A DNA stretch of 64,000 nucleotides, taken from an uncultured Spirochaetia bacterium. GTDB taxonomy: Bacteria > Desulfobacterota_D > UBA1144 > Nemesobacterales > UBA2774. The notes beneath the pieces were generated by a model. It was given only the letters and a program-made list of their open reading frames with translations, was not told where the DNA came from and searched no databases. The translations under genes were made by a program, and so were the position numbers. The stretch spans positions 517 to 64,516 of the forward strand of contig CAZUDM010000016.1 in the NCBI GenBank assembly GCA_964618635.1. The letters run 5' to 3'. Below, in pieces: positions 1 to 64,000 of the stretch (its first letter is position 1; each line of letters starts with the position of its first letter).

Positions 1-490
1 TCGCGTCTTCGCTAAATCTTCTTTTCCTGATTGATTTATAAGGTACCCCCTCACCCTTTATCCCTCTCCCCTACGGGGGAGAGGGGAGTGTGGTGGGTAA
101 GATTTTTAACGCTCACCTACTCGATTGTCTCGATATAGCAAGGAAGGTGATTCAAATGAAGGGACGAACGAACGGCGCTTTGAATTGAATACTTCCCTAT
201 GCCGTAATCCTGCGGACGTTGTCCGCCCCGGAAAGGTATCGCTGCGCTGCTTACGCAGCTTGCAATATAATGGGCTTTCGTATTGTGATTTATTGTTCTA
301 TGGCGACTAACGCACAAAGGGTGCTTTGAACCACCTGCCCTGCTACGTCGGAAAACACACTACGTGTGGCGGGCAGCGTCCGCCGGTGACCGGCGTAGCA
401 AGTCAGGTGCAAAAAATCACTCCATCGTGCGTCCGCTACTCCGAATCGCTTCCATCGATACGTCTACGCCCTTAAAAACAGTGGCGAAAT
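1..490. repeat. Mosaic REP-like repeat cluster
   Basis: CCTCTCCCC..GGGGAGAGG hairpin (~63-85); 1-275 is collinear with 24822-25050 (shared TAAGATTTTTAACGCTCA at 98 and 24862); GCTACGTCG...CGGCGTAGC hairpin at 342-399. Confidence 0.75.
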
Positions 491-546
491 CGTCCTTGAA
501 ATGGGTTAAACTATTCTCTTATAATAGAAGCCGGAGGTTTTAATTT

Positions 547-1167
547 ATGAAATTCGCAGTTGCCGCAATAATTATATTATTATCCACAGTCCACATCGCA
601 GAAGGAGCGACGGACAAGCCCATGCCTAATAAAATAAAACGTGTAAGCACTATTTCATCCCAGAAGGTAGGCAGCCTCGGAAGGTACAGCACGCAGCTCA
701 ACAGGGCTATAAGCGCGACAGGGCGCCTCGGTCTCACCCCGGAGCAGAAGGAAAAGGTACAGGCTCTCAGGAGAGAGTACATTGTCGATATGGCCCGTGA
801 CGAAAACGAGGCCAGGGACCTCGAAAAGGCTGCGTTCGACGCCCTCGGCAAGCCCTCCTTCGATCCCGCCGCCGTAAAGCAGCAGTTTAAGAAGGCCCGG
901 GACCTGGAAGCCGGCCTTGCCGACAGCTACGTCACCGCCCTCGCTTCGCTCCGTGAAATTATAGGCGAGGAAGGTTACGCCAAGGTGTCCGACCCGAAGT
1001 TCGCATTCTCCAGCGACCTCGTTCAGACGAGGCAGCGCGGAATCGTCGACAGGGACAGGGCCGACGAGCTCGACGTCGACGCCATCAGGGATAAAGCCTC
1101 CGGCGCCGGTAAGACGGGCGCCGGGTCCGACGACTCGGCCGACAAAGACGAAGGTATCGGCGAATAG
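547..1167 (+). CDS. Periplasmic Spy/CpxP-like (heavy-metal sensor family) protein
   Basis: Signal peptide; LGLTPEQKEKVQALR motif; helical protein. Confidence 0.65.
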   Translation: MKFAVAAIIILLSTVHIAEGATDKPMPNKIKRVSTISSQKVGSLGRYSTQLNRAISATGRLGLTPEQKEKVQALRREYIVDMARDENEARDLEKAAFDALGKPSFDPAAVKQQFKKARDLEAGLADSYVTALASLREIIGEEGYAKVSDPKFAFSSDLVQTRQRGIVDRDRADELDVDAIRDKASGAGKTGAGSDDSADKDEGIGE

Positions 1168-1256
1168 CGCGGTGTCAGGCGAGTGTTCGCAATCATACCC
1201 GGACGGGGGGCGGCTCTTCCCGTCCGGCGCAAATCCATTTCCAAAGGAATTCCCAC

Positions 1257-1883
1257 ATGAAAAAACCCCGCCCCATGGCAACGCTCTATAGGAATAACGC
1301 CTCATCCCCCGCCGCAGGCTCGGGAATCCTGTTGTCTGCCGCCGCCGCAGTGCTGGCGCTCCTTGGCATCATGCTGCTTTCGTGCACGGGGAGGGGATAT
1401 GCCGATCCTGTATCGACCCCGGACGACCCGGGCCGGACAACCGTGCGAGCCGCGTCCTCCGAGTCCGGTGGACCGGTGTCCGCTTCCCCCGACGAATCGT
1501 GGTTTCTCGTGGCTGAGGTCAAGGGCGATACCAGGAATTACAACGTCTACGTCGATACGTCCACGATACAAACTGTCGACGGCGAAGTGATGTCGTGGAG
1601 CAAGCTCGTCTTCCCGGAAGATCAGAAAGACTCCGACGGCCTGATATACAGGGAGGTCAGGATAGCGTCCGCCATAAACTGTGCTCAAAGGACATACATG
1701 TACAGCGCGTCCAAGTTCTACGACGCCTTGGGGCGCATGGTGTTCCACGAGACGATCGAGACGGAAAGGAGCCCTATACCCGGCGGCACGGTGAGCGAGT
1801 ACATCGCCAACTTCGTCTGCGGCTACAAGCCGCCGGCTTCGACAGGGGGCTCCGCGCCGCCGCCCTCGACGAAGTCGCCCTGA
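1257..1883 (+). CDS. Exported protein, surface-adhesin E-like domain (start uncertain)
   Basis: Hydrophobic N-terminal segment; W..V...YVDTSTI...WSK...INCAQRTY...YDALG pattern. Confidence 0.55.
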   Translation: MKKPRPMATLYRNNASSPAAGSGILLSAAAAVLALLGIMLLSCTGRGYADPVSTPDDPGRTTVRAASSESGGPVSASPDESWFLVAEVKGDTRNYNVYVDTSTIQTVDGEVMSWSKLVFPEDQKDSDGLIYREVRIASAINCAQRTYMYSASKFYDALGRMVFHETIETERSPIPGGTVSEYIANFVCGYKPPASTGGSAPPPSTKSP

Positions 1884-2009
1884 CGCTGGCGTTCTTTAAC
1901 AGCGGGTTCGTTTTGCGCTAGGCGTAGCCGGGTTCGTGCCTCTCTATACCATGCGCTTCGAGCGCGGCGATAAACTCGTCGAGCTCCCTGTTCGAATGGC
2001 CGGGATGAT

Positions 2010-2402
2010 TCAAGCCGTCCAGTTCCCGGTCACGAGCCCGGGGACCCTTACGAAGTGTCTGATATTCCCCGTGACGAGCATTTCCGCCCTTGAGAGCGCG
2101 GTGGCCGCTATGAGCAAGTCAGCGTCCGGGATGAGCGTGGATTCCTTTTTAAGCGCCGCCTTAAGGACGCCGAATCTTCTCAGAATGTCGTAGTCGGTGT
2201 GTATGACTGTGACGGTGAGAAAGAATTGTTGTATGAGGCTGATATTTTCGGCCTTCTTCGAGGAAGACTCCGCGCCGTAGTAGAGCTCGGCGACGGTCAT
2301 GAAGCTTATTCCAACCTCGGCATCATATTCGCCGCGCCGTTCGATGATTTTCTTGTTGCCGCGGAGAAGCTCTATGCAGACGTCCGTGTCGAGGAGTATC
2401 AT
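2010..2402 (-). CDS. vapC: PIN-domain toxin, VapC/FitB family
   Basis: MILLDTDVCI, AELYYG, DLLIAATA, LVTGNIRHF; ATGA overlap with upstream antitoxin. Confidence 0.9.
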   Translation of the reverse strand: MILLDTDVCIELLRGNKKIIERRGEYDAEVGISFMTVAELYYGAESSSKKAENISLIQQFFLTVTVIHTDYDILRRFGVLKAALKKESTLIPDADLLIAATALSRAEMLVTGNIRHFVRVPGLVTGNWTA

Positions 2403-2686
2403 AATTCGACTTCTCTTCCGAGCGTTCTCGACTCGTAAATCTCCTTGATAATGGTCTTGGCGCTTCGCCTGTCGCTCCATTTCCCGGACAGCTCTCCCCA
2501 TATGGCGAGCTGTGTCTCTTTATTGATCGGACTCGAAGCCCTTCCTGCCTCATCCTCGATCTTCGACAAACCGAGCTCGATGACGCGGAGTATTTCGTTG
2601 TTGAGGCTCCTTTTTTCCCTCCTGGATATGAGCTTGAGCTTGTCGAATACCGACTGGGATATGTTCCTGATAGTTATATTAGCCAT
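2399..2686 (-). CDS. FitA-like ribbon-helix-helix antitoxin
   Basis: MANITIRNI...LK...RSLNNEILRVI; translationally coupled to vapC. Confidence 0.85.
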   Translation of the reverse strand: MANITIRNISQSVFDKLKLISRREKRSLNNEILRVIELGLSKIEDEAGRASSPINKETQLAIWGELSGKWSDRRSAKTIIKEIYESRTLGREVEL

Positions 2687-2753
2687 GGGTATAGTATAGT
2701 TTCATATTGTAACTACTGCAAGCGCGGTCTGATGAGATACTGCACGGAGCCGC

Positions 2754-3227
2754 TCAGACTTTCGTACCGCCGCGCTTCCGCTCGTTTCCGCTAAATCCGA
2801 CGAACGCCAATAGCGTGATGTAGACGATCTGAAGGAGCACCCTGGAATACATCTCCGACGGCGGCCTTCCCCCCAGGCTTATGTCGTTCAGCGACGCGTA
2901 AATATTGGCCGGAAGCACCGCGATCAAAAAGGCTATGAGCAGGAGGCATGCGAGCTTCAAATATCTTCCCCACGCGAGCCAGAGGGCGCCCGCAATCTCC
3001 AGGGCCCCCGTGGCGTACACCGTCGTATCGTTTCTCAGGAGCTCAAACGGTATCATGCGCACGAAATCGTCCTTCAGCGACGTGAAGTGAGAAATTCCGG
3101 TGAAGAGGAACATCACGGCGAACCCGTATCTGAGGCAGTCTGTGAAGCCGCCGAATATCCTGAGGCCGAGAAATCCCGCTATCCTGAACACGGCCGTCGA
3201 TATAACGAGCACGTACAGCGAGATCAT
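2754..3227 (-). CDS. DoxX-like membrane protein
   Basis: TGISHF, TGALEIAG, AVLPANIY motifs; 4-5 hydrophobic segments. Confidence 0.75.
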   Translation of the reverse strand: MISLYVLVISTAVFRIAGFLGLRIFGGFTDCLRYGFAVMFLFTGISHFTSLKDDFVRMIPFELLRNDTTVYATGALEIAGALWLAWGRYLKLACLLLIAFLIAVLPANIYASLNDISLGGRPPSEMYSRVLLQIVYITLLAFVGFSGNERKRGGTKV

Positions 3228-3330
3228 GATATATCAGGATATATCGGCGGAGGCGCTATATAAAGCGAGGCGCACTAAAATTCCCACGCCTCGCCGGGTT
3301 GAATCGATGTGAATGGTTACCCTGTCTGTA

Positions 3331-3642
3331 TCAACCGTGTTTTTTCACCGCATCGTCTATGTGCGGCGCGGCCTTCGCGAGATCCGCAGGGGTCATCACC
3401 GGCTGAACCTCGAGCGCGGCGTCGAACGCGAGGAACCATGGCTCTCCTATCCTCGGAATGTCGGATGCGTCGTTCATCTCGACGACGAAAACGGCTGTCC
3501 TCAGGCCCTTGTCGGCAATGAAATATATAGACTCCGGTTTCTGCTCTTCGATTATGGCCTGTATCTTCGGTCCCAGCTCCCCCTTTCTGGCCGCCTCGTT
3601 TCCTGCCTCTACAGGAATGTTTACTTTGAACATGAATCGCAT
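3331..3642 (-). CDS. Conserved hypothetical protein (DUF3303/GYD-like)
   Basis: KPESIYF...RTAVFVV...IPRIGEPWF...VMT..DL pattern; GGGGA ribosome-binding site. Confidence 0.65.
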   Translation of the reverse strand: MRFMFKVNIPVEAGNEAARKGELGPKIQAIIEEQKPESIYFIADKGLRTAVFVVEMNDASDIPRIGEPWFLAFDAALEVQPVMTPADLAKAAPHIDDAVKKHG

Positions 3643-3731
3643 GAGTTATCCCCTTATGTAAGAAATTTTATATTACAGATTAAACTGTCTGCAGCGAAAT
3701 TAAAGAGGGAGTGGGGGCCGAAACCGCTTCG

Positions 3732-3779
3732 TTACCACACGCGACTCACAGGGTATTCATCGAATGCGGGATTATGCAG
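3732..3779 (-). pseudogene. C-terminal remnant of a PIN-domain toxin
   Basis: Reads LHNPAFDEYPVSRVW* directly after the antitoxin stop; resembles the D-x-AF-xx-Y-x-V-xxx-W* end of PIN toxins paired with Phd antitoxins. Confidence 0.6.
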
Positions 3780-3781
3780 GA

Positions 3782-4000
3782 TTATAACTCTTCTATCGGC
3801 TCGTCGAAGTTGTCCGCCATCCAAATTTTTCCCTTTGCCGAACCAAGCTTTCGTTCAGGCTTTGCCGCCGTCTGCGTCAGGGGAACCAGCCTGGCAATTG
3901 GTTTGTTCTTGCTGGTAATGATTACTTCTTCTCCTTTCTCAATTTCTTCCAGAAGCTTCGCCAGCTGCGTTTTCGCTTTTCCAAGGGATACTTTGATCAT
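3782..4000 (-). CDS. Phd/YefM-family antitoxin
   Basis: AKTQLAKLLEEIEKGEEVIITSKNKPIARLVP; C-terminal RKLGSAKGKIWMADNFDEP. Confidence 0.85.
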   Translation of the reverse strand: MIKVSLGKAKTQLAKLLEEIEKGEEVIITSKNKPIARLVPLTQTAAKPERKLGSAKGKIWMADNFDEPIEEL

Positions 4001-4198
4001 TCGTTTTCACCAGCCGATCGTTATTTATTAACATTTTGTCAGAATAGTTGATAAAATGTTCAATATTGAATGCTTTTCTCCGGTTTCTGACAGTTTAATA
4101 TAGAATATTGAACATCTAAATGTCAGAAAAGACATTTTCTTTGCCTCCGTGTATATTAATCCCCTTAAACATACGAAAATTGAGGGAGTGACCGACAC

Positions 4199-5203
4199 AT
4201 GACGGCAAAGAAACCAATCCTCGTCACGGGAGACAGACCTACGGGACGGCTTCACCTCGGGCACCTCGTGGGCTCGCTCGTTAACCGCATAAAGTTCCAG
4301 GACGACTACGACTGCTTCTTCCTCGTCGCCGATCTCCACATGCTGACGACCCACTACGACAAGGTCGGCGAGGTCGAGCGCAACACGCTGGAGATGGTCA
4401 TGGACTGGCTCGCCGTCGGCATGGACCCGAACAAGTCCACGTTTTACATACAGTCGCAGATCCCCTACATCACCGAGCTCTACGCCATACTCGCGATGTT
4501 CTGCGGCGTCCCGCGCGCCGAGCGCATCCCGACGCTCAAGGAGAAGATCCAGGACATGGGCGTCGGCGAGAACTATTCCGTCGGCCTCCTCGGATACCCC
4601 GTTCTCATGGCCGCCGACATTCTCATGTTCAAGGCGACGAAGGTTCCCGTCGGCGAGGACCAGCTGAGCCACATCGAGCTCACCCGCGAGCTCGCCCGGA
4701 GGTTCAACTTCCTCTACGGCGAATATTTCGCCGAGCCCGAGCCCGTGATAAGCGAAACGTCACGCCTCGTCGGCACCGACGGCAACCGCAAGATGTCGAA
4801 GAGCCTCGACAACTGCATTTATCTCTCCGACGACGCGAAGGAGGTCGAGGCGCGCGTCCGCACGATGTACACCGACCCGAACCGTATCCGCGCCGACATA
4901 CCGGGCACAGTCGAGGGCAACCCCGTCTTCATATACCACGACGCGTTCAACACGAACCTCGAAGAGGTCGAGGACCTGAAAACCCGCTACCGCGCAGGAA
5001 AGGTCGGCGACGTCGAGGTCAAGAAGAAGCTCGCCCGCGCCATCAACGAGCTACTCGAACCTATCCGTGAAAGGAGGAAGCTCTACGAGACGAGGCCCGA
5101 CGACGTCCGCGACATTCTCCGCGAAGGCACCCGCCGCGCACTCGAAGTCGCTCACGTCAACATGGACGAGATAATCTCGAAGATGGGCCTCTTCAAACCG
5201 TGA
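4199..5203 (+). CDS. trpS: Tryptophan--tRNA ligase
   Basis: TGDRPTG-HLGH (HIGH), [23 protein letters not shown]. Confidence 0.97.
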
Positions 5204-5280
5204 CGGATGGTGCCCTGTACGCTCCGCCTGCAGTAGTGGTGTACTGACAATTGTGTGGCTAATGGCATGACAACCTGATT

Positions 5281-5503
5281 TAAATCCCCCTGAATCCCCC
5301 TTTTTCTAAGGGGGACTTGGAAAACATCTAACTCTTGGGTGGGGCATACCTTTTGAATCTCTGGTGCAATCTATGATATTGCAAGCTGCGTGAGCAGCGA
5401 AGCAATACCTTTCCGGGACGTCAAAATTGGGCAGGCCACGCGTGCAGGAAATCGAAGTGGCACCTTTTTATTGTCATTCCCGAATGCTTGTATCGGGAAT
5501 CCA
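5281..5503. repeat. REP-like cluster left of GIY-YIG gene
   Basis: CCCCCTTTTTCTAAGGGGG (5296-5314); inverted copy of the 208-272/24973-25048 block (~5372-5450); GTCATTCCCGAATGCTTGTATCGGGAATCCA (5473-5503). Confidence 0.75.
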
Positions 5504-5547
5504 GCCTTTGTCTTTTCTTAAAACACAGCCCTGTTAGATTATTATTA

Positions 5548-5840
5548 ATGCAGAATCACGACTATTACGTCTACGTCATGGCAGGCCGAAAGAAGGGCAC
5601 ACTCTACATCGGCGTAACGAACGACTTGGTGCGAAGGGTATTCGAGCACAAGAATGATCTCGTCGAAGGGTTCACAAAGAAATGCAAAGTCCATGCCCTC
5701 GTTTATTACGAGCATGCGAACGATATTCACTCCGCTATTGAAAGGGAGAAAACGATAAAAAAGTGGAACAGCAATGGAAGATCGATCTCATCGAGAAGAA
5801 GAATCCCGGCTGGGACGATCTGTACCCTGAACTGCTATAA
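5548..5840 (+). pseudogene. Stand-alone GIY-YIG nuclease with a 1-bp deletion frameshift at ~5770
   Basis: YYVYVM...TLYIGVTNDLVRRVFEHK...AIEREKTIKKWN; the shifted frame continues QWKIDLIEKKNPGWDDLYPELL*. Confidence 0.85.
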
Positions 5841-5935
5841 GTGATATGGATTCCTGTAAGGAGCAGGGTAGGGAAGTTGGAGTATTAATGTTTACAATGT
5901 ATGAAAAAGATTCTTGATTGATTTGCTTGCGGAAA

Positions 5936-6012
5936 TGGATTCCCGATAGAAGCACTCGGGAATGACAGAAGGGGAGTTATTCCTCGCTCGCCCGCAACCG
6001 TTGGGAATGACA
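5936..6012. repeat. Inverted GTCATTCCC...GGGAATCCA REP plus partial copy
   Basis: TGGATTCCCGATAGAAGCACTCGGGAATGAC (5936-5966) is an imperfect inverted copy of 5473-5503. Confidence 0.75.
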
Positions 6013-6192
6013 AATTGTATTGATTCTCATTTGCGTGAGAATGAGATTAGGGATTAATCTAAAGTACGACGCCATATGCATCACTCCCCCTCTTCATCCC
6101 CGTCCTTCTTCCCGCGCCCGTAATACCAGTCGAGCCAGAAGAGGGCGGCGAAGCAGAGGACTATCCCCGCGGCGAGGAGGAGAGTGCTCATA

Positions 6193-6807
6193 TCAGTTGC
6201 GCGCCACGGGCTGCGGAGTGAGCTTCTGCTTCATCTGGTCTATGATCATCGAATCGATATACCCGTTCGATAACACCTCGTACCCGATGGTTCCCTGGTA
6301 GGTGTAGGGCCTGATGGAGTAGTCTATCTTCACTTCGGTAATGTCGTCGGAAATCTTTTTAACCGTGACCTTGAGATTCTCCTGCGTGTAAACGGTGTTC
6401 GCCGTCCCGGGAGTATACTTGGCTACCTTTTCGAGATAATCGTTTATGGACGAGGTCTGTATATCCGCCTTGGAAGGGTACGTGTACGCGCGCAGCAGCT
6501 TCCCGCTCTTCCTGTAGACGTACGCCTCTTTAAGCCTGATCACCCCTTCTGTCGGGTCAACGAAAGCGATCGGCCATTTCAGGATTTCTACGCTTTCGAG
6601 CGCCGCCGTCCACACATCGTTATAAGGCGCCTTGAAGTTGGTGTACTCTTCGCTTTTCCCGGTCGTGACGATGGCCGACGACTTGTCCTTGTCCCGCGCC
6701 TCCGAGTCGGAAGGCCTCTTTGTTCTGTACGACTCTGGAATGTAAACGCTCGGGCGGCTGCATCCGGCGGCCAGAAGAAAAGGTAGAAGAAGCAATATTT
6801 TTTTCAT
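6193..6807 (-). CDS. Lipoprotein of unknown function
   Basis: MKKILLLLPFLLAAGC lipobox. Confidence 0.7.
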   Translation of the reverse strand: MKKILLLLPFLLAAGCSRPSVYIPESYRTKRPSDSEARDKDKSSAIVTTGKSEEYTNFKAPYNDVWTAALESVEILKWPIAFVDPTEGVIRLKEAYVYRKSGKLLRAYTYPSKADIQTSSINDYLEKVAKYTPGTANTVYTQENLKVTVKKISDDITEVKIDYSIRPYTYQGTIGYEVLSNGYIDSMIIDQMKQKLTPQPVARN

Positions 6808-7166
6808 TCTTTATCGAATCCCCCCACTAAACTTTAACATATTCTCGCAACATTTCTCATAATTTTTTCGCCAATACACTGCACTTAAACGGGCTCCTCG
6901 CGGCGGTAAAGCGCCCCGATTCATTATACGTTTCGCAGGACCCGGGGGATTCCGGTGGCTCCTGTCACAGCTCGCGTCCCTTGCCCGAATTGCCGGGCTC
7001 CAGCTCGGGGCAGACAGGGACGAAATCTACGTAGGGCGTCAGCGAGGCGACGAGATTATTGGGTGTAAGCCGGCCGTTGTATCTGCAAGCGTCGAACTGA
7101 AAACACCTGCTCGCGATTATCCTCCGCCTCGGAAACTGTTTCATGGGGAGTCGCCCGGCGGCGGGG

Positions 7167-7946
7167 CTACTGAAGCGTGGACGACCTCTTTTCCGTCTCG
7201 CCGGTGAGCGCGCGGTTTATGGAATCCCACTTCGAAATCAGGGCGAGAAGCGCCGTGCCCGCCCTTTCGGTGTCGCCTTCCCTCGCCAGGAGAAACGCGT
7301 TTTTCAGCTCCGAAACGGAATCCTCGCTCTTGAGAAGGTCTGGCGGGATGCGCGAGCCCACCTCGCCGTAGTTCAGCATCACGAACCCGTCTTCGGCGAA
7401 CGGCGACAGCCAGTGCCGGAGGTTCCTCGCCCCGTCCGCGAGGCCGCTCACGATTTCCGCAACGGGCTCAGGCCCCGTCACGCCGGAGGCAATCCACTTC
7501 TCCAGGTCGCGCCCGGCCTCTTCGAGCCGCGCGGCCGCGTCCCCGATGCGAGTCCTGTAATAAATCGCATCCTGCTTCACGGCGCCCCATCCCGTATGCG
7601 TGTAGAAGTATTTCTTCTCCCCGGGCGCGTACATGAGAAACCATTCGAGCGGTATAAAATCCTCGGCGGTGAAGAGGTTGACGTTCGTCTTCGACCCGAC
7701 CGGGGTGAGGTAGTACTCCCCGTCCTCGTCCTTCATGAAGAAGCAGTCGCGTATAGTCTCCTTGGCGATGCCCGTCTCGGCGGAGAACGACTCCCTGAAC
7801 ACCTCGTATTCATTCCCGAACCACGTCGACTGCGGCGTCGCCGGCACGTCCCTGAACTTTTCGTAAAAGGTGATGTAGCTCCGCCAGTAGTCCTGGTCGT
7901 CGATCGAGCGCAGGGGCTCGTAAACCATGAGCACGCTTATAGCCAT
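7167..7946 (-). CDS. Hypothetical protein
   Basis: Long ORF with host-like codon usage; start placed at MAISV (uncertain). Confidence 0.6.
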   Translation of the reverse strand: MAISVLMVYEPLRSIDDQDYWRSYITFYEKFRDVPATPQSTWFGNEYEVFRESFSAETGIAKETIRDCFFMKDEDGEYYLTPVGSKTNVNLFTAEDFIPLEWFLMYAPGEKKYFYTHTGWGAVKQDAIYYRTRIGDAAARLEEAGRDLEKWIASGVTGPEPVAEIVSGLADGARNLRHWLSPFAEDGFVMLNYGEVGSRIPPDLLKSEDSVSELKNAFLLAREGDTERAGTALLALISKWDSINRALTGETEKRSSTLQ

Positions 7947-8073
7947 GAGACACACAACCTCCAGGCGTAAGTGTAGCAAATCTTGCGAAAAACCCCTAGC
8001 CCCGGGCGGCTCGGGACGGGCCCCTCTCACGGCAAGTCCCGCAGGCGCCGAAATCCTCCGTGCAGGCCCGGCG

Positions 8074-9447
8074 TTAGTAGCCCCCCTGGTCCTTTTGTAT
8101 CTGCGCTATATAGTTTTCGTCTATCCTGCTGCCCGCGAAGGCCTCGTTTGCGAGGTTCCGCATCTCGTAGTGGTTAACGATGGGCTTCTGATAGGGCAGC
8201 TTGTACGTGAGCGGGTTGTGTATCTTTTCGGGCTCGACGTCCGTCAGCTCCGGGATGTAGCGTTTTATGTAAATGCAGTCCGGGTCGGAGTTCTGCGATT
8301 GCAGGAGCGGATTGAATATCCTGAACGGCTTCGGGTCGGCCCCGCACGATGCGGACCACTGCCAGTTTCCGATGTCCACCGTCTCGTCGTAGTCTATCAG
8401 GTGATCGAAGAAGTGCCTGTCGCCCCAGCGCCAGTCGGTGATGAGGTCCTTCGTCAAAAACGAGGCGACGATCATCCTCACGCGGTTGTGCATCCACCCT
8501 TCCTCTTCGAGCTGCTTCATCCCGGCGTCGACTATCGGGTAGCCGGTTCGCCCGCTCCTCCAGGCGTCGTACCAGAATTCGTTGTTTATCCATTTTATGT
8601 TCCGGCGCTTCTCCTGGAACTCGAGCCCGCGCGTCTCGGGGAAGTGGTGCATGATGTGATACCAGAATTCCCTCCACGCGAGCTCGGAGACGAAAGCCGC
8701 CGTCGCCGGGCTTCCGCCCGAAGCGCCCTCGTAAACGCGCCTTACGGATACGACGCCGAACCTTAAGTACGGCGAAAGCTTCGAGGTGCCGTCCATATAC
8801 GGGAAGTCGCGCGTCTCGGCGTAATTCACGAAGTCGAACTCCGAGAGCCTCTTCTCGGGAAAGTCTATGGGCCATCCCGTGAGCTTCCCCGCGCCGAGGG
8901 GCTCGAGATGCTTTTCTGCCGGCGGTATTTCGAGCGCGGGAGATTCGATGCGCTCGGGGCCGGGCAGGGGAGGGTGCTTCCGCTTTCCCTGCCACATGCT
9001 GAAGAACGAGCTGAACGTCTTTCTCTGGTCTATCTCGTGAGGCGGGACTAAAAACGTATCGTCGAATTTCTTGAAGGAGACCCCGGTCAGCCTGCACTGG
9101 TGCTCGACTCCGAGGTCTCTCTTCACGCCCGAAAAACCGTACGCCCTGTTCGAGTACACCGCCTCTATCTGGTGCGTCTTCACGAACGCGGGCACGACCT
9201 CCTCGGCCTTCCCGCGGAGTATTACGAGGTACGACCCGAGGGCCCTCAGGTCGCGGTCGAGGGCCAGGAGCGCGTCGGCCAGAAATGCCACGCGCTTGTT
9301 CTCCGCCCCGTGCCTCGAAAGAATCCCGTCTTCGAGCACGAATACGGGCACTACTTCCCCGCTGTCCCTGACGGCGTTCGAAAGCCCGATGTTGTCGACG
9401 GTCCTCAGGTCCCGTTTAAACCAGAATAATGACCTTCCGTAAATCAT
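8074..9447 (-). CDS. phrB: Deoxyribodipyrimidine photolyase, class I CPD
   Basis: WFKRDLR..DN, TSKLSPYLRFG, ELAWREF, GRTGYPIVDAGM, WMHNRVRMIVASFL, RIFNP. Confidence 0.95.
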   Translation of the reverse strand: MIYGRSLFWFKRDLRTVDNIGLSNAVRDSGEVVPVFVLEDGILSRHGAENKRVAFLADALLALDRDLRALGSYLVILRGKAEEVVPAFVKTHQIEAVYSNRAYGFSGVKRDLGVEHQCRLTGVSFKKFDDTFLVPPHEIDQRKTFSSFFSMWQGKRKHPPLPGPERIESPALEIPPAEKHLEPLGAGKLTGWPIDFPEKRLSEFDFVNYAETRDFPYMDGTSKLSPYLRFGVVSVRRVYEGASGGSPATAAFVSELAWREFWYHIMHHFPETRGLEFQEKRRNIKWINNEFWYDAWRSGRTGYPIVDAGMKQLEEEGWMHNRVRMIVASFLTKDLITDWRWGDRHFFDHLIDYDETVDIGNWQWSASCGADPKPFRIFNPLLQSQNSDPDCIYIKRYIPELTDVEPEKIHNPLTYKLPYQKPIVNHYEMRNLANEAFAGSRIDENYIAQIQKDQGGY

Positions 9448-9760
9448 GAGCCTTTTGTTTCTCCTCCATTTTGTTTCCGACGCTTCCGGTCGCCGGCATA
9501 AAAACGTGACCGTCCCGTTTCCGGGCATAATCGGGGGGCGGGTTCGCGGGTACACGCGTTCCGTTCGGGCCATGCCTCCGCCTTCGGTCGATACTTCAAT
9601 TCTACTCGCTAATTTACCGGCATTCCACCTGAATTTGTGCCCGGAAGAATTTGCGGTGAGCGGTGCGGAAGCGCTTCCGGCGAGAATACGGCGCCCCCCG
9701 GCCGGAGGGCGCCCTGTGTCCCGTTTTAAGCTGACGCGTGCGGCGCGTCACACGGGGCTT

Positions 9761-10564
9761 CTAAGCAGTTCGTGTCCTTCGCCTGATAACGAGAAGCGAC
9801 GCTATTCCCGCGATCCCGGCGAAGGCAATCAGGCCCCATTCGGACATCGTGGGAATAGGGGTAATCGCGCCTCTGAGGGCTATCGTGCAGGCCGTCCACG
9901 GTACCGGAATCCCGATGGGGAGGATAAACACATCCGTCTCCTCGGCAATCGGGAAATAGCTGCTGATTCCTACTATAAAAGAGAATTGTCCCGAAGTGCT
10001 GACCGCCACGGACGTGAATATCGCCTCGACAATTTCCTGGTTGGGCTGGAGTAACTGGTCCCCGCCTATTGCAATGGCGTGAAGCACTGTCGAGTTTGCT
10101 TCCGTAGTTACCGAGGGCGCGGTTATGTTGCCCGAGATTCCGCTCTGACACGCAGAGGCGATGATAGGATCGTCAGCATCCGCTCCGCTGTATCTCAGTA
10201 TGGCGGCGGTGAAGACGTCGGTATTCTGCGTCCACCTGCACGTGGTCTCGGCGAGGCCCTCTCCGGCAGGCCTCGTATATACGCCGAGTATGCAGCTTCC
10301 TCCGCCGCAGCTCGACTCCGCGGCCGGAGACCAGCCGCCGGGAATCGGCGTCAGGAAATTATTGGCGCCGGACGAGAACGTCGAGCAGGCGACGATGTCT
10401 AGGTTCCCCGGTGCGTCGTTGAGGAGCTCGACTGTACCCTCTGTGCCGTCAAAGTCGGCTCCGTTGCCGATGCCGCCGCCCGTGAGAGCTATTCGCGCAT
10501 CCGCGGGCGCGGAAAGTAAAAGGAAAAAAGCGAGCAAGGATAGAACGGTGGATAATCTGAGCAT
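9761..10564 (-). CDS. IPTL-CTERM sorting-domain surface protein
   Basis: Signal peptide; C-terminal IPTMSEWG + transmembrane helix + RRRTRTA. Confidence 0.85.
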   Translation of the reverse strand: MLRLSTVLSLLAFFLLLSAPADARIALTGGGIGNGADFDGTEGTVELLNDAPGNLDIVACSTFSSGANNFLTPIPGGWSPAAESSCGGGSCILGVYTRPAGEGLAETTCRWTQNTDVFTAAILRYSGADADDPIIASACQSGISGNITAPSVTTEANSTVLHAIAIGGDQLLQPNQEIVEAIFTSVAVSTSGQFSFIVGISSYFPIAEETDVFILPIGIPVPWTACTIALRGAITPIPTMSEWGLIAFAGIAGIASLLVIRRRTRTA

Positions 10565-10726
10565 GTCGCATCCTCCAAACGGGATATGCGATTTTATCAC
10601 ATGACGGCCGGTTTATGCAAATTAGCGAAATGAAAGGTATTCAAAACTCATACAGGCGCAGCTTCGCAGCGTGACATGCTTAAAGCGGGGGAAGAGAAAT
10701 ACGTAGTAAGAATTATGAGAGAGCTT

Positions 10727-11414
10727 CTACTCGTGAATAATCCTGTGCAGTTTATCGTTTATGGCTGCCAGTCTTCCGGCGCGGGTTTCATATGAGAGGT
10801 GCGCCTCGAGAGCTTCCTGCATAGAGGGAGATTCCATTATTGTCCTAAACCACTTCGTCAGGTATTTCCTGACTTGCGTGGATACCTTTAATACTTCATC
10901 GGCGAGCCCGATATTGTTGTCCAGTATATAAACTATGTCCTCGAAGTCAGGACTGGTGCGCGGATCGTTTTGCCCTTCCGCTATAGGCCTCGAATTTTGC
11001 GGCTAAAAAATGCGGAGTATCCAGAATATTGATTTCGATGCCTCCGGCATCGACTTTTAGGAGATGTTTCATACCGGATTTAAACCACCTGTTTGAAGGT
11101 GCCCATCCGACTTCACTTATGCTCATTACATCGACGAGTATGTCCCCGAGCCTGAATCTGCACATGACATTCTCGAAAGGGTCTCGTGTAAACCCTCTTT
11201 TTGCCATATCTTCCTCAAGCCTGTTTAACTCGCTTATGCCGGTTATTTGAACGACTATGTCTATATCCTTCGTTGGCCTGACGTCCTCCGCTGCAGGGTC
11301 ATCAGCGTAAAGGGCCACTACTGCGCCGCCGACGTACACTACCCGGTTGTTAATGTCCCCGAGCGCCCTGGCGACTGTTTTTATTACTTCGATATTCGCA
11401 GCTCTGTTTCTCAT
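10727..11414 (-). pseudogene. Nucleotidyltransferase (AbiEii/AbiGii-like) with frameshift at ~10968-10971
   Basis: VGG...RPTKDIDIVV NTase motif, FLAAKFEAY; after a shift in an A4 run the frame continues NDPRTSPDFEDIVYILDN...IIHE* to 10727. Confidence 0.75.
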
Positions 11415-11415
11415 T

Positions 11416-11931
11416 CTAATATGAGATCCTTGCTTTAATTTCCTTTAAAGCCACAGCCGTTTCTCTCGACTTTCCCACTCGTACCGCATCTACGAGGGCT
11501 AATAATTCGTGGAGGCGTTCGTCTCGATAGCATGCTAAAGGTGCTGCCGGGTAAAGCGGCTCGATAGCTTGACCCCTGAAGTTTCCTGCTGCGAACGGCC
11601 ATACGTAGTCGGAGCTACTTGCTATTATATTCCTCAGAGGGGGGGCCGAGTGCGCCGTTGGTAAACCACGTGCGATTGGCCCGGGCTGCACTGGAAAGAC
11701 GTATCTCAGGCCATGCTCTATGAATTCGAGAAAAGTGTTTTTCATAACCGTCTTTTTATCCGAGCTCAGGAGCCCTGAATAGGAGGATCTGTGGAGAGAC
11801 TCGCTTACCTCACTAGCGCTGATCTGCAGCTTGATCGAAACGTCCTTCATCGTCCACTGCTCGTTTTCTAACGAAGCAATCCATACTAAGATAGCTATGT
11901 CCTGTGGTCTCATGCCTCCATGTTTCTTCAT
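11416..11931 (-). CDS. HTH-containing partner protein (AbiEi/antitoxin-like)
   Basis: MRPQDIAIL...ISASEVSESLHR HTH; HGLRYVFP, PTAHSA, IEPLYP, LLALVDAVRVG; abuts the NTase gene. Confidence 0.7.
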   Translation of the reverse strand: MKKHGGMRPQDIAILVWIASLENEQWTMKDVSIKLQISASEVSESLHRSSYSGLLSSDKKTVMKNTFLEFIEHGLRYVFPVQPGPIARGLPTAHSAPPLRNIIASSSDYVWPFAAGNFRGQAIEPLYPAAPLACYRDERLHELLALVDAVRVGKSRETAVALKEIKARISY

Positions 11932-11952
11932 ATCAGCACCTTTCCATTTTGC

Positions 11953-11978
11953 AATTCGCGATTCGCGAATCGCGAATT
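11953..11978. promoter_or_regulatory. Perfect 26-bp palindrome, putative autoregulatory operator
   Basis: AATTCGCGATTCGCGAATCGCGAATT, 22 bp upstream of the start at 11931. Confidence 0.6.
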
Positions 11979-12369
11979 CACTAATGATAATCCATCGTAA
12001 TCATGTAATCAATGGCCTTTACACATAATATATTGCTTCCCATTAAGAGCTTGGTCTGGAGCTGGACAAGTGGATTCAATGTTACAACAGGAATTACCTC
12101 CATGCTCTCGGACCACGAACCGGTTCAGGTAGAAGAGAATTATTACACGTCCAGTATCAGAACCAACTCTGGCTCTGAGAATTTGCTTCGCTTCAAAGAA
12201 AAACCACATAGACGTTTAATAGAATCTTAAGGTGTTTTTTATTTAGCCTGGTCTGGTTTTAGGAGAGAAGACCACTGAATTCAGCTCAGGCGGTCGATTG
12301 CGAAAGTTTTGGTGACGTACACGAGGCCGGCGATTCCAGGATAAGGTTTGCTATCGTTTTCACATGCGC

Positions 12370-12636
12370 TCAGGTTTTTATTTCATGCTTCTGCATTTCT
12401 GTGAGTTTATATATTTTATCGAACGACAATGAAGGTGTGGATTTTTCTGTACCGGCGATGTAGATTTCGCCGTTGAATTCTATCGCGGCGAGCTGGTTTT
12501 CGGGTACGTTCTGGGATTGCAGGAGCCGAATCGTTTTGCCGTCTCCCGGATCGATAGTTTCAAGTGACAGGCGATGGTTGTCGTTGTATATAGACGGTCT
12601 GCAATGTACGAGTTTTAGTGTTAGATTGTCAGGCAT
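12370..12636 (-). CDS. Hypothetical protein (88 aa)
   Basis: ORF preceded by GAGGTG ribosome-binding site. Confidence 0.45.
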   Translation of the reverse strand: MPDNLTLKLVHCRPSIYNDNHRLSLETIDPGDGKTIRLLQSQNVPENQLAAIEFNGEIYIAGTEKSTPSLSFDKIYKLTEMQKHEIKT

Positions 12637-12921
12637 TTTTCACCTCTAATATAAGATTCTTGCGGAGGCGGAAAAAATAATTTCTATACTGACCTTCCCC
12701 CTTACTTTTTAACCATGTCAATTGAGAATAATGATAAAAAGATTCACGTCAATCGAGAATTAAGGATAAAAGATTATTGTTTTAACCTCAACGGGATGTT
12801 TGAGGCCGGATATAAAACGACTGGAGAGAACTTGACCTGGCTCTCTCCAAGACCATATCTAAGTTAAAATTATCATATTGCGGCCCTCACCCAAAAGCTG
12901 CCCGCCGGGGCCCCCGGTCGT

Positions 12922-14088
12922 TTATGACAGGCAGCTCTTGAGCGCGTCGCCGTTCGCGGATTCGGCCATCTTCTTGAGAGCGGCCTTTTCTATCTGCCTT
13001 ATGCGCTCCCTCGTTACGCCGAACCTCCCGCCTATCTCGTCGAGGGTGTAGACTTTCTCCGTGTCGAGACCGTATCTCATCCTTATGATCTCGGCCTCCT
13101 TATCGGAAAGTACGGAGAGCGTCTCTTCGAGAAGGTCCTTCATCTCCCTCTCTGCGTGCGAAGCCTCCTGCCCGTAGGTCTCGCTATCGGGAAGAAGGTC
13201 CATGTAGCTCCTTCCGCTTTCGCCGCCTATCGGCCTGTCGAGCGACAGCGCTCCGTCGGACCCGTCGAGGACAGCCTTCACGATTTCCTCGGAAAGCTCC
13301 GCCTTCTCGGCTATCTCGTGGGGAAGCGGGGTCCTGCCCGTTTCCTTCATGAGCGCGTACTTCGCCCTGAACACCTTCCCCGACTGCTCCATAACGTAGA
13401 CGGGAATCTTTATCGTTTTCGTTTTCTCGGCTATCGCGCGGGACAGCGACTGCTGTATCCACCACGCCGCGTATGTCGAGAACTTAAATCCCTTCGTATG
13501 GTCGAACTTTTCGACGGCCCTCATCAGCCCGAGGTTCCCTTCCTGGACGAGGTCCGTAAGCGGAAGCCCGCGCCCAAGGTGCTTCTTCGCGATGCTCACG
13601 ACGAGCCGGAGGTTGGATCTTATAAACCTGTCCTTGAGCTCGTGCGCCTTATCGGAATACTCCTTCATCTCGGCGCCGAGGGTGTCGGCGCTGCCTTCTG
13701 CCTTCTTTCTCCTCCGGGGATTCGAAAGGAGCTCCACCTGCTTCTGGATCTCCTTCACCTTCTTCTCGCATTCCTTGATGCCCGCGCCGAGCTCCTGCTC
13801 GTCGGCCTGGGTTAAAAGAGGCTCCGTGAGAAGATCCCTGAAGTAGACCTGGAGGACTTTCTCCTCCTCGTAGCGCGTCCACCTGTCCGCCCCGCGCTTG
13901 CCCTTCTTCGCGGACTTTCCGTATTCGCGCTCCTCTTCTTCGTCGCCTTCCCGGTCCCCGCCGGCGTATTCGTATCCGAGGCCGTCTGCGGAATCGTCCC
14001 CGGCCGTGTCGTAGTAGTCTTCGCTCCCGTCCCGGAACTCTCCCTTCCTGTAGCCTGTGTCTTTAAAATTTTCTTTCGTGTTAATCAT
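12922..14088 (-). CDS. RNA polymerase sigma-70 family factor (RpoD/RpoS-like, group 2-type)
   Basis: NLRLVVSIAKK, DLVQEGNLGLMRAVEKFD, KFSTYAAWWI, TLDEIGGRFGVTRERIRQIE. Confidence 0.92.
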   Translation of the reverse strand: MINTKENFKDTGYRKGEFRDGSEDYYDTAGDDSADGLGYEYAGGDREGDEEEEREYGKSAKKGKRGADRWTRYEEEKVLQVYFRDLLTEPLLTQADEQELGAGIKECEKKVKEIQKQVELLSNPRRRKKAEGSADTLGAEMKEYSDKAHELKDRFIRSNLRLVVSIAKKHLGRGLPLTDLVQEGNLGLMRAVEKFDHTKGFKFSTYAAWWIQQSLSRAIAEKTKTIKIPVYVMEQSGKVFRAKYALMKETGRTPLPHEIAEKAELSEEIVKAVLDGSDGALSLDRPIGGESGRSYMDLLPDSETYGQEASHAEREMKDLLEETLSVLSDKEAEIIRMRYGLDTEKVYTLDEIGGRFGVTRERIRQIEKAALKKMAESANGDALKSCLS

Positions 14089-14502
14089 AGTTCCCCCCTT
14101 CCGGACTATAATCTATATATATTCCTTTAGAGTGGAATTACAAGGTCGGAGATTCACGTATTCGGGAAATAACGGCGCAAAAAGCCCGAATCCCGCGCTT
14201 TTTTGGACTGAAATGGTGGTTTCGGGTCGAAACCGGGTCGAAATGCGCTGAATTATACGGGATTCCCGCCCGTCTTCCTCTACCGGTGCTTTCCGGCTGC
14301 ATCACGACGGTTAAGATGCATTCGGGAAATAAGTGGATTCACACGGTGGCCGGAAAACCGATAAAGGTGACGGTTCCCTAAAGCCCACGTGAGAATTCGA
14401 TGCTAAAAATACGGTTTGGCACTATAATTAATCGTCGCCCTTACAACGGGGCCACGCAAAGTTGGATACGATACCGCGCTATAAAAACGAAAGCTCGAGA
14501 GG

Positions 14503-15150
14503 ATGAATATGATAAGAATAATTTCCGCACTGATACTTCTGCCGGCGCTTCTGCTTCTGACATACGGCGGCTGCGGCGGGTCGGGAGGGAGCGGCCCCCA
14601 GCCTACACCGACGCCGGTTCCTACTCCTCAGCCGACACCACAGCCGACGCCCCGGCCTGGAGCGTGTAACTCGCCGGCGCTCAATTCGCCCTTCGTAACC
14701 GACGGCACCGAGGAATTCTACACGTTCACGCAGACGGGCAGCACCCTCGACACGAGGCTCTTTTCAGACGGGTCGACGGTATACGTCATAGTCAGCGACG
14801 GCTCGACGATATTCGGCTTCAGGGCCTCGCCCGAGGCGGCGGGGACGTCGTGCCTCATGTTCTCGGCGTCGGCCGATTTCGACATGGACGGCACGTTCGA
14901 CGAAACGGCCTCCGGCTTCGGAAGCTCGTGCCTGAGGCTCGAAAACGGGGCCGAGTTCACGTTCGTCGACGGCCCGAGCGAGGTCGATGCGTCTCAGGAA
15001 TTCGAGAACCAGCTGCTCCTTCTCTACAACCAGCTTCTTTTCTTTAACATCACTGCCCCGCTTTCGTGCGGCAGCATAGACCCTGTCGCGGGAAGCGGAA
15101 TTTACGAATCGCTCCTGTCGCAGCTCGAAGCGGAGAACAATACGCTCTAA
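14503..15150 (+). CDS. Putative lipoprotein with Pro/Thr-rich linker
   Basis: LLTYGGC lipobox-like; PQPTPTPVPTPQPTPQPTP repeat. Confidence 0.7.
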   Translation: MNMIRIISALILLPALLLLTYGGCGGSGGSGPQPTPTPVPTPQPTPQPTPRPGACNSPALNSPFVTDGTEEFYTFTQTGSTLDTRLFSDGSTVYVIVSDGSTIFGFRASPEAAGTSCLMFSASADFDMDGTFDETASGFGSSCLRLENGAEFTFVDGPSEVDASQEFENQLLLLYNQLLFFNITAPLSCGSIDPVAGSGIYESLLSQLEAENNTL

Positions 15151-15182
15151 AGGGGAGTCCGGTCTTGATCCGGGACGGGGTT

Positions 15183-15280
15183 AAGCGGGCGTTTCATAAA
15201 TGCCCGCTTTACGCCCGGAGACGATAGTTAGTGACACTGCCTGAAATGAAAGACCGGCCCCGCAGGCCGGCCTTCTTTCA
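15183..15280. terminator. Hairpins between convergent genes
   Basis: AAGCGGGC/GCCCGCTT (15183-15209) and CCGGCC/GGCCGG followed by T-rich tract (15254-15280). Confidence 0.5.
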
Positions 15281-15349
15281 TTCGGGATTGTTTAACGGAA
15301 GAGCGGGAGCAGGGGGCTTAATCCGCTGTTTCCTGCGCAAGGCTCGGAT

Positions 15350-16204
15350 TCAAGCCGTCCTCGTTCTTCTCCTTATTGCCCAGATCGAAGCCGCGGCCGT
15401 CAGCAGGACGAATACTCCCATGCCCCATTCCGACATGGTGGGTATAGGCGTGACCCGGTCGTCCGCCCACAGCGCAATGGTGCATGCCCTCCAGGAAGCC
15501 TGCGCATCGGGCTGCCCGATCTCCGTCGCGAGGTTGACGGGGAACGGGTCCACAGGGCCGCTCTCTTCGGCGACGGATGCGAACTCTCTCAGAAAGACGC
15601 CCTGGAAATTGGTTCGATTGTCGGATATCGCCAGCGAGTAAATGCTTCCCTGAGCGACTTCGTTGGATGTGATCATCTGGTCGTTAAAGCTGGCGCCGAA
15701 GGTAAACACCCTGACGATTCCCGAGCCTTCGTTTACAGTTATGGAAGGCGCGGTCGCAATCTGGCCGAATCCTGTCGTGCATTGAATGTCTGATATCGGC
15801 TCGTCGGGATCGACCCCGATCCACCTGAATACGCCGCTGACGTAAACCGTGGCCGGGTCTGTCCACCTGCAAAGGCCTTCCCTGCTGTCGGGGCTCGACG
15901 TATTCTGACCCCAGATGCCGGCGACGCAGGTGCCCTGCGGCGACGGGGCGCAGGACCCTCCCCCGACGGTGTTGAGCGTATCGGGCAGCGGGTCGAGGAA
16001 AGTGTTGCCGCCTGTCGAGCTCGTGGCGCAAACCAGGAGCTCGAACGACCCCGGCGGGCCTGGAGGCAGCTCGAAAGGGCCCTCGCTGAACGGTATTGCC
16101 TGGTCGCCGATGCCGTTTGCGAACCCGTCGACCAGCTCGATCTCGGCCTTCGAAGCCGCCGCAAATGAAAAAGCCAGAAGTAAAGTCAATGTAAGGAATT
16201 TCAT
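15350..16204 (-). CDS. IPTL-CTERM sorting-domain surface protein, paralog of 9761-10564
   Basis: Signal peptide MKFLTLTLLLAFSFAAASKA; IPTMSEWG + TM + RRRTRTA. Confidence 0.85.
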   Translation of the reverse strand: MKFLTLTLLLAFSFAAASKAEIELVDGFANGIGDQAIPFSEGPFELPPGPPGSFELLVCATSSTGGNTFLDPLPDTLNTVGGGSCAPSPQGTCVAGIWGQNTSSPDSREGLCRWTDPATVYVSGVFRWIGVDPDEPISDIQCTTGFGQIATAPSITVNEGSGIVRVFTFGASFNDQMITSNEVAQGSIYSLAISDNRTNFQGVFLREFASVAEESGPVDPFPVNLATEIGQPDAQASWRACTIALWADDRVTPIPTMSEWGMGVFVLLTAAASIWAIRRRTRTA

Positions 16205-16557
16205 CGAATTCACAATTACAATCCTCCTTCTTTTTTGACCTCGAATCATAGCACGGTTAAAACAAAAATTAAAGAGTATATAAAAAATAATATAGTGTAA
16301 TTGCAGATAATTAGACCGCACTCATATTAGATAACTTTAAATATTGATACGGACCGGGCAGGCCCCCGGCCGGATTAAGGATGAGAGAAGATGAGAGCCT
16401 ATTACTGATGCGGATATTTCGGGTGTTTTGAGGGGTGTAGTGTTGTGGAGACCGGCCCCCCGCGGAGGCCGGCCGTGAAAAGCCGTTGACTTGAATCCCC
16501 GCGCCGGACTAAACTCTTAGTGTTAGGCATGTAAATTTCCATAGGGGGGAATCAGTC

Positions 16558-16734
16558 ATGGCAAAGGTACTGCGCTGCAGGGAAGTGGGAGTCGACTGCG
16601 ATTTCGAGGCGAAGGGCAATTCCGTGGAGGAAATAATGCAGCAGGCTGAAAGGCACGCTAAGGAAGCCCACGGGATGGACTCCATTCCGCCCGAGCTTGT
16701 CGAAAAGGTTCAGAAGGCCATACACGACGAATAG
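16558..16734 (+). CDS. DUF1059 family small metal-binding protein (58 aa, absent from ORF track)
   Basis: MAKVLRCREVGVDCDFEAKGNSVEEIMQQAERHAKEAHGM...KAIHDE*; GGGGGA ribosome-binding site. Confidence 0.85.
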   Translation: MAKVLRCREVGVDCDFEAKGNSVEEIMQQAERHAKEAHGMDSIPPELVEKVQKAIHDE

Positions 16735-16986
16735 ACGCCGATTCTCATGCCGCACCGCCGGGCCGCGTCTGACGCCTGATTGAAAATCATCCCGCTCCTT
16801 CGAGCATTTACCCGAGACTCATATTCCCTTGCACATACTTTTCCAGTAGAGCCCATTGCGGGACAGGCCGGCGTAATGGCTTTCAGACACGGCGAACGGG
16901 TGTTGTATACGTCTCCAATGATATGGCGGCCGAGGCTCCGGATTCGCCGAGTGGGGAGTGCTGCGCTCTTTTCCGTTTTAGGCCGC

Positions 16987-17044
16987 TTATTCCGTTCCGG
17001 TCACATCGGGCGCGGTTGGCAGACCTGCGAGGCCCCACGCGATT
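16987..17044 (-). repeat. Left att-like direct repeat (duplicate MFS 3' end)
   Basis: 54/57 identical to 20340-20396; encodes IAWGLAGLPTAPDVTGTE*. Confidence 0.9.
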
Positions 17045-17091
17045 GGAATTGAGATTTCTTTTCTCTATTTTGTGATAGAGCATGGGAGAGC

Positions 17092-17120
17092 TTGTTGTAT
17101 TATGATAATAGTTGTACAAT
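17092..17120 (+). promoter_or_regulatory. Putative sigma-70 promoter with palindromic spacer
   Basis: TTGTTG-N17-TACAAT; TATTATGATAATA palindrome at 17098-17110 in the spacer. Confidence 0.45.
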
Positions 17121-17127
17121 GATGTTT

Positions 17128-19155
17128 ATGACAAAAAAATCCGAAGTCGATTACCTCAGCTTAAAAGAAGCTGCCGAATATTTGGGTATATCTACTCAAA
17201 CCCTCCGACGATGGGATGCCTCGGGAAAACTCAAATCAGTTAGACATCCCTCTAGTGGTTATCGATATTACCGAAGAGCTGATTTAGAGCCGTTTCGTTT
17301 AGAATACCGTAGAGCTGAGATGCAATTGTCCGAGGATGAATACATATTTCAATCTTTGACTGTGGATATAGAAGGAAATGCAAAATTACGTGAACCTCAA
17401 CGAGACGCTCACAAAGCTGTTCGTAAGCATTTCAACAGCAATGATGAGCATGTAATTCTACAGATTCCTGTTGGTTGTGGAAAAACTGGAATTATCGCTA
17501 CACTTCCTTTTGGTATTGCTAACGGACGAGTTCTTGTTGTTACTCCAAATCTGACTATTCGCAGAGGCGTTTCTGAAGCCTTGGATATCTCTAATCCTAA
17601 GAATTTCTGGCGACGAACAGGCGTTATTCATGACTTTTCGGACGGTCCCTTTAGCGCTATTCTGGACGGAGTGTATGCCAATCTACATGATTGCAATGAA
17701 AGTCATTTTGTCGTTACAAACATTCACCAATTAGCCAGTTCGGCTGACCGCTGGCTACCTCAATTTCCTCCTAACTATTTTGATATGATAATGGTGGACG
17801 AAGGTCACCATAACGTTGCACCAAGTTGGGCTAAAGTTTTCGATAGGTTTCCTAACGCAAAAGTTATAAGCCTTACCGCAACACCTTTCAGGGGGGATGG
17901 TGTAAGACCCATTGGTAAAGTGATTTACAAATATCCATTTACTCGTGCAATGCTCAACGGTTATATCAAGCAGATCCATTCAAGGAACGTAGCTCCAGAG
18001 GAATTGTATTTTACTTTTCGTGATGATAAGACACGTCACACTCTAGATGAAGTCCTAGAGTTGCGCGAAGAGGCATGGTTTAGACGCGGAGTTGCTGCCT
18101 CTCCTGAATGTAACGGGCATATAGTGGATGCCAGTTTAGAGTATTTGAATAAGATGCGAGAGCGAACAGGTTACAGGCATCAACTTATAGCTGCCGCTTG
18201 TTCTGTTGATCATGCACGGCAAATACGCTCATTGTATGAGGAACGAGGTTACAGCGCTAAAGAAATTTTCAGTGAAATGGATAAGGATAAACAGGAAAAT
18301 GTATTGGATTCTCTAAAGAATGGACGTTTAGATTGTATTGTGCAAGTGCAGATGCTAGGTGAAGGATTTGATCACCCACCTCTAAGCATAGCGGCAATTT
18401 TTAGACCATTTAGAAGTTTGTCTGCGTATATTCAGTTTGTTGGAAGAGTTATGCGTGTCATACATGAGAACGAGCCGGATCACCCGGACAATCATGCTTT
18501 CATAGTTTCTCATGTCGGACTTAATAATGATGAACATTGGCTAGATTTTCGAGAGCTTGATTTTGATGATCAGCTTCTGTTTCATGAGTGGATAAATGCT
18601 AGTGATACCGAAGATGAAGTAAATGGCAAAGGTAAGTCTAGACGTTTTGAGAATCTTATTCGTGTGGATAACGAAATTGTAGGTGATTTTATTAGAAAGT
18701 CTTTTTTGGACCCTGACGATGATAGAGTGCTAGATGAATTTTTGAACAAGGAAGTTGGCGGAGGGTTTAAACTTGGCGATTTATTAACAAGAGATGAACT
18801 TAAACAACGCTTAGAGGAACGTGGGAAGATTGAACAAGAGACTTTAGCTGAGTTTCCGATACAACCACAACGTCGTCGTGTTCAGGCTAGAAAAAGGCTT
18901 AACGAGCGCGCGAAGAGTGTTGCAAATCGTGTGTTAGATGACTTAGGGCTCAAAGGCAGTGGAAGAGAAATTACTAAAAAACAGGCGAACAGAGCCGAGA
19001 TGATTGAGCGCATGAATAAACGTGTAAACAAATATCTCGGAATAGAAAAGAAGGAAAGAAATAAAATTAGTACTGAGCAAGCTGAATCTGCATTTGATGC
19101 TCTTGATAAATTAGGTGATGAATTGCGTGAAGAAATACGAAAAGAGATGGAGTGA
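17128..19155 (+). CDS. MerR/excisionase-like HTH fused to SF2 (ResIII/DEAD-like) helicase
   Basis: YLSLKEAAEYLGISTQTLRRWD HTH; IPVGCGKT, DEGHH, LTAT, GEGFDHP, QFVGRVMR. Confidence 0.88.
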   Translation: MTKKSEVDYLSLKEAAEYLGISTQTLRRWDASGKLKSVRHPSSGYRYYRRADLEPFRLEYRRAEMQLSEDEYIFQSLTVDIEGNAKLREPQRDAHKAVRKHFNSNDEHVILQIPVGCGKTGIIATLPFGIANGRVLVVTPNLTIRRGVSEALDISNPKNFWRRTGVIHDFSDGPFSAILDGVYANLHDCNESHFVVTNIHQLASSADRWLPQFPPNYFDMIMVDEGHHNVAPSWAKVFDRFPNAKVISLTATPFRGDGVRPIGKVIYKYPFTRAMLNGYIKQIHSRNVAPEELYFTFRDDKTRHTLDEVLELREEAWFRRGVAASPECNGHIVDASLEYLNKMRERTGYRHQLIAAACSVDHARQIRSLYEERGYSAKEIFSEMDKDKQENVLDSLKNGRLDCIVQVQMLGEGFDHPPLSIAAIFRPFRSLSAYIQFVGRVMRVIHENEPDHPDNHAFIVSHVGLNNDEHWLDFRELDFDDQLLFHEWINASDTEDEVNGKGKSRRFENLIRVDNEIVGDFIRKSFLDPDDDRVLDEFLNKEVGGGFKLGDLLTRDELKQRLEERGKIEQETLAEFPIQPQRRRVQARKRLNERAKSVANRVLDDLGLKGSGREITKKQANRAEMIERMNKRVNKYLGIEKKERNKISTEQAESAFDALDKLGDELREEIRKEME

Positions 19156-19158
19156 CCT

Positions 19159-19386
19159 ATGCCAAAAATAAGAGACGTGTTGATTCCACTATCAATAGAA
19201 ATTGCACAAAAAAAACGTAAGTGTCATCGAAATGATAAACATTCGATAGAGAAAAATGAAACTTGTTTAGTTATTAAAACGGGACCTTACAATGCTAGAA
19301 AGAATTATTGCCTTAGTTGTGCAGATGAGATTCTAACCAAAGCATCAACAAAACTCTGTGACTTGAGAAATAAACTAAACCTCTAA
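19159..19386 (+). CDS. Small basic Cys/His protein (75 aa), possible Zn-binder
   Basis: RKCHRNDKH...C...YCLSC; starts 3 bp after the helicase stop. Confidence 0.65.
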   Translation: MPKIRDVLIPLSIEIAQKKRKCHRNDKHSIEKNETCLVIKTGPYNARKNYCLSCADEILTKASTKLCDLRNKLNL

Positions 19387-19390
19387 GAGA

Positions 19391-20230
19391 CTATAAATTC
19401 CTGAACTCTTTATAAGCCAACATTCGCATCAATGCTTCGTCATCTCCAAAGAGAGTATAATCGTTTATATTCATTGAATATAAATTCTCCAAAACTTTTT
19501 CTTTTTCATCACGTTTGAGAATGAATTTTTTCATTCGATGATTTTCCGGATGATTTTCGACGGCTACTTCATGTTTCATGAAGTAAGTCTCTGAGTCGAT
19601 TTTTGCTCGACATATCGTATACACACTTTGCTGCTTATGATGCCTGTTGTGGGTAGCTATATAAGGCCCTATATGATCGATGATTGGATCATTTGAAGGG
19701 CCGCCACGTACTCTACCATCCCAATTTTTATAAGCGTAAATTGCGACATCTTCATTCTTTGTTGCATGTCTGAACGCAAAAAAAGCGGCTATATAATACG
19801 AAGCTGTCCAGTCAAGTATTGGTGTGGGAAATCCATGATGCCGTGCAAAGCATATAAGCTCTAAATGTTGGACTGGTCCTGTTCGTTCCATTTTGATTTT
19901 CTGAGGGGTAAATGTCTCAAAATGTTCTTTGGTGAGAGAATTTATAATAGACACAGTAGGAGATAGATAAGAATAATACTGATGGGCTAGATAGATATCT
20001 GTGTCATTTCCTATTTCATCTCTCAAAAATCTTTCGAGAGATGTCTCTAGCGTCCAGGAAGCGCGGGAATGCCCTCTGTATATCCAATTGCTATGTGCTA
20101 CACTTACCACTCTTTCCTTCGCCGAAGCTCTTATTGCTTTGACTTCGGCAATATCGGCTTTAGCTTTTTCTTCAAACTCACTCCATGCTAACGGAGTACC
20201 TTCACCAATGATTTCTAAACCTTTTTTCAT
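19391..20230 (-). CDS. FRG-domain protein
   Basis: WIYRGH....L.TSLER; RHHGFPTPILDWT.S..IAAFFA. Confidence 0.9.
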   Translation of the reverse strand: MKKGLEIIGEGTPLAWSEFEEKAKADIAEVKAIRASAKERVVSVAHSNWIYRGHSRASWTLETSLERFLRDEIGNDTDIYLAHQYYSYLSPTVSIINSLTKEHFETFTPQKIKMERTGPVQHLELICFARHHGFPTPILDWTASYYIAAFFAFRHATKNEDVAIYAYKNWDGRVRGGPSNDPIIDHIGPYIATHNRHHKQQSVYTICRAKIDSETYFMKHEVAVENHPENHRMKKFILKRDEKEKVLENLYSMNINDYTLFGDDEALMRMLAYKEFRNL

Positions 20231-20338
20231 ACTCGGCTCTTATGCAAACCTCATTTAATCATATTGGTTATTAATATATCATGATTAGTTATATCGCCTA
20301 GCTAGTGAGGCGTTATTAATGTGGAGGGATGTGTTTGT

Positions 20339-20396
20339 CTATTCCGTTCCGGTCACATCGGGCGCGGTCGGCAGACCGGCGAGCCCCCACGCGATT
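20339..20396 (-). repeat. Right att-like direct repeat (current MFS 3' end)
   Basis: Matches 16987-17044. Confidence 0.9.
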
Positions 20397-21505
20397 ATGA
20401 CGAGGAACCCGACCGTCAGCGGGGCCGAGGGATGGAGGTGATAGAGATACCCGGCCATTATGCCGCCCGCGGAAGAGCCCGCGAACGACAGCAGGTTGTA
20501 AAGCCCCGTCGCGGCGCCCCTGTTCGCCTGGCTCACCCTGTGCGTGACGAAGGCGGGAAGGATCGACTGCATTATCGTGTGCCCCGCGAAGAAGAGCATC
20601 CCCGCGCCGTAGAAAATCAGCGCGGCCTTCGAGAGCACGGGATAGGTCAGGAACGCGAGCGCGACGAGCCCCCAGCCGGCCTTGACTACAACTCCCATGC
20701 GCCCCTTCTTCTCGGCTATCCTCACGGCCGGGAACACGAACAGAGCGGTCGGTATTAGGGATATGAGATAAACCTTCCACAGCGCCGCGTCGCTCACCCC
20801 GAGGGACGTCCACGTGAGCGGGTAAACGAACACGAAGAGGTTCACGGATAGCGAGACGACGACAGTCGCCAGCAGAAGCCTTCTCATCTCCGGCATGCGG
20901 AGGAGCGCCCTGAACCCCGCGCGCTCGCCGACGGGCTGCCCGTTTTCTATTTTCGGGAAGAAGAAGAGAGTCAGCAAAAGAGCGAGCGCGCCGGACCCTG
21001 CGAGAACGTAAAAGACGCTCGAAAATCCCAGCTTAGCCGCGAGGTAGGGCCCGAGTATTATCGCCACGAGGAACGCTATTCCTATGGTTATGCCGACTAT
21101 CGTGAACGACTGCGCCCTCACCTGGGGCCGCGTGAGGTCGCCGAGGGCGGCGATAGCGACGGAGCTGACCGCTCCCATGCCCTGTATGATACGCGCGATT
21201 ATAAGCTCGTTTATCGTATTCGCCTCGGCGCACAAAACGCTTCCGACCGTGAATATAAGGAGCCCGGCGATGAGGACCGGCTTTCGCCCGAGCTTGTCGC
21301 TCGCCCATCCGAAAGGCACCTGGAACACGCTCTGCGCGAGGGCGTATATGCCGAATGCGACCCCGGCCATCGCTATGCTGGAGCCGGGATACTTTTCGGC
21401 GTAGACGCTGAACACGGGCAGTATGAGGAATATGCCGAGGAGCCTCGAAGCCATGATGATGGCCACCGTGACGACGGCCTTAAGCTCAGTGTAGTCCAGT
21501 CTCAT
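20339..21505 (-). CDS. MFS transporter (YajR-like)
   Basis: GWASDKLGRKP motif A; ARIIQGMGA; about 12 TM segments. Confidence 0.9.
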   Translation of the reverse strand: MRLDYTELKAVVTVAIIMASRLLGIFLILPVFSVYAEKYPGSSIAMAGVAFGIYALAQSVFQVPFGWASDKLGRKPVLIAGLLIFTVGSVLCAEANTINELIIARIIQGMGAVSSVAIAALGDLTRPQVRAQSFTIVGITIGIAFLVAIILGPYLAAKLGFSSVFYVLAGSGALALLLTLFFFPKIENGQPVGERAGFRALLRMPEMRRLLLATVVVSLSVNLFVFVYPLTWTSLGVSDAALWKVYLISLIPTALFVFPAVRIAEKKGRMGVVVKAGWGLVALAFLTYPVLSKAALIFYGAGMLFFAGHTIMQSILPAFVTHRVSQANRGAATGLYNLLSFAGSSAGGIMAGYLYHLHPSAPLTVGFLVIIAWGLAGLPTAPDVTGTE

Positions 21506-21598
21506 TCGTGTGCTGTCCGCAGGATGTCGGGGAAGTGAGGAATTTTAACATGCCCGCTGAAAATTGATACTCCCGGGCGGGGGTGTAATCTTAATCAT

Positions 21599-23122
21599 AT
21601 GGCGCGCGCGAAAGGGCTCAACAACATAGAAGCCGATTCATTCGACAGGGAGACGTATTCCGGCCTCGTCAGCTCGTCCTCCGAGCTGAGGGATTTGATA
21701 GAAAGGGGCTCCACTCTTCTCCCCGGATTCGGCCCGCTTATGGAAGACATATTCGCCTCGTTCTTCAAGCACAACGTCGTCTTTCTGCCGGAGGACTCGC
21801 TCAGGAAAAGCGCTCTCCTCCCGAGGCGCATAATGAAGGAAGTCCTCTCCGACAGCGCTTACAAGGAAATGAGGGAAGAAACCGTCCTCGACGAGTTCCA
21901 TTCGGCGCTGGCCGCCGTCGAAATGGGCCGGAGCGTTCTCGAATGGCTCCGGTCGGAAGACGGGCCCGGGGAGAGGTCGCTCGTCAAAGAATGGCAGACG
22001 GACGCCGCCGAGAGCGAAGTCGGCGAGATGAGAGACGAAATGGAAACCTGGAACGAGAACGAGGGGGGCGACGAAAACGAGGCTTTCAAAAAGCTAAGGG
22101 ACGAGAAGAAGAGGGAGCTCGGGGACGCCGAGGAAGAGCTCGGCGACCTCGCGGACGAGCTCGAAGAGAGGCACGAAAAATCATCCGTCAACCTGAAGAA
22201 GATGGTGAAGGCGTCGATGAAGGAGACGTCCGAAAGAATAGAAAACTCGGACGACGAGATACAGTCGTGGAGCTCGTCGATGGGCGCGCCCGCCGAGAGG
22301 CCCGCGGGCGAAAAGCTCGACCTGGCGGCAAAGCTCTACTCGAACGAAAAATTAAGGCGTCTCTCGCTCCTCGTCGGGAGCCTCAGGGAAGAGATGCTCC
22401 GGGGCCGGAGGAAGTCGTGGTCGCGGAGGGGGGCCGAGGTGTTCGACATAGCCTCGGGAGACGATATAGGGCGCATAATACCGTCGGAGCTGGTTCTGCT
22501 CGCCCGTCCCGCGCTCAGCTCCGATTTCAAGAAGCGGCTCGTCGAGGGGAGGCTCCTTCAATATTCTCTACGCGAAGAGAAGGGGAGGGGGCCGATGGTC
22601 GTCTGTCTCGACGGCAGCTCTTCCCTGGAAGGAAAAAAGGAGCTATGGTCGAAGGGCGTCTGCCTGACGCTGCTGGAGATCGCGAAGAGGGAAAGGCGTA
22701 AGGCGGCGATAATCGTGTTCTCCTCTGGCGGTCAGCCGGGGAGGGTGTTCGAAACCGACCCGCGCGAAGGGAAGGGCGGCTGGGGGATGAAGGAGAGCGA
22801 CGTCTTCGAGCTGGCCGAATATTTCCCGGGAGGCGGGACCAATTTCGAGGAGCCCCTCGACCGCGCGCTCGACATACTCGCGGGCTCGAAATGGAGGCGC
22901 GGCGATATAGTCTTCATCACCGACGGTGAAGCGGCTGTCAGCGGGGAATGGCTCGAAAAGTTCAGGCGCGAGAAATCGAGGCTCGGGTTCAAGGTCTACT
23001 CCGTCCTCATAGACGTATCCGGGAAGGAATCGTGGGAGTCCCTTTCGGGGTTCAGCGATAAAGTAACGTCTGTCTCGTGCCTCACATCCGAAGAGGCGGG
23101 CGGAATCTTCCTCGACCTCTAG
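21599..23122 (+). CDS. VWA-domain protein (ViaA/YehP-like)
   Basis: Coiled-coil N-terminal region; CLDGSSS MIDAS, GGTNF, FITDG. Confidence 0.85.
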   Translation: MARAKGLNNIEADSFDRETYSGLVSSSSELRDLIERGSTLLPGFGPLMEDIFASFFKHNVVFLPEDSLRKSALLPRRIMKEVLSDSAYKEMREETVLDEFHSALAAVEMGRSVLEWLRSEDGPGERSLVKEWQTDAAESEVGEMRDEMETWNENEGGDENEAFKKLRDEKKRELGDAEEELGDLADELEERHEKSSVNLKKMVKASMKETSERIENSDDEIQSWSSSMGAPAERPAGEKLDLAAKLYSNEKLRRLSLLVGSLREEMLRGRRKSWSRRGAEVFDIASGDDIGRIIPSELVLLARPALSSDFKKRLVEGRLLQYSLREEKGRGPMVVCLDGSSSLEGKKELWSKGVCLTLLEIAKRERRKAAIIVFSSGGQPGRVFETDPREGKGGWGMKESDVFELAEYFPGGGTNFEEPLDRALDILAGSKWRRGDIVFITDGEAAVSGEWLEKFRREKSRLGFKVYSVLIDVSGKESWESLSGFSDKVTSVSCLTSEEAGGIFLDL

Positions 23123-23160
23123 CACCGCACCATTCTATAAAAATCCCCGCCTGGAAGACG

Positions 23161-23430
23161 CTAAATATTCGCGCCGTGGTCCGACATTATGGCGGCCAGT
23201 CCGCCGAAAAAGAGCATTGCGACGACGACCAGGGCTCCCGCCACGATGGTTATGATCAGGGCGGCGATGGAAAAATTCTTCCTGTTGACGTTACCCGAGC
23301 TGCTTAGGGCCCAGTACAGCATGCAGATGAGCCCGACAAGGGGTATGTAAAGAAGTATCAGGGTGATTATCCAGTCGCCGATAGTCATCGGCGCGGTATC
23401 CCTGTCGATTGCCGGGGGTGTGCCTGTCAT
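23161..23430 (-). CDS. Small membrane protein
   Basis: MTIGDWIITLILLYIPLVGLI...WA...N.NRKNF pattern; two TM segments. Confidence 0.7.
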   Translation of the reverse strand: MTGTPPAIDRDTAPMTIGDWIITLILLYIPLVGLICMLYWALSSSGNVNRKNFSIAALIITIVAGALVVVAMLFFGGLAAIMSDHGANI

Positions 23431-23683
23431 GTGAAATCCTCCTTTCGGGAATGGCTTATCGCTCTATGGCGTCCTTCGTTCGTCTAATTATAATCCCTTT
23501 CGGAACGTGGGGCAGTCCCGTTTCTATATCCCCTGGCGACGCCGAGCTCAATCTCATGATATCACGGCTGGCTGTATCAATCCACCAGAGCCCGGCAACG
23601 CCGCAGCGGGCTGGAGATTGACTGGAAACTCCAATATGATATAACCGTTTATAGAACGATTCTCAGGGGGGAGGTATCGAGAC

Positions 23684-24358
23684 ATGAACTCTCGCAGGTT
23701 AAAAAAGATTATGGCTTTTTCGCTCCTGGCCGCCGCTCCGATCGCGGCCGCTATCGCCCAGCCGGACTCGCCGCCCATAACGCCCGACACCGGGTGGGTC
23801 GAGGCGTGCCAGAAGTCCGTCAACAACAAGATAAAGGGCGAGCATTACGACGCCGACAAGGTGACGTTCAAATACGACGGGATGACCCTCTCGAAGCTCT
23901 CCGACACGGAAAACAAGGTGACGGGCGCGGGCGAGTACATCAAGTCGGACGGGCACTGGAGGACGTTCAACTACGAATGCATCTTCAACGGGGCCACGAA
24001 CGCCGTGCAAAGCTCGAGCTACTTCAAGGCCTCGGCGTATACGGAGCCCGAGCCGCAGGCCGTGATCGCCGAGGCGACCTGCGATCTCTTCGACAAGAAG
24101 AGCGGCAGGAATCACTACCAGGGCGGATGCACAGTGAGCGTCATGGACGAGGAATCCGGGAACGAATACCAGGTTGCGCTTGGCGACGGGGAGCAGTACA
24201 TATTCGTGAACGCGGGCGCGATTTACAATGTGAAAACGCCGGAGGGGTGGTCGAAATACAACGCGATCCTGACGACGGACGCCAACAGGCGTATTTTCTA
24301 CTGGGACAAATGGGTGCTCACGATAGATGGCGGCCTGCCCACGCACGGGGTGTATTAG
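23684..24358 (+). CDS. Secreted hypothetical protein
   Basis: Signal peptide; paired Cys; GGAGG ribosome-binding site. Confidence 0.65.
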   Translation: MNSRRLKKIMAFSLLAAAPIAAAIAQPDSPPITPDTGWVEACQKSVNNKIKGEHYDADKVTFKYDGMTLSKLSDTENKVTGAGEYIKSDGHWRTFNYECIFNGATNAVQSSSYFKASAYTEPEPQAVIAEATCDLFDKKSGRNHYQGGCTVSVMDEESGNEYQVALGDGEQYIFVNAGAIYNVKTPEGWSKYNAILTTDANRRIFYWDKWVLTIDGGLPTHGVY

Positions 24359-24359
24359 C

Positions 24360-25300
24360 ACGCAACCGGGCGGGGACTTGCGCGGCTCTCAGCCGCGACT
24401 CCATAGTTCCGTCATTGCGAGGGAGCGCAGCGACCGCGGCAATCTCATCCCCCCTTAGGAAAAGGGGCGCACAGTGTGCGCTGACAACCGGCGGACGCAT
24501 CTTTGTTGCAGACATTACCCGACGCGCGGCCCATACTTTAAATCTCCTCTCCCGCTACGTCGGAAAACACACTACGTGTGTGTCATTCCCGAGTGCATTA
24601 ATCGGGAATCCATGTTCTTTAAAAAGACAGGAAAAGACAAATACTATAAAGGCTCCTACTTTTCCTTGATGAAAAGTAGCAAAAATCACGGGACGGGGGA
24701 CACGTAGTGTCTTTTTTCGCCATAGCCCGGTTATTGCTAAAGTCACTGGAAGCGCGTCAGGCGGTAATAGCAAGACTGCTGCTACTTCGAAAGTCAGCGG
24801 ACACGGTCCGCCTAAAAATCATCGCGGCTTCGCTAAATCTTATACCCACCCCACCCCCTGATAAGATTTTTAACGCTCATCCACTCGATAATCTCGACAG
24901 GGCAAGGCCAGTGATTAAACAGGATAGACGACTGACCGATGCTATAAATTTCCGGCCCGGCTACGTCGATCTCCTGCGGACGTCGTCCGCCCAATTTTGA
25001 CGTCCCGGAAGCGTATTGCTTCGCTGCTCACGCAGCTCGCAATATTATGATCCAGCCGAGGGTAAATATACTCTGTCATTTCGAACGAACGTGCGAAATC
25101 TTCTTTGTCCCCCTTAGGAAAAGGGGGACAATTCCGAACGCGTGAGGAATAGGGGGATTTAATCCTTGACTCTTTTTTGTCATTCCCAACGATTCCTCGC
25201 TCGCTCGAAATCGTTGTTCGAGATGACAACATTGTTGCTATGCGAACAGTTTTGATTTTTTATCCCCCCTTAGGAAAAGGGGGGTATGGGGGGATTTAAT
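24360..25300. repeat. Large mosaic REP-like cluster between convergent genes
   Basis: CCCCCTTAGGAAAAGGGG x3 (24450, 25109, 25264); GTCATTGCGA..GCAATCTC (~24410); 24554-24580 identical to 342-368; GTCATTCCC REP 24582-24612; inverted copy 24700-24726; block 24822-25050 homologous to 1-275. Confidence 0.8.
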
Positions 25301-25353
25301 ACTCTCGCAACTATCGCGCATTTCTCGCTATTGGCACTTCACTTTCTGCGCCG

Positions 25354-28300
25354 CTACAACAACACCTGGTTAAGAGTCTGGAGGAGGGTCTCGGCGTCGA
25401 AGGGCTTGGGCAGAAATGCGTCGACGTCCAGGTCGTGCATGTCGGCGAGCTCGTTTTCGCGCTGATACCCGCTTATGGCTATGACTTTGAGTGAAGGGGA
25501 TTCCTTCTTGAGCGTCCTTATCGTGGCCTTGCCGCCCATGACGGGCATCATCATGTCTACTATGGCGGCGTACACCTCGTCCTTCCTGTCGTGGAAGAGG
25601 TCGGCCGCTTCCTTGCCGTTGTTGGCGACGAGAACCCTGTACCTGTATTCTTCGAGTATGGATTTGGCCATGTCGGTTATCATGCTCTCGTCGTCGACGA
25701 CCAGTATGAGCTCGCCGCTCCCCCGCGGTATGCCGGAATAAAGGCCGCTCCCCGCGGCCGACATGTCGCCCGACTCTATCGCGGGGAGGTAAATCGTGAA
25801 CGTCGTCCCTTTGCCGACCTCGCTCTCGACGTTGATGTATCCTTCGTGGTCCTTGACGATGCCGTAGGTGGTCGAAAGGCCGAGGCCGGTCCCCTTGTCG
25901 AGCCCCTTGGTCGTGAAGAACGGGTCGAAGACGCGGTCGAGGTCCTCGGACGGGATGCCGCTGCCCGTGTCCGTAACGGCTATCTCCACGTACTCGCTGT
26001 GGCAGGGGTCGAAAAAGGCGGGGAGGCTTACGTGATCGGCCCTGATCCGCCTGGCCTTTATGGATATATCGCCGCCGCCCGGCATCGCGTCTCTCGCGTT
26101 GACGCAGAGGTTCATGAATACTTGGTTGATCTGCGTGTAGTCCGCGAGGACAGGCGGAAGGTTGTCTTTTATGTCGATGTGCACGTTTATCAGCTTCGGG
26201 AAAGTTTCCCTGACCAGCTTTTCTACGTCGCTTACCACGTTCTTCATGTCGAGGGGCTGCTTCGAGCTTTCGAGCCCCCGTGCAAAAGACAGTATCTGCT
26301 TTATGAGGTCGGAGCCGCGCTGCGCGCTGGTGGCGAGTATTTCGAGCCACTTCTTCGCCTGGGCGTCTGTCGTCCGCCCTTCGAGGAGCTGTATCGACAT
26401 CATTATGGGCTGGAGAATGTTGTTGAGGTCGTGCGCGATGCCGCCAGCGAGCTTCCCGAGGCTGTCGAGACGCTGCGAGCGGAGGAGCCTCGTTTCGAGC
26501 ATCTTGCTCTCCGTTATGTCGCGGAAGAGGACGGACGCCGTGTCCTGCCTCGCTCCGCCCGAAGTTATCGGGTTTATGCGCAGGCGGAATATGCGGTCGC
26601 CGCTGTCGGTCGCGATCTTGTACTCGGCTGACTCCGACTTGCCCGTGACAATGACGCGCCTTATCACGTCCGTCATTTTGGCCGCGAAGCTCGGAGGATA
26701 AAATTCGGAAAGCTTCCGGCCAAGCATCTCTTCCTTGGGCCTGACGAGGAGCCTTTCGTTGTCTGTCCAGATGCCGAGGTAGGCGCCGTTCGCATCCATC
26801 TCGCAGACTATCTCGTCGACCGAGCCGACGAGGGCCTTCAGCCTCTTTTCGTTGGCCTCTATCTCCTGCACGTAGCGGGCGTGCACTATCGCGAGCCCTA
26901 TCTGCTCGGCGATGGATTCGAGGAGGGATATCTCCTCCGGCTTGAACGCATCCTTATGAAGCGACATGAGCGTCACGCAGCCGGCGGTGCTCCCGACAGA
27001 CCTTATGGGCACCGAGAGATAGCTCTTGACGCCGAGCCCGATCGCGGCGGGGCCCATGTGAGCGCCGCCCGGCCCGTCCGTATCGAGACAGATCTCCGTC
27101 TTCCCGTTTATTATCGTTCTCCAGGTGAGGCCCCTCGGGTAGGGGATGCGCATTACCTTTTGGAGGTATTCGTCGTCGTGTCCGAAGCTCGCCTTGAGGA
27201 CGGCGGAATTTCCCTCGGCGAGGTGTATGCAGAAGGAATCCGCTTTCGTTACAATCTGGCGGAGGCTCGACAGCGTGAACTCCAGCATGCTGTCGAAATC
27301 CGACGACGTGTGAACGCTGCTCGTTATCGCGTTGATTATCTTTTCGTAGCTCTCTTTCTTCGAGAGCTTCTCTATCTTTTCCCTGAGCACCCGCTCCGAG
27401 GATACGAGCGACTCGACGTATCTCGCGTTGACTATGGCGATCTCTATCTGCCGCGACACGATGTCGAGCACACGGAGCTCGTCCGACCTGAAGGCGTTCT
27501 TCACGTCTGTCGCGATGCAGAGGGCGCCGAGCGCCTTGCCGCCGTTCTTCAGCGGAACGAGCACGTAGCTCTTTATGCCGAGCTCGCGTCCGGCGGGTCC
27601 CATGTGAGGGTCGTCGTCCGTATCGGGCACGTAGAGCGTCCGCCCGTCGATTATGGTGCGCCACACCGCTCCCTTCGGGAACTGTATGCGGCCGGCGCGC
27701 TTTATGAACCAGTCGGGGTAGCCCCTGTGGGCGTGCATCACCGCGACCGAGCCCTCGATCAGGAAAATCGAAACCTGGTTCACGGTCCGCATGTTCTGGT
27801 GTATGGCCTGAACTGCATTATCCATGACCGTCTTGAGGTCTACGGCCTTGTGAACGCTCCTCGTTACGATACCGACAACGGCCTCGTACCGGTTTATCTT
27901 GGAAAGGCGGTCGAGGGTTTCCTGGAGCTTGTCCTCTGCGGTTAACTGGCGGGATATGTCGAGCACGACGGCCGCGAATACGGGTGTGCCGCAGCACTCC
28001 GTCGCCTGGACGTGCATCTCGGCGGGGTAGCAGGAGCCGTCCTTCCGGAAGAGATAGGTTGTAAATCCCGTCTTCCGGGATTCCCCGGAAAGAAGCGGCT
28101 CGAGATGCTTGCCGGCCGCGCTGTCGGTGACGTCGTGAAACGTAAGCGAGGCCAGCTCCGCGGCGTTGTAGCCGAGGTTCTCGAGCGTCTTCCCGTTAGC
28201 GTGAATGAATCTCAGGTTTTTCGTATCGAGAACGCATATCTCGAATACGGATTCTTCGAGTATGGAGCCGAGATGGGTGAGGTGATCAAGCTCGGCTCCG

Positions 28301-28434
28301 AGCTCGTCGAGCCGCGAGCCGAGGCGGTGGTTTTCTTCCGAAAGGGATTTGATTCTGGATATGAGCTCCTCTCTGCTCTTGCCGCGAAGCTCATCGTCCG
28401 TAGGCAGGGGTTGTCTTCTGTGCTCTTTCTCCAT
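25354..28434 (-). CDS. Hybrid sensor histidine kinase PAS-GAF-GAF-PAS-HisKA-HATPase-REC
   Basis: [14 protein letters not shown]-box, [36 protein letters not shown]. Confidence 0.95.
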
Positions 28435-29342
28435 TCAGGCTATCGCTCCGATACGCCCGGGGCCTGTGCGCCCGCCTGCGCTTCCATGCCGGTTTCTCCC
28501 CTCTCTGGTCAACTTGCCGGCCGGTATTGTTTCCGGCCTCGCAATAATTACCGGGCCCCGCCCGCGCCGGGCTCCCCGGTTTAAGTGCAGCGGCCTTTTA
28601 AAGGCCGGGTCAGGCTTTACGGACAGCGTTCGCCGGCAATCGACGCGGCGGGAGATGCGCAGATAGTATGGACGTGCGCGAAATGCCGTGCTCCCTTTCA
28701 AGCTACATCGAAAAACACGCTGCGAATAAAGTCCGCATAATCCCCTGCGTTGACGAAAGGAATGATTCGTTCCGGACGTCGGTGTATTTTCGGTTCCGGC
28801 CACCTCTCAAGGCCGTAAGCACTAGTGGAAGATTAAGTCGCCTTTTGCTGACTCCGCCCGCTTGGCGTGCCTCGATGCAAGGCTGCCGCGAGGGCGGTCT
28901 CTCTCACACTTGACTAATAATTACCGATTATGCACCTCAATGCTACCGGAATTTCGCGGAGCGGTGAAACTGTTTCCGCACGCCGTTTACGGCCGCTCGG
29001 ATCTCCCCGGGAGCTTCGTCCTGTCCCTTCGTACGCCGGCTCTCCGACAGCCGGTAGTCCTTGGCAACACAAGACTTTATTTAACTTCAACACCTTTTTC
29101 CATTATCGTGCCGATGCTTTTCAATGTCAATACAGTATTGTCGGATTTCTCGAAATACATGTATATCTATCTTTCTTCATACCCGGAGCTGCGGGCTGTG
29201 GTGCGCCGTTATTCCGGGCGCGGGCGGCAGCTGCGGACGGAGGAAATTGGGGGGATGCAGTTATGCGGGTGCATGCGCGGCAGACATCGGGCGTACCCTG
29301 CCGGTATGCGAAGCCGTATTTCACTCGATGCGCGGGGAGGGC

Positions 29343-29834
29343 TTATTCGAGGTCCCTGACCACTGTGACCAGCGCGGCCATCTCCGCCTTCATCTTGTGC
29401 CATTTGTCGGCCCCGATGCCCTCGACGAGATTCGCCTGGGCCCTCTGCCATAGAGGGAATGTCGAAACCAGCTTCTGCCTGCCCTTCCGGGAGAGGGTTA
29501 TGATCTTCTCCCTGCGATTTTTCCCGGGCTTCACGGTGACGAAGCTCTGCTTTTCGACCGTCACGAGGTTCCTGGCCAGCGTGCTCTGGTCGATGCCGAG
29601 AAATTCCGCCAGCGTTTTGAAGTTCGTCGATTTCATGTAGGCTACGGCGACGAGTATGAGAAACTGGTTACTCTTGAGATCGGCGTTTTTGAGCGCGTCG
29701 TCGTAGAAATTTATCACCACGCGGGCCGTCTTCCTGAACTCGTGGCACAGGCAGTCGAGGCATTCGTTCAGTGCGATCTCGGTGAAATCGGTCTGGCCGT
29801 TTTTTTTGCCGCTGGTTTTGGTTATCGTTTTCAT
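29343..29834 (-). CDS. MarR family transcriptional regulator
   Basis: CLCHEFRKTARVVINFYDDAL; LGIDQSTLARNL wHTH. Confidence 0.85.
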   Translation of the reverse strand: MKTITKTSGKKNGQTDFTEIALNECLDCLCHEFRKTARVVINFYDDALKNADLKSNQFLILVAVAYMKSTNFKTLAEFLGIDQSTLARNLVTVEKQSFVTVKPGKNRREKIITLSRKGRQKLVSTFPLWQRAQANLVEGIGADKWHKMKAEMAALVTVVRDLE

Positions 29835-29982
29835 ATTCGGGATATTATATACAAATTCTCCCGGATATAAAGCGGGTGTTAAGAACAATTTGCGCCCGCC
29901 GCGCTTCGCTAAGTTATTTTTATCATTAAAGTTAACGTTATTTTACTCCCCACCGGCATCCCCGTGTGACGCCCCCGCGCGG

Positions 29983-30651
29983 CTATTTCCCCGTCTCCTT
30001 AAAAGAGGCGTCGACGGGCTTGGATTCGGGCGACCCCTTCTGCCTGAGCCATATCGAAAGCAGGACTACCGAGGCCACGGCCAGGAATTCGCTCTGCCAG
30101 TTCTGAAACGATTCGAACCAGAAACGGGAGCCCGCTAAGTACTCCGTCCACGCGGCCGGCTCCCCTCCGGACATAAGCTCGTGCTGGTTGTAATCCTTGA
30201 GACTTCCCTTGAAATGGAGGACGAAAGCCGTCAGAAACAATAGCAAAAATGCGATCGAAAGGGAATTTTCGTAAAGCCTGAGCCATATTCCGCCCTTCCT
30301 CACGGGCCAGGGCGAGTCAAGGCGCGGGGGGTGCACCTTGTCAGATTCCTCCTTGCCGTCGAGCTTCTTCGATTCGGAGGAACCTTCCTGCCTCAGGAAT
30401 ACAGTGAGGAGGACGTATAACGCCATCTGGAGGAATTCGCTCTCCCAGTTCTCGAACGTCGCCTGTATGAAGTGGCCGCTGGAGACGTATTCGACGAGGG
30501 CGACGGGCGCCCGGCCTTCCTCCTCCCGCTCGTCGTTGTATACGCGGTAGCCTGTGAGGAGCTGCCCGCCGAGGAAGATAATCATAAGGCCGAGGAGCAC
30601 CAGGCTGAGGCTGTTCCTGTAAAGAAAAGAATGGCGTCTCTCGCTCCCCAT
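29983..30651 (-). CDS. DUF6766 family membrane protein
   Basis: ATFENWESEFLQ and ESFQNWQSEFL internal duplication; LRQxGSxESK twice. Confidence 0.8.
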   Translation of the reverse strand: MGSERRHSFLYRNSLSLVLLGLMIIFLGGQLLTGYRVYNDEREEEGRAPVALVEYVSSGHFIQATFENWESEFLQMALYVLLTVFLRQEGSSESKKLDGKEESDKVHPPRLDSPWPVRKGGIWLRLYENSLSIAFLLLFLTAFVLHFKGSLKDYNQHELMSGGEPAAWTEYLAGSRFWFESFQNWQSEFLAVASVVLLSIWLRQKGSPESKPVDASFKETGK

Positions 30652-30705
30652 GCAAGAACTCTAACACATATCACGCCGGGCTCAGACTGAATTCGGGGCA
30701 GGGCG

Positions 30706-31680
30706 CTACGGCGTCCCGGGCTGCGATTCCTGTCCGGCGGCCGGTGTTTTCTTGTCCGTTCCGGGGCCGTCGCCGGGCACGTCGAGCTCGAGGCGCGTCG
30801 CCTTCGGAAGCTGCGAAACGCTGATGCTCGTCGGCGGCGAGGAGAGGTCGATCCCCTCTATCTCGAACTTGTTCTTTATCCTCTTCCTGAGCTCCCGCCC
30901 GACGTCCCACTGCTTCAGCGGAAGGGTCTTTATCATGCTCTTTATCGTGTAGCCGCTCCCGCCGAAGCTGTCGACGCCCAGTATCTGGATCGGCTCCAGT
31001 ATGAAGCCGCCGAAGAGCGGGTCCTTCGCCAGCTCCTCACCGACGCGCTTAAGGACGTTCGCGACGCGGTCCGGGTCTTCCTTGTATGAGACGTTCACGT
31101 CTACTACGTACCTCGCCCAGCCCTTGCTCCGGTTGGCGAGCTGCGTCACCGTGCCGTTCGGGAAAACGTGCACGGTCCCTTCGAGGTCGCGTATGACAAT
31201 CGTCCTGAAATTTATCTCCTCGACCGTTCCCCCCGTCCCGTTCACGACGGCCACGTCGCCCACGCGCACCTGGTCTTCCATGATCATGAAGAATCCGCTT
31301 ATTATGTCGCGCACCAGATTCTGCGCGCCGAAGCTCACTGCCAGGCCCATTATGCCCGCGCCGGCTATGATGGGCGCTATGTCGACGCCGAGCTCGCGGA
31401 GGATTATCATCGCCGCGATGCCCCATACGACGATGAACACGAGGTGCTTCAGGAGATTCCGGACAGTAGTGAGCCTCCTGCCCGTTTCGAGCGCGCTGTC
31501 GAACGCCCCGCTCCGGGCCGCGATCCTCGCTTCGAGCCTGTCTATGAGCCTGTAGAAGAGCTTGAGCGTCACGAACGCGATTACGACGACCAGCACGATC
31601 CGGAGCCCCGACGTGATGATCCAGGCGAGGAGACCCTCGGCGAATTCGGGGTTGGTGACGCGGTCGATAAAGTTCTGCAT
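30706..31680 (-). CDS. Small-conductance mechanosensitive channel (YbiO/MscS family)
   Basis: GLAVSFGAQNLVRDIISG, DQVRVGD, GTVEEINFR, FPNG. Confidence 0.92.
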   Translation of the reverse strand: MQNFIDRVTNPEFAEGLLAWIITSGLRIVLVVVIAFVTLKLFYRLIDRLEARIAARSGAFDSALETGRRLTTVRNLLKHLVFIVVWGIAAMIILRELGVDIAPIIAGAGIMGLAVSFGAQNLVRDIISGFFMIMEDQVRVGDVAVVNGTGGTVEEINFRTIVIRDLEGTVHVFPNGTVTQLANRSKGWARYVVDVNVSYKEDPDRVANVLKRVGEELAKDPLFGGFILEPIQILGVDSFGGSGYTIKSMIKTLPLKQWDVGRELRKRIKNKFEIEGIDLSSPPTSISVSQLPKATRLELDVPGDGPGTDKKTPAAGQESQPGTP

Positions 31681-31851
31681 AATCGTGTTCCCGCCAGGGC
31701 CTTTCGAAGTATTATTGCAATTAACTATAACATACGGCTACGTGGAGACCGGGAATAAAAAGACCGATTTTCAGGCGTCCGTTGACCGGCGCGAGAATTT
31801 ACATGAGAATTGTCTGGGGGTTTTCCGGGCCCGGCGCCCGGGGGAGAAAAC

Positions 31852-32403
31852 ATGAACGCAAGACGCACGCTGCCCGCTTTATTTATCATACTGTTCGCAC
31901 TGTCGGCGGCTTACTCGGAGGCCGGGGAAAAGGGCCCCGCCGATGCCGTGAACGCCTTCTATAACGCTTATCTCAAGGTGAAGCCTCTCGGCATACCTTC
32001 CGCCGCGCAGCTCGCGGAGCTGTCGCCTTTTATCACGCCGCCGCTGAAAGACCTGCTGAAGAGCGCGGACGACGCGGAGCGGAAATACAAGGAAGAGACT
32101 AAGGGCGAGGTGCCGCCGCTCGTTCAGGGCGACGTGTTCACGTCCCTCTTCGAAGGGGCCGACGCGTTCAAGGTCTCCGGCTGCACGGAAAAGGACGCAT
32201 CCTCTGAATGCCAGGTCGAGTTCTCGAATACGAATCCCGGCGACGGAAAGACGTTTAAATGGAAGGACGCCGTTCTCCTGGAAAAGACTGGAAAGGGCTG
32301 GCTTATTAGCGACGTGAAATACCAGGGCGACTGGGACTTCGCAGTGAAGGGCACGCTCACCGAAATGCTGAAGGGAGTTATTTCGGAAGGCGCGGGGAAC
32401 TGA
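31852..32403 (+). CDS. Secreted DUF3828-like protein
   Basis: Signal peptide; AVNAFYNAY, GDVFTSL, WLISDV. Confidence 0.65.
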   Translation: MNARRTLPALFIILFALSAAYSEAGEKGPADAVNAFYNAYLKVKPLGIPSAAQLAELSPFITPPLKDLLKSADDAERKYKEETKGEVPPLVQGDVFTSLFEGADAFKVSGCTEKDASSECQVEFSNTNPGDGKTFKWKDAVLLEKTGKGWLISDVKYQGDWDFAVKGTLTEMLKGVISEGAGN

Positions 32404-32406
32404 CGC

Positions 32407-33798
32407 TCATCCCTCCGCCGTCACGACGCTCATGCTGACGCCGTCTGTGACGACTACCTTATCACCGGGCTTTACGGCGCCTGACTTAAGCGCGGCTCGA
32501 ACCACCGCTTCCGTCTCCAAATCCTCTCCGGCGCTCTTCGGGTCGAGCACCGCCTCCACGCCCCACACGGCGGCGAGCTGCCTCCAGGTCGTCTCGAACG
32601 GCGTGATCGCCGTCACGGCCTGCTTCGGCCTGTACCTCGAAATGAGTCTCGCCGTGTATCCCGACTTCGTGTGCGTGACGATCCCCGAGGCGTTTATATT
32701 GTCCGACAGGCCGCACACGGAGAGCCCGAACGCCTCCCTGTCGGAGCGGGGCGGATAGCGCCTGAACCTCTCCACGACGCTCCCGAATAGCGCGCTGAGC
32801 TCCGTCTCACGCGCGATGCGCGCGAGCGTTGCGGCCGCGATGGCGGGGTAGCTCCCAACGGCGGTTTCTTCCGAAAGCATCACGGCGTCCGTACCGTCGA
32901 GTATGGCGTTGGCGACGTCGGCCGCCTCGGCCCTCGTCGGCCGGAAATCGTTCACCATCGATTTCAGCATGTGCGTTGCAGTGATGACCATCTTCCCCGC
33001 AGCGTTCGACTTCGCGATTATCGTCTTCTGCACTATCGGCACCTTTTCGAGCGGCGTCTCCACTCCCAGGTCTCCCCGCGCGACCATTATGCCGTCCACG
33101 GCCTCCAGTATGCCGTCGATATTCTCTATGGCGCGGTTGTTCTCTATCTTCGCGACGAGCGGCGCGGAGCTTCCGCGCTCTTGAAGATAATCCCTGACCT
33201 GCCGGACGTCGGCCGCGTTCCTGACGAAGGACTGCGCGACGATGTCGACGCCGTGCCGTATGCCGAATTCGAGGTCCGCCCGGTCCTTCTCCGTGAAGGC
33301 CGGGATGTCGAGGGAATGGAGCGGCACGTTGACGCCCTTTCTCGAGCTGAGCTCGCCACCGGCGGCGACTATAGTCACGACATCCGTATCCGAGGTGTCC
33401 GTCACCTTGAGCTCTATCGATCCGTCGCTGAGGAGTATAGCGTCGCCGGGCTTCACCATTCGCGGCAGCGGGGGGAAATCGACGGTAACGGTGCGGGGCC
33501 TGCCGTTGACGCTTCGCGTCGTGAGGGTGAACTCGTCGCCTGTCCTCAGGGTAAGCGGGTCGGGCTCGACCGTTCCCACGCGTATCTTCTGCCCCGCCAG
33601 GTCCTGCATGACAGCGACCGGCCGCCCGAGCTCGTCCGAGACGCGTCTTATCGTCTCGATGCGCTCTTTGTGCTCGTCGTGGGTCCCGTGCGAAAAGTTG
33701 AGCCTCGCGACGTTCATCCCCGACTGCACGAGCTGCCTTATAGTTCCGGGCTGGCTCGACGCGGGGCCTATCGTGCAAATGATTCTGGTCTTGGTCAT
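32407..33798 (-). CDS. pyk: Pyruvate kinase
   Basis: CTIGPAS, RLNFSHG, AKIE, MVARGDLG, DAVMLSEETA. Confidence 0.97.
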   Translation of the reverse strand: MTKTRIICTIGPASSQPGTIRQLVQSGMNVARLNFSHGTHDEHKERIETIRRVSDELGRPVAVMQDLAGQKIRVGTVEPDPLTLRTGDEFTLTTRSVNGRPRTVTVDFPPLPRMVKPGDAILLSDGSIELKVTDTSDTDVVTIVAAGGELSSRKGVNVPLHSLDIPAFTEKDRADLEFGIRHGVDIVAQSFVRNAADVRQVRDYLQERGSSAPLVAKIENNRAIENIDGILEAVDGIMVARGDLGVETPLEKVPIVQKTIIAKSNAAGKMVITATHMLKSMVNDFRPTRAEAADVANAILDGTDAVMLSEETAVGSYPAIAAATLARIARETELSALFGSVVERFRRYPPRSDREAFGLSVCGLSDNINASGIVTHTKSGYTARLISRYRPKQAVTAITPFETTWRQLAAVWGVEAVLDPKSAGEDLETEAVVRAALKSGAVKPGDKVVVTDGVSMSVVTAEG

Positions 33799-33954
33799 CT
33801 CTGCCTCCGTAGCGGTGCAGGGTGTGGTGGACGTACTGAATGTATGGAAAGAACGGAAAGAAAAAAGAAGTATAACCGGCCCATCCGTAAAGATGGCCGT
33901 GGAGCGGATTGTCCGGCGCCGGAAAGGCTGCCGGCGTTATCGAGTCAGCCGGAT

Positions 33955-34146
33955 TCAGTCGGCGGCTGCAAAGAGCGGCGTGCGGGATTCCGGCGTCGTC
34001 CTGGGCGTTTTAGACAGGCACTCGTCGCAGTGCCCGTAGGTCCCCTGGATCAATTTCTTCATCTGAAACTTTTCTGCCTTGCGCCACGTCGAGCAGCCCG
34101 GGCAGAAGTGCTGCACTTCGCGGTCTCTTTTTCTTGCTGTCTCCAT
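33955..34146 (-). CDS. Small putative zinc-finger protein (63 aa)
   Basis: CPGC...CDEC; GGAG ribosome-binding site. Confidence 0.45.
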   Translation of the reverse strand: METARKRDREVQHFCPGCSTWRKAEKFQMKKLIQGTYGHCDECLSKTPRTTPESRTPLFAAAD

Positions 34147-34558
34147 TTGATTATCTCCGTTCGTGTTTTTTCGGTTTGTGCAATATACTGCAATGCTCGT
34201 GCCAGAACCGCCCGCCACATCCGGGATTTGTAAGTGGCTGCAATCACGAGACTTCGCACTTGCGGTCTCCCTCGGAGTGGCGAAAAGTGTGCAGTAAATT
34301 GTCAGGCATTTTGCACATCCATGCCGAGTATCGAAACACTTTGCATGCCATATTGCGCCGCGCCGCTCTGTAGACCAGGCGCCGGCTTTACAGAAATTAG
34401 ACGCATCCCGGGCGCTTTCCGATTCAGTTACGCGCTCCGCTTCGGGGTAGCGGTCATGCTTCGAATCCTCGAAGAGAAACGGGCGGGCATATACGTTCCG
34501 TATGTGGACTGCGCGCGTTAAATGTATTACCTTTTTACGTGTAGCCGGAGCGGCGAAA

Positions 34559-35176
34559 ATGGAAGAGATACTTCCCGGTTTATATCACTGGACGACGTTT
34601 CACGAGGGCATAGGTCAGGACGTCCATTCCTACTACGTCTCTGACGCCGACCCGCCATACCTTATAGACCCGCGCGTCCCCGACGAGGGAACAGGCTGGT
34701 TCGAGGCTCACGGCGCGCCGGAAAACGTATACCTCACGAACCGTCTTCACTACCGCCACAGCGGGCGCTTCGCGAAGCGCTACGGCCTCACGGTATGGTG
34801 CCACAGCGCGGGGATGCACGCCTTCAAAAAGGGGCGGAAGGGAAGGCCGTTCGAGCACGGAGACGAGCTTCCGGGCGGCGTCATCGCTCTTAAGGTCGGC
34901 GCGCTCTGCCCGGAGGAGACGGCGTTTCACATCCCGCTCGGAAAGGGAGTCCTCTCGCTCGGGGACTCTATAACGAACGACGGCGGCGGTCTCTCGTTTG
35001 TGCCCGATTATCTCATGGGAGACGACCCGGAGGAGGTCAGGCGCGGGCTCGTAAAGTCGTTCCGCAAAATACTGAAAGAACGCTCCTTCGACGCCGTCCT
35101 GTTCGCGCACGGCGATCCCATCGTAAAGGGCGGAAAGAAGGCGCTCAGGGAATTCATCGGAGGGCCCGGAATTTAA
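34559..35176 (+). CDS. MBL-fold metallo-hydrolase-like protein
   Basis: LIDP, LTNRLHYRH, GDS, LFAHG. Confidence 0.75.
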   Translation: MEEILPGLYHWTTFHEGIGQDVHSYYVSDADPPYLIDPRVPDEGTGWFEAHGAPENVYLTNRLHYRHSGRFAKRYGLTVWCHSAGMHAFKKGRKGRPFEHGDELPGGVIALKVGALCPEETAFHIPLGKGVLSLGDSITNDGGGLSFVPDYLMGDDPEEVRRGLVKSFRKILKERSFDAVLFAHGDPIVKGGKKALREFIGGPGI

Positions 35177-35252
35177 TTCTTTGCAGGACGTGATTCCGCA
35201 TTTCCTGAAACCTTTCACGCGGCCCGGCTTCCAAAAATAAAAGGAGAAAAAC

Positions 35253-36134
35253 ATGGCCAAGGCAAATGAATCCGTGGAGAAGCTCACGATCGCCCCGATC
35301 GAAGCGGGGCACACGAAGGAGCTCGGCAGGATATGCTTCGAGGCGTTTAAATCGATCCACGACAAGCATGCGTTCGAGAGAGATTTCCCGACGCCGGAAG
35401 CCGGGCAGGGGGTTATAGATTTTCTCGTCTCGCGTGACGACTTCCACGGCGTCGCTGCGCTTCTGGGCGGGAAGCCGGTCGGCTCGAATTTCATCTCGTT
35501 CACCGACCCTGTCGCCGGCGTCGGGCCGATAACCGTCGACCCCGAGCGCCACGAAAGGGGGATCGGCAGGGCGCTCATGAACGCCGTCCTCGACGCCGCG
35601 CGCGAGAGGGGAGTCGAAACCGTGAGGCTCATGCAGGATTCGTTCAACTCGCGCTCGCTTTCGCTCTACGCCTCGCTCGGATTCGACGTCAGGGAGCCCG
35701 TCGCCCTCATGCAGGCCGCGCCGGTTGACGTTGCAAATGCAACTATACGCCCCGCCGCGCCCGAAGACGTAGCTGCAATGGACGAGCTCTGCGTCGAGAA
35801 GTATAAAGTCAGCCGCGGGAACGAGATCGGAAACGCGATAAAGTTCGGGTTCTCTCCGCTGGTCTCGGAGCGCGGGGGAAGGATAACGGGATACCTGATA
35901 CCCGGGTTCCTCGGCCACGGCGCGGCGGAAACTGTCGACGACGCTGCCGCGCTCGCGGGCGAGGCCGGCAAGCTCTCTGGCCCGCAGGCGAAGTTCTTCT
36001 GCCCGCTGAGAGAGGCGGAGCTCTATAGAAGGCTCCTCGCCGACAGGCACCGCGTGATGAAGGTCATGACTCTCATGACTCTCGGCCCGTACGATCCCCC
36101 CGACGACGTGTGGATGCCGTCTGTATTTTACTGA
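35253..36134 (+). CDS. GNAT family N-acetyltransferase
   Basis: GPITVDP...RGIGRALM; SLSLYASLGF. Confidence 0.85.
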   Translation: MAKANESVEKLTIAPIEAGHTKELGRICFEAFKSIHDKHAFERDFPTPEAGQGVIDFLVSRDDFHGVAALLGGKPVGSNFISFTDPVAGVGPITVDPERHERGIGRALMNAVLDAARERGVETVRLMQDSFNSRSLSLYASLGFDVREPVALMQAAPVDVANATIRPAAPEDVAAMDELCVEKYKVSRGNEIGNAIKFGFSPLVSERGGRITGYLIPGFLGHGAAETVDDAAALAGEAGKLSGPQAKFFCPLREAELYRRLLADRHRVMKVMTLMTLGPYDPPDDVWMPSVFY

Positions 36135-36245
36135 TAAGCGCGCCCCGCGCGGACGCAATCCGGCTAATGCTATTTCACGCGCCATATGGACAAATCGACC
36201 GGATTATCACATAATTTAAGTAGAGAACATTATGAACGGGAGGTC

Positions 36246-36452
36246 ATGATGAGCTACTACATAATTCCCGAAAAATGCGTCCTCTGCGATGCATGTCGTC
36301 CGATGTGCCCCAGGAATGCGATCAGCGCAGCGGCAGTCGAAAAGACCTACATCATCGATCCTGACCTCTGCAACGATTGTCAGAATATTTCTCACGTTCG
36401 CTGCGTACCGCAGTGTCCGGTGGATGCGATAGTCGCTTCCCGGCCGAACTGA
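36246..36452 (+). CDS. 4Fe-4S ferredoxin (YfhL-like)
   Basis: [12 protein letters not shown] and CNDC...CVPQCP. Confidence 0.9.
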
Positions 36453-36470
36453 GAGCCTGGCGTTTCAAAA

Positions 36471-37076
36471 TCACGCGGCCAGGAAGGCCATTGCGCCCTG
36501 CCGGGCCCGCGTGAACATGCGGCACCTTTCGAGCGAGAGGGCGGGGTTTCCGTAAATCCGCCAACCGCAGGTTCCCCTGCATTCGAGCGGGAGGAGGCCC
36601 ATGTATCCGAGCACGTCTTCGGCGGGATATCCCAGCGCGATCCCGATTTCGTGAGGAATCTCCCCGGACTCGTTCCACCTGCGGCCGATTTCGGCGAGGA
36701 ACTCCCCGGGTGACATATCGGCATTATATCCGAGCTTCTCTTCGAGTATGCACGGCGGGACAGCCGCCAGCGCTTCGCTCACCTTCTTCCGCTTGTAGAA
36801 TACGACCTTCGCCGTTTCGGAGCCCCGGCAAAGGGGGAGGTAGGAGTAATTCCATTTGGCGGAGAGTTTTTCGATGATCTTGAGCTGCCTGTCGTAACCT
36901 AACCCGCACTGGTCTCCGGGTATCGTCAGGAGCTCGCCGGCCTTGCCGCCGAACAGGACCCCCGCGATGTGAACGAAGAGCCACTTCTGAAATTCGGGCT
37001 CCGAGCCCGAAAGGGTTTTCAGCTCCTTTTTCCAGTCGTGGAACCTGTGCGATATCGTTTCTAACGTTTCCAGCAT
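36471..37076 (-). CDS. DUF3793 family protein
   Basis: AGVLFGGKAGELL; IPHEIGIALGYPAEDVLGY; WRIYG. Confidence 0.85.
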   Translation of the reverse strand: MLETLETISHRFHDWKKELKTLSGSEPEFQKWLFVHIAGVLFGGKAGELLTIPGDQCGLGYDRQLKIIEKLSAKWNYSYLPLCRGSETAKVVFYKRKKVSEALAAVPPCILEEKLGYNADMSPGEFLAEIGRRWNESGEIPHEIGIALGYPAEDVLGYMGLLPLECRGTCGWRIYGNPALSLERCRMFTRARQGAMAFLAA

Positions 37077-37119
37077 TCAGAATCCTGGGGCTTATGGGAG
37101 GCTAAGCCCCAACCTCCGG

Positions 37120-37138
37120 GATAATGATAATCATTATC
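37120..37138. promoter_or_regulatory. Fur box
   Basis: GATAATGATAATCATTATC, 19/19 match to the canonical consensus. Confidence 0.9.
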
Positions 37139-37235
37139 AATAATAATATTGCCAGCACCGAGGCTGCCTGTCAAGAGCGGATGGTACCGATATCCTCTTT
37201 CCAATGCTCCGGGTTTGGGAGTATAATCTGGAAAT

Positions 37236-37706
37236 ATGAACGACAGGTTCGGCCGGATTATTAAGGCGGACGCTTTAAAAGTCAGCGTTTTAGCGTTGCT
37301 TTTTCTTCTCGTGGCGTTGGGTGCGGGCTGCGCGGAGACGGAAACGAGGGCCTTCCCCGGCCAGCCCCAGCTGCGGGGCGACCACTACGTTCAAACCATC
37401 CTCATTTTCGGCCTTTCCCGGCCTGACGGGAGCGTCGTCACGCAGGACGAGTGGCAGGCATTCATGGATGCGTACATAATCCCGCGCTTCGGAGAGGGCC
37501 TCACGATAATCGACACGGACGGGCACTGGATGATGCAGTCAGGGGAGTTAATAAAGGAGGACTCGCGGACTATATTAATCCTTTACGACGCCGCCTCGGC
37601 CCAGCAGGCGGACGCGTCCATAGAAGCCATAAAAGACGAGTATAAAGAGCTCTTCGACCAGCAAGCCGTTCTCAGGATCGACAGCGAAGCGGCCGTTTCG
37701 TTCTAG
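37236..37706 (+). CDS. DUF3574 domain lipoprotein
   Basis: LGAGC lipobox; FGLSRPDG..V...W..F....PRFGEGLT; FDQQAV. Confidence 0.85.
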   Translation: MNDRFGRIIKADALKVSVLALLFLLVALGAGCAETETRAFPGQPQLRGDHYVQTILIFGLSRPDGSVVTQDEWQAFMDAYIIPRFGEGLTIIDTDGHWMMQSGELIKEDSRTILILYDAASAQQADASIEAIKDEYKELFDQQAVLRIDSEAAVSF

Positions 37707-37727
37707 CCAAACCAGTGTAAGGGTAAC

Positions 37728-38015
37728 TTATTTGTGAAGCGCTTCGATCGCTGCTTCGGCGTCTTTATCTATTATTCTGAGGAGCGCCTGAGCCGGCCCC
37801 TGCGGAACCCGCTTTCCCTGCTCCCACTGCCTGAGCGTCGATAATGGAATAAGAAAGACCCCGGAAAATTCCTTCTGGCTGAGGCCTGTCTTCTTTCGAA
37901 TGTGGGCCACGTCCATAGCGGTATACCGCCTGACACGCGCGCCCGTTTTCTTTCCCTTCTTCCATTCGATCGCCTCTTCCACGCCCTTTCTTATGGATTC
38001 GAATCTTTCGCTCAT
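37728..38015 (-). CDS. XRE/HigA-like HTH antitoxin or regulator, no adjacent toxin
   Basis: IRKKTGLSQKEFS..TLRQWEQGKRVPQGPAQALL. Confidence 0.85.
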   Translation of the reverse strand: MSERFESIRKGVEEAIEWKKGKKTGARVRRYTAMDVAHIRKKTGLSQKEFSGVFLIPLSTLRQWEQGKRVPQGPAQALLRIIDKDAEAAIEALHK

Positions 38016-38190
38016 TCGCTTCTCCCTTTTAAAAGAGCCGCCAGTCTTATTATCATAGAACAGTACCTCGATGAATTACTTTGAGCAAGAGCCTGTCATA
38101 GCTTTCGATCTCATTCCGGTCATATTGATTTCCCCTCCGCGCTGTTCTATCATTTGAAATCATATCAGCAGGACGAGGAGGGGTAAGCTC

Positions 38191-38508
38191 ATGTTCATCG
38201 CGAGATGGCAGGTCGAGGCGCGGTTCGGATACAAGCAGCCGGCTATAGATTCCATGAAAAAATGGCTCGAAGAGGTAGGTTCCCAGATAGGCTGGAAGCC
38301 CGATAAAGTAAGGCTCATAACGGGCTCCATAGGGGCCAACGAATCCACGATCGAGACGGAGATAAGGGTGAAGAGCCTCAAGGACCTCGACGACGCCTGG
38401 GCGAAGCTGGCCAAGCTCAAGGACCACAAGAAGTGGGGCAAGGAGTTCGAGAAGTATATCGTCTCCGGCACGGCACGGTGGACAATATACAGGGTCGTAA
38501 ACGACTGA
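38191..38508 (+). CDS. Conserved hypothetical protein (possible dimeric alpha/beta barrel)
   Basis: ORF with GAGGAGG ribosome-binding site and host-like codon usage. Confidence 0.65.
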   Translation: MFIARWQVEARFGYKQPAIDSMKKWLEEVGSQIGWKPDKVRLITGSIGANESTIETEIRVKSLKDLDDAWAKLAKLKDHKKWGKEFEKYIVSGTARWTIYRVVND

Positions 38509-38568
38509 CGCCTGCCCGGGCCGAACACGCCGCTGCTTTAACGATAGAATTCCAGATGGAGGCTTCGG

Positions 38569-39888
38569 ATGGCGCTCGTAAACCCGGTTATATTCGTACC
38601 GGGCATAACTGCTACGTACCTCAAGGACGAGTACAAGCTCCCGCCGGACCTCGTCTGGACTGTGCTGACGAAGGATTACGAGAAGGTTGCCCTCCACCCC
38701 GACGACCTCAGGTACGAGGTACAGGAGCCCGCGCGTCTCCGTCCCGACCAGCTCTACGAAATAGCGTATAAAGAACTCGTTGAAGAGCTCCGCTATAACC
38801 TCAGAAAACGTGAAGACCTCAAGGTGCCCGTCTATCCGTTCGGATACGACTGGCGCATGAAGCTCGAAGACATCGAGGCCGCGCTCGCCGACTTCATCGA
38901 AGAGGTCATCGACAGGACGAAGCTCCTGAAGCACTATTATAAGGACGGATACGGAAACAAGCCGAAGGTGAATCTTGTCGGGCACTCGATGGGCGGGCTG
39001 ATCATCGCGGGCTATCTCAAGACGCACGGCGGCGACAAGGTCGACAAAGTCGCGACGCTCGCAACGCCTTACCAGGGCTCGTTCGAGGCGGTGATAAAGG
39101 TTACGACGGGCACGGCCGACCTCGGCGTATCCCCTCCGAGCTCGCGCGAGAGGGAAGCCGCGCGAATCACGCCTTCGCTCTACTACCTCGTTCCCAGCTT
39201 CAAAAACGGACTCGACATCCCGGCGGGCTCGGGACTGCCGGATAATCTGTTCGACCCTGCCGTCTGGCAGCCGAGCATCGTGGGCTCGATAAAGGAATGG
39301 ATAAAGCTGAAGGGTCTCCCGCTCGACAAACCCGTTCAGCAGCGCGCCGAAGAAATATTCGCACTCATGCTCGCGTGGGGCAAGGCGCACAGGCGGAAGC
39401 TGGATTCGTTCAGGCTCTCCGACGCCGGCATGACTCCCGACAGGTGGCTTGCCGTCGTCGGTGTCGACTCAGTCACGAGGGTGAGGCTCAGGGTCGTCAA
39501 AAGCGGCTCGTGGCCGGAGTTTAAATTCAGCTCGTCCGACCGTGCGAACAGCTGGAACAAGCTCAACACCCTCGACCCTCTCAGCCGCTTCACGGGTGAC
39601 GGCACAGTGCCGTTCGAGGGGGCCGTTCCGAAATTCCTCGCGCCGGAAAACCTCGTCTGCGTGACGCCCGCGGATTACGGCTACTGGGAGATAGGCGACA
39701 AGGTTATCAATTCCGTGGGCGGGTTCCACGGCATACTGCCCAACATGAACATGCTTCACAGGCTTCTGGTGAGGTTCTTCACCGGCGCCCCCGACACCCG
39801 TGAGAACACGTGGGGCAGGCGCGCGCCGGGCGTGGCGAAAGAGGCGTGGAAACCTCCGCTGCCGCTCGCCGACAAGACCGACAGGTAG
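38569..39888 (+). CDS. Lipase/acyltransferase (LCAT/PGAP1-like alpha/beta hydrolase)
   Basis: VIFVPGI, FGYDWR, VGHSMGG, ATPYQGS, GDGTVP. Confidence 0.88.
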   Translation: MALVNPVIFVPGITATYLKDEYKLPPDLVWTVLTKDYEKVALHPDDLRYEVQEPARLRPDQLYEIAYKELVEELRYNLRKREDLKVPVYPFGYDWRMKLEDIEAALADFIEEVIDRTKLLKHYYKDGYGNKPKVNLVGHSMGGLIIAGYLKTHGGDKVDKVATLATPYQGSFEAVIKVTTGTADLGVSPPSSREREAARITPSLYYLVPSFKNGLDIPAGSGLPDNLFDPAVWQPSIVGSIKEWIKLKGLPLDKPVQQRAEEIFALMLAWGKAHRRKLDSFRLSDAGMTPDRWLAVVGVDSVTRVRLRVVKSGSWPEFKFSSSDRANSWNKLNTLDPLSRFTGDGTVPFEGAVPKFLAPENLVCVTPADYGYWEIGDKVINSVGGFHGILPNMNMLHRLLVRFFTGAPDTRENTWGRRAPGVAKEAWKPPLPLADKTDR

Positions 39889-39892
39889 CCCG

Positions 39893-41512
39893 TTATTTAT
39901 TCTTCTTCTGGTTCCACCTGACGCTGTAGAGATCGAACCGGCGGTCTTTCAGGTTGACAACCGTCCCGGCGTTACGGCTCGCGTAGAGATTTTCGAGCTG
40001 GAGGTCGGCGAAGGCTATCGTCTCCGTGTTCGGCGGCGTAGTGGCCGCTATGCCGTCTCTCGCGAAGGGGAAGTCGCACGGCGTGAGGATACAGCTCTCC
40101 GCGTAGTTAATGTCCATGTTCTCGACGTCCGGCAGGTTGCCGACCGTTCCCGCCATCACCACGAAGCACTGGTTCTGCACCGCTATCGCCTGCGAGCAGT
40201 ATCTCACGCGGAGATAGCTCTGCCGCTCGTTCGTGCAGAACGGGACGAAGATTATAGTCGCTCCCTGGTCGACAAGGTAGCGCGCCGTCTCGGGGAATTC
40301 CGTATCGTAGCAGATCAGCACACCTATCAGCCCGCGGTCGGTCGGGATAGTGTGCAGCTCGTCGCCGCCCCGGATGTCCCACCAGTATTTTTCGTTGGGC
40401 GTCGGGTGAATCTTCTCCTGCGAGTGGATGGCCCCGTCGCGGAGGAATATGTAGGACACATTGTGTATGTCGCCGTCGTGCATCTTCGTCGGATGCGAGC
40501 CGCCGATGATGTTGATGTTGTAGGAGATCGCCATCTCCTGCATGAACTTCGTGTAGCGGTCGGTGTATTTAGTCAGGTGGTCTATGGATTCCTCGGGGCG
40601 CATTTTCTTTTTCGCCGCCGAGAGGAGGGCGAGTGTTACGAGCTCGGGGAATACGACGAAGTCTGCCCCGTAGTCTGACGCTATATCGATAAAATATTCG
40701 AGCTGCCCCTCGAACTGCTTTTCGGAATCGACCTTCCGCATCTGGAACTGAACGGCGGCCACGCGAACGGAGCGGGGGAGGCGGCCGCGTTTTTTCTTCT
40801 CCTTCGACGCGGGTTCGACGGCGAGCGGGTTACGCCATAGCATGTGCACGGCGTTGCCCTTTGATTCGTAGTCGGAGGGCAGGTATCTGTGCAGTATGCC
40901 TATCGGCTCGAAATCGTTCGAGAGGTGAAACAGTATGACCTGATCGCGGATTTTCTTGGCCTGAACGAGCTCGAGGTATTCTTCCGGGCTCCCGACCTTC
41001 GCCGCGCGCCTTTGATATCCCGGCATGCGGCCGCCGAAGACTATGCCCTTGAGGTTAAGCTCCTGGCACAGCTTCCGCCGCTCGTCGTAAAGCCGTGTCC
41101 CGATGCGGAGGCCCCTGTAGGCAGGGTCGACGCAGACCTCCATGCCGTAAAGATAATCGCCGTCGGGGTCGTGCCGCGAAGCGAATCCGCCGCCGGTTAT
41201 CTCATTCCACGTGTGGGGCCTGAGGCAGAGGTCTCCGCTTATCATAAACGTCGAGCAATAACCGACTATCCTGCCCTCGTACTCGACGAGGAACTGCCCC
41301 TCGGGGAAGATGGATATCTGGCCCCGGAGCATTCCCTCCGTCACGCCCGAGGAGCCGTACACCTTCGTGCTGAGCGTGACGAGCGCGGGAATGTCCCTGA
41401 ATTCCGCGAGCCGCGTGACGAGCTTGGCCTTCCGCCGGTGCCTGTCGGGAACGCCGCCGTGTGCGTGCGCGCTTTCATTCGCGCCGGGTTTCCTGTCTTC
41501 ACTGTCTGCCAT
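39893..41512 (-). CDS. Bifunctional GNAT acetyltransferase / carbon-nitrogen hydrolase
   Basis: RGLRIGTRLY (GNAT); FPE, QEKIH, ICYDTEFPE (E-K-C triad). Confidence 0.92.
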   Translation of the reverse strand: MADSEDRKPGANESAHAHGGVPDRHRRKAKLVTRLAEFRDIPALVTLSTKVYGSSGVTEGMLRGQISIFPEGQFLVEYEGRIVGYCSTFMISGDLCLRPHTWNEITGGGFASRHDPDGDYLYGMEVCVDPAYRGLRIGTRLYDERRKLCQELNLKGIVFGGRMPGYQRRAAKVGSPEEYLELVQAKKIRDQVILFHLSNDFEPIGILHRYLPSDYESKGNAVHMLWRNPLAVEPASKEKKKRGRLPRSVRVAAVQFQMRKVDSEKQFEGQLEYFIDIASDYGADFVVFPELVTLALLSAAKKKMRPEESIDHLTKYTDRYTKFMQEMAISYNINIIGGSHPTKMHDGDIHNVSYIFLRDGAIHSQEKIHPTPNEKYWWDIRGGDELHTIPTDRGLIGVLICYDTEFPETARYLVDQGATIIFVPFCTNERQSYLRVRYCSQAIAVQNQCFVVMAGTVGNLPDVENMDINYAESCILTPCDFPFARDGIAATTPPNTETIAFADLQLENLYASRNAGTVVNLKDRRFDLYSVRWNQKKNK

Positions 41513-41585
41513 GTTCAGGATTAATTATATATGGCAGGGACGGCATATCCCAGGATTTATATGGGATGCGGGTTGTACCTTCCTC

Positions 41586-41830
41586 GCTATGTCGGTCGCC
41601 AGCGGGCGTGACCCGGACACGTAGTGTCTCTTTCGACATAGCAGTGGAGACGCGAGAATCACCTGAAACGTGGCTGTTGCTTACAGGCTGAATCTCGCTA
41701 CTTCGGCTTCCTGCACGCGCACACGTAGTGTGTTTTTCGACGTAGGGCCGGAGGTGCCAAAATCAGTGGAAGCGCGGCAGGTGATAATGGCAGCAACAGA
41801 GCTACTTCGATTTCCAGCGGGCGTGGCCCG
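41586..41830. repeat. REP-like hairpin cluster
   Basis: GCTATGTCG...CGACATAGC (41586-41642); GCTACTTCG...CACACGTAGTGTGTTTTTCGACGTAG (41697-41745); flank similar to 24727-24800. Confidence 0.75.
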
Positions 41831-41959
41831 TGGTAGATTTATCTGTAATGTCTTGGAGGATGACGGGTGCCATGCGGAGAACCCACGGGTTCTTTCCATT
41901 CCCTGTTTCATAGGGCGGCCCTTTAATTCACGAGACAGACGACATCACATAACGAGGGA

Positions 41960-42283
41960 GTGTATAAAGTGTCTACGCGGGGTGTCAAGAATACCGTGCG
42001 CGCCAGGGTCAGGCGCGATCCGGAGTTCAGAGCAGGGCTTTTAAAGCAGGCTATCGAGAGTCTCATGGCCGGGGACCTCGCGGCCGGCAAGGCCGAGCTG
42101 AGGGATTTCATAAAGGCGACGAGCGGGTTCGAGGAGCTTTCACGCACGATGCGCAAAAAGCCCGAAAGCCTCATCCGCATGCTCGGGCCGAAGGGCAATC
42201 CCACGGCGCAGAACATCTTCCGTATAATCGCCGAGGTACAGAAGCAGGAAGGGCTTCACTTCGAGATAAAAATCGTGCATTGA
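41960..42283 (+). CDS. Putative addiction-module antidote / DNA-binding protein, no adjacent toxin
   Basis: RARVRRDPEFRAGLL...LRDFIKATSGFEELS...SLIRMLGPKGNP pattern. Confidence 0.75.
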   Translation: MYKVSTRGVKNTVRARVRRDPEFRAGLLKQAIESLMAGDLAAGKAELRDFIKATSGFEELSRTMRKKPESLIRMLGPKGNPTAQNIFRIIAEVQKQEGLHFEIKIVH

Positions 42284-42325
42284 TAACACGTCCAGACGCA
42301 CCGGCCAGAGCCGGGGGAGCGGCAG

Positions 42326-45097
42326 ATGAAAAGGGATAAAAACCGGAACATCGACACCACAGACAAGGAAAAGCCGCTTCGGAACGACGTCCGCTTTCTC
42401 GGGAACATCCTCGGATGGGTTCTCATCGGCCAGGAAGGCCGCGAGATTTTCGACATGGAGGAGAGGATTCGCGCCCTCACCAAAGAGATGCGCACAAGCT
42501 ATCACAAAAGCCAGAAGGACGAGCTCGTCGCCACTATAAGAAGCCTCTCCGACGAGGACCTTTATAAAGTTACGCGCGCGTTCACGATATACTTCAAGCT
42601 CGTAAATATCGCCGAGCAGATTCACAGGATACGCCGCCGCCGGGATTACAAGTATATCTCCGACGTCAAGGACTCGAGCGAGGGCTCCATCGAAAGCCTC
42701 TTTGCCGCGCTCGTGGAAAAGGGCGTCTCCTACGATAAATTCAAATCGCTCGTCGATTCGCTGTCGATAGACCTCGTCCTGACGGCTCATCCGACGGAAG
42801 TCAACCGCCACATCGTCCTCGAAAAATTCCGCTACATCTCGGCCCTCCTGTCCAGGCTAGGGAGCGCGCTGCTCGACGCCGAGGGCAGGAAGGCGGTCGA
42901 GGAGGAGATACACGCCGAGCTAATCGGGCTCTGGCAAACGGAAGAGGTCCCGCCGTTCAAGAAGACCCCGCTCGACGAAGCGCGGAACATCCACTACTAC
43001 TTCCGCGAGACGATTTTCGACGCGCTCCTGAAAGTCTACGACGAGTTCGAAAAGAAGATAAAGGAGAGCTATGAGGTCTCCGAGGTTGACTTGCCGTCCT
43101 TCCTCCGCTTCGGCTCGTGGGTCGGCGGCGACAGGGACGGGAACCCGTTCGTCACTAACAAAATAACGCGCGAAGTCCTCGAAATGCAGAAGGCCCTCGC
43201 CGTAGATAAACACATTGAGCGGCTCCGCCGTCTCAAACGCCAGCTTAGCTCGTCGGTGAAGATCGTTCCCGTGAGCCGTGAGCTTCGCCGCGCCGTCACT
43301 CCCGAAATGAAGCGGAGGGCGGAGGAAAGGGGCATACACAACCCGGACGAGTATTACAGGATATTCCTCGAGTACGTCGAGATGAGGCTCACAGCCGTTA
43401 CTTCCGGCGAGGGCGGCCCCGTCCCGCCGTATGCACGCTGCGAGGAGTTCCTCTCGGACCTCTACATGATCGACAGGAGCCTCCGCGAGAACAAGGGCGA
43501 CAAGCTCGCGGACTCCACACTCAAGATGCTCATCCGCCAGGCCGAGGTGTTCGGGTTCCACATGGCGCGGCTCGACATACGGCAGAACAGCGCCGTTCAC
43601 ACTGCCGCACTTTCGGAGATAACCGAGCGTCTCGGGCTCGCCAATTACGGCGGCATGACGGACGACAAAAAATTCGAATGGCTGACGCGCGAGATTAAAA
43701 ACCCCCGCCCGCTCATACCCGACTGGCTCCCTCTCTCACCCGAAACGGAGGAGCTTCTCCTCACGTTCCGCACGATGAGAGAATGCCTCGAAGAAGTGAG
43801 CCCCGACTGTATCGATACGTACGTCATAAGCATGACGCGCAGCGCGGCCAACGTCCTTGAAGTTCTCCTGTTCCTTAAAGAGGCGGGGCTTTACCGCTCC
43901 GACAGCGGCAGGGTAACGAGCGCCATTAACATCGTCCCCCTCTTCGAGACGATAGACGACTTTCTCAACGCCCCCCTCGTTATGCGTAAGCTCTTCTCCG
44001 ACCCCGTCTACAGGAAGCACATCGCCGCGCGCGGAAACTTCTCCGAGATAATGATAGGCTACTCCGACAGCGGCAAGGACGGCGGCATACTCTGCGCCGG
44101 GTGGGAAATACACAAGGCCCAGCGCCTCCTCAAATCCATCTCCGACGAGTTCGGCGTCAGGAACAGGTTCTTCCACGGGCGCGGCGGCACGGTGAGCAGG
44201 GGAGGGGGCCCGACGAACCAGGCGATACTCGCGCGCCCCGCCGGGACAGTCGACGGCGCGATAAAAATCACCGAGCAGGGGGAGGTCATATACAGCAACT
44301 ATTCACTTCCCGACATCGCCGAAGACAACCTCGAGCTCGTCCTCTCGTCCGTCGTTCTCACGAGCCTTAACCACGAGGCTGTGAACCCTCACTGGGAAGA
44401 AGTCATGGAGGAGATTGCCGCCGAGGCGCGCGGCGTCTGGCGTGAGCTCGTCTACGACGACCCGGATTTTTACGACTACTTCCAGCAGTCGACTCCGATT
44501 TCCATAATTCAGCAGATGGGTATAGGCTCGCGCCCCGCCCGACGCACGCGGTCGAAGAGCATAGAAGACCTCCGCGCCATTCCGTGGGTTTTCAGCTGGA
44601 CCCAGAACCGCCACCTCATCACCGGTTTTTACTCCGTCGGCACTGCGCTCAAGAGGTTCATCGACAAGGCTCCGCGCAAGAATCTCCAGCTCCTCCGCGA
44701 GATGTATGCGAACTGGCGCTTCTTCAGGTCTCACATCGACAACATACAGATGACACTCAGCCGCGCCGACATGTGGATCGCGCTCGAATACTCGTTCCTC
44801 GTCCGCCCGAGGGAGGTCGGCAGGAGGATTTTCGGCAGGATTAGGGAGGAATACAACCTCACCGAAGAGATCGTCCTCCGCATAACGGGCGAAAAACGCA
44901 TTCTCGACAACAACCCGTTCCTCCAGAAATCCATCGAGCTCCGGAATCCCTACATCGATTCCCTGAGCTACATACAGGTCGGCCTTCTCAGGAGGCTTCT
45001 CAAGGGCGATTTCTCGCCCGGCGAAAAGACCGCTCTCGTCGACGACCTCAAGCTCAGCATAAACGGCATATCCGCCGGCTTGAAAAACACCGGCTAG
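42326..45097 (+). CDS. ppc: Phosphoenolpyruvate carboxylase
   Basis: VLTAHPTE, GGDRDGNP, GYSDSGKDGG, FHGRGGTVSRGGGP, LRAIPWVFSWTQ. Confidence 0.97.
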   Translation: MKRDKNRNIDTTDKEKPLRNDVRFLGNILGWVLIGQEGREIFDMEERIRALTKEMRTSYHKSQKDELVATIRSLSDEDLYKVTRAFTIYFKLVNIAEQIHRIRRRRDYKYISDVKDSSEGSIESLFAALVEKGVSYDKFKSLVDSLSIDLVLTAHPTEVNRHIVLEKFRYISALLSRLGSALLDAEGRKAVEEEIHAELIGLWQTEEVPPFKKTPLDEARNIHYYFRETIFDALLKVYDEFEKKIKESYEVSEVDLPSFLRFGSWVGGDRDGNPFVTNKITREVLEMQKALAVDKHIERLRRLKRQLSSSVKIVPVSRELRRAVTPEMKRRAEERGIHNPDEYYRIFLEYVEMRLTAVTSGEGGPVPPYARCEEFLSDLYMIDRSLRENKGDKLADSTLKMLIRQAEVFGFHMARLDIRQNSAVHTAALSEITERLGLANYGGMTDDKKFEWLTREIKNPRPLIPDWLPLSPETEELLLTFRTMRECLEEVSPDCIDTYVISMTRSAANVLEVLLFLKEAGLYRSDSGRVTSAINIVPLFETIDDFLNAPLVMRKLFSDPVYRKHIAARGNFSEIMIGYSDSGKDGGILCAGWEIHKAQRLLKSISDEFGVRNRFFHGRGGTVSRGGGPTNQAILARPAGTVDGAIKITEQGEVIYSNYSLPDIAEDNLELVLSSVVLTSLNHEAVNPHWEEVMEEIAAEARGVWRELVYDDPDFYDYFQQSTPISIIQQMGIGSRPARRTRSKSIEDLRAIPWVFSWTQNRHLITGFYSVGTALKRFIDKAPRKNLQLLREMYANWRFFRSHIDNIQMTLSRADMWIALEYSFLVRPREVGRRIFGRIREEYNLTEEIVLRITGEKRILDNNPFLQKSIELRNPYIDSLSYIQVGLLRRLLKGDFSPGEKTALVDDLKLSINGISAGLKNTG

Positions 45098-45099
45098 GC

Positions 45100-45745
45100 G
45101 CACCACGTGCGCGGGAGACCGACATAGCAGGGACTTTGCGATAGCAGCGTTCGCGCGCCTGTGATTTTAGCATTACCGGTGCTACGATCGTAAAGCACAC
45201 TATGTGTGCGCGCCGCCGCTGGCAATCGACGTAGCAAGGGAAGAGTTGTATCGGTCGTCATGCGAATCGTGGTGTTATCAACGCTTGTAATCTCGGAATT
45301 CTAATTCAAATCCCCCCATGCCCCCCTTTTTCTAAGGGGGGTAAAAGCAATGATGCTCATAACCCACCTGTCTCGCTTCTGATGTTTATCGCACTCGAAT
45401 CCGCTTTGTTGAAAAATACACTGTGTGCGGGAGACCGACGTAGCACAGACTATGACCGACGGCGTGCCCCCACATTTGTCATTCCCGAATGCTTGTATCG
45501 GGAATCCAGCTTTTCAGTCTGTCATTTCGAGCGCATGCGAGAAATCTGGTTTTTATTCACTTTTCCGGAAAAGACGAAAAACGAGATCCTGAATGTTTTG
45601 ATTTCTTCTACACTGGCGCCGTACTGGATGAGCTTCGGTGCAATCAGCCAGGGGCACTCGATTCCTCGCTCGCTCGAAATCGTAGTTCAGGATAACAAAT
45701 TATAAAAACATGGATTCCCGATTAATACCTTCGGGAATGACAAAA
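45100..45745. repeat. Mosaic REP-like cluster between convergent genes
   Basis: Hairpins 45181-45235 and 45403-45444; CCCCCTTTTTCTAAGGGGG at 45321; GTCATTCCC REP 45478-45508 with inverted copy 45711-45741. Confidence 0.8.
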
Positions 45746-45799
45746 AGAAAAAGTGACGCCTCGGTTAATCAAAGCAGCTAAGAAACCGCGTGTCGGGAA

Positions 45800-48700
45800 T
45801 CAGATTGTGTGCGTGTTTTTGAGAACACCGGAGAGCGTCCTCAAGAGCGTCTCCGCGCTGAAAGGTTTCGGAATGAATGCGTCGACGAGGTTTTCTTCGA
45901 CAGTTATGAGCTCGTGCTCTTTCTGGTAGCCGCTCACTGTAATGATCCTCAAACCGGGAAGCCTCTCCTTGAGGGCCTTCACGACCTCCGTCCCGTTCAT
46001 AATGGGCATCATCATGTCGACTATGGCGGCGTCGATCCGCCCCTGCATGCCGTCGACTATTTCGAGCGCCAGCTTCCCGTTTTCGGCCGTGATCACCACG
46101 TAGCCGAACTCCTCGAGCACCGAGCTCGTGATCTCGAGAATGGCCTTTTCGTCGTCGACAACGAGAATCGTCTCCCCATTTCCCACAAGGGAATGCTGCT
46201 CCGGTCCCATACTCTCTGCCTCCTCTACCCCAGAGTGAGCCGCAGGTAAATAAACGTAAAATACGCTTCCCTTTCCGACCTCGCTCTCGACGTGTATCGC
46301 TCCGCCGTGCTCGTTGACTATCCCGTATGCCGTCGCCAGGCCGAGCCCCGTCCCTTTTTCAGACCCCTTGGTCGTGAAAAACGGGTCGAATACTTTATCT
46401 ATTATACCGGGTTCTATGCCGCAGCCGGTGTCCTCGATTTTTATGAGTATGTAATTCTCCGGGGAGAGCCCGGCCGGCCGTTCCTGCGTCTCGCCGTCGC
46501 CGTGAACGTTTTCAGCCGTAAGGGATATCCTGCCTCCCTCGGGCATTGCGTCCCTCGCGTTAAGACAGATATTCAGGATCACCTGATGCATCTGTGTGTA
46601 ATTACCCGAAACGTTCCACGTGTCCGGGGCGGCGTCGAGCGATACTTCTATATTTTTCGGGAAAGTTTCGTTCATAATCGCCGCTATGTCGTCGAGGAGA
46701 CGCTTTATGCTCAGGGTCTCTTTCTCGGACTGTATCCCCTTGGCGAACGAGAGCACCTGCCGGATCAGATCGGCTCCGCGACGCGCGCTGGTTTCGAGCA
46801 CGTCGAGTATCCTTTCGCTCCCGGCTTCGTTCCTTCCCGGCCTTAGAAGGTTTATCGACATCAATATCGGCTGGAGAATATTGTTGAGGTCGTGCGCTAT
46901 CCCCCCGGCGAGCATCCCTATGCTCTCGAGCCTCTGCGTGCGGAGGAGCTTCGCCTCGAGGTTTTTCTTCTCGGTTATGTCTGTACCGACGCCGACGTAG
47001 CCTATGACTTCGCCGCCGTCGTTTTTTATCTCCGTGCTTACGATGTGCGACGGGAAGGACGTCCCGTCCATCCTCTTCGAAACGAGCTCCCCTTCCCAGT
47101 ACCCCGTCGTCCGAAGAGCGGTAATTATATCTCGGGCGTCCTCCTCGCTCATATCTGAGAGGGAGATTTTCATCAGGTTGCGGCCGAGCACCTCGCTTTC
47201 TTTCCAATACATGAGCTCCTCGGCGAACTTGTTCCAGTATATGATCTCTCCTTCGAGGTTAGTCGCCACGACCGAATTGCGCACCTGGTCGAGAAGAGAT
47301 GCCTGGAAGCGAATCTTCTCCTCGGAGAGCTTCCGCTCCGTCACGTCTGCCAGCGTGCCGACGTATCCGTGCATCTCGCCCGAGCCGCTCTTGAGGGGCA
47401 GGGCGTGCACCGCCACCCATACTACTGTGCCGTCTTCCTTTTTAAACCTGTGCTCAGCCTTGAATTCGAGTCCCTCCACCGACGCTTCCTCCCACTTCCG
47501 CATAACGTGCTCGCGGTCGTCCGGGTGTATCCACATCGCTCCCCTGCCGCTCCTGGCGTCCTCCCTGGACACGCCGGTGATCTCACAGAACCTCTTGTTG
47601 ACGTAAAGTACGTTCCCTCCTGCGTCGGTCTGGAATATTCCCAGGGGCGACACCTCGGTAAGCGTCTGGTACCGCTCTTCGGAATACTTGAGCGCCTCGA
47701 CGTGCCTGGCGTTGAGTATCGCCGTTTCGATCTGAGTCTTGATGATTTCGAGGAGCTTGAGCTCGGCTTCGAAAAATGCGTTTTTGGTAAAGGAGTTTAT
47801 GCCGATGCATCCTATCGTCTCGGCTCCCGTCTTGAGCGGCATCGAAACGTGGCACTTTATACCCGCATCCCTTCCAGCCGGTCCTATGGCGCTTTCCTCG
47901 TCCGTGTCCGGCACGACGAGCGACCTGCCCTCGATAATCGTCTTCCAGGTGAGCCCCCTAGGGTAGGGTATCCTGGATATTCTTTCCGCGAACCATGCCG
48001 GGTGTCCCCATTGAGCCTGGAGAACGGCCTCGTCTCCCTCGACGAAGAAAATCTGCACCATGTCGGCGTTAGCTATGTTCTCTCCCATGACCCTGACGGC
48101 ATTCTCCATGACTTCCTTAAGGTCGATGGATCTGTAGACGCTCTGCGTCACGATGTTTATTATCTTCTCGTACTGCTCTTTCTTCGAAAGCTGCTCGACT
48201 TTGTCTTCGAGGTTCCTTTCCGATTCGAGTATGGACTCGGTGAACCTCGCGTTGTTTATCGCTATCTCGAGCTGGCGCGAGACTATCTCGAACACCCTCA
48301 GCTCTTCGGCGCCGAAGGCGTACTTTTCTCTCGAATTGATGTTCATGACGCCCACGGACTTCCCGTCGGATTTAAGCGGGATAGAAAGGTAGCTCTTCGT
48401 CCCGAGCTCCCTCCCCGCCGGGCCCATAACGGTGTCCGTGTCCGTGTCGGGGACGTATATCATCTTCCCTTCGATCATCGATTTCCATGTGAATCCCCTG
48501 GGGAAGGGTATCCTGCTGACCCGGTTGACGAACCATTCCGGGTAGCCCCTCCAGGCTTTCAGCACGGCCTCCTCGCCCTCGGCGAAATATATGCTCACCG
48601 TTTTCACGGTCTCCATGTTGTGGCAGAGCGCCTCGACGGCGTTCTCGAGGACCTCGTCGAGGTCTATCGATTTGTGTACGGCCTGCGTGACGAGGTTTAT

Positions 48701-49180
48701 CACCGCCTCGTAGCTGTTGAGCCTGGAAAGGTCTTCGAGCGTTCTCCGCAGCCGCTCCTCTGTGAGCGTCTTTCCGGTTATGTCGAGGGCGGTCATTATG
48801 AAGACGGGGTCTCCCCCGAGCGTAGAGGGCCTCAGCTCCACCTCGACCGGGTAGTGCGAGCCGTCCTTTCTGTGATGAAAAGTCGGAAACTGAATGGAGC
48901 TTTCCGCGCCGCCCCCCAGCCTCGAAAGGAGCCTGTCGACGTATTCGGGCGGCACCCCCTTTTTTATGTCCGAGGGAGTGAACCCCTTCATCTCGTCGAG
49001 CGTATAGCCGAGATTCCTGAGGGCAGTGTTGTTGGCGTGAAGCAGCGACTTGCTGCCGGCGTCGAATATGTATATCTCGTTTACGAGATTATCGAAGAGA
49101 CTGTAAAGCTCTTTCCGTACGCGCGCTTTCGCCTCGGGATGCATCTCCCGCTCTGAGTTCCCGGGTTCGCTGATGGGCAT
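45800..49180 (-). CDS. Hybrid sensor histidine kinase PAS-GAF-GAF-PAS-PAS-HisKA-HATPase-REC
   Basis: [32 protein letters not shown]; GAGGTG ribosome-binding site before ATG at 49180. Confidence 0.95.
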   Translation of the reverse strand: MPISEPGNSEREMHPEAKARVRKELYSLFDNLVNEIYIFDAGSKSLLHANNTALRNLGYTLDEMKGFTPSDIKKGVPPEYVDRLLSRLGGGAESSIQFPTFHHRKDGSHYPVEVELRPSTLGGDPVFIMTALDITGKTLTEERLRRTLEDLSRLNSYEAVINLVTQAVHKSIDLDEVLENAVEALCHNMETVKTVSIYFAEGEEAVLKAWRGYPEWFVNRVSRIPFPRGFTWKSMIEGKMIYVPDTDTDTVMGPAGRELGTKSYLSIPLKSDGKSVGVMNINSREKYAFGAEELRVFEIVSRQLEIAINNARFTESILESERNLEDKVEQLSKKEQYEKIINIVTQSVYRSIDLKEVMENAVRVMGENIANADMVQIFFVEGDEAVLQAQWGHPAWFAERISRIPYPRGLTWKTIIEGRSLVVPDTDEESAIGPAGRDAGIKCHVSMPLKTGAETIGCIGINSFTKNAFFEAELKLLEIIKTQIETAILNARHVEALKYSEERYQTLTEVSPLGIFQTDAGGNVLYVNKRFCEITGVSREDARSGRGAMWIHPDDREHVMRKWEEASVEGLEFKAEHRFKKEDGTVVWVAVHALPLKSGSGEMHGYVGTLADVTERKLSEEKIRFQASLLDQVRNSVVATNLEGEIIYWNKFAEELMYWKESEVLGRNLMKISLSDMSEEDARDIITALRTTGYWEGELVSKRMDGTSFPSHIVSTEIKNDGGEVIGYVGVGTDITEKKNLEAKLLRTQRLESIGMLAGGIAHDLNNILQPILMSINLLRPGRNEAGSERILDVLETSARRGADLIRQVLSFAKGIQSEKETLSIKRLLDDIAAIMNETFPKNIEVSLDAAPDTWNVSGNYTQMHQVILNICLNARDAMPEGGRISLTAENVHGDGETQERPAGLSPENYILIKIEDTGCGIEPGIIDKVFDPFFTTKGSEKGTGLGLATAYGIVNEHGGAIHVESEVGKGSVFYVYLPAAHSGVEEAESMGPEQHSLVGNGETILVVDDEKAILEITSSVLEEFGYVVITAENGKLALEIVDGMQGRIDAAIVDMMMPIMNGTEVVKALKERLPGLRIITVSGYQKEHELITVEENLVDAFIPKPFSAETLLRTLSGVLKNTHTI

Positions 49181-49455
49181 GTCACCTCGTAAATTTCGTC
49201 GGGAGCGGCTGAGCATGAAACGGCCGCCGGCGTTTTAATTGTCGGCCTCGGTGCGAGCTTTTTCCATCTCGGAGCGTTGAATCCCGCAGCCTGTTGTCCT
49301 GCCCTAAAGTATACGGCAACTTCACTTAAATCTATACAAATATGTGCGTGCGTAACAGGCTGCCGGCCGCCGTCGGAGGCGGCGGAAGAGGCTCTGATAA
49401 TTTCGGAATATTTCGGGCGCGGCCGCGCCCGGGCGGTTCGCGCCGTGCGGACGCT

Positions 49456-50451
49456 TTATCTCGAAATGGAGATGGTTTTTCTGACGAGCTTCATTCTGTA
49501 CATGTCCCTGTCGGCCATGTCGACGAGCTCCTCGGCAGTGTGTTTGCAGCCGGGCGAGTATTCGGCCAGCCCGTAGCTGAATTCCATACTGTAGGGTTTT
49601 TTGCTCCTGGCGTTTCGCGCCTCGACGGCGGAATGGATTCGCCTGAGAACCATCCCGCTCCCTTCGAGCGTCGTCTCGTGGAGTATGAGGAGCAGCTCGT
49701 CGCCGCCGAGCCTGCATATGACGTCCGATTCTCTGAGAACCCCGCTTACTGTCTTGACGAGCGAGATGATTACCTTGTCGCCCTCTTTATGGCCGTAGCT
49801 GTCGTTGACGAGCTTCAGGTTGTCGAGGTCGATGTAGCAGGCAGTGAAGCTTCTCCCGTGGCGCTCGCAGAGCTTTATCTGCTTACGCAGCGCATCCATG
49901 CCCGCACGCCGGTTGAGAATCCCCGTCATCTGGTCGGTCATGGAGTGCTTTTTTGCGGCTATCTCGGCGAGCTTCCTGGCCGAAATGTCTGAATAGGAGA
50001 GGACCGCGCCGGCCGCTTCGCCGTCGTGGACGAGCTGCGTCACCGAAAGCTGAAACCATCTCTTCCTGCTGCCCGAATGGCTCGGGAGCTCGACGGTGAA
50101 TTTGTCCTTTTCACCATGTATCAGGCTTCTGATATTCCTGACGACAGTCGAAATCCTGCCCTCGGGGGAGTTGTGCCTTCTCAGCCTGGCGAGGTAGTTC
50201 GCGCCGACAGCGGGCCTGTCGAGGACGCCCGCCGGCTGCCTTTCGGGAAAGTTCTCCCACGCGGTGTTGACGGCGATTATCCTGCCCGTCTTGTCGAGGA
50301 CCGCTATCTGCTCTTCGAGAGAGTCGAGCGCCGCCTGCGCTATGCCCGTCGGGTCATCTGCGGCAAGCGGGTCTACGTTCGTTTTTTTCGCGACCATCGG
50401 CGTGCTTGTAAAGTCTGTGTACTGTGCCTCTTGCTCCGCTATGAAGATCAT
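49456..50451 (-). CDS. PAS-GGDEF diguanylate cyclase
   Basis: DQMTGILNRR, DLDNLKLVNDSYGH, RESD I-site, GGDEL. Confidence 0.9.
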   Translation of the reverse strand: MIFIAEQEAQYTDFTSTPMVAKKTNVDPLAADDPTGIAQAALDSLEEQIAVLDKTGRIIAVNTAWENFPERQPAGVLDRPAVGANYLARLRRHNSPEGRISTVVRNIRSLIHGEKDKFTVELPSHSGSRKRWFQLSVTQLVHDGEAAGAVLSYSDISARKLAEIAAKKHSMTDQMTGILNRRAGMDALRKQIKLCERHGRSFTACYIDLDNLKLVNDSYGHKEGDKVIISLVKTVSGVLRESDVICRLGGDELLLILHETTLEGSGMVLRRIHSAVEARNARSKKPYSMEFSYGLAEYSPGCKHTAEELVDMADRDMYRMKLVRKTISISR

Positions 50452-50714
50452 GTTCCCTTTTCCCGGCCCTGAAATGATAAAGTTCCGCTCACGCGTTCAT
50501 ACTCATATACGTATGTACCGTGATAAACGGATTAGGTTCAGGCTAATTTTTTTGCCGGGTGCGGGTTTGAAACAGTTCTAAAGTCCTTTCCGCGATCCGC
50601 ATTCATTGCCAAGGTCTATCCTAATTTGTATACATAAAGAAATAGACAGGGGTCAAGTCTTTTTTTGACCCAATGAAAAAAGGCGATTCTCGGGTTCCGC
50701 ACAATCGGCAGGGC

Positions 50715-50984
50715 TCAGGAGCCGCCCTGCTTTGTCGGCGGCTCGTTGTCGAGGCTGGGGTCGTAGCCGAGCTCGTTAAGGGCCTGTATTATTCTGTCGA
50801 GACAGCTCCCGTTCTGGCCGGGCATATTTTCTTCCGTCGCGACTTCGAGCTCCCTCGCGTCGTACTCCCACCTTTTCAGTATTTCGATCTTCTGCTCGCG
50901 CGTAAGGCCCTCGGCCGAGAGCACGTCTTCCGGCGCGCCGAACACGCCCGCGGGGTCTAATAACGCTTTGTCCAGGTCTACCAT
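50715..50984 (-). CDS. Conserved hypothetical protein
   Basis: DPAGVFGAPEDVL...LTREQKIEILKRWEYDARELEVATEENM; GGAGGA ribosome-binding site. Confidence 0.7.
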   Translation of the reverse strand: MVDLDKALLDPAGVFGAPEDVLSAEGLTREQKIEILKRWEYDARELEVATEENMPGQNGSCLDRIIQALNELGYDPSLDNEPPTKQGGS

Positions 50985-51190
50985 CGGATGAGCTGTCCTC
51001 CTTTCCTCGCTCTTAATTATAACTATAATCGATTATACACCCGGAATGAAATTCCCGGGTCGGCCGCTTTCCCGGAACGGGGGCTTTGCGCCGAAACGCA
51101 TGTGCCGATTCCGGGCTCTCTTTGCTCTTACCGCTCCCGGCATGTATAATTCATCTCATCAAGGCCAAACTAATTCTGGGTAAGTATTTA

Positions 51191-51679
51191 GTGATATTTA
51201 CCGAATCCGGTTCCGGCTTCACAGCCTCGTGCCCCGGGCTCCCTTATTTTCGCGTTTCCGGCCAGACCCTGATCGAAACCGAATCGCTTGCGTTCGAAAC
51301 CCTCAGGAACTACGTCCGGAAGGGAAACGAGCTCGAAACCCGGCACGAGACGGCGCTCGAAGTAGACAGAATCTGGCGGGGCGTGGTCGAGCCCGCACTG
51401 AGCGAGGTTTCGCGCAAGGCGTCCCTGAACGGCTGGTCGATCGATTCCCGTCACAACAGCAAGGGGTTTAACCAGATAAACAGGTTCAACAGGTCGTGCT
51501 CCATCCGCACGTCCGGGACAAACTCTTCCGTGAGGAAGCTCACGATTGGGTGGAGGGCGGGGTCGGACTCGTTCTCTTTCGGCAATTCGCTCACCGTATT
51601 CGGATGGAAAAACGTAAAGCATTCCAGTCTCAGCCTCGTCTCCCTCGTGGACGACCTGACCGAGAGGCTCCTCGCCTAG
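51191..51679 (+). CDS. Hypothetical protein with HicB-like N-terminus (start uncertain)
   Basis: YLVIFTESGSGFTASCPGLP...GQTLIE. Confidence 0.45.
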   Translation: MIFTESGSGFTASCPGLPYFRVSGQTLIETESLAFETLRNYVRKGNELETRHETALEVDRIWRGVVEPALSEVSRKASLNGWSIDSRHNSKGFNQINRFNRSCSIRTSGTNSSVRKLTIGWRAGSDSFSFGNSLTVFGWKNVKHSSLSLVSLVDDLTERLLA

Positions 51680-51889
51680 AACCCTCCGAGAAGCGCTTGA
51701 GCGCGGACTTCCCCCGGGGACAATGAAAATCGATATGCGGGCCGCATCCGATCGAAAGCCCGCGCGGTATGCTCGCTGATTAGGTATTGACGATGTACGG
51801 AGTGAAAGGCCGGGACGGTGCGGCCGGCATTCCTTGCCGGTCAGCGCGATCAAGACGCTCCGGACCATAACTTTTAAAAGGAGAGTGAA

Positions 51890-52252
51890 ATGCAGGGAAA
51901 GAAGCTTTATGTAGGCAACCTCAATTACAACACGACCGAAGCCGATCTCAGGGCTTTATTCTCGGAGCACGGTAAGGTTACAGACGTGCGCGTGATCGGC
52001 GACAAGGGCTTCGGATTCGTCGAGATGGACACTCAGCTCGAAGCCGAGAAGGCCAAGGACGCGCTCGACGGGCGCGAGTTCAACGGGCGCTCGCTCAAGG
52101 TGAACGAAGCCCAGAAGAATCCGGCCTCCGGAGGCGCGCGGCGCGGCGGTAAGCCCGGCGGCTACGGCGGAGGCGGCGGCTATGGCGGAGGCGGAGGCTA
52201 CGGCGGGGGCGGAAGCCGCGGGGGACGCGGCGGCTCCGGAAAGAGGAGATAA
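51890..52252 (+). CDS. RRM RNA-binding protein with Gly-rich tail
   Basis: KLYVGNL RNP2, KGFGFVEM RNP1, GGYGGG repeats. Confidence 0.95.
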   Translation: MQGKKLYVGNLNYNTTEADLRALFSEHGKVTDVRVIGDKGFGFVEMDTQLEAEKAKDALDGREFNGRSLKVNEAQKNPASGGARRGGKPGGYGGGGGYGGGGGYGGGGSRGGRGGSGKRR

Positions 52253-52426
52253 TCCGCAGCCGCGGGCGTTCATAGCGGGCCTGGATTCTCAGGGGTCAGC
52301 GCCGGCGGAACATGATCTTTCCTCCGCGCACGAATTTCAGGCCGGTATTCCAATTCCCGGGGAGCGGTATTATCCTTCGGCATAGGGCCTCGCATAACCA
52401 GGGCGGGCCCGAAGAGGAGGTGCCAG

Positions 52427-53065
52427 ATGCCGAATCCGGGACATGTTGTAAGATTTACACTCGCTTTATTCGTTCTCACCCCACTGCTCTTCTTCGCGGC
52501 GGGCTGCGATTCCAAAGACGGAAGAGACGGCTTCGAGAGGCGGTGTCTCGACTCGCCCGACGGGGAAATCTGCGACCAGAAATACGCCCTCTGCATCGCC
52601 GCGAGCTGCGACCCCGACACCATCGACGGCGACACGATAGAATGCGGCCGGTGCGACGCCGACGACGGGAGCTGCGGCTACTGCTACGTGTTCGAGGGGA
52701 AGTCGTGCTCTTACAACAAGCCCTGCAGCGAGGTGAGGCCATCGGGCGATACGGTTTATTCCACGTATTCCGAGGTGCTCAGCCTCGAATACGATTTCGG
52801 CGTGCTCACGTGCGACGAGCCCGGCGGCCTCGAAGCCGGGTGCATGGACGCCGAATGCACGCTCACGGGGGAAACCGTCGAGCTTACGGACAGCCTCGGC
52901 GTAACGCAGAACGTTCCGACGGCGATATGTAAATGCAGGCTCTTCAGCGGGGACCAGCAGTCCACACTCGGCGGGAAGTGCAATCCGGCGAACTGCTCGT
53001 CGATATGGTCGACAGCGAGCGACCACCCGGGCGTGCTCAGCTTCGTCCCGCAGTGCTCCGATTGA
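52427..53065 (+). CDS. Cys-rich lipoprotein
   Basis: FAAGC lipobox plus 18 further Cys. Confidence 0.75.
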   Translation: MPNPGHVVRFTLALFVLTPLLFFAAGCDSKDGRDGFERRCLDSPDGEICDQKYALCIAASCDPDTIDGDTIECGRCDADDGSCGYCYVFEGKSCSYNKPCSEVRPSGDTVYSTYSEVLSLEYDFGVLTCDEPGGLEAGCMDAECTLTGETVELTDSLGVTQNVPTAICKCRLFSGDQQSTLGGKCNPANCSSIWSTASDHPGVLSFVPQCSD

Positions 53066-53112
53066 GTTGTGGAAGAAACGCTCGGGTAATACCGTGCATC
53101 CGGCGCTCAGAG

Positions 53113-53529
53113 TCAACCGGGGACAATCAGCAGTGTAAGCACATAGCCCACTCCGGCGCTTACAGCCCCGAGCGCTATACCCCTTACTATTTCTCCCGCA
53201 GGAGCTTTCAGACGGACAAGCGAGAATATCATCCCGGCCCAGACGAGCGTCGAAAAGACTGTGAAGAGCGGCGACTTGTAAAAGAGCGACGTGAAGACGA
53301 CGAGTATAAGCGCCCGAGCTATGTGAAGATTGGCCCCGGGCGCGAGTCTGGCCAGCAATATGAGCACTGGGAGGGCGATCACCACCTGTGACAAAAACGC
53401 AGGGTAGGGGCCTATGGCAGCCCTCGCCGCGACAAGCAGGTAGAACGGCAGTCCGCCCAGCGCGACGAGGTCTCTCGCGGCTTCATATTTAACGTCTCCG
53501 GCTTGCGGTCGTGTATCGGCCATGCTCAT
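53113..53529 (-). CDS. Small integral membrane protein
   Basis: ARDLVALGG; 4 hydrophobic segments. Confidence 0.65.
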   Translation of the reverse strand: MSMADTRPQAGDVKYEAARDLVALGGLPFYLLVAARAAIGPYPAFLSQVVIALPVLILLARLAPGANLHIARALILVVFTSLFYKSPLFTVFSTLVWAGMIFSLVRLKAPAGEIVRGIALGAVSAGVGYVLTLLIVPG

Positions 53530-53714
53530 TTTCGGTCCTCCTCAGCATTTATAATAAACCTGCCGCGCCCGTTCCGGCAATTTCAATCGCGTTCCGGAAT
53601 CGATTCGTCAGCCGCGGGTCGATACGCGCCGCCCGGCGGGATACGGTTATAGTTTATGGAAGGAGAAGCGAAAAGGCTGCCGCCATTCGGAACACACAAC
53701 AGGAGGTAAAGGAA

Positions 53715-54038
53715 TTGAACAGCTTCGATCTTTTAAAGGACGTGGAATTTAAAACCGAGCATCCTAATGCGGAGACCATACTAGCCGATAGAGATACGAG
53801 GCTGATAAGGTTCAGCCTGTTGCCCGGCCAGAGCATAAAGGAGCACAGCGCGCCGTCGTCCCCAGTCTATATAATCATCCTCCAGGGCAGGGGACTCTTC
53901 ACAGACGGCGAGAACAACGTCAAGGAGCTCGGGGTCAACTCGTGCGTGAAATACGAGCAGGGCGAGAAGCATTCCGTCAGCGCCAGGGACGAAAAGCTCG
54001 TCTTCGTCGCACTCCTCAGAGGCGCGCCGAGGGATTGA
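53715..54038 (+). CDS. Cupin domain protein
   Basis: L.PGQSIKEH.APSSP...LQGRG...KHSVSA; TTG start after AGGAGG. Confidence 0.8.
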   Translation: MNSFDLLKDVEFKTEHPNAETILADRDTRLIRFSLLPGQSIKEHSAPSSPVYIIILQGRGLFTDGENNVKELGVNSCVKYEQGEKHSVSARDEKLVFVALLRGAPRD

Positions 54039-54060
54039 TCCCGCGCATGCGGATTGTAAT

Positions 54061-54135
54061 CCCCCTTAGGAAAAGGGGGTCAGGGGGAATTTAGTTTTAA
54101 AATAGTCATTCCCGAATGCTTGTATCGGGAATCCA
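54061..54135. repeat. REP-like pair
   Basis: CCCCCTTAGGAAAAGGGGG (54061-54079); GTCATTCCCGAATGCTTGTATCGGGAATCCA (54105-54135), identical to 5473 and 45478. Confidence 0.8.
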
Positions 54136-54146
54136 GCACGCCGCGC

Positions 54147-54479
54147 GTGCATGAATCCGATGTCGCGGCCGTTCAGGCCCCGGACGAGGTGGACGCGAAG
54201 CTCAAGGAGAAGATAAGCGCGAAGATGGACTTCACACTGGAAGAGATAGCGGAGATGGATGCCCCGGCGGCGGCAGGCATAGGGCCCGACGAGAAGGCCG
54301 CGCTGAGATACGCCGAGGCCCTCACGCTTAACCCGGGGGATATCCCCGCGGACGTGTTCTCCGGGCTCGAGGAACATTTCAGCGACTCGCAGATCGTCGA
54401 GATTACGATGGTCGCGGCGCTTTACAACATGGTGAACAGGTTCAACAAGGCGCTCAAGCTCGATCTGGAGGAGTATTGA
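54147..54479 (+). CDS. Carboxymuconolactone decarboxylase/AhpD-like protein, possibly 5'-truncated
   Basis: EKAALRYAEALT...L..HFSDSQIVEIT...YNMVNRFN; no CxxC region; start uncertain. Confidence 0.6.
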   Translation: MHESDVAAVQAPDEVDAKLKEKISAKMDFTLEEIAEMDAPAAAGIGPDEKAALRYAEALTLNPGDIPADVFSGLEEHFSDSQIVEITMVAALYNMVNRFNKALKLDLEEY

Positions 54480-54675
54480 GGGGAAGGGCTGAAGCAGCCC
54501 GCCGCGAGACGAAGCCGCGGAACATTTTTTGCTTTGTCTTTTTCTTTTTATACAAGTTAGTCATAAACATACGTGACTTCTAGTTAGTACTTGCCAAATT
54601 CCACTCGTGGATTGTAGTATTTGTAATAATTTATTCGTTTTATCTTTTTATCAATCTTACTTTGAGTGAATAGTC

Positions 54676-57600
54676 ATGGAAAAATTACCGACAAGATCTT
54701 CGCAACACGAAACTGGTGATAGAGCAGACAGAGAATTCGAACAAAAATGTCCAGATAACTGGGCATTAGAACCAATTATAAGAGATTATGGACGCGATTA
54801 TATCGTTAGTATTTTCAGGAACAAATCAATAAAAGAAGAATTCAATGTACAACTAAAAGGTAGCAGGAATCCCACATATAGTAGTGGAAATGATTATATA
54901 AGCTTCTCCTTGGAAGTAACTACAGCTAAATACCTTCTCAATTTTGAAGAACCTTCTATGTTAGCAATATGCGATGTAAGCAAAGACGGGAAACCCGTTT
55001 ATTGGGTCTGGTTGAACGAAGATATAAAACGTATCGAAGAATTAAACCCTCAATGGCAACAACAGATATCAATTGCATTCAGAATTCCTATCTCTAGAGT
55101 ATTGGATGAAACTAGTCATAAAGAAATAGAGGAATATGTCCACAAATATTTAAGCATAAAAAAATTGGATTACGCAGCTGGCAGTGTACTGCGCAGCGCA
55201 TTTAACAAAGATTCTGAGCGTTTAATTGAACAATATGCAGACTCGCCAGGAGAATATATTGAAAATGAAGTCATAAAACCTCTGAGTAATACGGGGATGT
55301 TTAGTGTCACTACTACGAAATCAGGTCCTGAAATTGAAGCTTATAACGAAACTGAAAAAAAACTAATAAAGAAGCTCGATCAAATCTCTACCTATTTAAA
55401 TTCAACTCAAGATCATTTGGCAAAGGAACTTCTGGAAGAAATTGAGTCAGAAATATCGCTGACATCACATAAAGAAATTAAGGCACGTTATTTAAATTCT
55501 ACAGGAGTATTAGCCATATTTAATGAAGAAACTCTAGAGGCTTTGGAATACTATAAAAAAGCCAATGCTCTAGTTCCTACAGAACCCAAATATATAACAA
55601 ATCTACTTTATGCAGAATTTGAAATCGCAAAAAATAAGAAGAACGGGAAACTTGAATTACCTTCTGATTGGGAAGAGAGGCTTGGAAAAGTTTTGGAACA
55701 TCAGCCTGATTTCATTAACTCCATAAGAATCAAGGCCCAGTTTTTAAGTGAAACTCAGGGGCCAAATGAAGCAGAAGCTTTTCTTAGAAGCTCAGAACAT
55801 TGGGATAAAGAGCAGTTAGGTTTCCTTAGTTTATTGTCTGAGTTGTATTACAGCGTTGGAGATATAGATCGCGCTCTTAGTTTATTTCGAGAAGCGGAAC
55901 CATTAATGAATGATAGTCCTTGGTATCTTTGGACTCAATACGGATCGAAATGTTTAATAAAAGCCTTGGATAATGATGAATTTACTTTTAGAGGTTTTGG
56001 GCCTGCAAATCTCGATTTGGAATTATTAAATAAAGCATATGATTGTTATAGCAAGGCGATTAAATCTATAACCTCAATTGGCTATCCAACTCAATCTGCT
56101 CCAGCAATTGTGAATTATTCAGTTGTTTGCATGCTATTGGGCAAGCCCGAAGAATCAGATGCGTTATGCATCAATTACTTACAAATCCATCCTAATCATT
56201 TTGATGTTGGCGGTGCTTTAGCCGCAAGTCTATTTCGTCAAGGTAAAGCGGATAAGGCATTTCCCTACGTTAAATCCATTTATGATTCTAATCCTAATGG
56301 AAAGGCAGAGTATAGAAACTACGCACTCGTTCTCTTAGCTTGCGAAGATTACGAAAGTTTAATTAGGCTCATCCAAGAAAGGGAGAGCTGTGGGTTCGTT
56401 GATAAAGAAGAAGAAGGGCTGTCACGAGAATTAGCGTCTGTATCTTTATTTGAGCTTGGTTCCTACGAAGAATCAAGCAGACAAATAGAAATAATGCGAA
56501 ATGATTCAAGCTTGGCGAAACAGGCTTTCATTACAGAAGCATCTATCGCTCATAAAAATAGAAAACCGAAAGAAGAAATTCTATCTATTTACAGAAGAGC
56601 CCTTAAAACTTTCCCTGATGACGAGGAAATATTAACCAAATTTATAATTGAATTGGGCACAGATGCGAATAGTTATGCTAAAGAGATAAAGGAATCAATT
56701 GAAACTATTACTGCTGTGAGACAGTTAATGCCGGAGGAGTTTTACCTTCTAGGTAATGCGTATATGAATTTAGATCTCACTGATGAAGCCGTTGATATTT
56801 TTACTAAAGCGGAAATCCGTTTTCCTTCTGACTACAGATTTATATGTGAGAAAGCAAATGCCTACATGAAAAAAGGGGATGACGAAACCGCATTTAAATT
56901 ACTTCAAGAATATACTGCCAAAGCAGGAAAAAGTTTTGAAGTATTGCGCAGTACAGCTGCACTTGCTGTAAACACCGGGAGAATTGATGACGCTATAAGA
57001 CTGTTTCATTCAGCCTTAAGCAAAAGTCAGGATTCAACCGAAAAAGGACTACTGCATTGTCAACTATGGCATCTCAAACTTAGACGACAAGATCCCCCCA
57101 AAGATATAATGAGGCATGCTGTCGAATTTGGTAAAACTATAAAAGATGATTCTGAGGCAGAAGCTTCGTACTTGATGATGTTTATGTTTTCGCCGCATCT
57201 CGATTCAGATACAGATGATGAAATAAAGTCTTGGGTGGAAGAATTCCGAGAAAGATTAGAAAAATTTAAAATTCAATTTCCAGAATCAAAAATCTTTAGG
57301 GCCATAACAATACCGGAAGGGCTCGAGGGTGAGGATTTTCTAAATGAATTGCTAGCGGAAATGTTTAAACTCGTTGTCGAAGATGTCTTAGGAGCGGTTC
57401 CTTTCCAGTTTACTTCAAGGTCAATGCCTTGGTTTATTACAATGAGAGCAAAACTATTAAGAGAATCAGATTCTGTTTTCATGTTCTGGAACATATGTAT
57501 TAATTCAAATGATTATTCCCATGCTATACATATATGGGATGGCGCAACTGATTTAGATGAGGAAAACGTTTTTGCATTAGAAGCCAAGGAGGTATGTATA

Positions 57601-58719
57601 GATCTCACGGCTTTGCTTACGCTTTACGAATTGGAGTTGCTAAGTTTATTCCCAGATGAATTTAAACAGATTTATGTACCGTATCATACAAAAATCGTAA
57701 TTGATAAATCACTTTATGCTCCATATGGCGTACATCCCATTGCAAAGAAATTAGAAGATTGGAGGATAGAGAATCGAGGCAAGATTAGGGTTTTAAGAAC
57801 CCATAATGATACATACATAAATGATAATTTTGAATTATCTCAGGGAAAATTATGGGTGAAAACTAATACTGGCATCCCAGAAATTTTTGAAGATGACCCT
57901 GATTATCAAGCTATGAGGCTATCTAAAAATCTAGGTGCGACTCTTTATTCCGATGAATACCTTTCGCGGTATTGGTCAATAAAAGAAAATAAAATTAGGG
58001 CATTCTCCACATTGAGTTTTATACATCGATTGAAGGTAAAGAAGATAATTTCTAAGAATCAAGAAGCCGAATTATTATCACAAATGATACAAAGGAATTT
58101 CAGATTCGTGCAATTCAATTCTACTCATTTGTTTGAAAGGCTTCAATATATTCTTAGTATTAAAGGTGTAACACATCTTTCTGATGACTTAAAAGGGGAT
58201 GCTACATTCAATGCCTTTTTTAAACAATTTGGTGATGCTGAATTAAAAAGTAAGTCTCTTATACATATGGCAACTGATCTATGGGTAATGATCTTGAAAA
58301 ATGAAAGGATAGCTAGAGATTTTGAAAGAAAATCCATTTACGAGATAGTAATTAATTGCATGTACCTGCCAACCTTTTCGTACTCATTTAATAAGGAAGA
58401 TTCAGAAGAAAGAATTGCTCAAATATGGATGATATTTATGTGGAGATCGTATCAAGAACGAACGGATTTTTTTCAAAGGGCATGGTCATGCGTGAAAAGT
58501 TGTTGTGAACGTATGTTTAACAACGATCAGGACAAGTGTGAAAGAATATTATTTAAAAAGATACCTTTTATGCTGACTGGCTTAATTAGTAAGAACATTA
58601 GCGATCCGACGAGTCAAGTTACAACTCACGTAAATATTACGAATATGTTTGATTTTCAAGACAAAAATAAGATTGAAACTTATTATGCTGAAAATCCACC
58701 GTCTTATTTCAAAGCTTAA
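54676..58719 (+). CDS. DUF4365 nuclease - TPR - PIN-like multidomain protein (AT-rich, putative defence)
   Basis: RDYGRD...FNVQLKG PD-(D/E)xK-like motif; helical TPR-like middle; CIDLTALLTL...LYSDE PIN-like region. Confidence 0.75.
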   Translation: MEKLPTRSSQHETGDRADREFEQKCPDNWALEPIIRDYGRDYIVSIFRNKSIKEEFNVQLKGSRNPTYSSGNDYISFSLEVTTAKYLLNFEEPSMLAICDVSKDGKPVYWVWLNEDIKRIEELNPQWQQQISIAFRIPISRVLDETSHKEIEEYVHKYLSIKKLDYAAGSVLRSAFNKDSERLIEQYADSPGEYIENEVIKPLSNTGMFSVTTTKSGPEIEAYNETEKKLIKKLDQISTYLNSTQDHLAKELLEEIESEISLTSHKEIKARYLNSTGVLAIFNEETLEALEYYKKANALVPTEPKYITNLLYAEFEIAKNKKNGKLELPSDWEERLGKVLEHQPDFINSIRIKAQFLSETQGPNEAEAFLRSSEHWDKEQLGFLSLLSELYYSVGDIDRALSLFREAEPLMNDSPWYLWTQYGSKCLIKALDNDEFTFRGFGPANLDLELLNKAYDCYSKAIKSITSIGYPTQSAPAIVNYSVVCMLLGKPEESDALCINYLQIHPNHFDVGGALAASLFRQGKADKAFPYVKSIYDSNPNGKAEYRNYALVLLACEDYESLIRLIQERESCGFVDKEEEGLSRELASVSLFELGSYEESSRQIEIMRNDSSLAKQAFITEASIAHKNRKPKEEILSIYRRALKTFPDDEEILTKFIIELGTDANSYAKEIKESIETITAVRQLMPEEFYLLGNAYMNLDLTDEAVDIFTKAEIRFPSDYRFICEKANAYMKKGDDETAFKLLQEYTAKAGKSFEVLRSTAALAVNTGRIDDAIRLFHSALSKSQDSTEKGLLHCQLWHLKLRRQDPPKDIMRHAVEFGKTIKDDSEAEASYLMMFMFSPHLDSDTDDEIKSWVEEFRERLEKFKIQFPESKIFRAITIPEGLEGEDFLNELLAEMFKLVVEDVLGAVPFQFTSRSMPWFITMRAKLLRESDSVFMFWNICINSNDYSHAIHIWDGATDLDEENVFALEAKEVCIDLTALLTLYELELLSLFPDEFKQIYVPYHTKIVIDKSLYAPYGVHPIAKKLEDWRIENRGKIRVLRTHNDTYINDNFELSQGKLWVKTNTGIPEIFEDDPDYQAMRLSKNLGATLYSDEYLSRYWSIKENKIRAFSTLSFIHRLKVKKIISKNQEAELLSQMIQRNFRFVQFNSTHLFERLQYILSIKGVTHLSDDLKGDATFNAFFKQFGDAELKSKSLIHMATDLWVMILKNERIARDFERKSIYEIVINCMYLPTFSYSFNKEDSEERIAQIWMIFMWRSYQERTDFFQRAWSCVKSCCERMFNNDQDKCERILFKKIPFMLTGLISKNISDPTSQVTTHVNITNMFDFQDKNKIETYYAENPPSYFKA

Positions 58720-58743
58720 TATCTATATATGAGAGCATCTTCA

Positions 58744-59505
58744 TCAATTCTTTATCTTATACCCCGTCCGGAATATCCACCAGACGAGCGCAATGCATAT
58801 GACGAGGAAGAGGAGGGTCATGCCGAGGCTTATCCTGACGTTAACGTCCGAGACGCCGTAAAAGCTCCACCTGAACCCGCTTATTAGGTAGACGACGGGG
58901 TTAAAGAGCGTAACCTTCTGCCAGAATGGCGGCAGCATGTGAATCGAGTAAAAACTACCCCCGAGGAACGTGAGCGGCGTAACGATCATCAGCGGCACTA
59001 TCTGCAGCTTCTCGAACCCGTCGGCCCATATGCCGATTATGAATCCGAACATGCTGAACGTGACGGCCGTCAGTATCAGGAACCCGATCATCCACAGCGG
59101 GTGCTGGATTTCGTACGGCACGAAGACGCGCGCCGTGACGAGTATGAGCGTTCCGAGTATGACGGACTTCGACGCCGCCGCGCCGACGTATCCCAGTATC
59201 GCCTCCATGCTCGACACCGGCGCGGACAGCAGCTCGTATATAGTCCCTGCGAACCTCGGCATGTATATCCCGAAGGAGGCGTTCGATATGCTCTCGCTCA
59301 TGAGCGTCAGCATAACGAGCCCGGGCACGATGTAGGCCCCGTACGTGACGCCGTCTATGTCGCCTATGCGGGAGCCTATCGCGGCCCCGAAGACGACGAA
59401 GTAAAGGGACGTCGAAAGTATCGGCGAGGCGATGCTCTGAAAAAGCGTCCGCCACATGCGCGCCATCTCGAATTTGTATATGGCCCTGACAGCGTAGAAG
59501 TTCAA
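58744..59505 (-). CDS. yadH: ABC-2 transporter permease
   Basis: [39 protein letters not shown]. Confidence 0.85.
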
Positions 59506-60428
59506 TTCCCGTTCCTCACGAGGTTTACGAATATTTCTTCGAGAGAGCTTTCAGTGGAGTGAACGTCGCTGAAATCTACCCCGCGCTCGTCTAGGCGTTT
59601 CAGGAGACCCGCGATTCCCGTTTCCCCGGCGTTGGCGTCGAACTCGAATACGAGCGTCCGCCCGCCGTCCGTGAGCTCGAGCCTGAGCTCCGAAAACCCT
59701 TCCGGTATCTGCGAGATCGGGTTCCTGAGCGTCAGCCTGAGCTGTTTTTTCCCGAGCTTCCTTTTGAGCGTAGGCTTGTCTTCGACGAGTATTATCTCGC
59801 CGTGGTTTATTATGCCGATGCGGTCTGCAATCTGCTCGGCCTCTTCTATGTAATGAGTCGTCAGGATTATCGTGACGCCGCTTTCCCTGAGCCGCCTCAC
59901 CATGTCCCACATGTCGCGCCTTAGCTCGACGTCCACACCCGCCGTCGGCTCGTCTAAAAAGAGAATCCTCGGCTCGTGTGCGAGGGCCTTCGCTATCAGC
60001 ACTCGCCGCTTCATTCCGCCAGAGAGCGTTATTATCTTCGTATCCTTCCTGTCCCAGAGCGAGAGGTCCCTGAGCACCTTTTCGATGTAGGCGTCGTCGG
60101 GCGGCTTCCCGAAGAGGCCCCTGCTGAAATTCATCGTCGCATCGACGGACTCGAAAACGTCAGTCGTCAGCTCCTGCGGCACGAGCCCGATGAGCGAGCG
60201 CGCCTTTCTATAGTCCGTCACGATATTGTGCCCGTCGGCGAGGACTGTCCCCGAGCTCGGGTTCACAATCCCGCATATTATGCTGATGAGTGTCGTCTTC
60301 CCCGCGCCGTTGGGGCCGAGGAGGGCGAAAATCTCCCCGCGCCTTATGTCGAGGCTCACGTCCCTGAGCGCATGCTGCCCCGAGGCATAGGTCTTGCTCA
60401 GGTTCTTAACGGATATGATCGCGTCCAT
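59502..60428 (-). CDS. yadG: ABC transporter ATP-binding protein
   Basis: [28 protein letters not shown]. Confidence 0.88.
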
Positions 60429-60749
60429 CTGGTTACCGGAAAGCCGTATATTGTATCCTGAAAAGCGCGTCAATTACACGCGCCCACGGAGAACTATTTT
60501 CGTGTGAACTGTTTAAGGTTAGATGCAGCCGCGCCGCGATTGGCTTCGCTTCGGCGGTCGGCGCTGTGGAAATTTTATGAAATGACTCCCGGCAGTGTAC
60601 AAGCGGAAAAAAACCGGGCGTTACATTAAAGAAAAAGGGGGAGAACAGACTCCGCCTGCGCTCCCCCTTGTCATGCCGTGGAAGATGCCCCGGAGACGGC
60701 CTCCTTCGGGCTCCCGAGCCCCGGGGCTGATTACTGAAAAGTCAGCCGA

Positions 60750-61064
60750 TCAGTCTTCTTCCTTCGACAGAATGTTTAGACGATGGTCCATCTTTATGTC
60801 GTACTTTTCGCCGTCAAAACAGCGTGCTTCCGTTTTGTAAATTCCCGGCATCAGGCTCGGCGGTCCGTCCTCGTCTATGACGTATACGCCGCTTACGGAC
60901 TCTACCTCTATGTCGTCTGTCACGGTGCATCCCTGCGCCTTCAAGGCGCCGTAAATCGCTGCGGCTTCGGTCGGGGTCGCGTTCCTGTCTGCGTAAGAAT
61001 TATCCGCCGCGAACAGGAATCCCAGAGCGAGAGCCGCGATGCCGAATACTAATCCCTTCTTCAT
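60750..61064 (-). CDS. PepSY-like secreted protein
   Basis: Signal peptide; L..QGC...IEV...YKTEARC.DG..YDIKMD..LNIL. Confidence 0.7.
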   Translation of the reverse strand: MKKGLVFGIAALALGFLFAADNSYADRNATPTEAAAIYGALKAQGCTVTDDIEVESVSGVYVIDEDGPPSLMPGIYKTEARCFDGEKYDIKMDHRLNILSKEED

Positions 61065-61152
61065 GTCGTTCACCTCCAGGTGTGTTTATGGCGCACGTTT
61101 TGCGCCTGCATCTTCGATGCGCTCCCCTTCGGACGCAATCATGTGGGAGGAG

Positions 61153-61168
61153 TGCAAGAGGCGTGCCA
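61153..61168 (-). promoter_or_regulatory. Sigma-54 (-24/-12) promoter
   Basis: TGGCACGCCTCTTGCA on minus strand (GG-N10-GC), ~90 bp upstream of the PepSY gene. Confidence 0.75.
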
Positions 61169-61332
61169 GTCGGAAATATATTTAATAAATATAGGAAGTT
61201 GTGAACGTTTTTAATTGACTCCAGGGGATAAAAAGGAGCCCGGGCGTAGAAAAACACACAGCAGAAACTGTCTCTAATAAGACAAAAACCACCGCGGACA
61301 AAGACGGCAATTCAACTATCGCAAGGCCGGTT

Positions 61333-61797
61333 TCAGCCGTTTTCGAGGGCGTATATTTTGTACTCTACCTTGCCCGGGACTATACGTCCCTCGCCCGCCG
61401 CAACGATACCGTTGAGCCATGAGTATCTCGGATCGCCCGTCTCGAACCGGGGCTGCGTCATGAAGTAGGTCTCCCCGAATTCCATCGGCCTCCCCGCCGC
61501 GCGCGCCTCGCTCACCTTCTCGTTCATCGCGAGAACGCCGAAGTACTGGACGTAGATAAACGCGCCGTCGTCTGTCCGGAGAACGAGCCGGACATCGAGA
61601 TGCCAGACACCGTCCTTGTCCGCGAGGAGATAGTCCCCTCCGCCGGGGAGTATCTTTCCCATGAGCCGCGGCCCGTGGAATGTCCCTCCGGCCGGGTTCG
61701 AAACGAGACGTGTGCCGTAGGGGCCGGGCCCGACGCCTATGGGGCCGCTGCCGCCGAGCTCGACGTTAAGGGTTACGAGATATTCGAGTTTCATCAT
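61333..61797 (-). CDS. DUF3237 domain protein
   Basis: GGTFHGPRLMGKILPGGGD...LDVR..LRTDDGAFIY...PRFETGDPRYSWLN. Confidence 0.9.
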   Translation of the reverse strand: MMKLEYLVTLNVELGGSGPIGVGPGPYGTRLVSNPAGGTFHGPRLMGKILPGGGDYLLADKDGVWHLDVRLVLRTDDGAFIYVQYFGVLAMNEKVSEARAAGRPMEFGETYFMTQPRFETGDPRYSWLNGIVAAGEGRIVPGKVEYKIYALENG

Positions 61798-61883
61798 GAC
61801 CTCCGCGTGGCGGGCATCGATGTGAGGTACACCGCATCCCGGACTATTATTCCCCCGAACCGGGCCGCGTGTCAAAGGCCGTT

Positions 61884-63743
61884 TTACCTCGTCGAGAGCC
61901 AGCGCAGGTTTTTCTCGGAGCGTCTGGCTTCGTCGAGGTGCTTCTTGTTGGCCGTTATTATGTCGCTCCGTGTGAGCATCGCGACCACCTTCTCCGGGTT
62001 CGAGCGTACCACGACAGGGAGCCTCCCTATGCCGTTCTCCGACATCACATCGACGGCCTCCCGGAGCGTATCGTCCTCGAATATCGTCACGGGCGGGCGC
62101 GTCAGAAGCTCGGGCAACGTGGCCGCGTCGGGGAGCCTGCTCGTGAAAACGTCTTTCCTCGTAACGACCCCGGCGAGGCGTTCCTTCTCGTCGAGTACTG
62201 GAAAGCCCTGGTGTCCGCTGCCTTCCACGCCGGAATTCATCCACCTCCGCACGTCGCCCAAAGCCTGTCCGATTCCGAGAGAGACTATTCCGTAAGACGC
62301 GCTTTCCCTGACGAGTATCCTCGACAGTATATCTATGCCGTACTCGGCGGGCACCCTGACCCCGCGCCTCTCTATCTTCTCGGTCATTATCGAGTGCTCC
62401 ATCACGAGGGCGGATACAAGATACGCCGCGCCGCACCCGCCGAGGAGCGGCAGTATGCCGTGGGGCTGGAGGGTGGTTTCGAACGCGAACACGACCGAGG
62501 CGAGGAATGCCCGCGAAGCGCCGGTGAAGATTGCGGCCATGCCGACGAGCGCGGCCGCGTTGGGGTCGATTCCGGCGGCCGGCAGGAGCACGGCTACCCC
62601 CGCGCCAAGCGCGGCGCCGAGCCCGCCGCCGATAGTGAAAAGAGGGGCCAGCGTCCCGCCCGACGTACCGCTCGAAAGCGCTATCGACCACGAAACGAAT
62701 TTAAGGATGAATAGAACTATGAGCGCCTTTCCGGCAATCCCACCGGAAAGAATATCGTCGATGATGTTGTATCCGACGCCGAGCGTGTCCGGCGCGAAAT
62801 ACCCTACCACGCCTACTGCCACGGCTCCTATGGCGGGCCACCACATCCAGTGTACGGGAAGCTTCGCGAAAAGGTCTTCGAGACCGTAAACCGCCCTCGT
62901 TACGAATACCGCCGCGAGGCCGATCACTGCGCCCAGGATAACGTAAATGCATATGGCCGCTATGCCCGGCGCCGCGATGTCGGGCATGGCGAAGATCGGG
63001 TCGGTTCCGATAAACGATATTCTCACGACAGTCGCGGCGACGCTCGCGAGGGCGACGGGAATGAGCGAGCGCGCCCTGAACTCGAAGAGCAGCAGTTCGA
63101 CTGCGAGCAGCACGGCGGCAACGGGGCTTCCGAACGTCCCCGCCATGCCTGCGGCGGCGCCGGCCGCGAGAAGGGTTTTCCGCTCGTCGTCCGTCGTCCG
63201 GAGGAGCTGGCCGAGAAGAGAGCCGAAAGCCCCGCCCGTTGCGATGATCGGCCCTTCCGCCCCGAACGGGCCGCCCGTCCCGATCGCTATGGCCGACGAT
63301 ACGGGCTTCAGGAATGTGAGGCGGGGCTGAATACGGCTCCGGTTCATGAGCACCTGCTCCATCGCCTCGGGGATGCCGTGCCCCCTTATCGCCTGGGAGC
63401 CGTAGCGGGCCATGAAGCCGACTATAAGGCCGCCGACTACAGGAACCAGAACGACGAAGATTCCGAGCTGGTTACCAGCGGGAGATACGAATTCGGTGGA
63501 CAGCCGGCCGTAAAACGCTATGTTCGTGATGAGTCCTATGAGGGCCGTCAAGGCCTGGGCGACGAAGCCCCCGACGACGCCGAGGGCGACGGCCAGGAGC
63601 GCGATCCTCACCGTGCCCATGTCGATTATCGGATTCCGGCGCAGGCGCCGTCCGCGCGAGACCTCACGCTCCAATGCGGGAGCGACGGGTAACGCCGAAT
63701 GCGACGGTTCTGAAGGGCTGTCTCCGGGCATTTTCTCTTTCAC
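61884..63743 (-). CDS. ClC chloride channel family protein with CBS domains
   Basis: GHGIPE, GGPFGAEGP, GTSGG; two C-terminal CBS domains. Confidence 0.92.
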   Translation of the reverse strand: MKEKMPGDSPSEPSHSALPVAPALEREVSRGRRLRRNPIIDMGTVRIALLAVALGVVGGFVAQALTALIGLITNIAFYGRLSTEFVSPAGNQLGIFVVLVPVVGGLIVGFMARYGSQAIRGHGIPEAMEQVLMNRSRIQPRLTFLKPVSSAIAIGTGGPFGAEGPIIATGGAFGSLLGQLLRTTDDERKTLLAAGAAAGMAGTFGSPVAAVLLAVELLLFEFRARSLIPVALASVAATVVRISFIGTDPIFAMPDIAAPGIAAICIYVILGAVIGLAAVFVTRAVYGLEDLFAKLPVHWMWWPAIGAVAVGVVGYFAPDTLGVGYNIIDDILSGGIAGKALIVLFILKFVSWSIALSSGTSGGTLAPLFTIGGGLGAALGAGVAVLLPAAGIDPNAAALVGMAAIFTGASRAFLASVVFAFETTLQPHGILPLLGGCGAAYLVSALVMEHSIMTEKIERRGVRVPAEYGIDILSRILVRESASYGIVSLGIGQALGDVRRWMNSGVEGSGHQGFPVLDEKERLAGVVTRKDVFTSRLPDAATLPELLTRPPVTIFEDDTLREAVDVMSENGIGRLPVVVRSNPEKVVAMLTRSDIITANKKHLDEARRSEKNLRWLSTR

Positions 63744-63853
63744 TGGTACGGGAGAGGTCTGCTCGACCGGGCCGACATCCCGTTTTAAAACTGTCTCTCA
63801 GGCATTACTCTATAAGAAAATCCCGGATTATCAAACTTCATGCGCCGGATGGC

Positions 63854-64000
63854 TCAATTCGGAGCCCCGTCCGGCGGGTTTTTCACCTTCGTCAGCACGT
63901 TAAACTCCGCGTCGAGCTCTACGTCGTAATTTCCGTCCTCGCACGCGACGCCGTCCGCCTCGAAGACTCCCTTGCCGTCGACTTCCACCTCTTCGGAGAG
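63854..64000 (-). CDS. PepSY-like protein, 3' part (5' end beyond window)
   Basis: EVEVDGKGVFEADGVACEDGNYDVELDAEFNVL...*. Confidence 0.65.
   Translation of the reverse strand, partial: LSEEVEVDGKGVFEADGVACEDGNYDVELDAEFNVLTKVKNPPDGAPN

Follow-up and report, generated by a model that had tools for sequence, protein, structure and literature searches.

Within the 64,000-nucleotide stretch of DNA analyzed here (the window), an islet of 3.3 kb is set apart by its GC content, which is 38-42% compared to 57-60% in the surrounding DNA. The islet is bounded by 57-nt direct repeats of 95% identity, one attL-like copy at its left edge (positions 16988..17044) and one attR-like copy at its right (20340..20396). 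The right copy forms the genuine 3' end of an MFS transporter gene (20339..21505, minus strand; MFS_1, 1e-41), and the left copy duplicates the last 56 nt of this gene plus part of its stop codon. A 27-nt core of the repeat has exactly two occurrences in the window, with none expected. The GC drop and the flanking repeats thus bear out the island location that had been proposed in an initial, sequence-only reading of this DNA. A search of the window for a tRNA gene, as a sign of tRNA-linked integration, found none, and there is no integrase in the islet, whose only three ORFs encode a helicase, a small protein, and an FRG-domain protein. The last of these (19391..20230, minus strand) had also been pointed out in the initial reading and is real, as judged by matches to Pfam FRG (5e-20) and to the PADLOC candidate PDC-S15 (4.2e-41); the latter match is full-length, with amino acids 16-269 aligned to profile positions 20-242 of 254.

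The helicase gene (17128..19155, plus strand) encodes 675 amino acids when read from an ATG, and a TTG at 17092 could serve as an alternative start. Each part of the architecture first described for this protein, namely an N-terminal MerR/excisionase-like HTH, complete SF2 motifs, and a helical tail without an evident nuclease, was upheld. The HTH of the MerR/excisionase/BldC type occupies amino acids 9-57 (17152..17298) and is matched, in each case above the curated cut-off, by Pfam MerR (1.2e-10), HTH_17 (6.6e-10), and MerR_1 (7.4e-10). It passes the curated cut-offs of the excisionase/MerR-type class (TIGR01764, PF00376, PF12728), with scores of 41.5 versus 28.2 for MerR, 39.5 versus 27 for HTH_17, and 29.3 versus 28.8 for the NCBIfam 'excise' model; HTH_BldC is matched at 9.6e-5, and profile matches in the PDB include the Xis protein Gp37 (4j2n) and 6amk/6ama. 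Classification as a MerR-family regulator proper, in which a coiled-coil dimerisation helix and an effector-binding domain would come after the HTH, was rejected, since MerR_1 covers only positions 2-47 of 69 and the helicase follows straight after.

The ATPase/translocase core (17383..18459) combines a ResIII domain carrying motifs I-III (1.2e-24, amino acids 86-255) and a Helicase_C domain carrying motifs IV-VI (5.6e-12, amino acids 349-444), both above their curated cut-offs and separated by an insert at amino acids 256-345. The sequence places the protein in the SF2 superfamily, among the ResIII or XPB-RadD-like members, and the columns of the motifs GCGKT, DEGHHN, LTATP, and QFVGR are invariant among 52 homologues. 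In the charged C-terminal region (amino acids ~470-675; 18535..19152), which also has many invariant columns, AF2 predicts helices with a pLDDT of 70-90 from amino acid ~530 onward, and the final ~200 amino acids have no Pfam match when searched alone and no PDB profile match. The AF2 model as a whole has a pLDDT of 66, and Foldseek matches are informative for the ATPase core only, where the nearest folds are RadD, XPB, and HsdR.

More than 120 homologues of the helicase were found at 62-76% identity across phyla. Many of them are named 'DNA repair protein RadD' by JGI. This name is an over-annotation: the NCBIfam RadD equivalog model (NF053632) gives 76 bits versus a cut-off of 720 and aligns only at amino acids 341-447. 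Two further assignments were tried and dropped. A type III restriction Res subunit, which would have a C-terminal PD-(D/E)xK nuclease and an adjacent Mod methyltransferase, would not account for a protein with no recognizable domain at amino acids 450-675 and no methylase conserved beside it, and a phage origin would have to accommodate a best match of no more than 27% identity among 50,697 phage records.

The second gene (19159..19386, plus strand) encodes 75 amino acids and begins 3 nt past the helicase stop codon, exactly where it had been placed in the initial reading. A GGAG sequence lies 8 nt 5' of its ATG, and the gene is translationally coupled to the helicase gene. The AF2 model of the small protein (pLDDT 88) consists of a three-stranded sheet followed by a long C-terminal helix. 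The description of a Cys/His protein stands insofar as C22, H23, H28, C36, C51, and C54 are all present, but it had to be amended with regard to which of these matter. Among 151 sequences, C22 is conserved in 150, C51 in 141, H28 in 139, and C54 in 133, whereas C36 is found in 117 and H23 is not conserved. The zinc ligands are probably C22, H28, C51, and C54, which form the family pattern C-x5-H-x22-C-x2-C. The family is unannotated and comprises 318 clusters at 50% identity. Its best 150 representatives are all small stand-alone proteins of 64-171 amino acids, and about 85-90% of these retain the C-H-C-C ligands. One large alphaproteobacterial subclade has lost C51 and C54.

A second amendment concerns the fold, which is predicted to be PARP-finger-like. 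The top Foldseek matches are the Zn1 and Zn2 fingers of PARP1 and that of Lig3, with probabilities of 0.97-0.99 and rmsd values of 2.1-3.1 Å over ~52 residues (E ~0.07 at probability 0.99), and a structure search of BFVD returned viral zf-PARP/PARP-type proteins. Sequence comparisons point the same way at lower scores. A Salmonella orthologue matches Pfam zf-PARP (PF00645) with E=0.01 and 17 bits, below the cut-off of 39.3 bits, and hhalign places the family in register with the PARP1 fingers, pairing the motifs ExAxxxRxxC, IxKG, and YCxxC, with E=0.0087 but a probability of 4.6%. The protein encoded in the window has no match in PADLOC, Pfam, NCBIfam (June 2026), or PHROGs, and a search of the PDB with a degenerate alignment profile of the family gave nothing meaningful. 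Overall, the small protein appears to resemble the DNA-break zinc fingers of PARP and Lig3, with sequence scores that are sub-threshold. The predicted three-stranded sheet is common to both, YCxxC here aligns with the YHxxC of zf-PARP, and a clade at 42% identity has the spacing C-x2-C-x26-C-x2-C. The ligand order, however, is C-H-C-C rather than the C-C-H-C of zf-PARP (C-x2-C...H-x2-C), and the small protein stands alone, has an extra C-terminal helix, and falls below the Pfam threshold.

Immediately upstream of the helicase gene lies a putative promoter/operator (17092..17127, plus strand), read from the sequence as a -35-like TTGTTG, a 17-nt spacer, and a -10 element TACAAT (17115-17120). 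The mRNA is probably leaderless because the -10 element ends only 7 nt before the ATG. Two 13-nt direct repeats of GTTGTAYWATGAT occupy positions 17094-17106 and 17111-17123, and this pattern occurs twice compared to 0.08 occurrences expected. In other phyla the same position shows TTGAC, then tandem 10-bp TTGCATAAGG repeats, then the ATG, and sequence farther upstream is not conserved. Each of 11 loci contains exactly one copy of a 22-nt degenerate form of the TTGCATAAGG repeat, located just 5' of the start. A clade of helicases that lacks the HTH also lacks the TTGCATAAGG repeats and carries Shine-Dalgarno leaders instead. A scan for sigma-70 and terminator consensus sequences gave results not above those for shuffled sequences, and the proposed promoter was not among its hits. 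BldC and Xis bind direct repeats head-to-tail, and the HTH of the helicase belongs to the same family of BldC/Xis-type MerR-like proteins, although here it is fused to a helicase and its binding to the tandem 10-bp repeats of its own promoter is a prediction. We infer that these repeats act as an operator for the HTH. A promoter with tandem repeats and a probably leaderless start is common to the HTH-bearing members, which suggests that the helicase autoregulates its own promoter. A divergent 65-aa ORF upstream was also considered as a conserved component and was rejected, because that of Bradyrhizobium is unrelated to that of Hoeflea.

Conservation of the gene pair across genomes had been put forward as a check in the initial reading, and the result is in its favor. 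The small gene is directly 3' of the helicase gene in all 41 fetched loci with a full-length family helicase, either overlapping it by 8 nt or 1 nt or separated from it by a few to ~30 nt. When a metagenome scan was seeded in the reverse direction with three close small-protein sequences, the helicase was upstream in all three informative loci. Six phyla are represented, as are plasmids and predicted viral (IMG/VR) contigs, with helicase identity falling as low as 35%; carriers of the pair include Alpha- and Gammaproteobacteria, Nitrospirales, Planctomycetota, Verrucomicrobiota, and Actinomycetota. Across phyla the two genes occur together and diverge in parallel. An IS element lies between them in Novosphingobium, where the helicase ORF shows no evident loss.

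As the initial reading had anticipated, the pair has no full-length match to any named or candidate system in PADLOC-DB v2.0.0, including Hachiman, Gabija, PsyrTA, Pbe, Dpd, DISARM, and the PDC-S/M systems. The helicase yields only partial, domain-level helicase and HTH matches of at most 50 bits (PbeA at 50 bits, mREase_IV, mad1), and the Salmonella plasmid orthologues likewise match no PADLOC system. The pair is also unnamed in Pfam, NCBIfam, PHROGs, and the full-text literature covered on helicase-based defense and on PARP-type fingers in conflict.

Several known proteins nevertheless share parts of this arrangement. The best sequence and fold matches to the ATPase core are E. coli RadD and archaeal XPB, the latter of which also teams with a separate partner protein, Bax1. 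The helicase described here differs from both in being only ~20% identical, in its N-terminal Xis/MerR HTH, its C-terminal tail, and its partner, and in being mobile and island-borne. The ResIII domain is held in common with type III R-M Res subunits and type IV SauUSI-like enzymes, and the SauUSI-like 7clg is a top PDB sequence match, although over amino acids 191-259 only; unlike these enzymes, the helicase has no nuclease domain and no Mod or methylase is conserved with the pair. Hachiman HamAB, Gabija GajAB, PsyrTA/RqlHI, Shango, and PbeA likewise combine an SF2 or SF1 helicase with a partner gene in defense islands, and such systems are often immediate neighbors of the pair. In contrast to these, the partner here is a 75-aa zinc-finger-like protein rather than a nuclease or DUF1837 protein, and no effector domain (nuclease, NADase, or pore) is recognizable in either protein by Pfam or PDB profile searches.

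The neighbors of the pair are mostly defense systems and mobile-element genes. At least 13 of ~30 non-redundant loci (raw count) have a recognized defense system no more than a few genes away. Besides the FRG/PDC-S15 gene of the window, one context holds Hachiman together with a type-IIG-like MTase, SNF2, and HNH, and others include Gabija, dGTPase, SIR2-pAgo, RmrA, type I RM with accessory genes, Mrr, PstI and DpnII RM, DISARM-like genes (DUF1156, DUF499, SNF2), DarT/NADAR, and AbiEii. A Bradyrhizobium-type island with an integrase occurs as the same island with four different right flanks. The defense-island context is strong, and the cassette, carried by integrative islands, ICEs, and plasmids, settles beside known defense systems.

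Given these associations, the two genes are most likely a self-contained, horizontally mobile cassette that serves as an anti-phage or anti-mobile-DNA immune module, an interpretation to which we assign a probability of roughly one half. The pair is thus a good candidate for a new bacterial immune system. In the mechanism envisaged, the Xis/BldC-like HTH would bind the tandem 10-bp direct repeats over the -10 element and start codon and so autoregulate the leaderless transcript. The small subunit might act as a PARP/Lig3-type finger that senses DNA discontinuities such as ends, nicks, and ss/ds junctions, which would be typical of injected or replicating foreign DNA, while its C-terminal helix could tether it to the helical tail of the helicase (amino acids ~470-675), the proposed docking site. 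Binding of the finger would load or license the XPB/RadD-like ATP-dependent translocase, which might then unwind or remodel foreign DNA or the intermediates of its replication. With neither a nuclease nor any other toxic effector encoded in the cassette, the outcome is proposed to be either a direct block to replication or the exposure of foreign DNA to host nucleases. Taken in full, with a stand-alone prokaryotic PARP/Lig3-type finger that senses the ends and nicks of foreign DNA and licenses an XPB/RadD-like translocase in a widely transferred, effector-less immune system of a new type, and with this finger as a bacterial relative or possibly the source of the eukaryotic finger that senses DNA breaks, the proposal is considerably more tentative than the assignment to immunity itself.

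If the pair proves protective, it would add a widespread immune module, carried on chromosomal islands, ICEs, and plasmids of at least six phyla. This module would couple a DNA-discontinuity sensor to a motor with no recognizable killing domain, unlike the known nuclease-coupled helicase systems. A function would also be gained for the several hundred clusters of small proteins that make up an unannotated family, and for a helicase that is misnamed 'RadD' in some public annotations. Furthermore, a PARP-type DNA-break finger would be placed in bacterial conflict systems, which bears on the origin of eukaryotic damage sensors.

The proposal of a novel defense module, already made in the sequence-only reading, holds up with regard to the conserved and unnamed pair and its defense-gene neighbors, but one group of plasmids does not fit it easily. 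In 13 related mobilizable ColE2-like plasmids of ~6-11 kb from Enterobacterales (Salmonella, Klebsiella, Erwinia, Serratia, Hafnia), a rep gene (Replicase + PriCT_1), an HTH-less helicase gene, and the small gene overlap successively by 11 nt and 8 nt, which keeps a role in replication or DNA processing in play. The pair could be a helper of mobile elements in which the finger senses a nick or junction and loads the helicase there, be it a plasmid origin or primer or the nick at oriT, aiding replication, the unwinding of strands during conjugation, or establishment in new hosts. Consistent with such a role, traG and relaxase genes adjoin the pair in an Aminobacter plasmid and a marine ICE, ArdC-like genes lie near it in three contexts, and the helicase matches phrog_16, a group of phage 'DNA helicase' proteins, at 1.8e-60. 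However, at most loci the pair has no genes for replication or transfer nearby, the islets of the window and of Hoeflea hold the pair with small or defense genes only, and plasmids of Acinetobacter and Paracoccus carry the pair next to RM systems, at a distance from their own rep gene. The cassette also has its own conserved putative promoter, and Ti-type TraA relaxases have a helicase domain of their own. No copies of the plasmid variant were found in E. coli by megablast or blastn. Although this is the explanation that survives best after immunity, it is rather unlikely; if true, it would reveal, on small enterobacterial plasmids, a new accessory module for replication or transfer.

A different route to defense, and an improbable one, is an abortive-infection pair of a toxin-antitoxin-like kind, similar to PsyrTA/RqlHI: the free helicase would be toxic, the small protein would be its labile or titratable inhibitor, and phage infection would free the helicase and stop cell growth. 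The gene order, in which a small, translationally coupled partner comes after a large enzyme, the features of tight autoregulation, and the lack of a separate effector would all suit this arrangement, as would a weak PsyrT match of the helicase C-domain (7.3e-6, PADLOC). This likeness is confined to the generic Helicase_C, however, and the predicted fold of the small protein is that of a nucleic-acid finger rather than an inhibitor. In addition, the helicase ORF of Novosphingobium persists although the IS element splits it from its partner.

It is less probable still that the cassette is an accessory host DNA-repair module, made up of a RadD-like helicase and a break-sensing cofactor that ride on mobile DNA. 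Among solved structures the closest relatives are RadD and XPB, fingers of the PARP/Lig3 type serve as repair sensors, and the JGI naming of many homologues would agree with this function. Against it stand the far sub-threshold NCBIfam RadD score given above and the genes that adjoin the pair, which are immune genes rather than repair genes. Moreover, the distribution of the pair is patchy and tied to islands, with identities of 62-76% between phyla, which implies recent horizontal transfer.

Finally, a three-gene system with the FRG protein as effector for the helicase pair is very improbable, because, even though the FRG gene is convergent to the pair and ends 4 nt from the stop codon of the small gene in the same islet, it lies on the opposite strand, has no tblastn match among 21 loci, belongs to a family absent from the later annotation of neighbors, and matches a stand-alone PADLOC candidate. 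The FRG gene is better viewed as an independent candidate single-gene defense system (PDC-S15) that shares the islet with the pair.

The helicase gene and the small-protein gene that directly follows it constitute a real, widespread two-gene cassette. In the window, the helicase gene (17128-19155, + strand) encodes 675 amino acids when counted from an ATG, with a TTG at 17092 as the other possible start. Pfam models scoring above their curated cut-offs place a MerR/HTH_17/MerR_1 helix-turn-helix (HTH) at residues 9-57, followed by a core of ResIII (residues 86-255) and Helicase_C (residues 349-444). The superfamily 2 motifs quoted in the sequence-only reading (GCGKT, DEGHH, TAT and QFVGR) are all present and are invariant across an alignment of 52 homologues. 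The C-terminal ~200 residues are predicted to be helical, and neither Pfam nor a PDB profile search gives a match for them; thus the initial statement that no nuclease is evident stands. The small-protein gene (19159-19386, + strand; 75 amino acids) starts 3 nt past the helicase stop codon, with a GGAG 8 nt upstream. A convergent gene (19391-20230, - strand) carries a Pfam FRG domain and hits PDC-S15, a single-gene candidate system in PADLOC, at 4e-41; no FRG match was obtained in the 21 loci examined for it.

In sequence databases, over 120 clusters share the helicase's Pfam architecture at 62-76% identity. Scanning a single genome for each species yielded 14 loci, from Alphaproteobacteria (a Pseudomonadota MAG, Mesorhizobium, Rhizobium, Methylopila, Novosphingobium and Nitratireductor), Gammaproteobacteria (Marinicella), Planctomycetota (Bythopirellula) and Verrucomicrobiia, and separate look-ups added Nitrospirales and Hoeflea. 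Plasmid-borne relatives were found at 58% helicase identity in Rhodococcus and Mycobacterium, at 42% in Aminobacter, Rhizobium, Skermanella and Paracoccus, and, as forms lacking the HTH, at about 35% in Salmonella, Klebsiella, Erwinia, Serratia, Hafnia and Acinetobacter. Thirteen plasmids with HTH-less helicases from the first five of these last genera (including retrieved loci L024, at 1-2918, and L029) are ColE2-like MOBP plasmids, and a RelE/NadS toxin-antitoxin pair lies alongside the cassette.

The pairing seen in the window proved to be conserved. When an HMM built from 150 small-protein representatives was run over the ORFs of 33 loci, and then of 8 more, exactly one ORF matched per locus, always directly downstream of the helicase gene. 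The two genes overlap by 8 or 1 nt or lie between a few and about 30 nt apart. The sole exception is in Novosphingobium, where an IS element with a DDE transposase lies between them; in this N. endophyticum locus (IS at L005 7551-8882) both flanking ORFs are intact. In a reverse metagenome scan that used the small protein as its query, each of the three loci with upstream sequence had the helicase there. Among relatives at 42% helicase identity the partner is more divergent (86-101 amino acids, CxxC...CxxC). HTH-less relatives on four low-GC IMG/VR contigs (L039-L042; about 41% identity over residues 74-471) show translational coupling to another partner, which is Cys-free and about 105 amino acids long, and the partner slot seems to be exchangeable in the wider superfamily. 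Four alphaproteobacterial loci also carry, 3' of the small gene, a conserved Cys-containing ORF of 155-160 amino acids with no Pfam match (in locus coordinates, L002 10302-10766, L005 9137-9601, L010 10287-10766 and L014 10350-10832), which may represent either a third, optional gene or an independent neighbour.

The libraries searched provide no name for this cassette. The sequence-only reading did not recognize a named system, and PADLOC-DB v2.0.0 agrees, giving only partial helicase or HTH matches (PbeA, mREase_IV and mad1) for the helicase and nothing for the small protein. Similarly, neither the small protein nor the pair is covered by a family in Pfam, NCBIfam release 20 or PHROGs, and a full-text literature search returned no paper describing the pair, which is apparently unnamed. 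One source labels many of the helicase homologues "DNA repair protein RadD" or "excisionase family DNA binding protein". The former name is an over-annotation, because the helicase scores 76 bits against the NCBIfam RadD equivalog, whose cut-off is 720. Its nearest solved structures (RadD, archaeal XPB, UvrB, HsdR and the SauUSI-like 7clg) match the ATPase core only. The HTH matches the NCBIfam excisionase model TIGR01764 (above cut-off) and BldC models, and in the PDB profile search 4j2n (mycobacteriophage Xis) and 6amk/6ama, which are BldC-DNA complexes.

Despite its absence from these libraries, the small protein belongs to a real family. A word-limited search gave 275 clusters at 90% identity, all annotated as hypothetical, and an exhaustive HMMER search gave 318 at 50% identity, among which the 150 best clusters consist entirely of small stand-alone proteins of 64-171 amino acids. 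Across 150 representatives plus the window protein, the ligand-like residues form the pattern C-x5-H-x22-C-x2-C (C22 in 150 of 151, H28 in 139, C51 in 141 and C54 in 133). In an abundant alphaproteobacterial subclade C51 and C54 are replaced, typically by the motif SYS.

Three weak but independent lines of evidence indicate that this protein is likely a PARP-like finger. First, its AF2 model, which is confident (pLDDT 88), has a three-stranded sheet and, after it, a long helix, and the top Foldseek matches in the PDB are almost exclusively the zinc fingers of PARP1 (Zn1 and Zn2) and DNA ligase III, at probability 0.97-0.99 and rmsd 2.1-3.1 Å over about 52 residues, with E-values of only 0.07-0.4; matches in BFVD are uncharacterised phage proteins and proteins annotated zf-PARP or PARP-type. 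Second, Pfam zf-PARP matches the Salmonella orthologue below threshold (E=0.01; 17 bits versus a cut-off of 39.3). Third, hhalign of 89 family members against human PARP1 fingers, whose sequences were checked against PDB 2n8a, gave a pairwise E of 0.0087 at a probability of only 4.6%, with ExAxxxRxxC, IxKG and YCxxC of the family in register with EYAKSxRxxC, IxK(G/D) and YHxxC of PARP1.

Upstream sequences are unrelated between phyla except for the last ~38 nt before the helicase start, which comprise, in order, a TTGAC (-35), two to three tandem 10-bp repeats (TTGCATAAGG) and the ATG. A -10 element (TAAGGT/TAATGT) sits inside the repeats, about 7 nt ahead of the ATG. Each of 11 loci contains exactly one copy of a 22-nt degenerate version of this repeat, located directly before the start. 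The window carries a variant with two GTTGTAYWATGAT units at 17094 and 17111 (2 observed versus 0.08 expected), and a TACAAT that ends 7 nt ahead of the ATG at 17128 supports the start codon chosen initially. HTH-less relatives have no tandem repeats, but ordinary Shine-Dalgarno leaders instead. This correlation suggests that the operon may be leaderless and autoregulated, with its Xis/BldC-like HTH binding the direct repeats.

The cassette belongs, as a variant, among known helicase-centred defence-island modules, and its candidate function is that of an immune module against phages or mobile DNA (probability about 0.5). Its defence neighbours within a few genes include FRG/PDC-S15 in the window, Hachiman with a type-IIG-like MTase, SNF2 and HNH (on an island that is bounded by an integrase and occurs with four different right flanks), Gabija (GajA 3e-279, GajB 4e-249), dGTPase (1e-138), SIR2-APAZ with a short pAgo, RmrA (5e-110), type I RM with GmrSD_N, PRTase-CE and NADAR, Mrr, PstI and DpnII RM (on plasmids), DarT/NADAR, AbiEii, PIN, DUF3800, ubiquitin-like E1/E2 genes and an SbcCD-like pair. 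Neighbouring DUF1156, DUF499 and SNF2-like helicase genes are read as DISARM-like. Mobile-element neighbours comprise tyrosine and serine recombinases, T4SS/tra genes, relaxases and ArdC-like proteins. A finger that senses nicks or junctions, together with its helicase, could serve plasmid replication or strand transfer just as well, given that rep (Replicase + PriCT_1), helicase and small genes overlap in a set of 13 related Enterobacterales plasmids (mobilizable, ~6-11 kb), and that the pair adjoins traG in two conjugative elements. However, this alternative is considered unlikely because most loci have no replication or transfer genes near the pair, other plasmids carry it next to RM systems and at a distance from the plasmid's rep gene, and the cassette has its own promoter.

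A divergent upstream gene (~330-355 amino acids, C-terminal HTH_37) recurs on the - strand in five loci (L003 310-1377, L004 6349-7936, L005 3844-5305, L010 6351-7418 and L012 6354-7878), accompanied in L004, L005 and L012 by a phosphoribosyltransferase-like gene, and is possibly another linked conflict module.

The pair and the FRG gene of the window lie in a stretch of about 17.0-20.3 kb with 38-42% GC, versus 57-60% outside. A 57-nt direct repeat, 95% identical between its copies (16988-17044 and 20340-20396), brackets exactly this stretch, and its 27-nt core occurs in the window only at these two edges (expected 0). The right copy is the 3' end, including the stop codon, of an MFS transporter gene (20339-21505, - strand). 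This arrangement resembles what site-specific integration at a gene's 3' end leaves behind. Since no integrase was present among the inspected ORFs of the islet, and a scan of the 64-kb window gave no tRNA gene, the 3.3-kb islet would be a decayed element or one mobilisable only in trans.

About 5 kb from the pair, two adjacent genes in a lower-GC patch (10947-11931, - strand; 155 and 171 amino acids) have no Pfam match and correspond to PDC-M21, a two-gene candidate system in PADLOC (B 3.8e-39, A 3e-48), making this a second candidate defence locus. Another low-GC island (~53.5-58.8 kb, 36-41% GC) holds a gene (54676-58719, + strand) for a 1347-residue protein with an N-terminal DUF4365 domain, a long TPR region and no PADLOC match. 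Finally, the ORFs at 9761-10600 and 15350-16321 (both - strand), of which the latter was scanned and has no Pfam match, share a hydrophobic, basic C-terminal tail ending in ...IRRRTRTA that looks like a sorting signal.
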